A stretch of DNA of 64,000 bases, from contig BAAIJX010000008.1 in assembly GCA_054600435.1 (NCBI GenBank), forward strand, positions 496,001 to 560,000, in the 5' to 3' direction. Under the pieces are notes generated by a model. It saw only the letters and a program-made list of their open reading frames with translations, did no database searches and was not told the DNA's origin. Shown here one piece after another: positions 1-64,000 of this stretch (position 1 is the stretch's first letter; each line of letters opens with the position of its first letter). This DNA is from Neophaeotheca triangularis. Taxonomy: Eukaryota. Both the position numbers and the translations under genes were made by a program.

Positions 1-3000
1 GAAGAAAACAGATAGTAGGTATGAACTAATAGCTATAGACAGCTCATTACTACCTAACATAGATAGCGAAATAGTACCGCTACTACTTGTCTTCTAGAAG
101 TACTACAAGTATGTTATCTTAGATGTCGTGCCTATAGCTAGACATGACATCGTTCTAGGTATACCTTAGCTAGAGCGACATAATCCTATAGTAGATTAGA
201 GAAAACGAGTACTTATATTCGATAGGTATAGTTATATCACTACAACCTACCCTATATGCTAGTAGCGATCGACGGTAGATAAGAGAAGGTAGATTAACGA
301 AACATATCGTTAATCGACTATAATACTAATACGAATTAGATCAGACTCTATAGGTACCGAACTAGCCTAAATAGACTAATAAGTAAGAGTTGAGGAAGGA
401 AGTCATATACCTTTAGATATCCTTAGAGAATTTAGAAAATAGAAGCATCTTTTCTAGGAAGAGGAAGGAGTAGCTACTCTACCTAGACATTAACTATAGG
501 ACTACTGAATCAACATTTAGCCTAGTGCGAAAATACTATAGGGGCCACTTTACGCGCTATCTGAAAAAGAGCTCGAAGAGTAATGACGATAGCTAGATGA
601 AAAAATGAAGAAAGGATAGATTCGACTCTCCACTTTATTAGCTACTTCACTACTGTTTTTCGTTCTAAAGAAAGGAGGAAAATTATGAATAGTCATTGAT
701 TTCAGATGACTTAATGCGATTACTACAAAAAACCGTTATCTACTACCTAACATCGACGAGATAAGAGATCAACTCACCAGTTCACACTAGTTTATTAAAA
801 TTGATCTCCAAGATGCATTCTATTTAGTTAGAATAGTAAGGGGGGAAGAGTGGGAAACAGCTTTTCGAATGCGCTATAGACTTTATGAATTCTAGGTCAT
901 GTCTATAGAACTTATGAACGCCCTAGTAACCTATTAGTAACTTATTAACGACATCCTACGAGACCTACTCGATATTACTATTATCGCTTACATCGATAAC
1001 ATATTAGTCTTCATAAAAGGATCACGAGAACAACATACTAAGGACATACATGTAGTATTCGAACGACTCGATAAGGTAGACTTTAGAATAGTACTAGAGA
1101 AATACGAGTTCTATAAGAAGGAAGTCGACTTTCTAGACTTTATGATTAGTACTACTAGGATCTGAATAGACCTGAAGAAAACTCAATCGATTAAGGAATA
1201 GTCGACACCTAAGTTAGTTAAGGACATTTAAGCATTCCTTAGATTAGCTAACTATAATCGGAAATTCATGTAGGACTATTCAAGGCTCGCTATACCTCTA
1301 ACTAATCTCACGAAGAAGGACACACTATTTATATAGGGAAAGATTTAATAACAATCCTTTAATAAGCTTAAGGAGTTATATATAACTATCCCTATACTTA
1401 GGATGTTTAACCTTAAGAGACCTATCTAAATCGAAACTAATATATCTAATAGAGTAATAGGAGCTTACCTTATATAGGAAGTTGAAAGCAAATGACACCT
1501 TATCGCTTACTTCTTAAGGAAGATGTTACTAGCGGAATAGAACTACGAGATCTATGACAAAGAACTACTCGCAATTATTATAGTATTACGATACTAGAGA
1601 GTGTACTGTAAAGGAGTAACTAGACTAACTATTTACTCGGATCATAAGAACCTACAATATTTCATAACTACTAAGGAACTATTATGCTAACAATGTAGAT
1701 AGTTAGAGCTACTCGGACAATATAAGTTCGATATAGTCTACACTCCTAGAAAGGATAATAGGCACGCTAATATGCTAAGTAGAAGAAGCGACTACATAGA
1801 AGGACACCTTCTATAGTAACACTATATACTAAAAGTTAATAAGGATAGAAGCCTAAGCGCTAACCCTTAGGAATTTAACTTAGTACTACGAGTACTACGG
1901 GATAATACTAAAGAATTCCCTATCGAGTATAGGAAGTTTAGGGTTCTAAACGAAAGGGAACACTAGTGTATCTAGGACTACTATAATAGACCTACTAACA
2001 GACATCTAGGAATCGCTAGAATAGTAGAACACATTAGACATAACTTTGTGTTCCCTAGAATGAGACAGAAGGTCTCAGAATACATTAAGAAGTGTACAAG
2101 CTACTAACAAAACAAATCCTCGAGATATGCTAAATATAGAAACCTATAATTCTAAGAGCTACTAGATCTACTATAGAACGAGGTTATAATAGATTTTATC
2201 GTCAAGTTACTAAAATCTAGGGACCTGTTAATAAGTAAAGACTACGATTCAATTCTAGTCATGGTTAATAGACTTACGAAGTATTCACATTTCGTTCCCT
2301 ATAATGAGATAATCACTATAGAAGAACTCGGATACCTTATTCTCGACAGATTAGTACGATACTATAGCATTCCTATAGTTCTAATTACGGATAGAGATAA
2401 GCTCTTTACATTTAACTACTAGAAGACCTTAATTTTAGTAATTAGAGTAAAATATAAGCTATTAACAGCATTTTACCCTGAAACTAATAGACAAATAGAA
2501 CGCTTAAACTAATCCCTCAAAACATACTTACGACATTATGTTAATTACGCTTAGGACAATTAGGTAGTACTCTTACCTATAGTATAGCTTATACTTAATA
2601 ACAATGTCTCTAAGACAATAGACATAACTCCGTTCTACGCAAATTTCAGAAAAGACCCTAATATGTTTATAGAACTAAAGCTAGGACTACTCGTAGAAAG
2701 AGCCCTATAAATGTCTTTATAGCTATAGGAAGCATATAAGTAGGCGAAAGATAAAATTACATAGTCATAATAGCGACTCGAGTCATAAAGACATAAGGAC
2801 TCCAAAACGGCACCTTAGCTTAAGAAGGGGGATAAGGTATACCTACTCATGAAAAACCTGAAGATAAGGAGACGAACACGAAAACTAGACTATATCAAAG
2901 TCGGACTATTTCTAGTTAAAGAATAAAGAGGAAAAGTCAACTACCTCCTCTAACTCCTAAAAGATGCTAGAATCTACCTAGTCTTCTATATATCCTTACT

Positions 3001-3200
3001 CGAATTAGTAGACCCTAAAACACTAATCTAAGACACCTTTCACTATGATCTACTAGAGGAAGAAGCTAAGTATGAGGTCAAAAAGATTCTAGATAAGGAC
3101 GGTTAGAACTACCTTATGAAATAGAAAGGTTACTATATAAGCGAAAACACTTAGGAACCTAAGGACAACTTACTTAACTACTAGAAGGCCTTATAATAAT
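1..3200 (+). pseudogene. pol: Degenerate pol polyprotein (PR-RT-RH-IN-chromodomain), frame +2
   Basis: All motifs lie in one frame, with stops explainable as CAG/CAA/CGA/TGG mutated by C>T or G>A. The true stop position is ambiguous. Confidence 0.9.
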
Positions 3201-3773
3201 ATTGTTAGGACTGAAATCCTAAAGCTCGGAAGGAAGATCTAAGCCGTCGATAGCACTCTAGTCCTATGTCGATATCTCTAGAATACTAATAAAGCCTAGA
3301 CGCTATATAACCTCAACCCTAGTGTTAACTAGACTTAAGAGATCTTCCTCTAACTAATCTACTTGCTCTAAATCCTCTAACTCTCTAGACACTACGGTTT
3401 CCGTATGACCCTTAGTATAACGAAGCTGTTTCTATAACTACAACTTTTTCAAACGATGCTTGTATAGTTTTTATAAAAGCTCAAGCTCCTCCTCCTTATA
3501 CTCCTCTAACTACTATTATAGTTTATTATGTGAATCTCTCTATTTTTCCTACTTAGGATAACTAAGCTTTATATCACACTTAGTATACCCCTTATATATA
3601 CATTCTGAATACTGACTAGATTGAGCACTAATCACACATCATACTAGTTCGGCCGAAGGTGATTTCCTCGTAGATCGGTAGGCTAAATAGGGTACTATGT
3701 TAGTTGTTCTAGACTTCTCGATTTTAGCTAAAAGATTAAGACATTACTATTTATAGGATAGGGTAGAAGACAT
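3174..3773 (-). pseudogene. Fossil antisense ORF (~199 codons) of the retrotransposon: Zn2Cys6-like Cys cluster followed by a charged, coiled-coil-like region
   Basis: ATG at 3773 and TAA at 3174-3176, with no frameshift. Cys codons 46, 58 and 66 are still TGT; codons 29, 32 and 55 are TAT/TAC, i.e. RIP products of TGT/TGC. De-RIP reading: PCSAC...RCV......RCSECVRKG..KCD, then an E/K/L/Q-rich helix. Confidence 0.7.
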
Positions 3774-3857
3774 TGCGAAACTTAATGACAAAACGATGTA
3801 GGGAATGACGGAACTTTATTAGGCTTTAAGGACGAAGCTAGGCTGAAAGGGGGATAG

Positions 3858-4276
3858 TGTTATGGCTAAGCTAAGTAGAACTAGAATCCCTAGTCTAAGC
3901 TAGGATCTAACCCTAAAGCTTACTAGACACGTGATCTTAGAACTAGCTAAGATGTTTACTTAGACTTCAACTAAGTATACTCGCTTAGACTTAGACTAAG
4001 TCTAAGCTAGGATACTTAGGATTAGTCTAATCCTAAGTATGATAGATTAGTTAAGGACTAATCTAATATGAATCTCCTATATATATAGCTAGTAATATTT
4101 CCTAGGTAGAGATATATGTTCAACTCATGTTATAATCTTACTAAAAGGTCTATAGCGACACTTCATATATCTTTGAAATCCTTATAATAAAGGAAATACC
4201 CTTACTAGCCTTCTTCGATATCTCTCCTCTTCTACTATAAGCTCTACCTATAAGACTACCTTATAGGATCGTAACA
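3858..4276 (+). repeat. 3' LTR (~419 bp) of the Gypsy element
   Basis: Starts TGTTATG immediately after the PPT and ends CGTAACA (inverted termini TGTTA(C)G...CGTAACA). Contains a TATA-like CTATATATATAG at ~4077. Confidence 0.85.
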
Positions 4277-7200
4277 TACATCTATATCTAAGCCCTATAT
4301 TCAGGGATATAGGCTAAGTCCGATAGCTATTCGCTACCTAGCCCGGCTGTTTTCGTTAGCATTACTACAATCTAGCGAGCTTACTAACCTACTAACTCCT
4401 CCTAGACTAGAGACTCGGCTACGAACTCCTAGTAAAAAGAGAAGAAACACTATACGCGTATATAAGCTAGGGATCGTTACTCTTAAGGGTACGCCTCTGT
4501 CGCCGAGCTCGTTAACTAGGGCATGATCCTCTAAGACGAGACTGTCGAAGCCGCTACATAATGATATGTAGAGGGCAACTAACTCTTACTCGACTACGAG
4601 GCTTTAGTTAGCGCTAGTATAGAAGACTAGGAGACATATCCCGGCTTTCGCGCTATACGTGACTAAGTTATAGAAGAAGTCCCCGGTCTTAGCGATAACG
4701 ACATGCTCGACTATACTATATCTCTCCTTACCTAGTAAGAAGTAGGTTTGACTAACTACTTACTACCCTATATAGTTAGTAGCTAGCCTAGAGTACTATC
4801 TTACCTCGTAGAGCTCGACGAGGTTCAGATCATCGTCGAGCCCCTTAAACCTGAGTAGGCCTTAATCTTTCGCGCTTTTCCTAGACACTAGCTCGATACC
4901 CCTACCGAACGAGTAGCGATATAGAACTACGAAGACTTTATAACAGATAATAACGACTACCTAAAGCTATTACATACTTTAGTACTACTTAGAGACGTTA
5001 AACGTTTCCACTTCGTAGTTAACTATTTCACTACTATCTTATCTAATAGGCGTTTCTAAACTCACCTTAAGGTAGTCTCTATTAAGGAGCATGACGGTTA
5101 CCCTTATTTCACTATCCGAGCTATTAGTTTAGTAGTAAGAGATCTCTACTATCACATAACCCTTATCACTATAGTTATAGGAGGAGGACAACTAAACCCG
5201 TTCACTATGACCTATATTAGACCTAACGGTATAGAGTATAAGGGTAAGTTCTACTTACTCTACGATCCCACTACATATACATAAAGCGACCTACCTAAGT
5301 ATACCTATAAGACGGCTCTAAACCTAAGTGACACTTACTACTCTAAATTCTACTTCTACATTTATGCGCCCTTTAATAAACACAATATGCCTCTAGCGTA
5401 TACCGCCCTTAAAGACTACGATGTTTTAGACCTCCTAATTCTCTACTACTTTATGGGCGCACTCTCTATCGATTTCCTCTAGGAATACTACCTAGAGACC
5501 TTTTCCTAGAAGGGTTAGCTACTCCCTATATGCTATTAGCGAGGCCGACTAGGGATCCTCTAGGTATAGAGTAAAGATTAGAGGTATGCCTACATTTAGG
5601 GTATATATATACTCTATAAGAGTAGGTACCTTTTCGACTATCTCGACTACCTTAACGATAATAGGAAACGCATCTAGTTAGTAACTCTAGTTATAGCACT
5701 TACGCCTAGTAGCGGCTAGCTAACAACCCTAGCATGGCCTAACCTTCGTACAAATCATAGACTCTAACGAAGGATAAGAGAGTCTAGCTCTTTAACTATA
5801 ACGATGATCTACCTATTTGCTAGGACCTTATTAGGTAGCCCGAACATGTCGACGTCGACTACGTTAACACTGAGTTCCGCGACTATATAGATAGGTAGTA
5901 AGCGTTACTAGTAGGCTATACTAAGCGCGTCGTCCTAGACAGCGTAGTATAAGTATAGACCTAGTAGAAAAATAATGCCTCCTAAGCGTAGCCTTTTATA
6001 GAGGGAAGAGACGCTATTCTAGAGCTAGATAGGCTAGTCGATTTCTCGTAAGGTAATAGGTACCTAATGTAATGTTTCGCTTTTAACCTAGCCCTACCTC
6101 TAGGCTAGTAAGTCATGACGATAGCCCTAGTTACCTAGATGCCTCTATGCGCTATAACGCCTCGTACTATCGCTAGCTCCGAACTAGGCTTCTAGATACT
6201 ATAGCTAAACTCCCGGGTAAGCGTCAAATCGAGACGCTATATAGCATCTATAAATAAAGCATACTAGGTAGCTAATAGCGCCCGTACCCCCATTACCGTA
6301 ATAGGGTCAATATAAATTAATACCGTCCCTATTCCCTTTAGATATAGACCTAGCGCTATATAACCTTTATTAGCCCAAAACTAGGCGGCGAACCCCTTCG
6401 TGCGCTAGGAAGGATAACAACCTTAGCCATCTTAGGCCCTATAGACTTTCTATAGAGCGTAGTAAGTAGCGCTACCCGTCTAGACACCGTAGAACACCTT
6501 TAGTTTCTACCTACTACACGCTACTACAGTAAGCTCTAACATGTAACAACCGTATATCTAGGCACTAGGTCTCCCCTAGACGCTATAGGCCCCTAGATAG
6601 ACCCATTTCCTATAGTAGTATGTCTAATAATAGACTCATTTCCCGTAGTAGCATGTCTAATAATAGGCGTAATACCTATAGGTATAGTACGGGCTAGCAT
6701 CTTATACACTACAGCCCTAGTTCTAGCCCGCTTAGTCCTAGTATAGTCCCTAGGCGTAAACCCCCTAGACTATCTACTTCGAGTAGCTATTAATGTCAGG
6801 AGCGCTACCCTTTAGTACGCTACAACCTATACCGGTAGCCCCTTAGGCGTAGATTAACTACTAAATCACTAGGTATTTATAGAGCGCCTATAACGACATA
6901 GCCTAGTAGTATGCCTAGATGTAGCTAGACTCGATAGAGGCTTTTAACGCTATACGAGCCGCGCTATAGCGAATAGTATAGGTTAAAACTACTACCGAGT
7001 AAGGTATTAGGGGTAACATCATGATAGTAGAGTAGGTATACATATAGCACGGCCCTATTAACCTAGTATCTTTCCTAGACCCTCTATAAGATTAGGCCGA
7101 CTAGGTAGCTATATAGGACGAGGCCCCGGCTAACGATCCTTATCTAGACAGGCTCGTTATTAACTTCGCTAGCCTCTTTCCTACCCCCTAGCTAGACGTA

Positions 7201-7350
7201 GAGACTCTATACAACATTTATCCTCGCCGTAACCCGGCCTACGTAGTCCGTAAAACTTCAAATAGCGCTATACTATCTTCGCTCGCTAAGCGTAAGAGAT
7301 CTAGCCCTTAAGAAGGGGTTAGCTTACGGTAACTAGGGACCTAGCTCTAG
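4277..7350 (+). pseudogene. RIP-destroyed ~1000-codon gene of unknown family with a Gln/Pro-rich low-complexity region, interrupted at its 5' side by the Gypsy insertion
   Basis: Frame +2 (4277-5680) and frame +1 (5761-~7350) read as protein when TAG/TAA are restored to CAG/CAA. Putative intron 5681-5760 (GTAACT...CTAAC...CATAG). De-RIP examples: QAANPFVRQEGQQPQPSQAPQ, QTHFPQQHVQQ x2 (33-bp repeat, 6598-6663), and C-terminal AKRKRS. Confidence 0.7.
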
Positions 7351-7665
7351 TTATGTATACATATAGGGTTTTTGCTTTTTAAACAGATCGGGCTTCGCTA
7401 CTTACGACAAGACGTAGTCTAACCACTACTACAACCCGTTTCTCTCCTGTTTTCAGTTTTGTTTTACGAGCATTACGTCCTGTCGCTAGAACTAGTCCTT
7501 TTTCTAGCATTTACTTTACGAGCGTCGTATACTATCGCTAGAACCGGTCCTCTATTGTTTCTCCTCCTTATTACTTTCTATACATCTAGCGTTATATACT
7601 GTCGCTAGAACTAGCTGAGTTTTATTCTCTCTAGCGCTACTATAACGTCTACTACTACTTCCTAG

Positions 7666-8227
7666 TGTAACGGAGCCGCGTAAGCTAAGCTAAGACCTTA
7701 TATAGTATTGTCTACCTTTTCTACTAGACATAACTCCTAGTCCCTTAGACTACCCCTAGCTACCTAGACTATCTCTAGCTACCTAGACTTTCACTAGTCC
7801 GCGGTACTCTTAGTAAAGTCTACTAGACTCTCGGTAGTCTCCTAGACTTTTGGTAGTCGCCTAGACTTTCGGTAGTCTCCTAGACTCTTAGTAGTCCCCT
7901 AGACTTTCGATAGTCTCCTAGACTCTTAGTAGTCTCCTAGACTCTTAGTAGTCCCCTAGACTTTCTACATTTCCCTAGACTTTTAGTAGCGCCCTAGACT
8001 CCTAATAGTCCGCTAGACTCAGTCGCTTAGTTAAGGGTAGTAAGGACACTACCTAGTATAGGGGGGGGGGGACTTGTTATAGTAAGAGGCCTCTCCTCCT
8101 CTTTCCTAGCTAAGGAGGGCCTAGCTAGTAGGAGAGGGCCTATCTAGTAAGTACTACCTCCTTACTTGTTTACTACTTGTACCCTATAGCGTAGATAGAT
8201 TAGCTAGACCACTTTACTTCTATTACA
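7666..8227 (-). mobile_element. Probable solo/fragmentary LTR (~560 bp) of a second family, RIP-mutated
   Basis: Termini TGTAACGG and CTATTACA (de-RIP CCGTTACA, the exact inverse). TATA-like CTTATATAG near 7697-7705, an internal tandem array and a poly-G run at 8061-8071. No matching target-site duplication was found. Confidence 0.5.
7823..8020. repeat. 19-bp tandem repeat, ~10.4 copies (CTAGACTYTYRGTAGTCYC)
   Basis: Directly visible period-19 array; most units contain the GACT-N6-AGTC inverted pair. Confidence 0.95.
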
Positions 8228-8257
8228 CATTCTGACTAATTGTCTTAGAGCGTGTTA

Positions 8258-8675
8258 GGCCTCTCGAAATGTAGTGATAGCGGCCTCTTAAAATGTAGTA
8301 ATGGCCTCTTAAAATGCGATAATGTCTCGAAATGCGATAGCCTCTCAAAATATGACGACGGCCTCTTAAAATGTAGTAATAGCCTCTTAAAATACGATAA
8401 CGTCTCAAAATGCGATAGCCTCTTAAAATACGACGACAGCCTCTCGAAATGTAGTAATAGCGGCCTCTCAAAATGTAGTAACGGCCTCTTAAAATGCGAC
8501 AACGTCTCGAAATACGATGGCTTCTCGAAATGTAGTAATAGCGGCCTCTTAAAATGTAGCGACGGCCTCTCAAAATGCGGCGACGGCCTCTCGAAATGCG
8601 ATAGCCTCTCTAAATAACGGTAACCTCTTAAAATGCAATAGCGACCTCTTAGTATTACTATAACTTCTTAGAATA
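8258..8675. repeat. Minisatellite, ~19-21 units, mostly 18/21/24 bp, consensus CTCTCGAAATGCGGCGACGGC
   Basis: Repeated CTCT(C/T)(G/A)AAAT core; copies differ by RIP-type transitions and trinucleotide indels. Confidence 0.95.
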
Positions 8676-9395
8676 TGAGTAGGTAGTTTTAGAATAATAA
8701 ATACCTGTTTATTATAGTAGGATTGTAGGAGGGCTACCTACCTAATACTTAGGGATAGCTTTTGAAAAATGCTAAAAATGAGATTGTTGTTCTAACTATA
8801 ATATGTCTTCATGAAAGAACTCCGAACGACGTTATTGTTCTACCTACAAAATGTGTTATTATTCTAACTACAAAACATAAATCTATAAATCCGATTTTCA
8901 AGAATTGAGATTTCGAAATTCGCTGAAAATGACCCAAGGTAAGTACGGGCAACAGTCTCTACCCCTTGGCCGCCCTACCAACAATGGTAGAGCTTTGCGA
9001 GGTCGCCCAGTGATGAACAACCGACCACCTGGACAACGTTTTGAGACAGTAGCATGTTCGACCGCACTGGCTCTGCATGTCAGATACGGTCATCATGCCT
9101 GCGGAGGCTCCGCTCGCTATTGAAGGTCTACCGATTGGTCTCGCACATGGCTTAGTGCTCAACGAAGACGTCAAACAAGGTCAGGGACTCAGCTGGCAGC
9201 ACGTCGAATGGAGCGAAAAGAGCTAAACCGTAGCCGTCAAGAGAAAAACGGAAGCCGTGTTCCGGAGAGAGAAGACGGAGAGTAAAGCCAACGATTATGT
9301 ACACCGACGGCCGTAAAAACGTCGTCAACGGCATCGACAGCCACAGGAACTATTCTCATCTTGCAAGCCATAGCGTAGCGTACAGCCTTCCCAAA

Positions 9396-10252
9396 TCATT
9401 CAAAAATCGCCACGGCGCGAATCGGACTCCCACTCCCACCTCTAAACTTCAAAGGAAACCCAGCAAACCTAAACCTCCCCTTGCCCACAACCTGGTCTAT
9501 ACCGTCCAACCCCTCCATATGCGTGATACCGCGCTCGCCGCAAGCATTGTGAGCGAGGAAGTTCAACTCTCCTTCGGGGGCAGGGGACACGGCTCCGACG
9601 CCAAACATTTTGCAGCCCTTGTCGGCGAGCCAGTGCACGCTTTCGAGCGCCAGGCCGGGGAAGGCGTGTTGCCATTTGGGATCGTCGGGGTGGACGCGCC
9701 TGTTGTAGGCCATGTCCAGGAGAACGGTGTCGCCTTGTTTGATTTCCTGGCCGGAGGCTTTGAGGGCGGCTGGGGTGGTTGCGTTAGCACTCGTAGTTTT
9801 GGTTGAGGCCGGACCGCAATGGTCTGGTCAAGCGCTTTACCTTCCATTTCTTCTACCGTGATTGCTGCTCCCAGTTCTACATGGCTGAGATCCAGAGCAA
9901 TCGCCTCGGTGTAGAAGTTCTCCAGGGGTATTTGGTCGATACTCAAGGCCCCCGGTGTGGGGTCGAAATGCTTGGGAGCATCGACGTGGGTGCCAGCGTG
10001 ATCTGAGAATGAGACGGCGTACGAAGCCGATCGTAAGGTGGCATTGCCGGCGGTTTTCGGTTGGTGGGTGTCCCAAGGTGTGATTATTACGGGTGGGTGG
10101 AAAGGGTGGGCGAGGGATCGGTGGTAGAGCTCACGGGAGAGGTCGATGATTTGGGGTTTTCGTTGGGGTTGGGTGGCGAGATGGCGGGTATGTAGTATGC
10201 CTTGGCGTTGATGGGCATTCGAGGTGATGCGGGAGATGGTTGTCCGGAGCAT
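9396..10252 (-). CDS. Cyclase family (kynurenine formamidase KynB/isatin hydrolase-like) metal-dependent hydrolase with a probable mitochondrial presequence; 2 exons (intron 9770-9840)
   Basis: IIDLS...HAGTHVDAPKHF motif, GDTVLL, and a THMEGL...FPLKFRGGSGSPIRAVA C-terminus. The GT..CTAAC..CAG intron joins ORFs 9563-10282 and 9396-9713 in frame. Confidence 0.9.
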
Positions 10253-10586
10253 GGTGCTATGTCGAAGGTTCGGTTTCCGCAAAGAGCAAAGAGATCACAT
10301 CCGGTATCTTCTGTATCTTCACAGTTCGTTGCGAGACTCTATACAGCTGTGATGATCGACAGTCCTGCTGGTGCTGCGGGGCATTGGAGAAAGCGAAGGC
10401 GGGGTTCAAAATCGTCTTCATGGAACAAGAAACACATCCTCTTCCCGAACGAGAGGTTCGGACCATTCAACATCAATCGAGGTCATGTAAGTTTTCATGC
10501 AACATTCGCAGTTGCTTCTATAGATACTCTCAAGAAGTGATCCGCGATCAAGCCCGCACAACCGTCTCCTCCCTCCACAGCCTCTT

Positions 10587-13404
10587 CTACACATAACCCG
10601 AACCCCTAAACAACGCAATGGTATCGACAAACCCATCTGCAAAAACATCAGCATCGCATCGAAGCACGAAGTCGCTTCCACGGAAAACTCACTCTTATTC
10701 TCCGTCCAAATCGCACTCCTCCTCCCGTCAAGACTCAACATCCAATGGGTACCAACCGTGTTTAAATTGTAAATAGTGACGCCCGGGTTAGTGCCCTCGA
10801 GACTGAAAATGGCGTCCTGGCAGATCTCGCCGGCTTCCTGGGTTGAGCAGGCTGTTGCTCTCGGCGTTAGTCTCTTCCCGGCGATGGAGCTGGTATTTTA
10901 TCAGGCCGAGGGAAACTCACCTGTCGAGTAGTTGTTGAAGAAGCTGTACAGGCCGGCGCCGTAGACTAGGATGTTGGTGGAGTCTTTGATGCGCAAACCC
11001 CAGCCGTCAGCTGCTGGGATGGTCTTGCCGTTGTCTTGGACGGTTTTGGTTTGGAATTGAGGGTCAGACAGGGTGCTGTCATAGGGAAACGGCAAGGGTG
11101 CGGACGGGTTTGGCTGATAGTATGCACTTTCCGTTTGGATCTAATATACGTTAGTCTTTTCTATTCTTCTCTTTCCTTTTGCTTCGTGCTTAGCTCGTGG
11201 CTTTGAGGGATTACTCGCCTGGCCCATGAAAATGTCCCTCGTGTTCACAAACTGATACTCATACTTGACGTGATGTTCGACCCCCGTTCCGACTAGCCAT
11301 ATACCACCCTTTTGGCTTTCCACCAGCATGCCACGACCAGCGTAGATAGTGATCTGCCTCAGCGAAGGGTCCTCTATATCGTGGTCCGCGACCCACAACC
11401 ACACATTTTCGGCGTACAATCCACTGCTTCCCTTTGTAACGTGCATGGAAAGATAAGTGGAAATGCAGTCCTGGTCTAGATTGTCCTTGGTAATCGTCGT
11501 CTCCGGCGTGGTCGGGCATTGCGGCAGCTGAAGGCTGGAACCGGCGAATCCAGCAACTCTGACATGGACGTCCCACAAGCCGGAGGGGGAGCTTGTCGAA
11601 GACGCCAAATTGTACTGGATCAAGACTGCGCCCTTTTGCTGGCCTTGCGTCGAGATTATGAAGTCGGAGAGTTCGACGCTCCCGCCCTCGTTCTCCTTGC
11701 CGATCTGGACGACTGGCTTTGGGGCTTGGATGTCGTTGAAGTAGGCGCCGCAGCTGAGGATGACGGAGTAAGCTTCTCCGACAATGCGGCTGCCGCCGGG
11801 GATGTAAATTGTGCTTGTGACTTTATAGTCGCCGTGGTCCAAGAAGAGGATCTTGCCTTGGAATTTCGCCGCGTTGATAGCCCGCTGTAGAGCTTGAGTG
11901 TCGTCGGATCGGCCGTCTCCCTTTGCGCCTTGGGACCGCGCCGAGATGAAAGAGCTGAGAGGCTCTTTGTTGTACTGTGGTTTGCTGCGTTGGTAGTACC
12001 TGCCACCGCTGAGCAGTGAAGACGGGCGATTGGCCGGTTGGATGGAACCCCTGAATTCCTTTGGTCCCGCAGGAGTGTAAGCGTGGCCCTGACCCCAGGC
12101 GGAAATGTGCCTGTTTCCCGTTGATCCCCCGAGCAACATCGAGCCATCGACGAGTTGCACTGCAATAGGAACATTGGTCAAGTCAACGTTCTCGATGATG
12201 AGACTGTTAGCGGCGTCTGGCTGAGAGTCGGCGGTTCGTCCAGTCACGACTCCAACGGGAGTGTTGGTGATCGTGCTGTCGAACAAAGCTATAGAACCGA
12301 CAGACAGCGCATCAGGACCACCCGAGGACATCTGAATACCAACCCGGCAATTGTTGATGCTCAAACCGTAATAAGTCCAGCCCCAGTCCCATATTTGGTT
12401 GATGGCGGTGTCAACATGGTCAAACCGTAGATTGCGCATGGTGAATTGCTGATTACCAACGTTAAGACCGTAAAGGCCACCGGTGAACGTGAGGTCATTC
12501 ATGAAACCGCCCGAGCCCTCTTCGATGAAGATGCCCTGATGCATGGTCCCACTTGCTCGGCTCATCCGAAATTGGACATTCTGGATGCTCGTAGCTTGGG
12601 CAGTAGGCCAGTGAATACCCGTGACGGATGAAGACGCGGGGACGAGCGTGGTATCTATGATGAAGTTGCGAATCTGATATCGCTTGTCAGTAAGTGGGCC
12701 GAAAAGGTCGGGCTGTCGACTCACCTGACGCCAAAAGACATTGGTAGCACCGAAACCGAGGCCACCCGCACCATACCTATTGCCATCGATGACGCCCAGG
12801 CCGCCGTGGAACTCTGGCAAGGCTTTGATGGTCGGCAAGCAGTTCGGGTTACCAATCAACATCGTGTAGTAGTAGTCGATGATCGAATCGCTAACCATAT
12901 AAACCCCAGAAGGGAAATACACGATAGCAGGCGATGTGGTCGACGAAGCGCAAGCGCCGGGTTCACAACGTCCGCCCGACGAGATGGCTCGGTTGATGGC
13001 AGCAGTGTCGTCGGTGACTCCATCGCCTTTGGCACCGAAATCCTTGACGTTACGGAAGACTTGATAGGTGCTGGGGTTGGAGTTGAAAGCAGCCACGCCT
13101 TGATGTTTGACATTTTCGAGCCAGTAAGAGCAATCGCCTTGCGCGGTGATGATTCTCTCGGTAGGATAAGGCTTCACGCTGGCGGTTTTGGCCGGGCCAT
13201 TGTAGTCGGTGTACCTGGGAGCGTTGCCTTGTTAATCACCAAGGTGGGGTGTAATCTTGCAATTCGTGGACTCAACTCGTCGAATCGGTTCAACATGGAG
13301 TGCACTTGGTAACGAACTTCTGGGATGTCGTAGTGGACGTGTTGAGCGATGGTGCCGGTGATGGCAGCCAGCCATGACAAGGACAGCGCGAGAATCCCAC
13401 GCAT
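10587..13404 (-). CDS. Secreted GH55 exo-beta-1,3-glucanase; 6 exons (introns 13215-13276, 12674-12724, 11141-11218 [GC-AG], 10852-10920, 10637-10692)
   Basis: Signal peptide; two pectate-lyase-3-like repeats (FRNVKDFGAKGDGVTDDTAAIN and GAKGDGRSDDTQALQ); ENVWLWVADHD, VEHH, MGQ|IQTESAYYQPNP and YGAGLYSFF motifs. Confidence 0.93.
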
Positions 13405-14277
13405 TTTGGCTGCGAATGTGTGTTGGACAGGAGAATTGACGAGAATCAGAACCAGGTTACGTCCGTCGACGGGAGGTCGTCCACGGCTAGATATATATTC
13501 GCATACATACTTCTCTAGACTGCAAGAACACCCGTGAAGGCCTCTATTCTGTGGCTTTGCAGCTAATCATCGCAGAGATGCCGTTCAGGACTACAGCGCT
13601 ACTGTAAGAAAGTTCGAGTTACAACAGGGTGAAGGCCAGCATAGGGGTGGCCCGAATGTAACCCTGCAACACTTCGACAGGATGCATTATAACTTTGATG
13701 CCACCAAGGGCGGCACGGCTCGGTGGAGCCATAATGCAGTGTTTTGATTTGGAGACGAGAAAATTGATATAGAAGTCTGTTGGTTAGTGATCGGCCGGCC
13801 GCAGTCATCACACGGGAGGCAGGCGGCGCCATCGTGCGGGGGCAGAGCCGAGGATGCACACGAACACATGCTAAGACCCGGTAAGCACTCCGAAGCGACG
13901 ATGCCCGTTGTTGCGCAATGAGCTTGCACTACCTAGACTCTAAAGAACAGCTGCTGGAGTCTTGAGGAGGTCTGGTCGAGTGGTCAGTCGCTGGAACAGT
14001 CTCCGCTTGAAACCTTCCTCGAAACGCTATCTTAGTAAACTATGCTACAACTGGCCAATGGCCGACTTCCCCCGGATTCGCAAAAAGGTTCTGAAGCAGG
14101 GCAAAGGCAACGCTTTGAGTAGCATTTCGAGACTTTGTGTTGTGCGCCCGAGGCATGCTACTTATCGATCGACATCTGGATCATGCTTTGTAGGCTTGTC
14201 GGCCCAGGTCGCAGTCGCCGTTCTGACACTGTTGATCATTTGACCTGGAAAGTGAGAGAATATGGCTCATATCTTGC

Positions 14278-15180
14278 CTATTGGTTGTAGCTGCTACCGT
14301 AGTCGCAGATGGCGCATGGCGGACGACACACTGCTGCTTCTCTTTCGACATAGTCCGAAAAGATGACTTTACGAAGTGTGTTATGTGGAATCGGCCCCGA
14401 GTGAGAGCCGGCCGTAGGTTGGAAGACAAGCGGTGATGGACTGCTCTCCAGTATCCCGCTGTCGCGTATGCCTTGATTGACGGAGGCGTATTTGTAGTGG
14501 CCGTTTTCTGGGACGTTGGTGAGGTCGATGCGATGAACAAAAGGTAGAAGGTTGGTGTAGGTCGTCGGATCTGAATTCTCAGAGGCTGTTCCGCTGCAGT
14601 ACCCACAATCGGCAGGCGCGCATATCAAGAGGTCCCTGAATTCCCATCTGCGGTCTGACTGCCCTTCCATTGAAATGCTTTCTGTGCCAACGACCACGCG
14701 ATGAACTTTACCTCCAACTTCGTAAAAAGGTGAGATATGGGCGATCATGCTGTGCTCTGTCGGCTCCCAGTACGCTTGGTCGCCGGCCCATTGGGTATCG
14801 CGGAAATGTACCATTTCGAGGCCGTTGCTTGTATCGATATCCTGCCCGCTCTCGTCGTCCTCCGCGTTCATTTCGAGCCAATGATGCACCTGGCCTCGCA
14901 TAATTGCTCTCAGTGCTTGTCCCTCAGAAGTATCGAGGTAAGCGAAAACTGGATCCCAAAGCCTGCGATGCGTGTGGTGTGCGACCCTGCTTGAGCGGTA
15001 CTGCCCATCGATCTCACGTTGTGTAAAAGCTTGCAGGTGCCTTCGAATTTGTAGCTCGTTCATGCTCGAGCCATGCAGGTCATTGAAGATGCGTGCGCGA
15101 AGTAGGGGGTTGGCAACTAGGTCGTCTTCACGCAAGACGAGTATCAGGATGCGATCAGCGATGGAGTACACAGATGTCAT
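14278..15180 (-). CDS. Hypothetical protein (300 aa) with two copies of a VH..D...C-x3/4-C-x2-C motif
   Basis: Intron-free ATG-to-TAG ORF with protein-like composition and an internally duplicated motif. Confidence 0.7.
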   Translation of the reverse strand: MTSVYSIADRILILVLREDDLVANPLLRARIFNDLHGSSMNELQIRRHLQAFTQREIDGQYRSSRVAHHTHRRLWDPVFAYLDTSEGQALRAIMRGQVHHWLEMNAEDDESGQDIDTSNGLEMVHFRDTQWAGDQAYWEPTEHSMIAHISPFYEVGGKVHRVVVGTESISMEGQSDRRWEFRDLLICAPADCGYCSGTASENSDPTTYTNLLPFVHRIDLTNVPENGHYKYASVNQGIRDSGILESSPSPLVFQPTAGSHSGPIPHNTLRKVIFSDYVEREAAVCRPPCAICDYGSSYNQ

Positions 15181-15715
15181 GCTGCTGGTGGGGCGTCAAA
15201 ATCTTGTCCTATGGCCTTGGATATTCCAATGACTGCGTCTCCAGTCGGTCCTAGTTGGCGACTTCAGAGAGTGTTTGCCAGTTGACCAGAGCAAACCTTC
15301 ATGGTCGCCGCTTAGTAGAGGCGTAGAGATGAAAGTGAGCTAGGTTCATTATTATAAAATGACCCGTGGTATGGGTTGAGTCTAGTCATCGCCAAGCAGC
15401 GCGACACTTTCACCTACGAGGGCCGCGACACCTCTCGTGGCTTCTACACATCGCTATCCCCTGGTGTTCCCAGAACTGCCATACATGTCTCTGATGTAGC
15501 TCCGGGAAGTATTATGTGTTAACACAGCTCTGTCAGGGTACACAATCTACTTTCTTTTCCAAAGGAGGCACAGACACCAAAGGCATAGCGTCACACGTGA
15601 AGGGTTTCCACATCAAGTGTCACGGCCTCGATTTACGAAGATTGTTGTTTCGGCTTCAGTAGTGGATATTCATCAAGAGCTCCAGCGTTTGCTCGCGCCA
15701 GACAGAAAAAATTGA

Positions 15716-15985
15716 TCACTCCGTGGCGTCCTTTGCGTTCGTATGCTCGGCGCTGAAGGACGAAGCATCAGCCCAGAATCCAGCAGATTGGCAGATGGAC
15801 CTGAGAGTGGTCTGCTGGTCTTGTGCAAAAGCTATTGCGCAGTCTGCTAGGAGTACAACGGCCAGTCCCTGAAAGACGAGAAACCCCGACACGGCTGGTG
15901 GCGGAGGGGGTGGCCTGTTGAGGTTCATAAACGTACGGCGCTGGCTGAGAGGCCGAATGTGAAATGCGGTGCGAGAGGGGTACAT
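15716..15985 (-). CDS. Small hypothetical protein (89 aa), presequence-like N-terminus plus one hydrophobic segment
   Basis: ATG in AAAATG context. MYPSRTAFHIRPLSQRRTF is Arg/Ser-rich with no acidic residues; followed by poly-Pro and hydrophobic GFLVFQGLAVVLLA. Confidence 0.55.
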   Translation of the reverse strand: MYPSRTAFHIRPLSQRRTFMNLNRPPPPPPAVSGFLVFQGLAVVLLADCAIAFAQDQQTTLRSICQSAGFWADASSFSAEHTNAKDATE

Positions 15986-16611
15986 TTTGGTATGGAATAT
16001 CGTCTCCGGGAGGCGATTATTGGGTGAATCCACGTTTGTCGAGCTGTGTGACGAAGTGTAAAGTAAAGGGGGAGGGGATGGGATGAAGTAGTCGTAGGAT
16101 CGGCGGGGAGCAATGCAATCTCCAGGTCTTGGCACGTTTCAGCCCTGCGTTTGTTCCAAGTCCCAAGCTACCTTGCCCGGGCCTTTCAGCACGAGCTGCT
16201 GCGCCATTCGCATGTCGTCGTCTCCCGACCCCTTGGCCAGTACCTGACCCTTCCACGCACCCACACCTACAAAGTCTCCATCCACAGTTGCAACGGGTGT
16301 AGTTAACCCTCAATAGCACCGGCATTCCTTTAAGGAACTTTCAAGAATACTCTTTGGTGTCTTTAACCATTAGGCCGCCGCCCATTGCAGCCTGCGCGCG
16401 CTTCCAAACGACTTCCAGGCAGTCTGAAACACATAGCTTACCTACCTTCGGTTACTCCCAGACAGTCGCGCGACGTCATCCCAGGCTCTTAGAGGCAGTC
16501 GTACAGATCAAAGGGAGCTTGTGCGCGGTGTCGGCTGCCACTATCTGATGAGAGAGCCCGTGGGCGACAACTAAGTGGCAGGCCTGCGAGTGCCGTCACG
16601 GCCTGCCCAAC

Positions 16612-19600
16612 ATGGCGGGCAGACCAGGGGGTTATGGAAGGCAGCCCGCAGACGACGATGACTTGCTTGGGCTTGACGACGGCACGAACGCTGCCTACAA
16701 CAATGGCAGACCACCGCCCTTGACCGATGACGAGATGCTGCATGCATACAATGCGCAGCAAGGCCCAGCCCGTATCTCGACCTCCCACGATGACTTCGTT
16801 GGCGGTGCCTCTTCCACATCAGGCCTACCGGGCGGTCCTGGGCAGCCAGGTGCGACGTCTTTGCAGCCGCCTGGGCTTGGAGCCGCGGGGAGAGGGTACA
16901 GTCAGACTTCGCAGCTTGGCAATTACCAGCGATACTCAGACATGGAACAAGAGATAGAGCGCAGTGACACGCGCAGTGATACGCAATCTGAGATGGGCGG
17001 ATACTACGCAGCTGGGGGTGGTATAGACGAGGACAACGTTCCCTCGATGCCCTTGAACAGAGGGAAGAGCAACCACAGGAGTCGAAACAGCATATTGAGC
17101 TTGGGAGGTGGACTCACTGGCCGTGTGAAGAATGCTTTGGGCATGGGCCCGCAGTACAGCGAAATGGATCTCCCGCTCACTGAACAGCGAGAAGGCACAG
17201 GTACTACTGGGTCGGCGGGCGTGGAGGAGTTGCAGGATGCCACCACAGGTCCACCAGAAGCTCGGGTTACGCCGGGAAGCAAATTCAAGTTTGGTTTACC
17301 TGGACGAAATAAACCTGATCCGAGCACTCTTGGCCCAAGAGTTATACATCTCAACAACCCACCGGCCAACGCTGCCAACAAGTACGTTGACAACCACGTT
17401 TCGACTGCAAAGTACAATGCTTTCACGTTTCTGCCCAAGTTCCTGTTTGAGCAATTCAGCAAGTACGCAAACTTGTTCTTTTTGTTCACAGCCATACTTC
17501 AACAAATACCAAACATTTCGCCTACAAACCGATATACTACGATTGTACCTCTCGGCATTGTCCTGCTGGTCTCGGCAGGCAAGGAAGTCATTGAAGACAA
17601 CCGCAGAAAGTCGCAAGATCGGCAGTTGAATCGCTCCCCAGCGAAGGTTCTCCGAGGCAGCAGGTTCGAAGAGGCGAAATGGGTTGATATACGCGTCGGC
17701 GACATTGTTCGTATCGAATCGGAGGAGCCTTTTCCCGCAGATATTGTCCTCATGGCCTCTTCAGAACCCGAGGGCTTGTGCTACATTGAGACTGCCAATC
17801 TGGATGGTGAGACCAACCTGAAGATCAAACAAGCTATACCGGAGACGTCCACTCTCGTGTCTTCTGCTGAGCTTTCTCGACTAGGCGGTCGTATACGGAG
17901 TGAACAACCGAATAGCAGCCTCTACACCTATGAGGCCACGCTCAACATGCAAGCTGGTGGTGGTGAGAAAGAGCTGCCTTTACAACCAGATCAATTGCTT
18001 CTGCGTGGCGCTACCCTCCGCAATACTCCTTGGATACATGGCGCCGTCGTCTTCACAGGGCACGAAACCAAGCTCATGCGCAATGCGACTGCTACTCCAA
18101 TCAAGAAGACTCACGTCGAGCGCATGGTAAACGTGCAAATCCTCCTCCTCGGCCTGGTACTCGTCGTTCTTTCCGTCATCTCGTCTATTGGTGACATCGT
18201 GGTACGCAAGACCATTGGAGAAAATCTCTTCTACATGATCGATTACACTACAACAAACGCAGCGCAGCAATTCTTCATGGATCTGTTCACCTATTGGGTG
18301 CTGTACTCCAACTTGGTTCCTATAAGCTTGTTTGTTACAGTGGAGATTATCAAATACTATCAAGCCTACCTCATCAGCAGCGACCTGGACATCTATTACG
18401 ACAAGACGGATACGCCAGCAAATTGCAGGACATCGAGCTTGGTCGAAGAACTTGGTCAAGTCGAGTACATCTTCTCCGACAAGACGGGAACGCTCACATG
18501 CAACATGATGGAGTTTCGACAAAGCAGCATTGGTGGCGTTCAATATGCCGATGACGTTCCGGAAGATAGGAGAGTCATCGGCGAGGAAGATGCAGGCGCA
18601 GGCGTTTACGACTTCAAGGCATTGGAGCGGCACAGAAGTTCGGACAGTCTTGGTAATTCTGAGCGCATTGAGCAATTTCTGACGCTGCTTTCGACATGCC
18701 ATACTGTCATCCCGGAGATGAACGCTGAGAAAGGTGGCGACATCAAATACCAAGCAGCTTCTCCTGACGAGGGTGCTCTTGTGGAGGGCGCTGTATCTCT
18801 GGGCTACAAATTTGTGGCCCGAAAGCCACGTGCAGTTTCCATCATAGCAAACGGCGAAGAGCAGGAGTTCGAGTTACTTGCGGTCTGCGAGTTTAACTCC
18901 ACGCGCAAGCGCATGTCTACCATCTTCCGCTGCCCAGACGGTAAAATTAGGTGCTATTGCAAGGGTGCCGATACTGTCATACTGGAGCGTTTGGGCCAGC
19001 GCGATGATATTGTGGAGAAGACACTGCTTCATCTTGAGGAGTACGCTGCTGAAGGTTTACGGACATTGTGCCTTGCAATGCGCGAGGTCCCAGAGTCCGA
19101 GTTTCGTGAGTGGTGGGACATCTTCAACACCGCGCAAACGACGATTACCGGCAACCGAGCTGAAGAGCTCGAAAAAGCTGCTGAACTCATCGAGCACGAC
19201 TTCACTCTGTTGGGCGCGACTGCCATCGAAGACAAGTTGCAGGACGGTGTCCCGGATACTATCCACACCCTCCAGACGGCTGGCATCAAGGTGTGGGTTC
19301 TCACTGGCGACAGACAAGAGACGGCTATCAACATCGGCATGTCCTGCAAGCTCATCAGTGAGGACATGACGCTCTTGATAGTCAACGAAGAGAATGCCGA
19401 AGCCACTCGCGCCAATCTTCAAAAGAAGCTAGACGCCATCCATTCGCAGCGCGCAGGAGGTTTGGAGCTGGAGACACTCGCCCTCGTCATCGACGGAAAG
19501 TCCCTCACCTACGCGCTTGAAAAGGGCATGGAGAAGCTCTTCCTCGACTTGGCAGTCATGTGCAAGGCAGTCATCTGCTGTCGAGTCTCTCCACTGCAGA

Positions 19601-20788
19601 AAGCTCTGGTCGTCAAGCTGGTCAAGCGCCACCTCAAAGCCATCCTTCTGGCAATCGGCGACGGTGCCAACGACGTCTCTATGATCCAAGCCGCACACAT
19701 CGGCATCGGTATCTCAGGTGTAGAAGGTCTACAAGCCGCGCGCTCCGCCGACGTCTCAATCGCCCAATTCCGCTACCTACGAAAGCTGCTCCTCGTTCAT
19801 GGAGCCTGGTCTTACCAACGCATCAGCAAAGTCATCCTGTACTTCTACTACAAAAACACGGCCCTCTTCATCACGCAATTTTGGTACTCATTCCAAAACG
19901 CATTTTCCGGCCAAGTCATCTACGAATCCTGGACCCTCTCCTTCTTCAACGTCATCTTCACCGCGCTCCCGCCCTTTGTCCTCGGCATCTTCGACCAATT
20001 CGTCAACGCCCGCCTCCTCGACCGTTACCCACAACTTTACCAGCTCTCCCAGAAAGGCATATTCTTCCGCCGCCACAACTTCTGGTCCTGGGTCGGCAAC
20101 GGCTTCTACCACTCAGTAATCCTCTACTTCGTCTCCCAATTCATCTGGTGGAAAGACTCGCCGCAACCCGATGGCCGCCTTGCCGGCCACTGGGTCTGGG
20201 GCACCGCCCTATACACCGCCGGTCTCGTCACCGTCCTCGGCAAGGCCGCGCTGATCACCAACATCTGGACTAAGTACACAGTCATCGCCATCCCAGGCAG
20301 CCTGGCAATCTGGTTCATCTTCCTGCCCCTCTACGCCTGGGCCGCGCCACAACTAGGTTTCAGCACCGAATACGCCAACATACTACCTCGTCTGCTCTCA
20401 GATCCGAAGTTCTGGCTCATGATGATCATCCTGCCGGCTTTGTGCTTACTCCGCGATTTCGCCTGGAAGTACGCGAAACGCATGTACTACCCGCAAGCCT
20501 ACCACCACGTGCAAGAGATCCAAAAGTACAACATCCAGGACTATCGGCCTAGGTATGTCTCCCATATCCCCACTTTGTTCTACCTTTTGCTAACTCGGTT
20601 GTGTTTTTCTTCGAAGAATGGAACAATTCCAAAAAGCCATCCGCAAAGTGCGCCAAGTGCAACGGATGCGCAAACAGCGCGGGTATGCTTTTTCGCAGAC
20701 GGATGAGTCTCAGGCTCGTGTTCTGCAGGCTTATGATACTACGAGAGAGAGGGGCAGGTTTGGGGAGATGGCTAGCGTGAGGCGTTAG
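16612..20788 (+). CDS. DRS2: P4-ATPase aminophospholipid flippase Drs2; 2 exons (intron 20553-20616)
   Basis: LDGETNLK, PISL, FSDKTGTLT, KGAD, LTGD and GDGANDV motifs. The spliced C-terminus YRPRMEQFQKAIRKVRQVQRMRKQRGYAFSQ matches the Drs2 regulatory tail. Confidence 0.96.
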
Positions 20789-21415
20789 TCAGTGGGATGG
20801 GAGGTAGGCATGTGAAAGCTAGGTTGGGTGGAGTGGTGAGGGTTTGTGGCTGCCTGAGGGGGTAAAGTGGGTTTGTATGTATGCCCTGTCATGTCTACTC
20901 GTTGCCTTTCTCTTCTTGCGGAGGATTGTGGGAATGGCGGTGCTTGGTGTTCTGGCGAGGAGGAGGAGGTTTTTTGTGGGGTTTATCTAGCTAGCGAGCT
21001 ATGGGATCATGTCATGTGCAAATGCTGCCAGTGGTGGGGAGTTCCGAGTACTCCTGATTCGCTAAGTTTTAGAACACTATGGTGGCATGTTGCTAGCGGG
21101 CTGACTTCGAGCGATGCGCAGCACGTCCGTGGACTCCCTGTACTAGGAGGTATCCTTCGCGCTGAGACTTTTTGTAGGCCGAGAACGACGGGGTTGCGTG
21201 AGCATCTGTCGACTTGGTGCACCATCTCAGGCCGGTTTTCGCTTTTTCACGCATGTATCGTTCTATAGCTGTCCTCTCAAATGAGACTTCAGGACTCCAA
21301 CTTGCTTAGCCTCTGATTGGTACAAAGCAGCTTGTCTTGATACAAACTTGTAGCTTTTGTACAGGAAAGAATACAAGCATCAGCATCCACACCCTTTCAC
21401 ACAGCTCCACCACCC

Positions 21416-22552
21416 TCAATTGATCAACTTGCCATAAAACGGCAACCCACAAGCCCCCAACAACAACCTCGCCTCGCGATCCGTCGTGGCAGACGTATGC
21501 ACCATAACATGACACCCCGGAATCATCCTCGGCGGGTACATATCATAATTGACTTCAACCTCGGGGAAAAGCGCAACCTCCTCCCCAGTAAAGCCAAAAG
21601 CAATATTCCCGCTACTATCACCCGAACTGCCCTTGACACCCTTCCAATCCTTGATCTTCGGCGCCACCACTTCCACAACCTTGCTCAAAAAGTGCTGCAT
21701 ATCCTCGCCATACAGCTCGCACGTGACGCTCAAGTGCTGGCCCTTCCGCACGCCAAACGAGGCCATGCTCTTCTGCACTGCGTGCACTTGGGGGCGCACG
21801 TTGGTGATGGCTTGCATCACCATGCCCGCGACGTGCAAGTGCGCGCTGTCATCCATGGCGCCTTTGACGAAAGTGTGCACCGTTATGCGCTCGAGCTTGG
21901 GCACGTTGCGGAAGGTCATGGGTCTGCGGAGGAGTTTGAGGACGTCGCCGCCGCGGGGCCCGCGGAGGGGTCGGTTCTTGAAATACGGGCTTGCGCCGTC
22001 CCAGCTGCGGAGGCGGTCGCCTTTTTTGGGGGAGTTGTAGCCGGGTGGGTAGTGTTGGTAGGCTAGGGTCATGAGGTCGGGGGCGATGGTGGAGTTGTAG
22101 GTTTGTTCTATGCGTGGGAGGGAGAAGGGGCCGGGGCGAAATTGGCGCGAGGCGGAATCTGAGGGGGCCGGGGGTTGGTGCGGGTGGAGAGGACCGCGGT
22201 AGTACTTTGGGGAGCGGAATTTGTATCTTTAGGGAGGAGGGAGGGTGTTAGTGGTTTGAGACAGGGGCGTTTGTATGGTAGGAGTGGAAGAATTGACGTA
22301 CCTGCTGGAGGGGAGTTGGCGTTTCCGGCCTCGTGCGTTCTCTGCTGGGTCGTAGACGGCTGCTTTGTCGTTTGAGGGCGTGGACGTGGACAGGAAGGAT
22401 GTCTCTTCTAACTCTGCCTCGGAGGAGCCTTTTGCGGTAGTGGCTTGGGTCGAGGCATATCGGGTGCAATCGCCTCTGGGCAGTCTATGTGTTGGGTTTT
22501 CTGCCAGTCGCAGGCGCTTTAAAAAGCCCTGCGTGACCTCTTGTAATGCCAT
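21416..22552 (-). CDS. MRPL7: Mitochondrial large ribosomal subunit protein uL5m; 2 exons (intron 22227-22301)
   Basis: Presequence-like N-terminus, RYKFRSPKYYRGPLHP, WDGASPYFKNRPLRGPRG, and the L5 C-domain GDSSGNIAFGF...LFPEVEVNYD...GCHV.VHTSA. Confidence 0.92.
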
Positions 22553-23325
22553 AATGGGCGGTTTGGGGTGTAAATGGTTGTCCTAGCCCTTTAGTCTGGG
22601 CGTCGCGAATGGATGAACGTCGACATGGATTGCGGCGAGGGCTCGGAGGTCGGAGGTCGGGCTAGTATGAGCCCGATATACCGACCTGCCGAAAGAGTGG
22701 ATTAAGTTAAGGCCAAACGCGTGAAACACGTGCCCTGATAAGCAGGTTAATAATTACTCCAGACCCTGCGTCTCGGTTGGGCTAGACCAAAGATGGCAAC
22801 GAACCGTACTGTAGATATGTACCTTACACGGGCCAAACATGTCGTCCAGCCCCTCGTTTGCCCTCACCACAGTGAAGTACCTCAGCAACTTTGTTATTTA
22901 GCGAATGCTCGGCGCATTGGCAGACGACGAGCCGCCTACTCTTACCTTTGCCAATAATACTCTCCCCCTCCTCGTCTCCGCGCCGAGTCTCTCGTCAAGT
23001 TCATGAAGTGAAGCTGTACAAGGGACTCCAACCACCACCACCACCACCACCACCACCACCACCTCTCCACTTCACTGCCTGTACAGGTACTAGTAGGCAG
23101 CAGTGGTCGCATCATTCCACCAGGCAACCACCTACCCACAGAACACACTTCTACGCCTCGGCCTCGACTTCGACTAGGGACACTTCCGACATTCGTGCGC
23201 AACCTCATCAGAACCACTCAACACCTCCGCCCTACCCCCGCCCTGATAATACCAAGCAAACTCCCTCGCTGCCTCGATCCATACCCCATCCATGCCACTG
23301 CCACCTTCTCCAGTGACAGCGTAGC

Positions 23326-26300
23326 ATGAGCGGTGTTCACCGATTCCTGAGTCGGCGTGAGAAGAAGTCGGACAAGCAGCAGCAGCAGCAGCAGCAGCTA
23401 CATCATCAGCAAAACGCTCCATCCAAAGTACGGCTACCCTCTCGTATTGTTCTGCTTGAGCATGCCTCCATATTCTCTTCCACCACCAACAGCAATACAC
23501 TTCCCCTCCTCCCGCAAGCATGCGGTATGCGACAGAGCGCCGCCAACGCACGGGCTGGTTGAGGGAGAGTCGTTCCTGGTCAGGCTTGAGTGCTTCGACT
23601 GCGAGCGTCACCCCAGTCTCGTCTAGCCAATCCCTTGCCGGGCTTGCGCGCGTGCCTGAGTCAGAAGGGGCCAAGACGTCTGCCGCTCTGTGGTCTCTTT
23701 ACACGCTGCTCTCCCCGAATCGCATGCTGACCCGCCGCACACAGACCGAGCGCAAGCCCGATCACTTCGCAAATGTCTTCTCCACAGCCCTAGACCCCAA
23801 GCGCAAGACGGACAAGGATGAGGATAAGAAAGTCAAGGCCATTCTTGGCCGGTTGCAACATTATGGAGTCACGACCATGGATGAAACGAATGCCGTTTAC
23901 GCCCTTCGTTCCCACACTGCCAGGACTGCGGCCCCGGGTGACGACAGTGAGGCAGCGTTTCGATTACTCATGTTGCTTCAAGAGACGTGCGATGGCGTGG
24001 TAGTTCCTTATAAGCCGAGTATCAAACTGCTGGGAGCAGTGAACAGGGACGGTGTTACGTGCTACTTGGATTCTCTGTTGTTTGCCATGTTTGCGAAATT
24101 GGACAGCTTCGAAGCGTTGCTTTACGACAATTACGAGGACCGGAAAAGGAAGAGACTAGCAGGCCTGCTCAGACTATGGGTCAACATGTTGCGTACTGGC
24201 AAGCTTATTCATACAGACGTGGTACGTCCCCGATAAGAAGAGAAATACCGTGATTGCACAAACTGACCTTTTCACACTAGACCAAACAGCTACAAGGCGC
24301 TCTGGCAGATTGCGGATGGTCTGAAGCTTCCAAGCTTAAGCAGCAGGATCCTTCAGAAGCATTCGGTTTCATCACTAGCCAGCTAGAGCTTCCCTTATTG
24401 ACTCTCAAGATGGATCTGTATCACACTGGCAAGGAGGATCCTCAAGACGACCACAAATTCATCAACGAACGTCTACTCGAAGTAGCTTTGCTCGACAAAG
24501 CGCCAGAAGGACGGACTACCATCACTCTTGAGGACTGTCTTGAACACTACTTCAACAATCGCATTGAAGTTAAAAGACACATGGAGTGGCAGCGCAGGAA
24601 CACGATCCAGTCTTCGAATTCTGGATGCGCAGAGTCAGAGGACCCATCGGAGAAAAGCTCCAGCTCACATATCGAAGTGGCAGAGCTTGCCGAAACACCC
24701 ACCGAGGACAAATCTCAGACGGTAGAAAGTCAGGAAAGCCCAATACAGGCCAAGACTACCGTTGAGAAGTTGAGACCTACACGAGGCCGAGCTGCTAGTA
24801 TCTTCAGCCAGCGTAAGGTCACACTTACAGGTATTGATCCGGAGGAGATGAGCAATGAAGATCTTGAGACTCTCCGCGATCCGAAAAGCAGAAACCTGAG
24901 CACGAAGACGGAAGTACTCATGCCGGCTTGGCAGTTCTTCAAGCTTCTACCGTGGTACACCGACAATGCTCCCACATCAGACGCTCAGGTTGCTGCGCAC
25001 TTTTCAAGGAAGCGGCCGGTTCTGGGAATCTGCTTGAAACGCTACTCCTATACGACCAGTGGTGATGCGCGGAGACTGAATACGTACATCGACATTCCTC
25101 TGGAAATCACAGTACCCAACTTTGTCAGCGATGATAGCATGGAAGATGATGCACCACTCGGGGGCAACTTCCGACTCCTACTCCAATCCGTCGTTTGCCA
25201 TCGAGGTGTCAGCGTGCATTCTGGGCATTACATCAGCCTGGTGCGCGGAAAAGCCGACAATGCCCAGCCACTACAGAACGGAAGAGGTGGCGCAGAGGAG
25301 AGTGACGATGAGCAAGATCCCTGGCTGCGATTTGACGACTTGGGCAGGCAGCGTGTGTCCTACGTTGACATCCATAAGGCGCTCAAGGAAGAGACACCCT
25401 ATCTGCTCTTCTATCAAGTGCAGCCAATCGGCGAGCCTGAAGACCCTAACCCAACACCGCCAAGCTATAACGAAGCAATATCTCGCTCACAGTCTGATGA
25501 CTTTCCGGTGGACAAGCCAACACTGAGTGTAACAGAAGCCGACCTTACTCTTACAAAGACAATGTCAGACACCGCCGTGTCCTCCCGACCAGTCATCGAA
25601 GCAACCGACTTCGTCGGTCCCTCCACCCGCACCAGCCTAGACGCCCCAACTCTCCTCGCAGACGGCACCCAGCATACCATGCGCACAAGCCTCTCCAACG
25701 AAAGCGAGACCCAACGCCACAGCATCTCCTTCGATCAATCCAGCTTTTCCGGCCACAGCGCACGCACAGACGCTACGACGACAACCGCCTCCGTCCCCTC
25801 TACCCCCTCGGAAGAGAAATCCAACTCCTTCTTCTCCGTAGCTTCCAAACTCGGCCCCTCCCGACGCAGCTCTCGCACCACCAAAACAACCAGCAACGGC
25901 ACCGCTTCCACGCGTAGCCGACCCGGCAGTTCCAGCCAAGACGCGGCTCCCAACCGCTTCAGCCTCAACATGTCCAAACTCACCGCGCGCATGAGCAGAG
26001 GCCAGCCCAACAATCCTCCTTCCGGCGAAACTGCCGGTTCCGGCGAGCAGCTACCCCCGCTTCCATCAGACGGCGGGCTCAAAATCCAGCCTTCTGCCAA
26101 AGTCGCTACGGAGTTGGAGGGGCAGAAGGACGTTTCTTCTCCCGCTGCCATGCCTTCTGCTGACGACAAGTCTCCCGACATGGCTGCCACGACGCTTCCG
26201 CTGGAGCGAAACGATAGTTTGCAGACTGTGCTTCCTACGAACAAAGTCGAGCCCGCCGTGGCGGCGAAAGTTGGAAAAGGCAAGAAGAAGGAGCGTGGGG

Positions 26301-26362
26301 GGTTGGGGTCTCATAAATCTGGCGGTAGCGGGCAGGATGATAGGGAGTGTGCTGTTATGTAA
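23326..26362 (+). CDS. Ubiquitin C-terminal hydrolase (USP/peptidase C19), CYLD-like; 3 exons (introns 23428-23744, 24222-24280)
   Basis: Cys box GAVNRDGVTCYLDSLLFAMF, QQDPSEAF, His box VVCHRGVSVHSGHYISLV and WLRFDD; C-terminal ECAVM (CaaX-like). Confidence 0.88.
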
Positions 26363-27336
26363 AAATGGGTTGGGCTGATCATCTTTTGGGTTGAGGGTTT
26401 GAGAAATTGGGGTTTGGATGGCGGGACCTGCATGGCCATGGCGTTTGTGTTTCTGGGAATCGGATGAATCTTTGGGCTACGAGGTGCTGCTTTTTTCTTT
26501 CTTTCTTCGAATGGGGAGGGAGGGGGATTTCTTGGATGTTTTGCAAGGTGTTGGGGCGTCATCGTCCACTGCCCGCTTTACCGGCAGAGCTTTTGCCGGG
26601 AACACTGCGGCGCGTGAGCTTAGCTACAGGTTCCTGCTGGGGATTTTGAACGTTGCCTGCGCCGTTCTTCTCTGGGTTGAGGGGAGGGTTGGGGTTGGAT
26701 GGATGGGCTTTGTAAATACTTACATAGGTCCTTGCCACTGAGACGGGACGAGATTACGATGAGAGTTATGTACAACTCTCCAACACAAACAGCTTGACAG
26801 TGCAGTTTAGTTTAGTCGACCAGAGGGGGGGAACAGTGGAAGGCCATCACTATTGCTAATGCCGGAGTGAGTGACGAGGATTGCAGCCCAATTAAAACTC
26901 CCATCGTTAAGAGCGGTTTAATGCTGGGTTTTAAACGAAAGGTGTTGAATGCGCGGTTCGCTCATCGTGTCTGGAAGCACGACCCACCGGCCGGTTGAAT
27001 GTATGAGGTATGCTACCGTGTGCCATCTAATGCTCAGACTCGTCGCCAGAACTTTGCCGAATCGTTTCCGGTAGTAATGTGTTTGATTTGATAGTACAGC
27101 ATTTCGTACTCCGCAAAAGTGTAGAGTACACCACAGCCCCTCATTGCCCGGAACCGCACAGTCCCCGCTGCGTTGTCCCACCCCGACCGTCCAACCAAGG
27201 CCGCCTGGCCTCCTCCCTCCGCCCTCTACAGCCCTATCCGACTCTCCCGGTTCTTCACACGTATGTACATCCATCCATCCATCTATCTTACACGTCCACC
27301 TCCCTCACGTCACTCTCAACCCCGCGCCGGCCTTTT

Positions 27337-27672
27337 TCACAACCCCAGCGCAGCCGCTTGCCCGGCCCCGATCCCCTTCTGTATATGTCCCATGTACTGC
27401 TTGCTAACCGTGTTCCAGCTGGCCATGTACTTCTCCATGCAGTGGGTGTAGCAGGTCGATTCGCCCGCGGAAAGCGAGGAGCCGGGTTTCGGGATGCAGC
27501 GGTCGAAGCAGTGCTCGTTGAGTTTCTGGCGAGGGGGTGTTAGTGGGGTGCTGGGGTGTTGGTGTTGGGGAAGGCATCGTTGGGTAGGACATACTTCTAT
27601 GAGTGCTTTGGCGTTGTGGAGGGCTTGTTGTTGGCGCACTTGGTCCATTACTTGTTGCTTGGGGTCAGACAT
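27337..27672 (-). CDS. TIM13: Mitochondrial intermembrane-space small TIM chaperone Tim13; 2 exons (intron 27526-27594)
   Basis: Twin CX3C motif (CFDRC...CYTHC) and MEKYMASWNTVSKQY. Confidence 0.93.
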   Translation of the reverse strand: MSDPKQQVMDQVRQQQALHNAKALIEVCPTQRCLPQHQHPSTPLTPPRQKLNEHCFDRCIPKPGSSLSAGESTCYTHCMEKYMASWNTVSKQYMGHIQKGIGAGQAAALGL

Positions 27673-27885
27673 TGTGGATGGGTCTGGTGGGTTGTTGGGC
27701 TGGTTGATAGATTGGGTGTGTATGCGTGGAGCTGGATGTGTGGTGAAGAGTATGGTGATTGTATTGATATGTAAAAGCGCCACACTTGCTTGATGTCGGG
27801 TTGCTGCAATGATAGCGTCTCAAGTCTTCGATGGCCTCGCGGAGATTGTTCGGCCGAAGCTTTTCCCCGCATCTTCTGGTTTGAC

Positions 27886-27936
27886 CTCACCTCACCTTAC
27901 CTCACCTCATCTCACCTCACCTCACTCCACCTCACT
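27886..27936. repeat. (CTCAC)n pentanucleotide array upstream of TIM13
   Basis: About 10 imperfect CCTCA/CTCAC units. Confidence 0.85.
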
Positions 27937-29133
27937 GCACCCTTTCGCCCACCAAGCTGCTGTATATGCCACCCTCCATGCCACCCTCCATGCGATATTA
28001 TTCCTGTGTCTTCCTGCTCGCTCCAGGCCTCTGTGAAATATGCCGTATAGTGAAGGCAGCGGTGAGAGGGTCCGGCATTGAACGTGGCTCCGGCTACTCA
28101 TGGTACGTTGCATTGCCCGCCAGTCCAAGCAGGTAGACAATGTGGGTGTGAAAAAGTTCTCTTTTGAGCACCCCTCCAGTCCCGAGTTGCTCTACGCTGC
28201 CCAGACCCTGATGGGGCACGGGAGTCTGCTGGCCTCCATTACGGGAGGCCTTGGTGTTAGCGTACAGTCCCGGTATCGAAGAAACAAAGAATTAAGGCCC
28301 GATAGACATACCTTTCATGTCTGCCAGAGCGAAGCCTGCCTGCTCCTTCCCTATACACCCGTGCTCCAGAACCGACACTCTTGCGAGTGGCGCGATCGTA
28401 TTGATCCCGCAAACGATACGAGGTGTGAAGCCTGTACCGAGCACATGGCTCTGGCCTTCCGGAGAAGAACGACACGCCGAAGCATGCCGCCAACGGCGTG
28501 TAAGGGGGTGTGCCGGGTGCCTCGTCTGGTCTTGTTTCGTCAAAGTGAAGGAGCCACAGCAGCAACAGTCGTGCAGTTGCATACCGGTATTGCCAATGGA
28601 AGAAAGACAAGCGGATGACAGGAGTCGACCTCGGTCTTCCCCTCTGCCAGCGCGCCGGGTCACCCTGAACCGATTAGAAGAGCGGAGGGTGTAGGGAGTC
28701 GGACCCAAATGCTCTTTTAGACTGGAATGGCTTTATCAATGTGTGCAAACACACCGGCTCTCTTTCGAGAAGCTAACATGCGTGCCTTATGTCCAACCTG
28801 TGGTTATAGTGTTTCACATGCCGCCAACTGCGCAGGGTCTTGCGACCTAGCATTCGCTTGCTTCTCCCAAGGCGAAAAAATGAGTGAAAAAGACGAATTG
28901 TTACTGAAAAAAAGTTGTTCTGGTTTCAAAGGTTGAGAAAAGGTTCAGACAGCGGAAGGTCTTTTGACTGTGGAAGGGTGCACGGACCATGTCTTGTCAC
29001 AGCCTGCCGACTCAGGCTCACTCCCGTGAATGCCTGGCCTCATTAGCTCAAGCCTATTGAATTTCGACATTGCTTCAAGTTCGCACTCTTCTCAACACTC
29101 ATCATAACACTAAACCTACGAGCACCCACAAGC

Positions 29134-29810
29134 ATGGCTTCACAGAAGGCTAAGGCCTTACCGCTGAAGACCACAACACTCCCTAAACGCCCTCGTCACA
29201 GCGCCTACACGGGGGTCACAGGCATGGCTTCACCCCAAGAGGTCGTGGCCTCACTTCCGAAGACCATGACTCTTGCGAAACGTCCCCGCAAGAACACCAC
29301 CACGGACCGTCCAAGGAAGAACAAGCTTCTCCGCACCGGAGCGGTAAAAATTTATTCTGCCTATGAAAGCTACTCCTCATATTAACCACCATATTGCAGA
29401 AGTCTTCGAAGACGGAAGAGACGCCCCAGCCGATCGAGGAGGCTCCCAAGGCGCCCGAGAAAGTGAGCTATATTTACTGCAGCCCCCTCACTACCAACTC
29501 TAGCCAACGCCTCACTCACTAGCTCTTTGTCTTCGACCCCGTCATCACCCACTGGCTCACGTTCGTCAACCCTATGGACGCCCCAAACGATCCCAGCAGC
29601 TCCAAAGTCAACGAGCTCGCCATCACAGCCTACGACGAGTGCAAACCCTGCATCTGCGCCGGAATCACCAAAGACCCGCCATTCCCGTCGCTTCACGGCC
29701 TGGAATTCGACGAAGTCGACACTGAGGAGCTCTTGCTGCTTCACCGCGAGCAGTGGGCTAAAGTCCACTTCGGTGGCGTCTACGGTGGGGTTTACTACGC
29801 TGTGCTGTGA
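29134..29810 (+). CDS. Hypothetical protein (~186 aa); 3 exons (29134-29343, 29400-29462, 29523-29810)
   Basis: Two phase-0 GT-AG introns join three exons in frame. Basic, duplicated N-terminus (KRPR x2). Confidence 0.65.
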
Positions 29811-30983
29811 AATGGGTTCATGTCGGACAGTGCTCCTGCCAGCAGTTCACTACCGGACGTTGTCGGCGACGATGGAGTTGGCGCATTGCGGAGCGTTCAC
29901 AGGAAGATACCCGGCCGGTTGTAGCTTATGCAGTAGAACAATAGCAATAGTTTCGTAAACCCGGTGGACGCTTGTCGCCTTCATTTCTCGAATCTTCCGC
30001 ACCTCCCACTGCCTGTTCGACCGGATTCAACTTTGAACTCCAAGTATACATGACGCCGCTCTCAACAAGATCCGACACTCTTCCCAACCGCCACGCCTCC
30101 TGGCATTAGCAAAATGGGTAATAAAGTGGACCAAGAGACTCGAACAAATACTCATCCAAGACGGCGAAACTCTGCTCCTCTAAGCGTGAGTGGCGACACA
30201 AGGCTGCGAAAAGGGTAGCTGAGAACGGAGTGCCACAGCGCGACAAAGGGAGGGCTGAACGGAATGGATACATGTTCGGCAAATTCGCACTGGTGGAATG
30301 GCTATCGCCATGACCCAGTTCCGTCATCACTGGACCTCTCCAATGGTTGAGCGAGTAGACTTCCCTTGTAGTACCAATCTCTGCCAGTACGTCGAATGCA
30401 CTGCGCGCGAAGGGCCTTATTCGCCTCTTGCCGGTCATGTATGCCGAGACAGCGGGCTTGACTCTACTCTTTCCTTCGGCTGCGTGGGGCGGGGGGTTGC
30501 AAGTAGGCTTGGTGCAAACACGAGAGAGAGAGAGAGAGATAGTGTGGGTTGGGCAGCGTGATGAGGGATGTTTTCGCCAACGGATGAATGATGCGATTGG
30601 CGGCGTGCCTTGAATACCGACATCATGATCAAATGCAAGACCGTCGGGCCTCGCTTGGCCCCTGTCACTGTTCTCTCAAAGACCAACAGACACTAGATAC
30701 GAAACGAAGAACGACAACAGATACAGGTCAAAATGTAAAGCTTGAGCCGCGAAGCAGCCTCTACGAACCACCATCTGAAAACCTTTTATGTTACAGCAAA
30801 AAGCGCCCGTAGCCACTTCTCTCAAAACCCCTCCTTGCCAACACCAATGCTATGCATACCATGAATGAATCGCGTTCATCTTGAAACCCCCACTTGCGCC
30901 GGATCACTTCGCGTGATCAAACAACAACAACAACATCCTCGTCCCCTACTTCCAAACCCCCTCCGAGATCTGAACCAGCCACA

Positions 30984-33900
30984 CTAATCGCTAAGCTCAA
31001 TCGCATCCTCCTCAGTCGAGCCGCCCATCTCGGGCTTCGGAGGCTGCGGCGGGAGACGGCCGTAACGATCGGCAGTACCGCGAGAAGCGGGAGCGGCGTA
31101 GCGCTGGGCCGGGACTTCGTCTTGTCCGTCATTCTCTGACACGTCCTCGTCTTCAGAATCGTATTGCGAGTCGAACTCGGTGCTGCCGTCCTCTTCGTCC
31201 GCGTCCTCGTCCTCGTAATGCAGGCCATCGTCGAAACCCCTCTCGCCCTCTGCGGTCCCGTCTTCTTCTTCGCCTGCGTAGCCGTCTTCGTCGCCACGCT
31301 GGTACTGCTCGTCTTCGTCTAGCGCCTCGTCTTCTTCGTCCACCGAGTCGTAGTCGACGTTGATGTAGCTGTTGGTTTGAGCATTGCCGGCGAGAGCGCG
31401 AGCGAAACCGCTCTTGTACCCCTGGGCATCCTCTTCATCGCGATCCTCGCTGGCAAGATCGTCCTCCTCTTCTCCTTCGTCGGCAAGAGCGGCGTAAAGG
31501 TTGCCCTGGAGATCGAGACCCACGTCTTCACCCTCACTACCATCCGCCTCGTCTTGATTGACGAGAGCGGGGTGAGGATTGCCTTGCATCGAGTTGTACC
31601 TGGCCTCCTCTTGACTTTCGCCCGGCCCACGACTAATGTGCTCTTGACCCTTGCTCAGAGCCGGATCCTGTGCTTGACCGCCCTCATCCTCTTCAGCAGA
31701 GTCCTGGAGGTCAATGACCTCGTTTTGAGACGGACTCTCGTGCTGAGTTCCGTTCGGTACGGTGTCGAGACGCTGAGGCGCGCCAAAGGATTGCCGCAAA
31801 GACTGTGAGATTTGCGTGGGCTGAATGGTGTGATCTTGCGTCTCCGGGACTTCTGCGGGACGGGCGCCGAAGCCAAAACCAAAGCCAAACGATGGCTGAG
31901 TAGAAGCTTGAGAGAAAGCAGCTGGCTGTGCTGCGGCGAAACCTGAGATTGGCTGAGGAGACTCTTCCTGTGGGATGGGAGCGGGGGCAGGAAACTGCTT
32001 GTGCGATCTGCTGGGTGCGTTCGCGAAGTCGATCTGAGAGACTGGCTGATAGGGCGACGCTGACCGTTGAGGAGCATTTAAAGATTCTTTGACAACGTCC
32101 GCCTTGCGCAGAGACGGCGAATCAGGTACCGCAGGCTCGTCCTGAGTTGGGGTATCTTGTTGCGTGGTATCAGGCTTAGCAAAAGCGGCCGTGCCAAAGG
32201 CATTGAAGGATCTTGGCTGTTGCAATTGCTGAGTGTTTCCTCCAGAGAACGCTGGTGCTTGGGAGAACCCGCTTGAGAACTGGGTGTTGTTGAAGCTTGA
32301 CCAGAAAGCGGCGCCAGAGCCCTTATCAAAGCCCATGTTTGAACCAGCACCGAAGTCCGTGGCAGAACCGGTACCAAACCCCTTACTAGGCCCCATAATG
32401 GATCCCGTGCCAAAGCCGGAAGCACCGAACGCAGAAAGCGGGGCCGAATTGACTTGCTGAGAATGCTGAGAGTTTTGGGGAGACTCCTTTTGCTGCAGCT
32501 GCGTTTCATCATTTGCACCCTTCGGGTCAGAGGAAGTATTGAACGTAGAGAACGGAGCCGGAATGGCTCGCTGAGAGTGCTTAGGAGATTCCTTTTGCTG
32601 CGGCTGCGTGTCTGGGCCGTCGGCCTTCGATGCAGGGGCTAGAGCTGCTTGACGCTCCAGCGCGGGCCTGTCTGGAGAAAACTCCTCGGTCGAAACGACA
32701 GCGTTGTCCTCAAGTCTCGAACCAGGCCGACTCCCAACCCACGAACGGGACCTGCTGAATCCGCGAGAACGATCAAAAGCCCTGCTGACCGAAGGGTCAG
32801 GCCGAAGAAACCTGCTTTCGCGGGCGGTATAGCGGGGCGCGTGCTTGATCTTGTCTTGCGAGGCCCTTTTCTCGGCTTCCTTGCGTACGAGATCCATGGT
32901 TGGCGATTCGCGTATCTGCCTCATGCTGGCGGATAGCTCTTGCGAATGGGAGTCGACAGCAGGTGGCGTGCGCTCCTCGGCTGACACGGACAGGGCTTCC
33001 TTCGCGGCTCTTAGGCGAGCTTGAAAGGCGTCTTCTCCCGCTTCAACCTTTGCTACCTTGTTGGAGGAGGTGCTCTGCGGGCTGGAACTGGGCTCTAGAG
33101 GCGTGTGTGTCTCCATGCTCGGGATCGGTGTGCCCTCCGGTGTGAGGCTCATAGTTTCGGACCGGCGGCGTTTACGAGAGGAAGAGTTGCTTCGTTGCGA
33201 GGAAGCGCCGTTCGTCGATTTCCTACTTGAGTAGCCTAACTTCATCTCCGGCTGAATGCCCATCGCTTTGAGCCGGAAGTAGCTGCTTGTCGTTTCGCGT
33301 TTCGGAGAACCGGCATCCGTACGCCTGTATCTGAGGAATGCGCTGCGCCTGAGTTCCATGTCCTCGTGCGACGCCAACATTGAGCCGGGTTTGATGGCTT
33401 CACCACTGTCGACGTGACTGGTGCTCTTGAATCGTTTGTGGCCAGACGCGCTGGGCTTCGTGGTCTGTCCTGGACCATGAGATGATGTTGGACGCCTACT
33501 CTTTCGCAACTCTTCTTCCTCTTCACGCGCCTGCTGCGCTCTCTGCTCCAGGTTGTTGGTCGACAATTGAAAGTCCCTATCCACCTCTTCACGCTCGGGC
33601 AACTTTCGTTTTCGAGTGCTGCGTCCGGACGTAGAGCGCGCCATGCTGTTGCTGAAGGGGGACTCTTCAATCGGCTTGCCCACGACCTGCGAGCCCTGAC
33701 TTGTTCGAAGATGCTGTTCTCTCTTCCGTTGTCGCATCTCCCTTCCTTTTTTCTTGAGCGTGCTGCGCCAACAGGCTCCTCGCCACTTTATACCGAAGCG
33801 TGTCGACAGTTTCCGGGTCCTGAATTCATCGGCAGCTGCATTGTCGCGTTCCATGCCAACCTGCTTCTGCGCAGCTGTGATGACGACGGATATCTCATTC

Positions 33901-36900
33901 TCAATCCACTGCTGAAGTATGCCGTAAGTTGGATCCAGAGCCAGCTCGCGAGCAACCCGCGAAAGAACGGCATCTGGGTCAGGTTTCTTGACAGCAGGTG
34001 GCATAGCAGTCTGCTCGGTGGACACTTGCGTCATGTTTTCTTGGGAAGTGAACGCGGGTTTTGGTAGCGATGGCGACATTGCAGCACTCTGCATGGGATC
34101 CTGCTTGGGCGTCGCGCTGTCTTCACTTGCGGTGTAAGATCGTGAAAGAGGGCTTGGCTTCTTCGGCTGGTGTTTAGATTCAGAGAATGACGGGGGTCGT
34201 GTGTGTTGTCCCGGTGGTGGTGCTTGCGAAGTACTGGGCTGCGTAGGTGAGGTAGAGAAGTTTGAAGAGAAGGGCGCCGACTGAGATTGAGCAGTTTGCG
34301 ACTCAGCTTGATTGCTCACTTGGCTTGGCGTGGAAGTGAATGAAACATTCCCCGCCGCCTGTCCGAAAGTGAAGGGACTGTTTCCAGACCCCTTCTCTTC
34401 TGTTGTTTGTGGACCGGCGGGTTGTGCAGAATTGAATTGCGGTGTTGTCTTCTGCTCGGTAGTAGATTTGTTTGGAGCAAGTTGGAAATTGCCGAAACCT
34501 GCGGGTTGATGAGGGGCTGCGTTTAAATCGCCGTTGTTGGTACCCGGACTGGAATTTTGGCCGAAAGAAAAGACCGATGGAGAGTTCTCGGCAGCAGGCT
34601 TCATCGCATTCGAAGTGTCATTGTTTAAGAGCGAACCGAACCCACCCGAACCGCCAGGTGCTTGCTTTTGGCCGAAATTGAAGGTAGGAGTCGAGGAACT
34701 GTCGTTGGTGGACTGTGCTGGGGATGTAGAGCCAGGAGTACCGCCACCGCTGGACCCTGGCTTCTGGCCAAAGGTGAAGGTGGGAGCCGATGCTTCGCCC
34801 GCAGCGGGCGCAGCGGGCTTTGATGCAAAGTTGACAGGAGACGAGCCAAATCCACCGCCGCCGCCGCCAGGTGAGCTGGGCCTCGAACCGCCGAAAGCCG
34901 TAGACGTTCCGTTTTGCCCAAAAGTCGAGGTGGTGCCATTGGTCGTTGCACCACCCGCTGCAAAGCTGAAGCTCTGCGAAGGCTTACCGAAGGTACCGGA
35001 TGACGCATTCGTACTTTGCCCACTGAAACCGGCAAAGGGGTTCTTGTTCTCGTCCTTGGACGGTTGTCCAAAGCTCACGCCGCCGCCGCTCGGCTTGCCG
35101 AAAGAGGGACCTTGGAACGCAGGAGCAGCGGTGGGAGATGGAGCCTTTTGACCATCACTAGGCTGACCAAATGAGAAAGCCGGCTTGGATGCGGGGCCAC
35201 CGAATGGGTTCGACTGCTCAGCGTTTGGTTTGCCAAAAGGAGAAGTAGATCGCTTTGAGTCGTCGCTTAGTGCGCCAAAGCCGTTGACCGCAGGCTTTGT
35301 ATATTTGTTCGTGGCGGCGGTTGGCTTTGCCTTGGGCATGAATAGAGACTCTCCATCGTCCATGTCCTCTTCGTTGGTGGGTGCTTCCGACGTCTCCTCT
35401 ACCTGACCAGTCTCTTGTGCTTTGACAACTTTGACACCGTTAATAACAGCTGTGGCGGTCCTTCCAGCACGTTTCGCATCGACCCAGCGGGTTTTGAGAA
35501 GCGGCAAAGCGGGGAGCTTGTTGAGGGCGCCAGAACGCTTCAGAAGAGTAGAATCGATACAATCAACACCTCCCTTGTGCACGAGCTCGATTCCAGCGTC
35601 GTTGAGGTACTCCTCGAGATCGGCTTTCGTAGAGAATGCCAGCAGCTCGCGCAAAACTTCTTCCGTCGGATCCCCAACCCCTTGAATGACAGCACCGCGC
35701 CTGCTTGTCGGTTCAACAAGATTTTTCAAAACGAGGTAGCGCATATGATTGAAGTAGCACTCGGCCAGGCAAGCTTCGAGGTAAGAAGTCTGTTGGCCAG
35801 CTACCGTCGCCCAGAAACCGGCATAATCCTCACGCGCGAAGATTGGCGCATCGTAGGGGTTCATCGGACCCTTTCCCTCCTGCGAGTTCTGACCCCTGGC
35901 CCATATATCCAGCGCAGTTTTCACTCGAGGATGCTGCAGCATGTGTTGGTCCCATGTTTGTGCCTTCTCGCCGATTCCCAAGGTAGGGTTTTGAATTTGC
36001 AATATGATGTAGTAGGCCCGGAACTCCGCCTCGTGAGAGAAATTGACGATGTGTCGGAAATCGTCGTAGTATTGCATCAATGATAGCAACGTCTTGTCCA
36101 GCATCTGCAGCTCTCCTTTTCTGTCGTACTTGGCATGCGCTGGTTCAGCGGTCGCTAGCTCGTGCAGTGCGTGGATATGAAAGCGCGTTATCCTCTCAAA
36201 ACACTCTACCGCCAACCTGACATCCTCCGGAGCCGTCACTTGCTGGATAGAAAAGTCGTTCCGCACGGCGCGAGTGCGATCCCAAACGAAGTTGTGTGCC
36301 ATTGCAAACGGCAGGCTGGGAAGGAACTCCTCGAAAAGATAGTCGCAGGTCGCTTTGAGCACAGGAGGCGGGCGTAAATCGGATGGCAGCTGTTCTTCGT
36401 TCCCTGCTGCTGCTCGCTTGAACTTCTTCACCATCTTCCCTTCAACAGGCTGAGCTCGGCCTTGGGCATCAACTCCCTTGGTATGATCCTACACAAATGT
36501 CAGCGATACTTACCCTTTATCCCAAGTACAGAGTTCTCCAACTAACCGTCTCTTCATCCCACAGGTCGAGCTGCACCACCCTCTGCACCCTTTCAAGGTC
36601 CGGACACATGTCCTTGCATGTCCCCACCGGCACGATAGCATTGGCGAGAGTCGTTGGCTTCTCCGGATCGGCAAGGAGTCCACGTTTGATGGCGTCGGCG
36701 CGTTCGCGGTCGCGTTCCTTCTTCAACTTTTGAAACATGAGTACGAGCTTGTTAGGCGTCGCGTTCCTGCTACTCACCTGATCGAACCGAGCATCCCAGT
36801 CCTGAGTGGTGCCTTGCGGGGAACCCATCGCGAACTTCTTGCGTCGCGCAGCCACCTCGTCGGCGCCATCGAGACCCGAAGCCGGCGAAGATTCTTTGTT

Positions 36901-37044
36901 GCGAGTGTTAGAGCCGCTTCGAAAGGTGCCGCGATTGTTCCCTCCGCCCCGTGTGTTGTTGATGCCGGCCGGCGCGCCGCGACCGTGGCTGTTGTTACCT
37001 CTGCCGCCTCTCGGCCTCGTGCCTCCGCCTCTTTCGAGCGACAT
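30984..37044 (-). CDS. SAC3: Sac3/GANP (TREX-2 mRNA export scaffold); 3 exons (introns 36727-36777, 36489-36546)
   Basis: SAC3/GANP domain VGTCKDMCP..ER, KKFKRAAAG.EEQLPSDLRPP, FVWDRTRAVRNDFSIQ and EAEFRAY; FG-repeat region; acidic tail. Confidence 0.93.
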
Positions 37045-37937
37045 GGTCGCGTATGCGTGGTGCCTCGTAAGTCTTCCTCATAGGTAAGACTGTCCGGGAT
37101 CCTGTGCTGCGCGGTTGTCGTATGTGAAGAGTCAAAGACAGTTGACGCGAGCTCTGGGAGCTTCAAAGAAGTCCACGAGCCGCACCTCGAATGCGGAAAC
37201 GCTCCCGCCGCGCCGCATTAGCTCGAGGCTAATAGTACGGCCCGAGATATGGGATCTTATCTTTATCAGATCTTGGCGGGCAACACGTCTTCACCACATA
37301 CATTAGGTACTGTGTACTGTAAGGTAACTTTGCAACACTAAGGAATGCGAATCACTGTGAACGACAGTGACAACTAGACAGTAGTATAATCAGAAACACT
37401 ACCCATCCTACTGCTATCCACATATCTAATACCCCCTTATCCACTTCAAGCCACCAAAACATAAATACAATCATCTCCTCATCACTCGAATCCTGATCTC
37501 ATAAGTCATACTCATCATCACCCATCGAATAGAAGCAAAGTCATACCCAAATCCCACACGCAACAAATCAAAGGAATAGAAAAAAAAAATCCGAAATGCG
37601 GTCGTCAGAGTCGTGTCGTGAGCTAATGTACAAAACTCGGCAAGCAAGCAACGCTAAAAGTATGCAGAGGGAAAGTTCGATGTCGGTAAACAGAGGGTGC
37701 AGGTAACGCTGGCTGGCTCGGAACGCTTTCATTTTACTGGCTGTCAAGTTGCTGAGGTGGTATACGCGTGAAGTTGAGGTCGTGGCGTGTCGTGTCGTGT
37801 ACTGTGCAGACGTCGGGGATGTACAGAGATTTGCGTTTGTTTGAAATTGGAAGAACTGGTGTGGTGGGGTGGATGACTGGGAAGGACGAGTGGGTTTTTA
37901 CGTCCCTAGGCGGCGCTCAGGTTAGCGTGGGTGTTCT

Positions 37938-40353
37938 TTATGATGGAAGTTGGGCAGCAATGGGCTTACATGCTCCTCCGCCGACACCTGCCGAGTGGCC
38001 TGTGAAAGGGCGTAGGACCCTTGCGGGTGCCTGGAAGTCGGCCTGGGGCTGCGAGTCTTGAAAGACGCTGGGAAGACCGTGAGGGTTCGGCTGCGCCATG
38101 TTGGGGTAAAAAGCCGGGTAGGTGTTGTCCTGGTCAAAAGCCATCATGTTCATCGTATAGTCGGGCTGAGCCTCGTGGAGACCCTGAGGGTGGAGGTGGC
38201 CGTTATCTTCGTACTTGAGATCATCAACGTGGAGGTTCATGGGGTCAATGAAACCCTGGCCTCGCTGCACTTGGGATTGCGAGCCGAACATGCCGTTGCC
38301 GAAGTCGTTGGAGCTTTCCAGTGGGCAGAAGGGCAGCTGCATCAAGTCGCTGGGCGAGCACATGGGTGTGTTGGGTGCGGTATCCCACTGGGGCTGCGTG
38401 TGTTGACCCATGTAGTTCACGAGGACATCTTTGTTGTGCGGGAGACCGTTCGTCGTAATGCCCCGATGGTAGTCGTATTGCTGCTGACCTGGGAAGACTG
38501 AAGTCGGTCGGAACGAGTTGTTCGATGAACTGTTTGTGTTGAAAGAAGAATTGGACGAGCTATCTTCGATGAGGGCGTAAGGACCATTGTTCATGCCACC
38601 AAGAGTACGGCCTTGAAAGACTACGTGCTCGGGATGGTGTGAGAGGTGAGCGGGCTGTTGAATAACACGGGTGTCTAACGGCGCTGTAGAGGGGTAGGTC
38701 GTGGCTCGAGTAGAAGGGCCGCGGTTGTGAATAGATTCGGCGGCACCGTGATGCTCAATATGCGACTGCTGCGTGGTGGTGGAGTGCTCAGCATACTTGG
38801 TAGGCTCACTGTAAGGGGACGTGGTTGGCTTCTCGTCAGCAACATCGATGTCGTTTCGATCGTCCATGTCGTCAGTTGTCTCGGAGAGTGCCAAACTCTC
38901 GACCCCACCCTTCAGCCTCTTCGACTGCCTAGTAGTCGACGTTGACCCAAGCTCTCCAGAGGTGAGGTCTGACACAGTCGAGACTGCTCGGGAACGCTTC
39001 CTCTTCATCAATGCCTTCTTCCGGCTCTTTGCTGCGGCATCTTCGACGATGAAGACGTGGCTTAAATCTGCGGTGATGAATGTCAGTGACCATCCACTTC
39101 CAACGATAGTCCGAGTTTTACAAGCATTCATACCGTAGCCGGGATCGCGACTCAAGGCGGACTCTTCCCTCTCGGCAATCTCGTACATCTCTTCCAGCAG
39201 TTTGAGGCGACGAGCAGCTTGTTCAGGCGTGCGCGTACCTTCACGAAGGTCATCCATGACTTGCGTGTAGGCATGTTCTTTGAGAAAGGCAGTCCACCCT
39301 TCACGAACGTGAGTCGGGTGGGGCTCGGAGTTGGGCTTGTCATTGTTCCACTGCTTAAGTTGCTCGGGAGTAGGACGTAATCTCAGTAGGTGAAGACAAA
39401 GCGGGATGCGTTCTGCACTTGGTGAGTACGGCATCCTTCGATAAGAGTGTTGAGTCAGACTTACGGTCGCGATGGATGTGGTCAGGCTCCTTGTATGGGC
39501 AGACTTCCTTATCAGGCCACCACATGGGAATTGGAGGGGGTTGGCCGGTAGTCTTCTCGTGTGCGTTGTTCTGGTACGGGAATTTGGCTTGCTTCTTGGG
39601 ACAAATGGCCTTGATCCATGCCTTGGCAATTTTTTTAACGGGAACTTGGTGGAGATTGCGAAGCCTGTGTTCGAGCTGCGCTTTCACTTCGGCGGTATCA
39701 CCGAGCCTCAGGTGGACCATTGGTGTGGCATCAGAGGGGTTTGGGTTGGATGGTTCAAGGCCGCCATCACGGTGTGCGTTGCGCCCTCGTTGGTGGCAAT
39801 GCTGCGACTCACGAGTCGTTGTTGAGGCTCGGAGCGGCCGTTGCTCAAGATCAAGATCCTGGCCGTTTTCATTTCGCGTTTGGACGGTCCGGACGGCAAG
39901 CTTCTTCGTCGTCTGGGCAGAGTCCACGGGGTTGGGGCATGGTGTGGAGGCCTGGTGGTCTTCAGAGACGGAGGCAGCCTCTTCGTAGACGTGCCGGAGA
40001 TTCTGCCGGATGTGCTTGGATGCAATACCGCTCCCAAACTGTTTGATATTACTCGACGTACGCACTGCAATGTCGTTTCCATTGTGCAGAGTCAAGAGAG
40101 CGAATGCCTTGACGTCGTGGAGACCGTGAGCTCCCAAGGCCCGGCCAAACGCATCAGCAGTTTCCTACACATTGAGAATTAGCCCGCTACAGTTCACGCT
40201 ACGACTGGTCTGGCAACGTACATCGTTCCAGCAGTCAGCTATGTCAAAGTCCTTATCGTCAGCGACCTGAACGCTAGGTCGTTTTTCGTTGGCTTCGTTT
40301 GACTTGGTTTTTGCGACATGGCGAGCCCTAGGTCTCGCGGGTTGTTGGACCAT
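37938..40353 (-). CDS. DUF2841 / YDR124W-like protein; 4 exons (introns 40165-40221, 39413-39464, 39068-39133)
   Basis: Family signature LHQVPVKKIAKAWIKAICPKKQAKFPY...P.WWP...YKEPDHI...RI.L.LHLLR. Confidence 0.85.
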
Positions 40354-43300
40354 CGAAACGGCTTCGTAGTTGTGAAGCCAGGTGGTGCAGGGGCTGGGTC
40401 ATACAACGGTTGGTTAGAGCAAGAGACGGCGTGTATTGAAGCGGGTCCAATGCAGCGTCTGAATCGTTCTTCCACCCTTGAATTGAGATGGTTGTAGAGC
40501 GAAATCCCAATCATAAGGGCTTTATGGTGTGTTGGTTGTGTTAGGTGAAGCGTCAGCGTAGTAATTCTAGAAAGACGTTGACCGTTGAAACGATGATGTA
40601 GAATAGGAAAGAGTGAAACAGAAAACCAAAACGAATGGCTGTAGAGGCAGAGACGGCCTTAAAGCAGATGGGGCTTCATCCCTGCCACCCGCTATGGAGA
40701 AATCTGTCACAAAGAAACACAAACCAGGGCCTGCAGCATCTCAAGAGTGCTCCCAGGGTACTGGGGAAAGTACGTCTCGATGTGCCTGTATAACAAAGGG
40801 CCCGAAGGCCCAGCGCACCCAGCCGAGAGTAGTGTGACACTGCCAGGCGGAGGACATAACAAGCAACGGCTACGGGTAGCAAAGGCGAAACAGGAGCGGC
40901 ACTGTCAAGCAATATCAAACCCGGTTCAACGGGGCCCGCCATGGTGGATGTGGCAGATGGGCTAGATGTGCGATTGTAAACCTACCTAGACAGCTACAGG
41001 CACCTCTTCAATGAGAGGGCGATGGGAGCGAGAGACGAGCCGCACCACCAGCATGTCCGTGTCCCTGGTGTTTGGGTCGATACTGCGATGGAAGGAAGAG
41101 GCGTCCGTGGAAGTGCTGCCTGCATTGCAGATGGTGATTAGGGTTGGACCTTGTGCGACCCGATTTAGTGGCAGCCAACGGCTGGAAGGACTTATGGCAG
41201 CTCTCGACAGTTGCGTGGTTGTATTGCGCGCATGTAGCGTGGGATGCCAGAAGAAAGGCGACGAGAGCGGGTCCGAGAATGCAGGTCAACACAAACAGAA
41301 GAAATTAGGGCGAAGCGTATCTATTCTAGAAGATGGTGTCGAATCGACAGCCTGTGCCACAAAAGTGCAGAGCGCTTATCCGAGATCGTTTGTCGTCCGA
41401 CGATGAGATGGAGGAGGGAGATGGCGATCGATTCTGTCCAGATATGATCGTGTGCATGTCATGTCATCTAGACCGAATACCTGGACCGCAGTGAGCTGAA
41501 GTGGCTAGGTAGAGAGATATGGCACCGTGGGATGCGGTGAGAGGGCCTAATGCAGTGGACTTGCTGTTGATGGCGACTGGCAGATGCAGGTCTTGGGCTA
41601 GAGAAGAAAGGGGGGAGGGCATTGATCAGGTGCCGTGCCGTAGATATGCAATTAAGCGAGGGGCCTTTCGGAGGAGGGTACAGTAGTAGTAGTGGTAGTA
41701 GTAGATGCCCGCAGTACTAGTAGTTACTACAGTACATAGGTAGTACTTCGAGTCGTGTCGTCTCCAAGTCTGGGTGTCACATCCCCGAGGGACGGCACGA
41801 GGTACCTACTGACCTCAGGTACTACTAGTAGTAGTACTGACTACTAGTATATAGTAGTAGATGAGCAGCCACGTCTCCAGATCCATGGGCTTTCCAACCT
41901 CCGGGGATAATGTACATAGCACAATAGTAGGTCGCTTCTTGTCAGTTAGTGTACTTCCGTACCTGGGTAATTTAGTTGTTGACTTGTTACCTTGTAGCCG
42001 ACGTGGTGAAGATCGGAATGCCGAAGATTGATGCAGTCACCTGATCGGGTATACCTCGTAGGTAATAATATGTAAGCGAAGTGAAGACTTGAACCGATCT
42101 CATCACTCATCACTCATCGCCCACCCGTGCGCCCCGTCCGTCTCGGCCCGGTCGATGAGCCGATTGAGACAGCCCGATTCCTACCTATCTAGTATCTACT
42201 GTCTACCTATCTCCCTATTGACCTATATCTGATTCTTGTTGTAGCTAGTCAAGAAGATAAAACAATATGAACTGTGGAGGTTTCCCTTGAATTAAATACC
42301 CCTAAATCATCAACCCATCAAACAGCAAGCCTAGACCCATGCCCCTATGCAGAATTATGCACATGCATCGCCGTTACCCCCTACAAACAGCAGTGGAGTG
42401 CAGGTATCCCAGCAAAAGCAACAACAATCAAAAAAAAAACCCCAAAACTTCCACGTCACATGTGAAAACAACCCGATTCCCTGTAGCCATGTAAACGACC
42501 CTACTACTACCACCACCAGCAGGTCCACCACCAGCAAGGAAGAATCTAACCAAACCGCGCCAACGCATCAACCGGCATGGCGCCATAACCGCTTAGTCGA
42601 AAAAGAAAAAAAGAGAAACCTCGCTTGCCTACAGCCGAAGCCTTCCCTGCATTCACTGAATCACGAGAGAGGCCCACATGCCTTTTGAAACCACCCCCCA
42701 CTGGTCACGACAACCGTGCCACAGCAGCAGCCGGAAAACCCTCAGAATCCACGAGTTCACGCTCGTCGGGGCAAGCGGAAAAAAGTGAAGAAAGTGGGCA
42801 AACCCGCCTGCACGTAGACAGACGTGGACAATAATAGTTTGTCCCACCGACTACTAACGGGGAGGAAAAAGGAACCTCCCCCAAAATCCCCGAACATCAG
42901 ACGGTTGATAGGCAATAATACGCACGACCGCATTTGCACGGAGAAGAAACAGGCCCACGTTGAAAGCTACTACTGTAGCCCAGCTGTGCCAGCACGCAAT
43001 ATATATGTATCCGCCGTTGCCACGGTGCTACTGCTGCCCTGCTGCTGCTGCTGCTGCTGCTGCGGAGATGGGTGGGTAGTGGTCACGTATTGCGTGCTTC
43101 GCGACATTGACAGCTGCCATGTAAACGTGGTCGCGAGCCACGGCGGGCGGGGAAAATAGTAAACGTTGCCAACTGTCACGCGTTTGACAACAGCCAGGTT
43201 GGCAGCTGCCGAGTCATGGGCCCGGACAATAGTATGTACTTCGACGAGACACGCTGCAGAGGATCGGAATTGGCGTTTTCTCGCAGCGGCATGCGCGATC

Positions 43301-43504
43301 GGAATTTCTACGACTTCTTACGGAAGCTCGTCCGCTCTCCCCCTTCGAAGCGAGATGTAGAAGTGATCGATTGCGATCTTGTGGCGGTTCATCATGAGAG
43401 TACAATCTAGATTTCATCGAAGCGCTATCAATTTTTTTTTCTCTTTCGCGTGAGATTTTACAAGAGCAGATGGGGAAACTAGGCTTCTTCGTCTACGGTG
43501 CTTA

Positions 43505-46500
43505 TCACTGCGCACTGCTGGTTTGGTCGAAACTGCTCAAGAGCCCGCTTTCCCGCACTAGCTCGTAGAAGAGGCCTTTGCTGTTGACCAGGTTCTGCGG
43601 CGTGTCAAATTCCTTCACTGTGCCGTGATCGAGAACGACGATTCGGTCGCTGTCGAGGATGGTGTTGATGCGGTGAGCGACTGTTGAGAAAAGAGTTAGC
43701 CACCAGAACTCTAATAGAAATTAGATACATAGACTCACTCGTGATGATAGTCCGATCCTTGAACATGTTGCTGCGGAGTGTCATTTGCAGCATTGCGTCC
43801 GTTTCAACATCAACAGCAGCAGTAGCCTCGTCGAGCACCAGGATGTTGCTGGGAGTGAGGAGCGCTCTGGCCAGAGAGACAAGCTGTCTCTGACCTGAAC
43901 TGAGATTAGAGCCGCCTTCGTGGATGGGTGCGTCGAGCTGTCCTTCCATCTCAGCAACATGATCACGAAGGCGGGCGTGGTCGAGGACGCTCCACAGCTC
44001 GGTGTCGTCGTGCACATGTCCGGGGTCAAGATTGTCTCTGACCGTTCCCTCAAACAACGCCGCGTCCTGTGGGATGATGGCGAGTCTACTACGCAGATCC
44101 ATCAGACCAATTGAGCTAGTATTGAGACCGTCGATAGTCACGTTCCCTTCAGTAGGTTCAATGATGCGGAATAGAGCCAACGTGAGCGAACTCTTTCCTG
44201 CCCCAGTACGACCAACGACACCAATCTTCTCGTGAGATAGAATGTTGAGGTTAACATCCTTGAGCACCAGGTCTAGCCCCTGCCTGTACCGAGTACTGTA
44301 CCCATTGAACGAGACAGCTCCTTTGGAGGGCCAGCTGGCAGGAGGTCGGTTCTTCGAGATGACATCCGCAGCTTCACTGGGCAGGCGGGCGTACTCGAGA
44401 ACGCGCTCGACTGAGACAATATTGGTCTCGACCTCAACAGTCTGTCTGACGATCCAATTGAGCGATTGGGTGATTTGCAAAGCGTAACTCATCGACAGAC
44501 CGACGAAGCCGGCCGATAGGTTGCTACCGCCAGTGACGGAGATGATCGCGAATCCTGCGGCGGCGAAGATAATCAGAGAGCCTAGAAACTCCAGCCGAAC
44601 GGCAAGCCAGCGGTTGGCGTTGATCGACGGAAAGTAAGCTCTAAGATTCGCGTCGACGCGCCATTCGTTTTCCTGCGCGAAGCGCTTTGTCTGGCGATAC
44701 GCTCGGATGGTGCTGATGCCGGCGAGAGACTCTTGAAAGTGAGCATAGATGGGACTCCTACTGATGCTGTCCAGGCGTTTGAGTTCACGGGACGTGCGGA
44801 GGTAGTATCGTTGAATCCATAGATAGAGGGCAGCAAGGGGAAGGATCAGCGCAATAAACGGGGGTGTCGACACCGAGATGACGACAAGCGTGAAAAGAGC
44901 TGCGATGAGGTGTCAGAAGAAAGCCACTAGCGAATGTCATGCATCCCACGTTGTGTACTACGTACCTCGGGCTGCGTTTGTGAATAACATGTTGAAAGTA
45001 CGCCTGCAAACGTGGTCAGCGTCGTCAACCGGGTTGCCATGCCGCGCAATGTGGCGTTTCCGTTGTACTTACGCGAGTACTTCGTCGATGCGATAGATGT
45101 CACTGGAGATATCGATTAGCGAGTGTTTCGAAGACGAAGGTCCCCTGTCGTTGCCAAGGTGGAAGCGAAATCGGCATGCCGATAATCAAACGCTTCGGAC
45201 CGTTAGACCCCGCGCCAATGCAGCGTCTTGGTGCAACGGAACGCATGCAGGTGCGAGGACCGAAGAGCACATTTGCGCCCGTGTGATTGCGTTGAAAAGC
45301 GCGCGGCTTGCTTACCTCGAAAATCTGTTCAGGATGCGCCCGCTGGGCGTTGTCTCGAAAAAGCTCATGGGCGACCGGAAGATGGCGTGGGCCATTCTTT
45401 CATGCAACTTGCGGGACGCCTGTTCCCCGTTCACCCGTGTCAGCCATGATCCCGGGCCGCAGATGCCAGCGCATCGAACAAGGGGGAAGCATGCAAGTGA
45501 GATGCAACAATCAAAAATCGGAAGGGGTGCATCGGCGAAACTTACCTCGATCGAGCAGAAGATCCACAAGATTAGGGTCTGCAGGACAACCAGAGCAGAC
45601 GATCCGAAACCGAAGGCGAAGTAGATGCCGATGTATCGGACAACGTGCGGGTTTCCGCCATATCTGCTGTTGACCTCTGACCAATTTTTCAACCAGACGC
45701 TGCCCCCTACACACGCATTGTTAGCCTACCAATATTCATCGCTCGACTCTTCTCATTACCGGACATGTCCTTTTCAGCCCCCCTTGACGTGTGGGAAGCT
45801 AAAACCTGGTTGCAGAAGACCCCTCTCTCTGCATGGGCGGCATGTAGGATAGAGCAGACTTACCGATCTGTGCCGATTGAGCACCAACCAACATGATCAA
45901 GTATATGGCGACGGCAGCAAGGTTGCTCGCTTTGGCGTATTCCTTGTAAATGTCCCATTTGACTTTGCCCTGCTCGGTCGTTTCCTTGCTCTGTTTCGTC
46001 TTGAGCGCGCCTTTGTTGTCCTCTTCATCGGTCATTTTGCCTCGCGGCCCGCGGAAGCTTGCCGTAGACGCCCTGCGCAACGTCATGGTACTCGACTTAC
46101 GCGCGGGAGCTCCTCCATTTGGTTTAATTGGTGCGAGCTGTGTTAGTCCTTCGTGGGCTTCATGACGTTCCTCGGGGTCTTCAGACTCCTCGGCCTCATA
46201 CACAGTCTCGCTCTCGCTGGCAGGGCTGCTACCGGAGTTTTTGGAGCTTTCGTCTTCTTGGTCTTCCTCGTTGCTGGCGGTTCTGATGAGCTGGGCAATC
46301 TCTCCCTTCATGGCCATGAGCTGCTCATAGGTTCCACGCTCAATAATCTTGCCCTTGCGAAGCAACAATACGTAGTGGGCTTCCAACAAGACTGGGATTG
46401 AGTTGGTCGCCAAGATACGTGTCTTGCCGCTAAGCAAACCCTTCGGGCCTAGCACATTATTGATCAGATGCCTGCCAACGTGCTGGTCGACTGCAGAAAG

Positions 46501-48831
46501 AACATCATCCAGAAGATAAATGTCGGCACGAGCATACACTGCTCGGGCAAGCGTAAGACGAGTCTTTTGGCCACCAGACAAGCTGATTCCTCGCTCTCCA
46601 ACCTCAGTCTGGTCACCATCCGGCAGACTAGCGAAATCCTCGAGCAGCGCGCAAGCCTTGACGGTGCGGTCATAGAACGTCGGATCCCAACGATACCCGA
46701 AAACGATGTTCTCCCTCACGCTCGCATTCATGACCCAGGGGCTCTGAGCAACGTAAGCTGTAGCGCCTCGCATGATAACTTCACCCTTGATCTTGTAGAT
46801 GTCACCGAGCATAGTCTGCAAGAAGCTACTCTTGCCTGCGCCAACGCGACCGACGACGCAAGAGAGCTCGCCCTTGTGCGCACTGAAGCTGATGTCTTCC
46901 AGAGCATTGCGGTCCTCATCCTTGTTCCAAGTGAATGTTGCGTCGCGGATTCTTACGCTCTCTTCGCCATGGGGGACGGGGTCGCCCTTGAGTACTGCAT
47001 CTGGCTGCAGCTCTGGGGCGGTCAGAAAGCTAGTTAAGCGGCCGACCGCCACGCTTGCTTCAATGATGGAGGTGATGACCATGGGTAGAACAGCCAGCGG
47101 GAACGTGAGCAAGTTGAAAAGAGTCAACGCAGGGAACACAATCTCGGTGCTAAGCGGTTGGTTGGTGGTTGCTACGAAGACCGCAAAAGTCGAACACGAA
47201 ACGAAGAAGGGCGTAGTAGACCACGTAAAATTCGCCATCGCTGTCACGGCGCCAATCTTTCTGAGCGTGTGGAGTTCCTGGTCATTTCGCACAAAGTTGA
47301 GCTTGTTGATAAAGGCCGTGGTCCAGGCGTAGAGTTTGATGCTCTTCATGTTGTTGAGAATTTCAGTCATTAGTCGTGTGCGTGCGTCTTTGTTCTTCAT
47401 CTGCGTCTTCTGTAGACTCTTCGAGATGCGCGCAATGAAACCATTGATAGGAATCATGAGAATCATAACCCCAAGACCCGCGAACATTGAAATTCCGACG
47501 AGCTGGTAGAGCGAGAGCAAGCATAGAACGATCTGGAAGGGAGCGCTCCACAGCATTTGGCCGTACTGGGACAGGTCCTGCAGACGCTGCGTATCGACCG
47601 CCATGTAGTTGACGATGTCGCCAGTATTTTTGGAGGCCCTTCCTTCGTTGCTGAGGCGCATGCTTTTGGCGTAGATGGCGGCGGTCAGCGAGCTCTTGAC
47701 TCTCATCCCGGTCTCAAAAGCACGCTGGAAGTATTGATGCAAGCAAGCAGTCTGGCTCACGGACACTGCGAACATTGCAAGAGCAATTGCAGCACCTTGG
47801 GTGGCCGGCTGCGGTTCCTTTCCAGGCCTGTAAGAGTCGACGAAAGAGATCAAGAGTCGGAGCAGCTGAGGCTGGATAAAATTCAGGCAGTCCGACAAAG
47901 TCTTGATCACAGCACCACGGAAGTAAGGCCCACCGAATGATCGAATCAGGGCAATCCAAAGGCTAGGCTTCTTCTTCTCGAGCTCATCGCCCCAGGCATC
48001 GTCGAATGTTTGAGCAGTAGCTCTCGTGGTATCCCTTTTGCGCAAGTTCCACAGATCGTCCTGAGTCAAGAACTCCTTATACCCATACTTCATCATGGGC
48101 GTCATCCAGCCAAAGGTAAGAATAGAGAAGATGTTGGCATATTCAATGGGGCACTCGTCCTCGTCTCCAAGCGCATCGTAAGCCGACACGCGCTTCGGCA
48201 CAAAGGTTTCCAGAACAAACTCCAGCAGCGCCAAACCCACACTGACAGTGAAAGTCGCAAAATACGGCACATACGTCTTGTACAGCTCTTGCGACACCAG
48301 AGACCGCAGCTTGACACCGTAAGAGATCAACAAAAGCAGCCAGTATGTCAAAACCACTCCGTTGGCATTCCTCGAACGCCAGTGCTCCAAGTATTGAACG
48401 TAGTAGATCACTACAAGTGACAGAAGGTTGAGCATGGTCGTCCAGAACCTAAAATCCCCCACCCATATCCCGGGAAAGTGTTCCACCTGCAACGCAGCCT
48501 GCAGAGCAGTCGTGACGCCCAAGAGCCCAATCACCACCAACTTGGCGTAGAAGTGCCAGTTTTTCTTCACCGGCTGTTCGGTGCATTTCTTATAGAGATA
48601 CCATATCGCGCAGAGTCCACCCAAGATGCCCCATGCGGCTACCGTTGCCGTCCAGACGTCAAGGAAGCAGGGCGTGAAGTCATAGCGGTAGGGGCTCAAC
48701 GGGCCCCAGCCCTCCTTGTTACCGCATAGTGGTTGTGCTGCCTTGCCGGAGGCTACCGCGGAGAGGTAGGTAGGGTACTCGAGAGGGTTGGGACTCTGCA
48801 GGACCGTTTGCGAGTCGGCGGAGTCCACCAT
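43505..48831 (-). CDS. YCF1: ABCC/MRP vacuolar glutathione-S-conjugate (metal resistance) transporter Ycf1; 7 exons (introns 45707-45863, 45420-45545, 45103-45315, 45004-45072, 44900-44965, 43681-43738)
   Basis: TMD0 C...[20 protein letters not shown]1 [19 protein letters not shown] regulatory motif; NBD2 [24 protein letters not shown]. Confidence 0.93.
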
Positions 48832-49387
48832 TGACGGCGGCGGCGAGGGTGGTTAGGCCCCTGGGATGAGGCGGAAGGGATTTCTAGGTAATGCGTTGGT
48901 GGTGATGACGGTTTGTTTCGATCGTAGGGCGGCGAATCACGGTCAGGTCACTGAAGGCTACCGCGAGAAGTAGTGGATGATGATGGAAGTCTGAGGAGAA
49001 TCGAAGAGACCAGGGAAAGAGGCTCGACCGCTGCGAATTCTTCCTTTACAGGTACGTACAGTAGGAAAACGAGTGCGCAAGTAGAAGCAGACGACTTCGG
49101 CAGAGAAAGAGAGAGAGAGAGAGAGAGTTTGGGAGTATTAGAAATGAAATGCCTTTTGCGTCGCGCAGCTCGAGCTTCCCGTTTCGGTTCGGCCGCTCGA
49201 ACGAACTTGCGCTTCAATTCCGCTGTTGCCGGCAAAAGCCATGGACGTCACCTGCGACTGCGATCCATCTGCCAAGACATATATATCCCAATCACCTCCC
49301 CCCGATTCCGCTCCACCACCATCAATCACCACCTGCACCGCCTCCGCTGGTCCAGGTCATGATTGCTGTCGGACATTCTACAAGGTA

Positions 49388-50017
49388 ATGGTACGAACAC
49401 ATGGCAGTCTCTCCAAGGACGAGGAGATCAACGATGCCGCCTGGGTGGCGGCGCGAGGCGCTACTGTAGGAGCATGTAAGGTACGAGTGGACCAGCAATA
49501 TATCCGTATTCCCCCTTCACAATGCCGCTACACAGTCCCTCTATGCTACCCTCTTAGACACGTGCAATTCCCAGCTAACGGACATTCTTTACCAGTGGGG
49601 CATCTTCTCAGCAGCAGCAGCAGGCCTAGGCCTAGCCTTCTCGCCCGTCTACAGAGGCCTGACCTTCCAGTTCAAAGTGTAAGTCCAGGAACCAGGGTTA
49701 AGCCAATCCAAAAAGATCCAAAACCCAAGACCTCAACAAATCATCACCCAACCAACTCCCACCACACCCCGCTCCAACCCTTTGAGATGAATACTCTTAA
49801 CACCCTTTTCAGTTTCCTCCAGATGTCCGGCATGACCCTCGGCAGCATGGTGGAAGCGGACAAGCGGCTCCGGTCGCACGAGATTCACGTCCGGCACCAG
49901 AAGAAACTCGCGCGCGACGCCGAAGTCTGGCGGAGGTACGAAGCCGATTATTTGGGGAAAGTGGCGCCGAGTTTGAAAGGAGAGGGGGAGGAGCAGCAGG
50001 GGCAGAGTGAGAAGTGA
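49388..50017 (+). CDS. Small conserved fungal membrane protein; 3 exons (introns 49481-49595, 49679-49812)
   Basis: Spliced product MVRTHGSLSKDEEINDAAWVAARGATVGACKWGIFSAAAAGLGLAFSPVYRGLTFQFKVFLQMSGMTLGSMVEADKRLR; canonical splice signals. Confidence 0.8.
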   Translation: MVRTHGSLSKDEEINDAAWVAARGATVGACKVRVDQQYIRIPPSQCRYTVPLCYPLRHVQFPANGHSLPVGHLLSSSSRPRPSLLARLQRPDLPVQSVSPGTRVKPIQKDPKPKTSTNHHPTNSHHTPLQPFEMNTLNTLFSFLQMSGMTLGSMVEADKRLRSHEIHVRHQKKLARDAEVWRRYEADYLGKVAPSLKGEGEEQQGQSEK

Positions 50018-50329
50018 TTCGCCTCGCGCTACGCGAGAGCGACAATAGGGATAGACTTTTGCGAAAACGGAAACGCCCCATTGCACATGTGTTGTACAAG
50101 CAAAGGTATTGTACATAGCGGTCTGCGGGACTTGTTTCTACAAAAGCAAGATGCTGCACTTTCCTTTTCCCCCATCGTCTCCATCCATCCATCCATCTTC
50201 CTTCCCGGTGAAAATTACATATGCAACAAGAGTGTGAACAAAAAGCCGCAGCGCCGCGCGAACGCTAGAAAAGCAGCCCCCCATTCACAACCACACCCTC
50301 CCTTCTAACCGTCCCTTCACAACTCACCC

Positions 50330-53300
50330 TCAGCTATCATCCACCAATTTCCTCGCCTCAAAAGCCCTCTTAGCATCCCTCTGCAACACATCGAAATCGC
50401 CACTCATCTCACACATGCCCCTGAAAATGCCCTTCTCCTTCTCGACCAAATCACAAGGATCGCCGTATTCAACCACCTCGCCCTTGTCCAAGACAAGCAC
50501 TTTATCATAATCGATAATCGTCTGCAAGCGATGCGCGATAGTGATGGTGGTGTTGCGGATCTCGCGGATCGTTTCCTGGATTTTGCTGTCGGTCGCGTAG
50601 TCAATGCTCGCGGTGGCTTCGTCCATGAGGAGAACTTTAGGGGCTTTGAGGAGAGCGCGGGCGAGGCAGAGAAGTTGGCGTTGGCCTTGGGAGAGATTGG
50701 AGCCGGATTCGGCGACGGCCGAGGAGAGGTTGCGGAAGAGGTTTTTGTTTTCGATTGGCGGTGGGGTGGAGGGGGTGGTGGAGGCTTCTTGGGCGGCTGA
50801 GGAGCGAGAGGCTTGAGTTTGTTTGGCTGTGGTTGGTGAGGAGGGGTTGGAAGTGCTTGCGCCGTTAACAGGCGTGCTAGGTCGGGAGTTAGCGGCTGAA
50901 GGGGCGCCAACGAGCTGTACGCGGCGGAGGGCCGTGAAGATTTCCTCGTCAGTGAAGAGGCCGAAGGGGTCAAGGTTCGATCGGATGGTACCGGTGAAGA
51001 GCGTAGGGTCCTGCGGTACCATGACGATGTTCTCGCGCAGATCTTGCAACCCAATGAGGCCGATGTCGACATCATCGACCAAGATCTTGCCTTGTTCTGC
51101 CTCGAGTGCTCTGAAGAGAGCGAGAGCCAAGGAACTCTTGCCTGCACCTGTTCTGCCCACGATACCGACCTTTTCGCCCGGCTGGATCTTGAATGTGAGG
51201 CCCTTGAGCACGTAGTCAAAATCCTCGCGATACCGTGTCGAGTAGTCAATAAACTCGACCGCTCCCTTGCTCGGCCAGTCGGCGTCGGGACGGTTCTCGG
51301 GAACAATGAGAGCGGCTTCTTGGTCCACGTCGAGGTATTCCTTGATACGCTCCACGCAGTTCATGTTCTGTTCATTACTGGCGTACAGGCGAACGAACCA
51401 GAGTACGTTCTCTGTGAAAGTGACAGCGTAGGTCATGGCCAGACCAGCGGCGCCTGCATCGATGGTGCCAACGCTCAAGACGACGAAGACGCCGGTGAAG
51501 AATGACACAAGCGCTCCCACCACATCAACACGGAACGCTAGCCAACGGTTCGCGGCCCACAGATAGATGAAAGGCCGGCTGTGAGTGTTGACCTTTTGTA
51601 AGTTCTCGCGGATGAAACGGCGCTCATCGCCATAGGCTCGGATAGTGGTCATGCCAGAAAGGGTTTCACCAAACTGCTGGTAAAGTGGACTGCGCTGCAC
51701 AGACTCTAGTCTCTTCAGATCGCGAGAAGAGTTGATGTAGAACTTCCCGATCATGAAGTACAGGATCGTGATGAAGAAACCCGCGATCAAGAACGCTGGA
51801 GTGATGACTGAAATCAAGATTACAATCGTGACGATGGAAGCAAGGCAATGCACCACACCGACGGCGACGGGAGCGGTTTCCTGGTCGATTCCTTCAATAT
51901 CCCTGGAAAAGCGGTTCATGATCTGGCCCAAAGGAGTTGAGTCGAAGAAGCGGAATTTTGCGCGGGTGACGTTTTCCATGAGTTGGCGATGAATGCGCTT
52001 GGATGCTGCCAGTGAGCCGCCGAAAAGCACGCCTTCCCGTAACAATGTGATGACCATGAACGCAACGCCCAAAACGGCATACACGCTGAGGTAGTAAGCG
52101 ACGTCCACGTCTTGTGAAGCAACAGCAGCAGCATATTCCTTTGAAGCATATGTGGAGCTGAAAGGCAGACCCATGATGCAAGAGCCGCTGCGCAGGCAGT
52201 TGTACGAGCCGGAGATACCGCCTCGTAGATGCGTCAGGGGCGACTGCGAGTGCATATCCATGGTACTGATTTCCTGCCGGTTGGTGTACGCATTCGCCCA
52301 AGTGCGGATCCACACATTGGTGGAGACTTGGCTCACCTGCTGCAAGATAAACATCACCGCAGCAAGCGTCCAGTAAAACCAGCCGCCCATGGACTTCAAA
52401 TATTGCGAGATGATGGTCAACTTGACGCCGCCAGTGGCTTTGCTTTCCTTGCCTGCACCATTATCGTCGTCTACTGCCTTGTTCATGCCCGGGATATCTT
52501 TGGATATAGTTCTCGTCAACGGGTCATCAGTCGGGATGCCGTTGGCATCTTCACCAGGTGCCTGCAGGTGACTATTTCCCGTCGGCATGCTACTGAGCGC
52601 CTCATCGCCACCAATTGCCGAAGGCACGCGGGATGGGAGGGTGGAAGGCGCTGTTGAGCTTGGTTTCGATTCGAATTTCGACATGTCTTCCGCGAGCTTG
52701 CCAGAGGTGATGACTTCCTGAGCAGATCCTTGCACTGTTGCACGGCCATTGTCCAGTACCACAGCAAAGGCTGCTCGAGGCAGGCACAGGCTAGCGTTGT
52801 GTGTAACCAAAATGCAAGTCCTGTTGTACATCAGTGGCCCCATGAGCGCTTTGTCGAATATCCATTTCGCGGTGTGAGCGTCCACGGCACTGAGCACATC
52901 ATCCATCAAAACATGTCGTGCGTTGCAGTAGAGTGCTCGTGCAAGACTAATGCGCTGCTTCTGGCCACCGGAGAGGGTCACGCCCTTCTCGCCGACGAGG
53001 GTCTGATCGCCTCCGTCCAGAATCTCGAGATCGCGTTGCAGGGAGCATGCTACAATAACATTCTTGTAACGCCGAGCATCGAACTTGCTGGCGAAGAGAA
53101 TGTTCTCCTTGATCGTACCGTTGACAAGCCAGGCCTGCTGCGCGCAGTATGCAACACTTTCAGTTAGGCCAGTCTCAGGATCCACTTTCAGATCTTCGCG
53201 ACTACGTCCACCGGGCAGATAGACCGATCCTTCGACCAGAGACATTTCACCCAACAAAGCCATAAGCAGTGATGTCTTGCCGCTTCCAGTAGGACCGATG

Positions 53301-55486
53301 ACAACGTTTAGCTGCCCAACCTTGAAATGCATGTCCATGTCCAGCATCTTGAAATCTTCACTATCCTTGTCGCCACCCCAGCTGAATGTGCAGTTGTCAA
53401 AACCTAGCAAGGGATCCCCGTTCTCATCGAGCTCATTCGTCTCCAATTGATTGTATTTGTCAGTTTCCGCCTCGTTGAGATACTCCTCGACACGATCGAC
53501 TGAGACTTTCGACTCCTGAACGTGTGCGACCATGTCCGCCAGCTGGTCGAGCGGGATTCGCAGCAGACTAAACAGCGAAAGCGCCGTGAAAGCGACCGAC
53601 GGCACGAGCTCTTTCTTTTCAACAACAGTGTAAACGAGGAAAGTGAGAAACGTGATCAAAACCGGGGCGCCTGACCAGACAGTAGCTGCGAGGGCCCAGA
53701 TAATGTAACGATTCCGCAAGTGCACGAGTTCGATCGCTCGCTTCTCATCCACGGCGCCGAGGAAGCGCTGTTCCCAGGCGAAGTATTTGATGATGCGAAT
53801 GTTAGTCAGTACCTCGTTGGTGGTGTGAATACGGGCGTCTGTGGCTGCCAGGATCTTCTTTTGCACAGTGGCGAACTTCTTCGCAATTACCATGTTGACA
53901 GGTAAGAGGAGAGCCATCATTCCGATGCCAACGATTGACGAGTATCCAAGGAATTCGTACAGCAGGTAGATCGCCAGAGCGAATTGCACAGGGGTCTCGG
54001 CCCAGAGAAAATGCAAGTATGCGCTAATCTCAGAGACCTTGAAGGAATCGACGGCCATGAGGTTAATGATAGCACCAGACGTGACTTGCGAATCGTCGAC
54101 TGGCGCTTCTTGCTTTGCGCCGTCCGCTTTGGTAGTATCAGACTTCTTCTTGCGCCCAAAAGACAGAATCTTCTTGAAGAAACCAGGCTCCGGCTCATCG
54201 CTATCCTTTTTCTCGTTTTGCTGGCCAAGCACCTTATCAGTTCCTGCCGCCGCTCTACGCCTGAGCGCTTTTGCGTAAATTTCACCTATAATGATGGCCC
54301 TCAAGCGGATGCACACCTTCCTCCCACACCACAGAGCCTGCCCGTTTGAAAGCGCATTGACGCAGCCAGAGACAAACAACAGGATCACGTAAAGCCATGC
54401 TGCGTTCTTTGGCGTAGAAAGGGGATCCTCAACGTACTCGAGAATGACTTTGAGCAGCAGAGTTGGCGCAAAAGTGATCATACCACCAATTGCGGCCCAC
54501 AAGGCTTGTATGATGAGGCCGCGTTTGAAGTACTTCAGAAGATGCCATGCAAGGATCGTGGTTTTCTTCAACTGACGGTAGTCTGCGAGAATCGCAGCAG
54601 CTTTGTCCTTCGGCGCCAGATTCCAGACTTTGGTCATCTCAAAAGTGTGTTTGTAACCGTGCCATACTATGGGATCGACCCAGGAGAACGTTGCGAGGGA
54701 GAGAACGCTCGCTAGTGGCTCTCTGCTGGGTTCGATGCCGTCCTCGTACTGCAAAGTAACGGGCCTATTTCCCTTTCGCGAGGTAAGAGCGATCAAGCCC
54801 AGCAGTGTTGTCAGAGCAAAGTGCGCATAAGTCAAGCTCTGCGCGTGTTGAGATCTCGGGTGAATGATTTCGGACCTGAAGATGAGGATCGCACAGAACC
54901 ATTGAAAAATGTAGAGGAAAGCCGTATGATACCAAAGCTTGCCAAAGGAAAACTTGAGGTAGGTGGTGAAAAGCAGGCGGAAGGTCGTCAAAGCCGCAAT
55001 GTATCCCCAGACGACCAGCCCAGCAATGGACGCAATATCTCCTTTGCGACCCAGAGCGTGCAATGCCAACCCTGCAATCTGAACACCGAGCTCTCCCAAA
55101 ACAGCCAACTCTTCTACTACCAAAATCGCAGTTTCTCCGGTCGGACGATGAACGTTCACGGTGGAGTTGTCCGAATGGCTCTTCTTGGGTTGCAGCGCGA
55201 GTTCCTCGTTGCGCTCGAGCTCAGCTTCCGTTGCCTCGCTGTCATCGCTGCCTCCATCGTATCGCTGTCCATCTATTCTTCCATTACCGTCCCACACGTG
55301 GTTCTTAAGCACTTCGTATCCATCTACCCGATGCTTCTTTGCTGTGATTTTCAAAACCTGGTAGATCAAGCAGAACCCTGAGAGGGCAGTCGCGATGAGC
55401 GGAAATAAGGTCTGCAGGTAATCCTCCTGGAAGCATCTCGAAAAGTCATCGGAGCCCCATATGTCCCCTCCACAGTGCGCGAACAT
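50330..55486 (-). CDS. YBT1: ABCC/MRP transporter, Ybt1/Bpt1-like (bile acid/phosphatidylcholine vacuolar transporter), intron-free, ~1718 aa
   Basis: NBD1 GPTGSGKTSLLMALLGEM and LSGGQKQRISLARA; NBD2 GRTGAGKSS and NLSQGQRQLLCLARA..DEATASIDY. First ATG is at 55486. Confidence 0.88.
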   Translation of the reverse strand: MFAHCGGDIWGSDDFSRCFQEDYLQTLFPLIATALSGFCLIYQVLKITAKKHRVDGYEVLKNHVWDGNGRIDGQRYDGGSDDSEATEAELERNEELALQPKKSHSDNSTVNVHRPTGETAILVVEELAVLGELGVQIAGLALHALGRKGDIASIAGLVVWGYIAALTTFRLLFTTYLKFSFGKLWYHTAFLYIFQWFCAILIFRSEIIHPRSQHAQSLTYAHFALTTLLGLIALTSRKGNRPVTLQYEDGIEPSREPLASVLSLATFSWVDPIVWHGYKHTFEMTKVWNLAPKDKAAAILADYRQLKKTTILAWHLLKYFKRGLIIQALWAAIGGMITFAPTLLLKVILEYVEDPLSTPKNAAWLYVILLFVSGCVNALSNGQALWCGRKVCIRLRAIIIGEIYAKALRRRAAAGTDKVLGQQNEKKDSDEPEPGFFKKILSFGRKKKSDTTKADGAKQEAPVDDSQVTSGAIINLMAVDSFKVSEISAYLHFLWAETPVQFALAIYLLYEFLGYSSIVGIGMMALLLPVNMVIAKKFATVQKKILAATDARIHTTNEVLTNIRIIKYFAWEQRFLGAVDEKRAIELVHLRNRYIIWALAATVWSGAPVLITFLTFLVYTVVEKKELVPSVAFTALSLFSLLRIPLDQLADMVAHVQESKVSVDRVEEYLNEAETDKYNQLETNELDENGDPLLGFDNCTFSWGGDKDSEDFKMLDMDMHFKVGQLNVVIGPTGSGKTSLLMALLGEMSLVEGSVYLPGGRSREDLKVDPETGLTESVAYCAQQAWLVNGTIKENILFASKFDARRYKNVIVACSLQRDLEILDGGDQTLVGEKGVTLSGGQKQRISLARALYCNARHVLMDDVLSAVDAHTAKWIFDKALMGPLMYNRTCILVTHNASLCLPRAAFAVVLDNGRATVQGSAQEVITSGKLAEDMSKFESKPSSTAPSTLPSRVPSAIGGDEALSSMPTGNSHLQAPGEDANGIPTDDPLTRTISKDIPGMNKAVDDDNGAGKESKATGGVKLTIISQYLKSMGGWFYWTLAAVMFILQQVSQVSTNVWIRTWANAYTNRQEISTMDMHSQSPLTHLRGGISGSYNCLRSGSCIMGLPFSSTYASKEYAAAVASQDVDVAYYLSVYAVLGVAFMVITLLREGVLFGGSLAASKRIHRQLMENVTRAKFRFFDSTPLGQIMNRFSRDIEGIDQETAPVAVGVVHCLASIVTIVILISVITPAFLIAGFFITILYFMIGKFYINSSRDLKRLESVQRSPLYQQFGETLSGMTTIRAYGDERRFIRENLQKVNTHSRPFIYLWAANRWLAFRVDVVGALVSFFTGVFVVLSVGTIDAGAAGLAMTYAVTFTENVLWFVRLYASNEQNMNCVERIKEYLDVDQEAALIVPENRPDADWPSKGAVEFIDYSTRYREDFDYVLKGLTFKIQPGEKVGIVGRTGAGKSSLALALFRALEAEQGKILVDDVDIGLIGLQDLRENIVMVPQDPTLFTGTIRSNLDPFGLFTDEEIFTALRRVQLVGAPSAANSRPSTPVNGASTSNPSSPTTAKQTQASRSSAAQEASTTPSTPPPIENKNLFRNLSSAVAESGSNLSQGQRQLLCLARALLKAPKVLLMDEATASIDYATDSKIQETIREIRNTTITIAHRLQTIIDYDKVLVLDKGEVVEYGDPCDLVEKEKGIFRGMCEMSGDFDVLQRDAKRAFEARKLVDDS

Positions 55487-56421
55487 GACCACGCTTTTGC
55501 CCCAGTGCGCGCCAGGATCGTTTGATGAGGTTCGTGAAGGATGATGTTTGATGAACCGTATCTAAAGCAGAAACATGGTCTAAAGGAGCGTGTCGCAACG
55601 AGGGGGTGGGGTGATGGGGTGTCGTGTATGGGCAAAGGTGAAGATGAAGGTGCGGAGGCAGGCAGGTAGGTAGGCAAGTAGGTATGATGAGCGTTCGTTG
55701 ATGGAGCCGCCGCAGGTGCTATGACCGCAATAAATTGGCTTTTCAAAGGCAAAAACCGTTTCTGAACCCTAATCGGGTATAGCAGCGGGCCACGCGAGCT
55801 CTTGGGTCGGCGATGTCGGATAACAGCAACGGCGAACTACTTTACGACTCAACTAGTACCTTAGCTCGCTTTTCGGCCCTGTCGTTGTAATTTGAGTGAT
55901 ATTGAGATTACGGGGGGAATAATGAGCATTACCCTGTCATCAAGGCTCTAGCCTCGACATATTGTTACAGACGACAATCTATGTCGGACTATGCGAGACC
56001 TTGTCATGCAGTGAAAGCCTGCACACTTGTCGCGCGGGGAGCACAGTGACACCTCATGCCTTTAGTTTGAAACAATCACACAGCCCTACCCTCCCGAGTA
56101 ATATCACCATATCCCTGCTGTCAGGCCTCTAATGGATGGAAAGTGCTCGGAGCTTTGCTGGCCCGCCGATCGATGGGCATTTTAGCGGTCTTAAAGCTGC
56201 TAGAGGCCATCGATGCTGATGGCACCTTAGAATAGAAAGCCTCGTGTCAATTATGCAGCCACAAGCCCGCCGCAGACGAGAATCTTCGCTTGAGCACTCG
56301 GGAGGAGTTATGTCTTGCTTCGCTTCGCTGGGGGTTCGCTTCAACGGTGACTGTTCCGCAAACCGCCAATCCCGCATGATGACTCCGAGGCTTACGGAGG
56401 ATGCATCATGGCATCTGGGCT

Positions 56422-57465
56422 CTATGCATTGTTGAGACTTTTCTTGGGCGGCGGACTCATCATCGTCTTCTGCCTATCGGCATATTCCTTCACGATGATA
56501 CTGCAACTGACCTCCTGGCACAGCTTCTTCCTCTTCGCAGGTTCTAGCAACCCAGCAAATTCCAACCCCGTAGCCCTCTCTACCGCTTCCATAGGTACCT
56601 CAAAGTCCTGCAGCCTCTTGTCGTTCGGAATGCGATCATTCGGCAGCACAAAAGCAGCCAAGCTCACGTTGCCATTCGGCTTTCCATCCTCGGCGAAAAT
56701 GACCTTGTAGAAATGCGTAGGCACTGCGATGTTGGGTGGGTGTCCAATAACCTCGTACGAGACGCGCCATTTGCCATCCGCTTCTCTTTTCGGTAGATAC
56801 AGCGGGCCGGTTACAATCCGCACCGATGGGTAGAAAGAGGTAAGCCTTCGGCAAAAGTCCTCAAAGTGTGCCCAGTAGTCTCTGTTGAAGCCCTCCCCAA
56901 CTTGTGGGCACATGTTGCTCAGTGCGAAAGTCGAATCCATGGCTTCTTGGCTCCATTTCGCGTCGGCTGCTGGGACTTGGTGTCCGCGATCGTAGCCACT
57001 GCGGAAGTAGTCCTTCAGCTTGCCGCGGAACTTTTCGGGGATGGAGAGGTCTTCGGCAAAGGTCGAGTGCCGCCTGTCGCCGTTCGAGATTAGTAGAGAT
57101 GCCGGCGTGATGTGCTCAGCTACCCAGTTTGGGTTGCGGGTTGCGCGGTTGAAGGACGAGGTTAGCGAGGCGGCGGCGCGGAGGTCTGAGACTGGGCCAG
57201 GGAAGCCGTAGGCGAATAGCCCAGAGGGATCGACCGGAGGAACGGCGGGAGCTTTGGGGCGGCCGTCGTAAGTAGCGGGCGGCAGTGGAGAGGTTCGAGA
57301 GGGGTCTGAAGGCTTCGGTGTTGGGAGAGGTACAGTGTTTGTTGGCTGCTGTCGTCTAGCAGGTCCAAACAGAGCTGCGCTGGCTGCTGCTCCCGCAGCG
57401 GCCGAGCCTGCTGCCACCAAGGCTAGAGTGAACTTGCTCATGCTTGCTGAGGAAGAGGGTGGCAT
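56422..57465 (-). CDS. NUC1: Mitochondrial DNA/RNA non-specific endonuclease (EndoG/Nuc1)
   Basis: YGFPGP, RNPNWVAEH, catalytic YDRGHQVPAAD and NMCPQVGEGFNRDYWAHFE. Confidence 0.95.
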   Translation of the reverse strand: MPPSSSASMSKFTLALVAAGSAAAGAAASAALFGPARRQQPTNTVPLPTPKPSDPSRTSPLPPATYDGRPKAPAVPPVDPSGLFAYGFPGPVSDLRAAASLTSSFNRATRNPNWVAEHITPASLLISNGDRRHSTFAEDLSIPEKFRGKLKDYFRSGYDRGHQVPAADAKWSQEAMDSTFALSNMCPQVGEGFNRDYWAHFEDFCRRLTSFYPSVRIVTGPLYLPKREADGKWRVSYEVIGHPPNIAVPTHFYKVIFAEDGKPNGNVSLAAFVLPNDRIPNDKRLQDFEVPMEAVERATGLEFAGLLEPAKRKKLCQEVSCSIIVKEYADRQKTMMSPPPKKSLNNA

Positions 57466-57694
57466 TCAGGGAGAGGACAAGGAGGTCCAAGGAGGACCTG
57501 TCGGATCTTTTATCTGAGCCCTGCCGCCCGGTGCAACCGTCACGCCAGAGAACCTAGTCACGAACATGAATGTTTCAGTTTTAGGCTCTCGGCTTGAACG
57601 ACACGCGCCGAGACGCGCGCGGTAGATGGGCGCTAGCGGCCCTTCCCTTTGAGTTGCGTCCGTGCGTATGCCTACCTTCTGTGGTGTCTTCTAA

Positions 57695-57743
57695 CCTCAC
57701 CTCACCTCAACCTCACCTCAACCTCACCTCAACCTCACCTCAC
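57695..57743. repeat. (CTCAC/CTCAAC)n array upstream of NUC1
   Basis: CCTCACCTCACCTCAACCTCACCTCAAC... visible directly. Confidence 0.85.
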
Positions 57744-58929
57744 AGGGCTCGCCATGGCCTCACTGTGCTTGAGAATGTCACCCCAATCGCATCGATGCCA
57801 CTTCAACAGGGCGTTTGTGTGTCCAGACGGCGGCCACGGAGCTAACGGAGTTGGGGTCTTCTCAAAAACTTGGCGTTGAAAAGCGATGAACCCAAACTCT
57901 AACCCTCCGAACGGTGCAGATATCCCCCTACAATTGATATCATGGCCTTCAAGTCGCGCGTGCAATGTGTTTCACGAACTTGACCTTGTGGAAGTTCTCT
58001 CTGGATGTTGCGCCTCTCGTGGCGTTCGGTTGGAGTCCGCTGGATGGCTGCTGCCTTGTTTGGCCGATTGTGGGTTGCGCTTATCCATTGATAAGTATAG
58101 TAATTCTTTGGTTCTCTGACTTCTCTTCCACCCTAAGCAAGCAACCCGAATGAACACCTCACGCGCCATAGCCCTTCATTGGAAAACAAACACCGCTGCG
58201 GTTGGTAGAATTACCCAGCCACCACGTGCGCAGAGTGAGATACTGGGCATTACGTTGACTTGACAGAGAAGTAATTGGCCTGTCGACCACGAGACTACCC
58301 ACGATCGCAACTGGATTCTCCACCTCCTACGGCCGGCGATAAGCTTGGCTTGAGTCTACATTATTCGGCATCGATCCGGTTCCGGTTAGAGCTGAGCTCT
58401 TCCACCCGTCGCTCACGAGGAGCTTACGACGAAGAATGACCTGCTCACAATGCTTCCAGTTCAGAGAGCTGTGGCTCCAGGCTCTGCTCGTGATCTGCAA
58501 CTCAACATTCACGCAAAGTACCCTCGTTATCAATGTCACCTGCCAGAAGCAGTCACAGACTTTGAAAGCCTTTATATTTGGCTCCTTGCAATCATGGCGT
58601 CCTTCTCCCTTTCCACTCGCCAACCGACCCTCCAACCAACTCTCGAATCAACTGCTTCGACTACTTCCACTCCCTCACACCAACGACCTCCTCTACCAAC
58701 CTACCGGCCCAACCAATTCCAACCACAAATCTTAGGTATCTCCAAACCTCGGGCTTGTTCAGTTCGATCGGACCATCCATACATGTGCCCCTTTTGGCAG
58801 CAGTTTGAGCAAATCGAGCCCCTTTCTAATTTTGAACTCCCAGCTAATCGGCCAATCCTCTACCGGTCTTACTACTATCACCCGTCAAACCCACTCTTGC
58901 CGATCCCCTGTCTCGTCACCTTCGGCACA

Positions 58930-60225
58930 ATGGACACCAAGCCTGTGGTCATCGGCTCCAAGTCTTCGTTTGCCAACAAGCAAGCGAAAGGCAAATCTCG
59001 CCAGACTTCACTCGAGCTGGTCGACGTCTATGTGGGAGTCGAGTTCGTAGGCACCAGGAGCCAAAGGCTACTCACCCGATTCTCGACTGAGGCCAAAAAG
59101 CAACTACCTCAGTTCGACAAGAACAAGAAGGCAGCTGATAGCGCCAACGCGACGACCGCCACCTCTAACACAACCGAAGCCAAGACGCAGGCTGATTCCA
59201 AGTCTGATGAATCGATCGAGTCCCAGGTGTTCGAGTCGAAAATTACCGCCAAGGCCACGGGCGCCATTGTCCCGCTGATAACTGATGAACCCTCTTCGAC
59301 TGAAGTCGGCAGCATTCCAGTAACGCCCTCCGTCACCATCAGCTTTCCTACGAAGTACGTCCAACCCAGCAAGGAGGCCCTCAGCCAGTGCTTGTTGTGG
59401 ATGGACATGAACAAAATGATCCATGGCGAAGGCCAGAGGCTCTACGACTTCCACGCCCCGAAGAATCCAAACTTCCCCTTCGCCAAGCTCGTCGACCTCT
59501 ATGCGGCAACCATCGCCATCGGCCTTCGTCCCGCCGCCAAAGCGCTACGCCAAGTAATCATGGACCGCCTCACCACGACCGCTCCCAAGGTGCAAGAGAT
59601 CAGATGCATTTACGAGCGCCTTCCGATGGTTCCAAATGGCGGCGACAAACGCGAGCCCCTCTTCACGCGCCTTGTAACCTCTTTCAACAGGTACGCCGAG
59701 CAGGACATGTACGACTCGGACCAGTTCGAGGCTGTCAAGACTTACGTGACGGGCCCGGACCGGAACGATCTCCGGCTGCTGTTCAACAGCATCTCTGAAA
59801 GTCGTAAGCGCGCAGCGCAAAAGGCACGCAGGAAGGAGGAGGCCGAGCAAGCCGAGTCTAGGATGGAAGAAGATTTGGCTGCTTTTGGCGGTATGACGGT
59901 CAAGGAGCTGAAAGGCAACCCTAAGCCCTCGGAGGTCATGGATGGGCGTGGTATCGAGGAGCTGAAAGGCAACCCTGAGTCCTCGGAGGTCGCGGATGGG
60001 CGTGGTGTCAAGGATGCTGCTGTGAAGGCCGATACTGTCGGAGAGGAAATTATGATTGTGGTGTCTGCTGGCAAAGGGCCGGTGGAGGCTGGACCCAGCA
60101 AGACACAGGAGACAGTCGTCTCTACCGGTCGCGCTGTCGGTGGCGGTAACGAGAAGCGCAGGCGTTACCGTAGGAACCAGAAGGCCAAGGCGGAGAAGGC
60201 TGCACAGGAGGCAAAGGAGGGCTAG
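58930..60225 (+). CDS. Hypothetical protein, possibly a degenerate BTB/POZ-like fold; start uncertain (58594 or 58930)
   Basis: Long ORF with coding-like composition from MDTKP. Spaced motifs LVDVYVG..LLTRFS, EALSQCLLWM and LVDLYAA resemble fungal BTB proteins; 54-bp tandem duplication near the C-terminus. Confidence 0.7.
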   Translation: MDTKPVVIGSKSSFANKQAKGKSRQTSLELVDVYVGVEFVGTRSQRLLTRFSTEAKKQLPQFDKNKKAADSANATTATSNTTEAKTQADSKSDESIESQVFESKITAKATGAIVPLITDEPSSTEVGSIPVTPSVTISFPTKYVQPSKEALSQCLLWMDMNKMIHGEGQRLYDFHAPKNPNFPFAKLVDLYAATIAIGLRPAAKALRQVIMDRLTTTAPKVQEIRCIYERLPMVPNGGDKREPLFTRLVTSFNRYAEQDMYDSDQFEAVKTYVTGPDRNDLRLLFNSISESRKRAAQKARRKEEAEQAESRMEEDLAAFGGMTVKELKGNPKPSEVMDGRGIEELKGNPESSEVADGRGVKDAAVKADTVGEEIMIVVSAGKGPVEAGPSKTQETVVSTGRAVGGGNEKRRRYRRNQKAKAEKAAQEAKEG

Positions 60226-60879
60226 AGGCTTGATCACCTCTACCTGAGCGGTACCTTTCTCAATTTGCCATATCGACGATCAGTCAGGGATTTTCTGGCG
60301 GCGGTCGAGCGCTCCCCATCCAACAAGAACCTGAGGCCCAGCGGAGCTTTGGGAAGCTTGAGAGCACCGGAAGTAGGCTCCATCTGCTCTCAGAAGGTGC
60401 CGAGATCCCTTTCGATTGATGCGAATGCTGGGGGCGCGTTTTCCCAAGGGGAGAAAGGTTTCTTTGGTCATGATACCCGGGGTTGCAAATTGCACTCTTC
60501 TTCCTAGCTCCTCCCGGGTAAGCTATAGTTGAGCAGCTGGTCTTGATTTCTTGTACTTCATGTCCAGCATTTTGTCATTATGCCGGGCCATCTAGCTAGT
60601 CAAACGATGCTCAAACTCCTATTATCCAAACATTACTCAAATATGCGCTCTTTGAAATTGCAAAGCTAGGGCTAACATTATAAGTATATATGTGTAAAAA
60701 TGGAATGATTAAGGCAAGTCGCAACTACCAACCCACTCATTCGTCAGTCTGGAAACCAAGTAGCACGTAAGCACTTAGCAGCACAAGCATCTCGAGACTC
60801 GGGAAGCCCATGTAGTGGCCAGCGACTCGAACGGGGGTGTCGCTAAAACAACTCTATCATACAAACACCTATGGCCCCA

Positions 60880-62571
60880 TCACAAGGCACCCCCAACAGC
60901 ATCAACAATCCACATGGCAACCCTAACATGCCACCCAACCCTCCTCTCATTAGACTCAAAGTCCTGCTTCCCAACTGGCTGCGCAAACTCGCCCAGCGCC
61001 CTCTCCTCTTGCCCCAACCGCCGCATCAACCCCTCATTCCGCGTCACAATCAGCGCATTCGCCTCCAAATCCAGCGTATAACTACGCTTGGTATAATTCG
61101 AACTGCCAATAATACTAACACTCGGCTCTCGCTCGCCGGGCAGCGTAACCCACAAGCCCTTGGCATGGTAAGTCCAGCCGCCAGGCTCGCCGACGGTGCC
61201 GCGCCGCCATTCACGCAGCGTAATGCGCTCGTCCAGACCCGCGGAAGTTGCGGCGTGCAGGAAATCTTTGGCCTTGTGCGTGTAAGCTGCGGGCAGCATG
61301 CCGGAGATGCCTTTGCTGCCGTAGAAACCGTTGGCCCAGGGGGAGGCGGCGATGATGTTGGCGCGGGCGGGGTTGGAGCGGAGGAGTAGGTTGCGGAAGG
61401 AGGGCGTCATGTTGAAGTAGCCGGCTGTGAAGGTCCAGCTGCTGTTGGCGAAGGCTGGAGTGGAGAGGGCGGTGAGGATTTTGGTTAGGGCCGGGAGTTC
61501 GGTTGAGGTATCCGGGTGGAGGAGTGGGGTTAGTTGGAGGAGGGGGTAGATTTGGGTGTCTGTGGTTGGGAATTGCGGTCGCGGTGTTGAGGTTGGTTTT
61601 GATAGGGGGGCGAGGGCTTTTGTCGCAGAGGCAATGTAGCCTTTGGGGTTGGATAGAGGGGCTGGTGCTACGTTGCTTTCTGGCCATTGTGTGATGAAGC
61701 CGCTGGGTTTCTTATCGTCTGGTAAGACGCGATAGCTTAGATCGCATGTCGTGCGGTAGACTTGTTCGAAGTACTCGGTGATCTGCTTCGACTTGAAGAG
61801 GTGGTACCGGTCTTGGCGGTTGGTGAAATAGTCGTTGGAGAGGTTGGCACCGGATAGAATGATTTCGTTGTCGACACCATACAGTTTCATGTGTTGCAAA
61901 CCCCAGCCTTCGTTAATGCGCTTTGGGAGTAGCTTCTTACGGAGCCCCGTAAGATTTGGCGTGTGAAACATGCGGATTTCGACACGCTCTGAACCGAAGC
62001 GCTGAACCAGCGAGGCTAAGAGACTGGCGCATGATGGATCTGGCTCTTCTCGGGTGCCTCGGAGGAAGTCTGTCAGGATGGAGACGTTGAGATCAGGGTT
62101 TCGCTCCAAAGAATCTTGAATGGTGGCAATCTAGCCAGAATTAGTTTCTGCCACTGAGACCGCTGGAACAGAACGACCTACCAATTCATGCTCAGCCTTG
62201 CCGATGTATAGCGTCGACAAGTAGATTCTTCTCTTTGCTCCAGCTATCTTTGTCTGGAAAAGGGAAAAAGTTAGTTTGGGAATAGGCTGTAGAGGACGCA
62301 CTCCGCATACCTTTAGCGTCTCGAAAAACTCGGTAGGAGTCTTTAAGATCTCTATGTTATCGGCAGAGACATCAAAGCGAGGCGAGAGCTCATCAAGCTC
62401 ACTGCTGAGGCTTGCTAGAGGAGAAGTAGGGGATGCCATGGTCGTTGGCTGTGACGCTGCACTGGCCGTGCTCGCGCATCGCTTTGGTAGGGAGACATGT
62501 TGTCTGTATGAGGGAGATTGAGAGAGTCGGCCTACAAGCCGGAGACAGCTTGCGGGGCGTCGCGTTATCAT
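60880..62571 (-). CDS. PGS1: Mitochondrial phosphatidylglycerophosphate synthase; 3 exons (introns 62254-62310, 62131-62181)
   Basis: RIYLSTLYIG, DFLRGTR, EGWGLQHMKLYGVD..ILSGANLSNDYFTNRQDRY and WTYHAKGLW..IGSSNY (PLD-type motifs). Confidence 0.95.
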
Positions 62572-62764
62572 CGCATCGTGAAGCAGATGAGCCGAAAGAG
62601 GAAGTGATGTTGCTGTTCCGGCTGCGGAGTTGGGGAGTGCCAAGACATCAGCTTGCGCTCGCTTTGACCTCGTCGCTGGTGGTATGGTGACTTCGACTTT
62701 CACGGCATTGTTGATCTCGCCTTCTAACTACTGAACACAGCCTCACCTGCCACCTCAGCCCATC

Positions 62765-63468
62765 ATGTCGACGATTATGCGTACCCTCCGCAACTTGCGG
62801 AGCATCGGCATCAAGGTGGGCACTTTGGGAGATGTTCCGCGCCGCCGGCCGCAACTAACATAGGACAGGAATACGCCCACCAAATGCAGTACCAGGGTAT
62901 GCGCAGGCACACAAAGTAGTAAGAGAATGGACAGAGGCTGAGAGCAAAATAGGCGATACCAAGCGCGGCACCTTCATCGCCATGGACCGATACGGCAATA
63001 AATACTTTGAGAATCTCGAGGAAGAGCTGCCATGTGAGTTGGAACGGAAGAGTACAAATGAGATACGCAGGAATGGCAGAATCTGACATGGATTTGCAGT
63101 GAGGACGCGCTGGGTGGACTACAAGGACAAGGAGTACGATCCGTCGCAGATAGAACCCGGCTGGTAGGCTTTCACCAAGACCCACGACTGTCCGCTTACC
63201 GGGGAGAAGCTGACTGAGATGTAGGCACGCGTGGATGTCCTACATGGTCGACAAGCCCCCGTCCGAGGACCCGATCATGCAGCGCAAGATCCGTGCTTGG
63301 GAGCCAACGGAGCACAGGCCTGTACTCACTGGTTCGAGGTCGGACTACAAGCCTTACAGCACGTATGTCATGTACCATCAAGAATCCCCATGCAGCGGTG
63401 GATCACTGACGTAAAACAGGGTGAAGAACAAGTACACGCCATGGCAGCCTGTTGCTGCGCCGCGATAG
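62765..63468 (+). CDS. NDUFA12: NADH:ubiquinone oxidoreductase subunit NDUFA12 (B17.2/N7BM); 6 exons, absent from the ORF track
   Basis: Spliced product MSTIMRTLRNLRSIGIK|EYAHQMQYQ|GDTKRGTFIAMDRYGNKYFENLEEELP|LRTRWVDYKDKEYDPSQIEPGW|HAWMSY...YKPYST|VKNKYTPWQPVAAPR; five GT-AG introns. Confidence 0.92.
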
Positions 63469-63633
63469 ATGGAGCAGCTTTGCGTGTTGGGTTTGTGGCG
63501 TTGAAGGAGCAGGATGGGGTATCAGATGTTTAGTCGACTGTACAGATGAGCTTCTATCGACGTCTTACATCCAAGCAGTGAATTCCCAAGCATTTCAAAA
63601 CGCACTTCTGCGGTTCACAAGGTAAGATGGCAC

Positions 63634-64000
63634 CTAAAACTGCCTCCCTTCAATCGTCGTACATCCAGGTGCCATCTCCTCGAGCTTCGTCCGGAGCTCT
63701 GCGTTCCACTTCGCAGCCACGCGCTTCGCATTGTCCGACTCGACATTGGGTCCAATCTGCGTCACTTCCCCATCCATGAGAAACTCCCCGTGCGCCCCCT
63801 TGCCCACATTAGGCCCAATGGCCTGTGCCAGTAGACGACCGCCCGTTGCAGTTGTACGGCCAATAGTAGAATAAGCTAGCCCAAGGGCCAGCTGGCCAAC
63901 GTACGAATTCACATCCCTCATGATGGTGCTCCTGCAGAATCCGGGCGTCATAATGTTGATAATGACCTTTGACTTCTCATCGTCGACGGGGAAAGCCTCC
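63634..64000 (-). CDS. 3' end of a short-chain dehydrogenase/reductase (retinol-dehydrogenase-like), truncated by the window edge
   Basis: VIINIMTPGFCRSTIMRD...GRTTATGGRLL...HGEFLMD matches the C-terminal pattern of fungal SDRs. Confidence 0.75.
   Translation of the reverse strand, partial: EAFPVDDEKSKVIINIMTPGFCRSTIMRDVNSYVGQLALGLAYSTIGRTTATGGRLLAQAIGPNVGKGAHGEFLMDGEVTQIGPNVESDNAKRVAAKWNAELRTKLEEMAPGCTTIEGRQF

Follow-up and report, generated by a model that had tools for sequence, protein, structure and literature searches.

An antisense gene for a Zn2Cys6-like protein is conserved in a clade of ascomycete chromoviruses and is exchanged together with part of the LTR

Introduction

The closest described counterpart of the locus studied here is Boty of Botrytis, a Ty3/gypsy element with a chromodomain which, in the accessible portions of three sources, carries an antisense gene (brtn) between pol and the 3′ LTR (PMC8365987, PMC7264820, PMC4227169). 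The accessible text of a preprint adds that Boty consensus sequences differ at their ends only (bioRxiv 10.1101/2022.03.07.483234). Antisense ORFs are also described in plant elements (maize Grande gene23, rice RIRE2 and Silene Retand), and the accessible part of a 2020 review describes no assigned function and no clear database similarity for the antisense extra ORFs of LTR retrotransposons (PMC7264820). The gene described below resembles brtn in place and orientation, both lying antisense between pol and 3′ LTR, a comparison made by description only; a zinc cluster is not mentioned in the accessible descriptions of brtn (PMC7264820 and others). With the plant ORFs it shares position, orientation, presence in most copies and a proposed regulatory role, whereas those ORFs belong to plant elements and the accessible part of the review does not mention a six-Cys cluster for them (PMC7264820).

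The antisense arrangement is thus already known from brtn and is not unprecedented, and the domain may already have been named in Zhao 2011 or in the supplements of the Boty preprint. A literature search outside which most subscription papers, including Zhao 2011, lay listed no description of a fungal LTR element with a zinc-cluster gene, and PMC3248453 and PMC10799480 contained nothing relevant. For a third ORF in CfT-1 and skippy this search gave no confirmation. HTLV-1 HBZ and Tax offer a functional analogy only, in that a gene lies antisense near the 3′ LTR or a protein encoded by the element regulates LTR transcription. Homology is not expected; the two proteins of this animal retrovirus are bZIP-like or do not bind DNA.

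A RIP-damaged chromovirus with an antisense frame

The window, by which we mean the whole stretch of 64,000 nucleotides analyzed here (G000:C8:496001-560000), lies in a fungal assembly of 25.4 Mb. Bases 1 to 9000 of the window are AT-rich with strong RIP indices, and the remainder is gene-rich. The whole element spans G000:C8:493135-500276 (7,142 bp) and is flanked by a 5-bp target-site duplication. Its 419-bp LTRs run from TG to CA, and the 25 differences between them are transitions only. The element was assigned to the chromoviruses (Ty3/gypsy, Metaviridae) on the basis of its RT-RNase H-integrase order, C-terminal chromodomain, TG…CA LTRs, polypurine tract (PPT) and target-site duplication; in the damaged window copy, read with stops as X, the chromodomain match (E = 0.012) is below the Pfam cut-off. 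Feature coordinates are given in Table 1.

Table 1. Features of the chromovirus in the window
Feature	Position in window	Strand	Basis
pol broken by RIP, from a Ty3/gypsy chromovirus, with RT, RNase H, integrase zinc finger, SH3 and chromodomain (~3083-3187)	2..3253	+	Pfam on X-read frame; end set from less damaged copies as they stand
gag and 5′ LTR	upstream of window		element coordinates
Antisense accessory gene of type A (199 codons and a terminal stop; 16 stops within the frame)	3174..3773	-	genome copies, homologues
Six-Cys Zn2Cys6-like motif, codons 29-66, first loop of 13 residues, 3 of 6 Cys intact	3576..3689	-	copies; profile match to host clusters
Predicted long helix or coiled coil, ~codons 73-144	3342..3557	-	limits carried over by alignment from natural homologue P0001 (model helix 69-140, block pLDDT 89-98)
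Acidic C-terminal tail, low confidence; final ~80 nt overlap pol 3′ end	3177..3341	-	charge of homologues; pLDDT 44-60
Leader of antisense gene, ATG to PPT, within type-specific cassette	3774..3844	-	element comparison
Polypurine tract	3845..3857	+	sequence
3′ LTR, proximal part (inferred U3), type A-specific, unmatched by blastn in types B to F	3858..4069	+	element comparison
CACGTG E-box in U3	3928..3933	.	sequence
→→←← word array, period 6	3984..4006	.	formal count
Second →→←← array, more damaged	~4015-4037	.	read by eye
3′ LTR, distal part (inferred TATA/R/U5), common to all six types	4070..4276	+	element comparison

A preliminary description of this DNA had reported, on the minus strand, a frameshift-free frame of 200 codons from an ATG at 3773 to a TAA at 3174, with Cys at codons 29, 32, 46, 55, 58 and 66 once RIP transitions were reversed. 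Both the window sequence and the genome copies agree with it. The window copy keeps Cys at codons 46, 58 and 66, and, as was also claimed, the frame is invisible to the ORF track: no ORF of at least 100 aa is listed over its span. The same frame (type A) occurs at 12 places in the genome, as 10 full-length copies without indels, one copy with a 2-nt deletion and one truncated copy. Each of the six positions holds Cys in at least 3 of the 10 full-length, indel-free copies, and in 2 of the 10 all six are present without any reconstruction.

The least damaged type A copies have only 3 to 4 stops. Stops occur at 20 columns in any copy; 19 of these columns are open elsewhere, and at all 20 the copies differ by transitions only. 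Codon 185 is a stop in 10/10 type A copies, so that type A may have ended at 184 aa or may have been hit before spreading; in other types, some copies are open at the corresponding codon.

The DNA next to the element, at window positions 4277 to 9000, is also RIP damaged and holds a 19-bp tandem array (~7740-8025) and an array of ~21-bp units (~8260-8660). This interval gave no match to the pol or antisense profiles and may be a relic of a DNA transposon or of a Helitron-like element. The gene-rich part (9200-64000) encodes a pectate-lyase-like beta-helix protein, a P4-ATPase flippase, a ubiquitin hydrolase, a SAC3/GANP protein, ABC transporter exons and a phospholipase D. Elsewhere in the genome, the truncated type A copy (L012, G000:C10:611384-613605) runs into a six-base repeat translating as RVRVRV, which is probably a telomere.

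The antisense frame belongs to a conserved protein-coding family

The search profile was built from six damaged copies with stops read as X. The first profile found 95 proteins and, separately, 1,072 clusters (50% identity; the best 150 were listed), and 183 matches, of which the best 120 were listed, came from a second profile. The named hosts among the matches listed are ascomycetes such as Cercospora, Elsinoe, Periconia, Hortaea, Sporormia, Zopfia, Pseudogymnoascus and lichen fungi. Among the named matches listed in these searches and in cluster look-ups for 30 proteins there was no Botrytis or Sclerotinia name, and viral contigs held no relatives. Pol lies tail-to-tail on the opposite strand in 18 of 19 metagenome loci, which represent the type E subfamily only; the exception is a weak partial match (E = 3e-4). 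The conserved antisense frame that the preliminary description had proposed to look for in intact relatives therefore exists.

The dN/dS analysis that it had likewise proposed also came out in favor of a gene. pN was lower than pS in 66/66 pairs among 12 intact antisense genes, and dN/dS was 0.17 to 0.39 in the 13 least saturated distinct pairs, with synonymous sites near saturation. Third-position transversions in 11 genes amounted to 4 to 10% at antisense two-fold sites and 35 to 38% at four-fold sites, whatever the sense codon. As these substitutions track the antisense code rather than the sense frame overlapping it, the coding strand is the antisense one.

These data bear on the notion that the frame is an artefact, either the shadow of a sense-strand ORF or a product of RIP-biased sequence. 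One sense frame over the same span has its third positions in common with the antisense frame and is indeed equally stop-poor (3 to 5 stops) in the least damaged copies. In the intact genes, however, that frame has stops in 10/11 cases against 0/11 for the antisense frame (the loci having been found via the antisense protein), and the antisense ATG lies 25 to 26 codons ahead of the first Cys in 11/11. The artefact reading is exceedingly improbable, and its shadow-frame form is ruled out by the transversion test. The antisense accessory gene between the pol chromodomain and the PPT is real, element borne and protein coding, and the window copy is a RIP-killed member of a conserved antisense gene family in a clade of ascomycete chromoviruses.

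A captured fragment of a host transcription factor, kept as cargo that alters host expression and has no role in the element cycle, is quite improbable. It would fit the distant kinship to host Zn2Cys6 clusters described below and the annotation of some family members as ordinary fungal genes. Against it stand the position and orientation fixed in 18/19 loci, the diversification into more than 1,000 clusters, and the other Gypsy families of this genome, in which the antisense profiles found no match while the positive control worked. Four database entries of the family carry the automatic name Zn(2)-C6 domain, and some of the short proteins called "Zn(2)-C6 domain-containing" in fungal databases probably come from retrotransposon genes and are not host regulators.

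The protein is Zn2Cys6-like and lacks the Gal4-type reading residues

The protein (165 to 200 aa) comprises a basic N-terminal helix, the six-Cys cluster, a long helix and an acidic tail; the median net charge of the last 50 aa is -7 in 228 homologues, against +7 for the front. In AlphaFold2 models of natural type A homologues, an N-terminal helix is present, each CxxC has its own short helix, and a helix of 72 residues, predicted with high confidence, is followed by a low-confidence tail. A model showing the helices at the CxxC pairs reached pLDDT 90. Models and homologue charge thus agree with the helix after the cluster and the acidic, Trp-containing tail that had been read from the damaged copy.

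The six-Cys motif is complete in 169 of 243 homologues examined, and many of the 74 without it are fragments. All six Cys are invariant in a 72-sequence alignment picked from motif-bearing homologues. The first loop is x6 in 142 of the 169 motifs, x13 in 18 and of other length in 9, so the family overall has the Zn2Cys6 spacing (C-x2-C-x6-C-x5-12-C-x2-C-x6-8-C), as do types B, D and E of this genome, introduced below. Type A of the window falls outside it, with a first loop of 13 residues in the genome copies. The same x2-x13-x8-x2-x7 spacing is found in intact natural homologues that are up to 47% identical (18 with the 13-residue loop, 361 examined). Given the canonical x6 in 142/169 motifs, the long loop is a subfamily insertion: the atypical first loop noted earlier is genuine for type A and is not the norm of the family.

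Kinship to Gal4-type Zn2Cys6 clusters (PF00172; LAC9, LEU3, HAP1) is suggested by several comparisons, each of them sub-threshold. The match to Zn_clus by HMM or structure that the preliminary description had suggested as a check did not materialize for type A: the window copy, two other type A copies and P0001 gave no Pfam Zn_clus match (cut-off, 21 bits), and fold matches were sub-threshold. A type B copy scored 12.3 bits, below the cut-off, and the best homologue reached E = 4.2e-4. Zn_clus was the commonest Pfam match, in 23 of 38 members at E ≤ 1. Alignment of profiles to host clusters with hhalign gave a probability of 50 to 56% (E ~1e-4), with the six Cys in register. PDB sequence matches included LAC9 (E = 0.06) and LEU3 (E = 7.9), the rest being mostly helical stretches. 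The top ESM Atlas cluster (0.96) is named Zn(2)-C6 and is maybe the query's own cluster. Foldseek returned no match at E ≤ 0.001 for either model. A wide fold search was filled by coiled coils when the full model was used; with a 96-aa natural fragment the best Z was 3.2, tied by HAP1 (1hwt; rmsd 8.8, 66 aligned) and bHLH proteins. Homodimer prediction for P0097 (residues 1-150) with zinc scored 0.44, against 0.53 for the control.

Like Gal4-type factors, most members have the six-Cys spacing, a helix starting at each CxxC, a downstream helix and an acidic tail. Unlike them, the antisense protein is too short for a middle homology region, has an extra N-terminal helix, and is encoded by a retrotransposon; the window's type also has a 7-residue insertion and no Pfam match. 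The first-loop Lys pair and the Pro are missing as well. Lys or Arg occupies first-loop positions 3 and 4 in 5% and 18% of one set of homologues (n = 204) and in 2% and 2% of another (n = 51), and Pro precedes the fourth Cys in 0% of 255 homologues, whereas Lys at position 3 and the Pro are present in 8/8 host clusters. Conserved basic residues are instead placed after Cys 5. In Gal4, the first-loop lysines (and the Pro) have a role in CGG reading. Their absence indicates that the antisense protein is not a regular member of the Gal4-type family, and it appears unlikely from its sequence to read CGG in the Gal4 manner. The proposed accessory gene is thus upheld as an element-borne antisense coding gene with a six-Cys cluster, although not as a regular Gal4-type factor, and its product is best named Zn2Cys6-like.

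Gene, leader and proximal LTR form an exchangeable cassette

At 18 of 30 genome loci only the chromodomain end was matched, and 18/18 of these carry a homologous antisense frame with the same end point. Besides type A, five further types were distinguished (B, 4 loci; C, 2; D, 6; E, 5; F, 1), and their antisense proteins are 19 to 29% identical to that of type A. Pol is common to the 20 elements compared: transversions number 3.8/kb within types (34 pairs) and 5.8/kb between types (156 pairs), climbing to 14/kb at the 3′ end of pol. The distal LTR is likewise common to all types. In comparisons of type A with the others, gene, leader and proximal LTR gave no blastn match beyond short edge matches. 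We conclude that the gene, its leader and the proximal half of the LTR move as a single cassette that is exchanged between gag-pol backbones, a point absent from the preliminary description.

In other fungi, pol and antisense identities are uncorrelated (rho 0.11; 66 non-independent pairs). The pair L041/L045, for example, is 94% identical in pol and 62% in the antisense protein, and L031/L036 is 53% and 78% identical, respectively. In retroelements, U3 is copied from the 3′ end of the RNA, so a single template switch where pol ends is enough for the exchange. Since one such switch yields exactly this structure, linkage of gene and U3 alone is no proof of functional pairing. Cassette exchange also offers a reason why Boty-like elements share their center and differ at their ends.

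Three loci (L051, L065 and L066) contain elements of one cassette type nested in the pol of another type, an arrangement that would favor exchange. Type C (L057 and L058) has the most distinct pol, at 7 to 11 transversions per kb from the other types, and its distal LTR also differs slightly; it is the oldest or least homogenized backbone.

The U3s carry arrays of mirrored words

In many of the U3s a pair of (C/A)TCR words precedes a mirrored pair (→→←←). The pattern was defined by eye, post hoc, on the same sequences as were counted. Arrays were present in 13 of 19 U3s, three of the 19 being copies of type A, where 0.1 was expected from shuffles and 2.2 from permuted orientations. Those with an array were 7 of 11 distinct metagenome elements and types A, B, C and E; types D and F and the other 4 of 11 metagenome U3s had none. 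The metagenome set leaves out 8 of the 19 loci (four near-duplicates, three without an LTR and one false match). No array was seen in 17 controls, comprising 11 downstream LTR or leader stretches and 6 LTRs of two other Gypsy families (five of these six from one family). The array period is 6 in type A, 10 in types B and C, and 8 to 9 in this genome's type E and in 6/7 metagenome elements, the one remaining E-type element having a period of 6.

Other candidate signals fared less well. The spaced palindromes that ranked highest in U3 included no CGG/CCG pair. A palindrome whose single fixed spacer held for every type was not found; several spacings were enriched in E-type U3s, homologous control regions also gave z values up to 14, and the six U3s of this genome were little above shuffles. 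A prediction that E-type proteins go with TCGA-rich U3s failed on test. A TATA-like word 41 to 46 nt before the ATG was present in only 6/11 intact elements, and that of the window is missing from one copy with less damage; it was therefore set aside. Some 15 to 25 nt before the LTR edge (window ~3814-3832) there is a GAGGAC-like word flanked by a short palindrome; it is seen in 11/11 intact metagenome elements and in type A, in leaders that are otherwise unlike.

The arrays may be common by descent, or may be RNA hairpins or sites for host factors. The CACGTG E-box, which we take to be a candidate site for a host bHLH protein, occurs in 9/11 metagenome U3s.

Proposed role of the antisense protein

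Gene and U3 traveling as swappable units suggest a self-encoded regulator. From such sequence comparisons we give an about even chance to the reading that the antisense protein regulates its own LTR, acting on U3 through the arrays. In this model the antisense transcript would start in or beside the 3′ LTR and yield a divergent, Zn2Cys6-derived regulator. The protein would bind the repeated (C)TCR…YGA(G) words of its own U3, probably as a dimer or higher oligomer, and would tune the element promoter, the acidic tail being suggestive of activation. Linker and helix would set the word spacing, as they do in Gal4, Ppr1 and Put3. Because the types differ in spacing (A, 6; E, 8 to 9; B and C, 10), each protein might act mainly on its own LTR, and such type-matched action would account for the persistence of several types on a single backbone.

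A more far-reaching version is possible, although doubtful as a whole: in this large chromovirus clade of ascomycetes, Zn2Cys6-derived regulators might have exchanged CGG half-sites for (C)TCR ones, each regulator fitting the array spacing of its own U3, with cassettes swapped as a specificity code against free-riding elements. The antisense gene family now has an identified domain, is proven to be under selection at the protein level, spans more than 1,000 clusters and has a candidate U3 target with type-specific spacing; that target makes function testable by binding assay and reporter.

Several of the same observations would also fit a protein that does not read the LTR. On that account, which we consider rather unlikely, the zinc module and coiled coil would serve as an anti-silencing factor or adaptor whose partner is host chromatin, the machinery of RNAi or of RIP, or else the particle or integrase of the element itself; the diversity of cassettes would reflect an arms race with the host, and the arrays would serve host factors or RNA structure. 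The replacement of the Gal4-type base-reading residues by conserved basic residues after the fifth Cys is in line with it, as are a cassette that has diverged far more than pol, the host-type E-box in most U3s, and the lack of an array in 4/11 intact elements. Yet cassette boundaries always take in U3 and the array period varies by type; both facts are compatible with an adaptor, and neither is required by it.

The antisense unit could also serve self-restraint, a reading that we regard as unlikely. Here it would limit copy number through a repressor that blocks U3 or sequesters host activators, through antisense RNA pairing with the 3′ end of pol, or both. HTLV-1 HBZ is a repressor-type precedent. 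The tail-to-tail overlap of the final ~80 nt of the frame (3174-3253) with pol is consistent with pairing of this kind; in the accessible part of the review, dsRNA regulation is proposed for antisense ORFs (PMC7264820), and Boty gives small RNAs according to the accessible text of the preprint (bioRxiv 10.1101/2022.03.07.483234). RNA alone leaves the selection at protein level unexplained, however, and the tail, acidic and with Trp, is more suggestive of an activation region.

Other Gypsy elements of the genome

A single element with few stops (L070, G000:C31:221500-231400), whose pol is ~60% identical, gave no antisense-profile match and no LTR pair within the stretch examined. A second Gypsy family (L072, L074 and L076; e.g., G000:C24:231500-241400), whose pol is ~33% identical, has ~2.5 kb between integrase and 3′ LTR and gave no match to the zinc-cluster profiles. 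In this family (L076, 1246-3736), antisense stretches of 200 codons are nearly stop-free and include a Lys/Arg-rich segment; the family probably carries a different antisense accessory gene.
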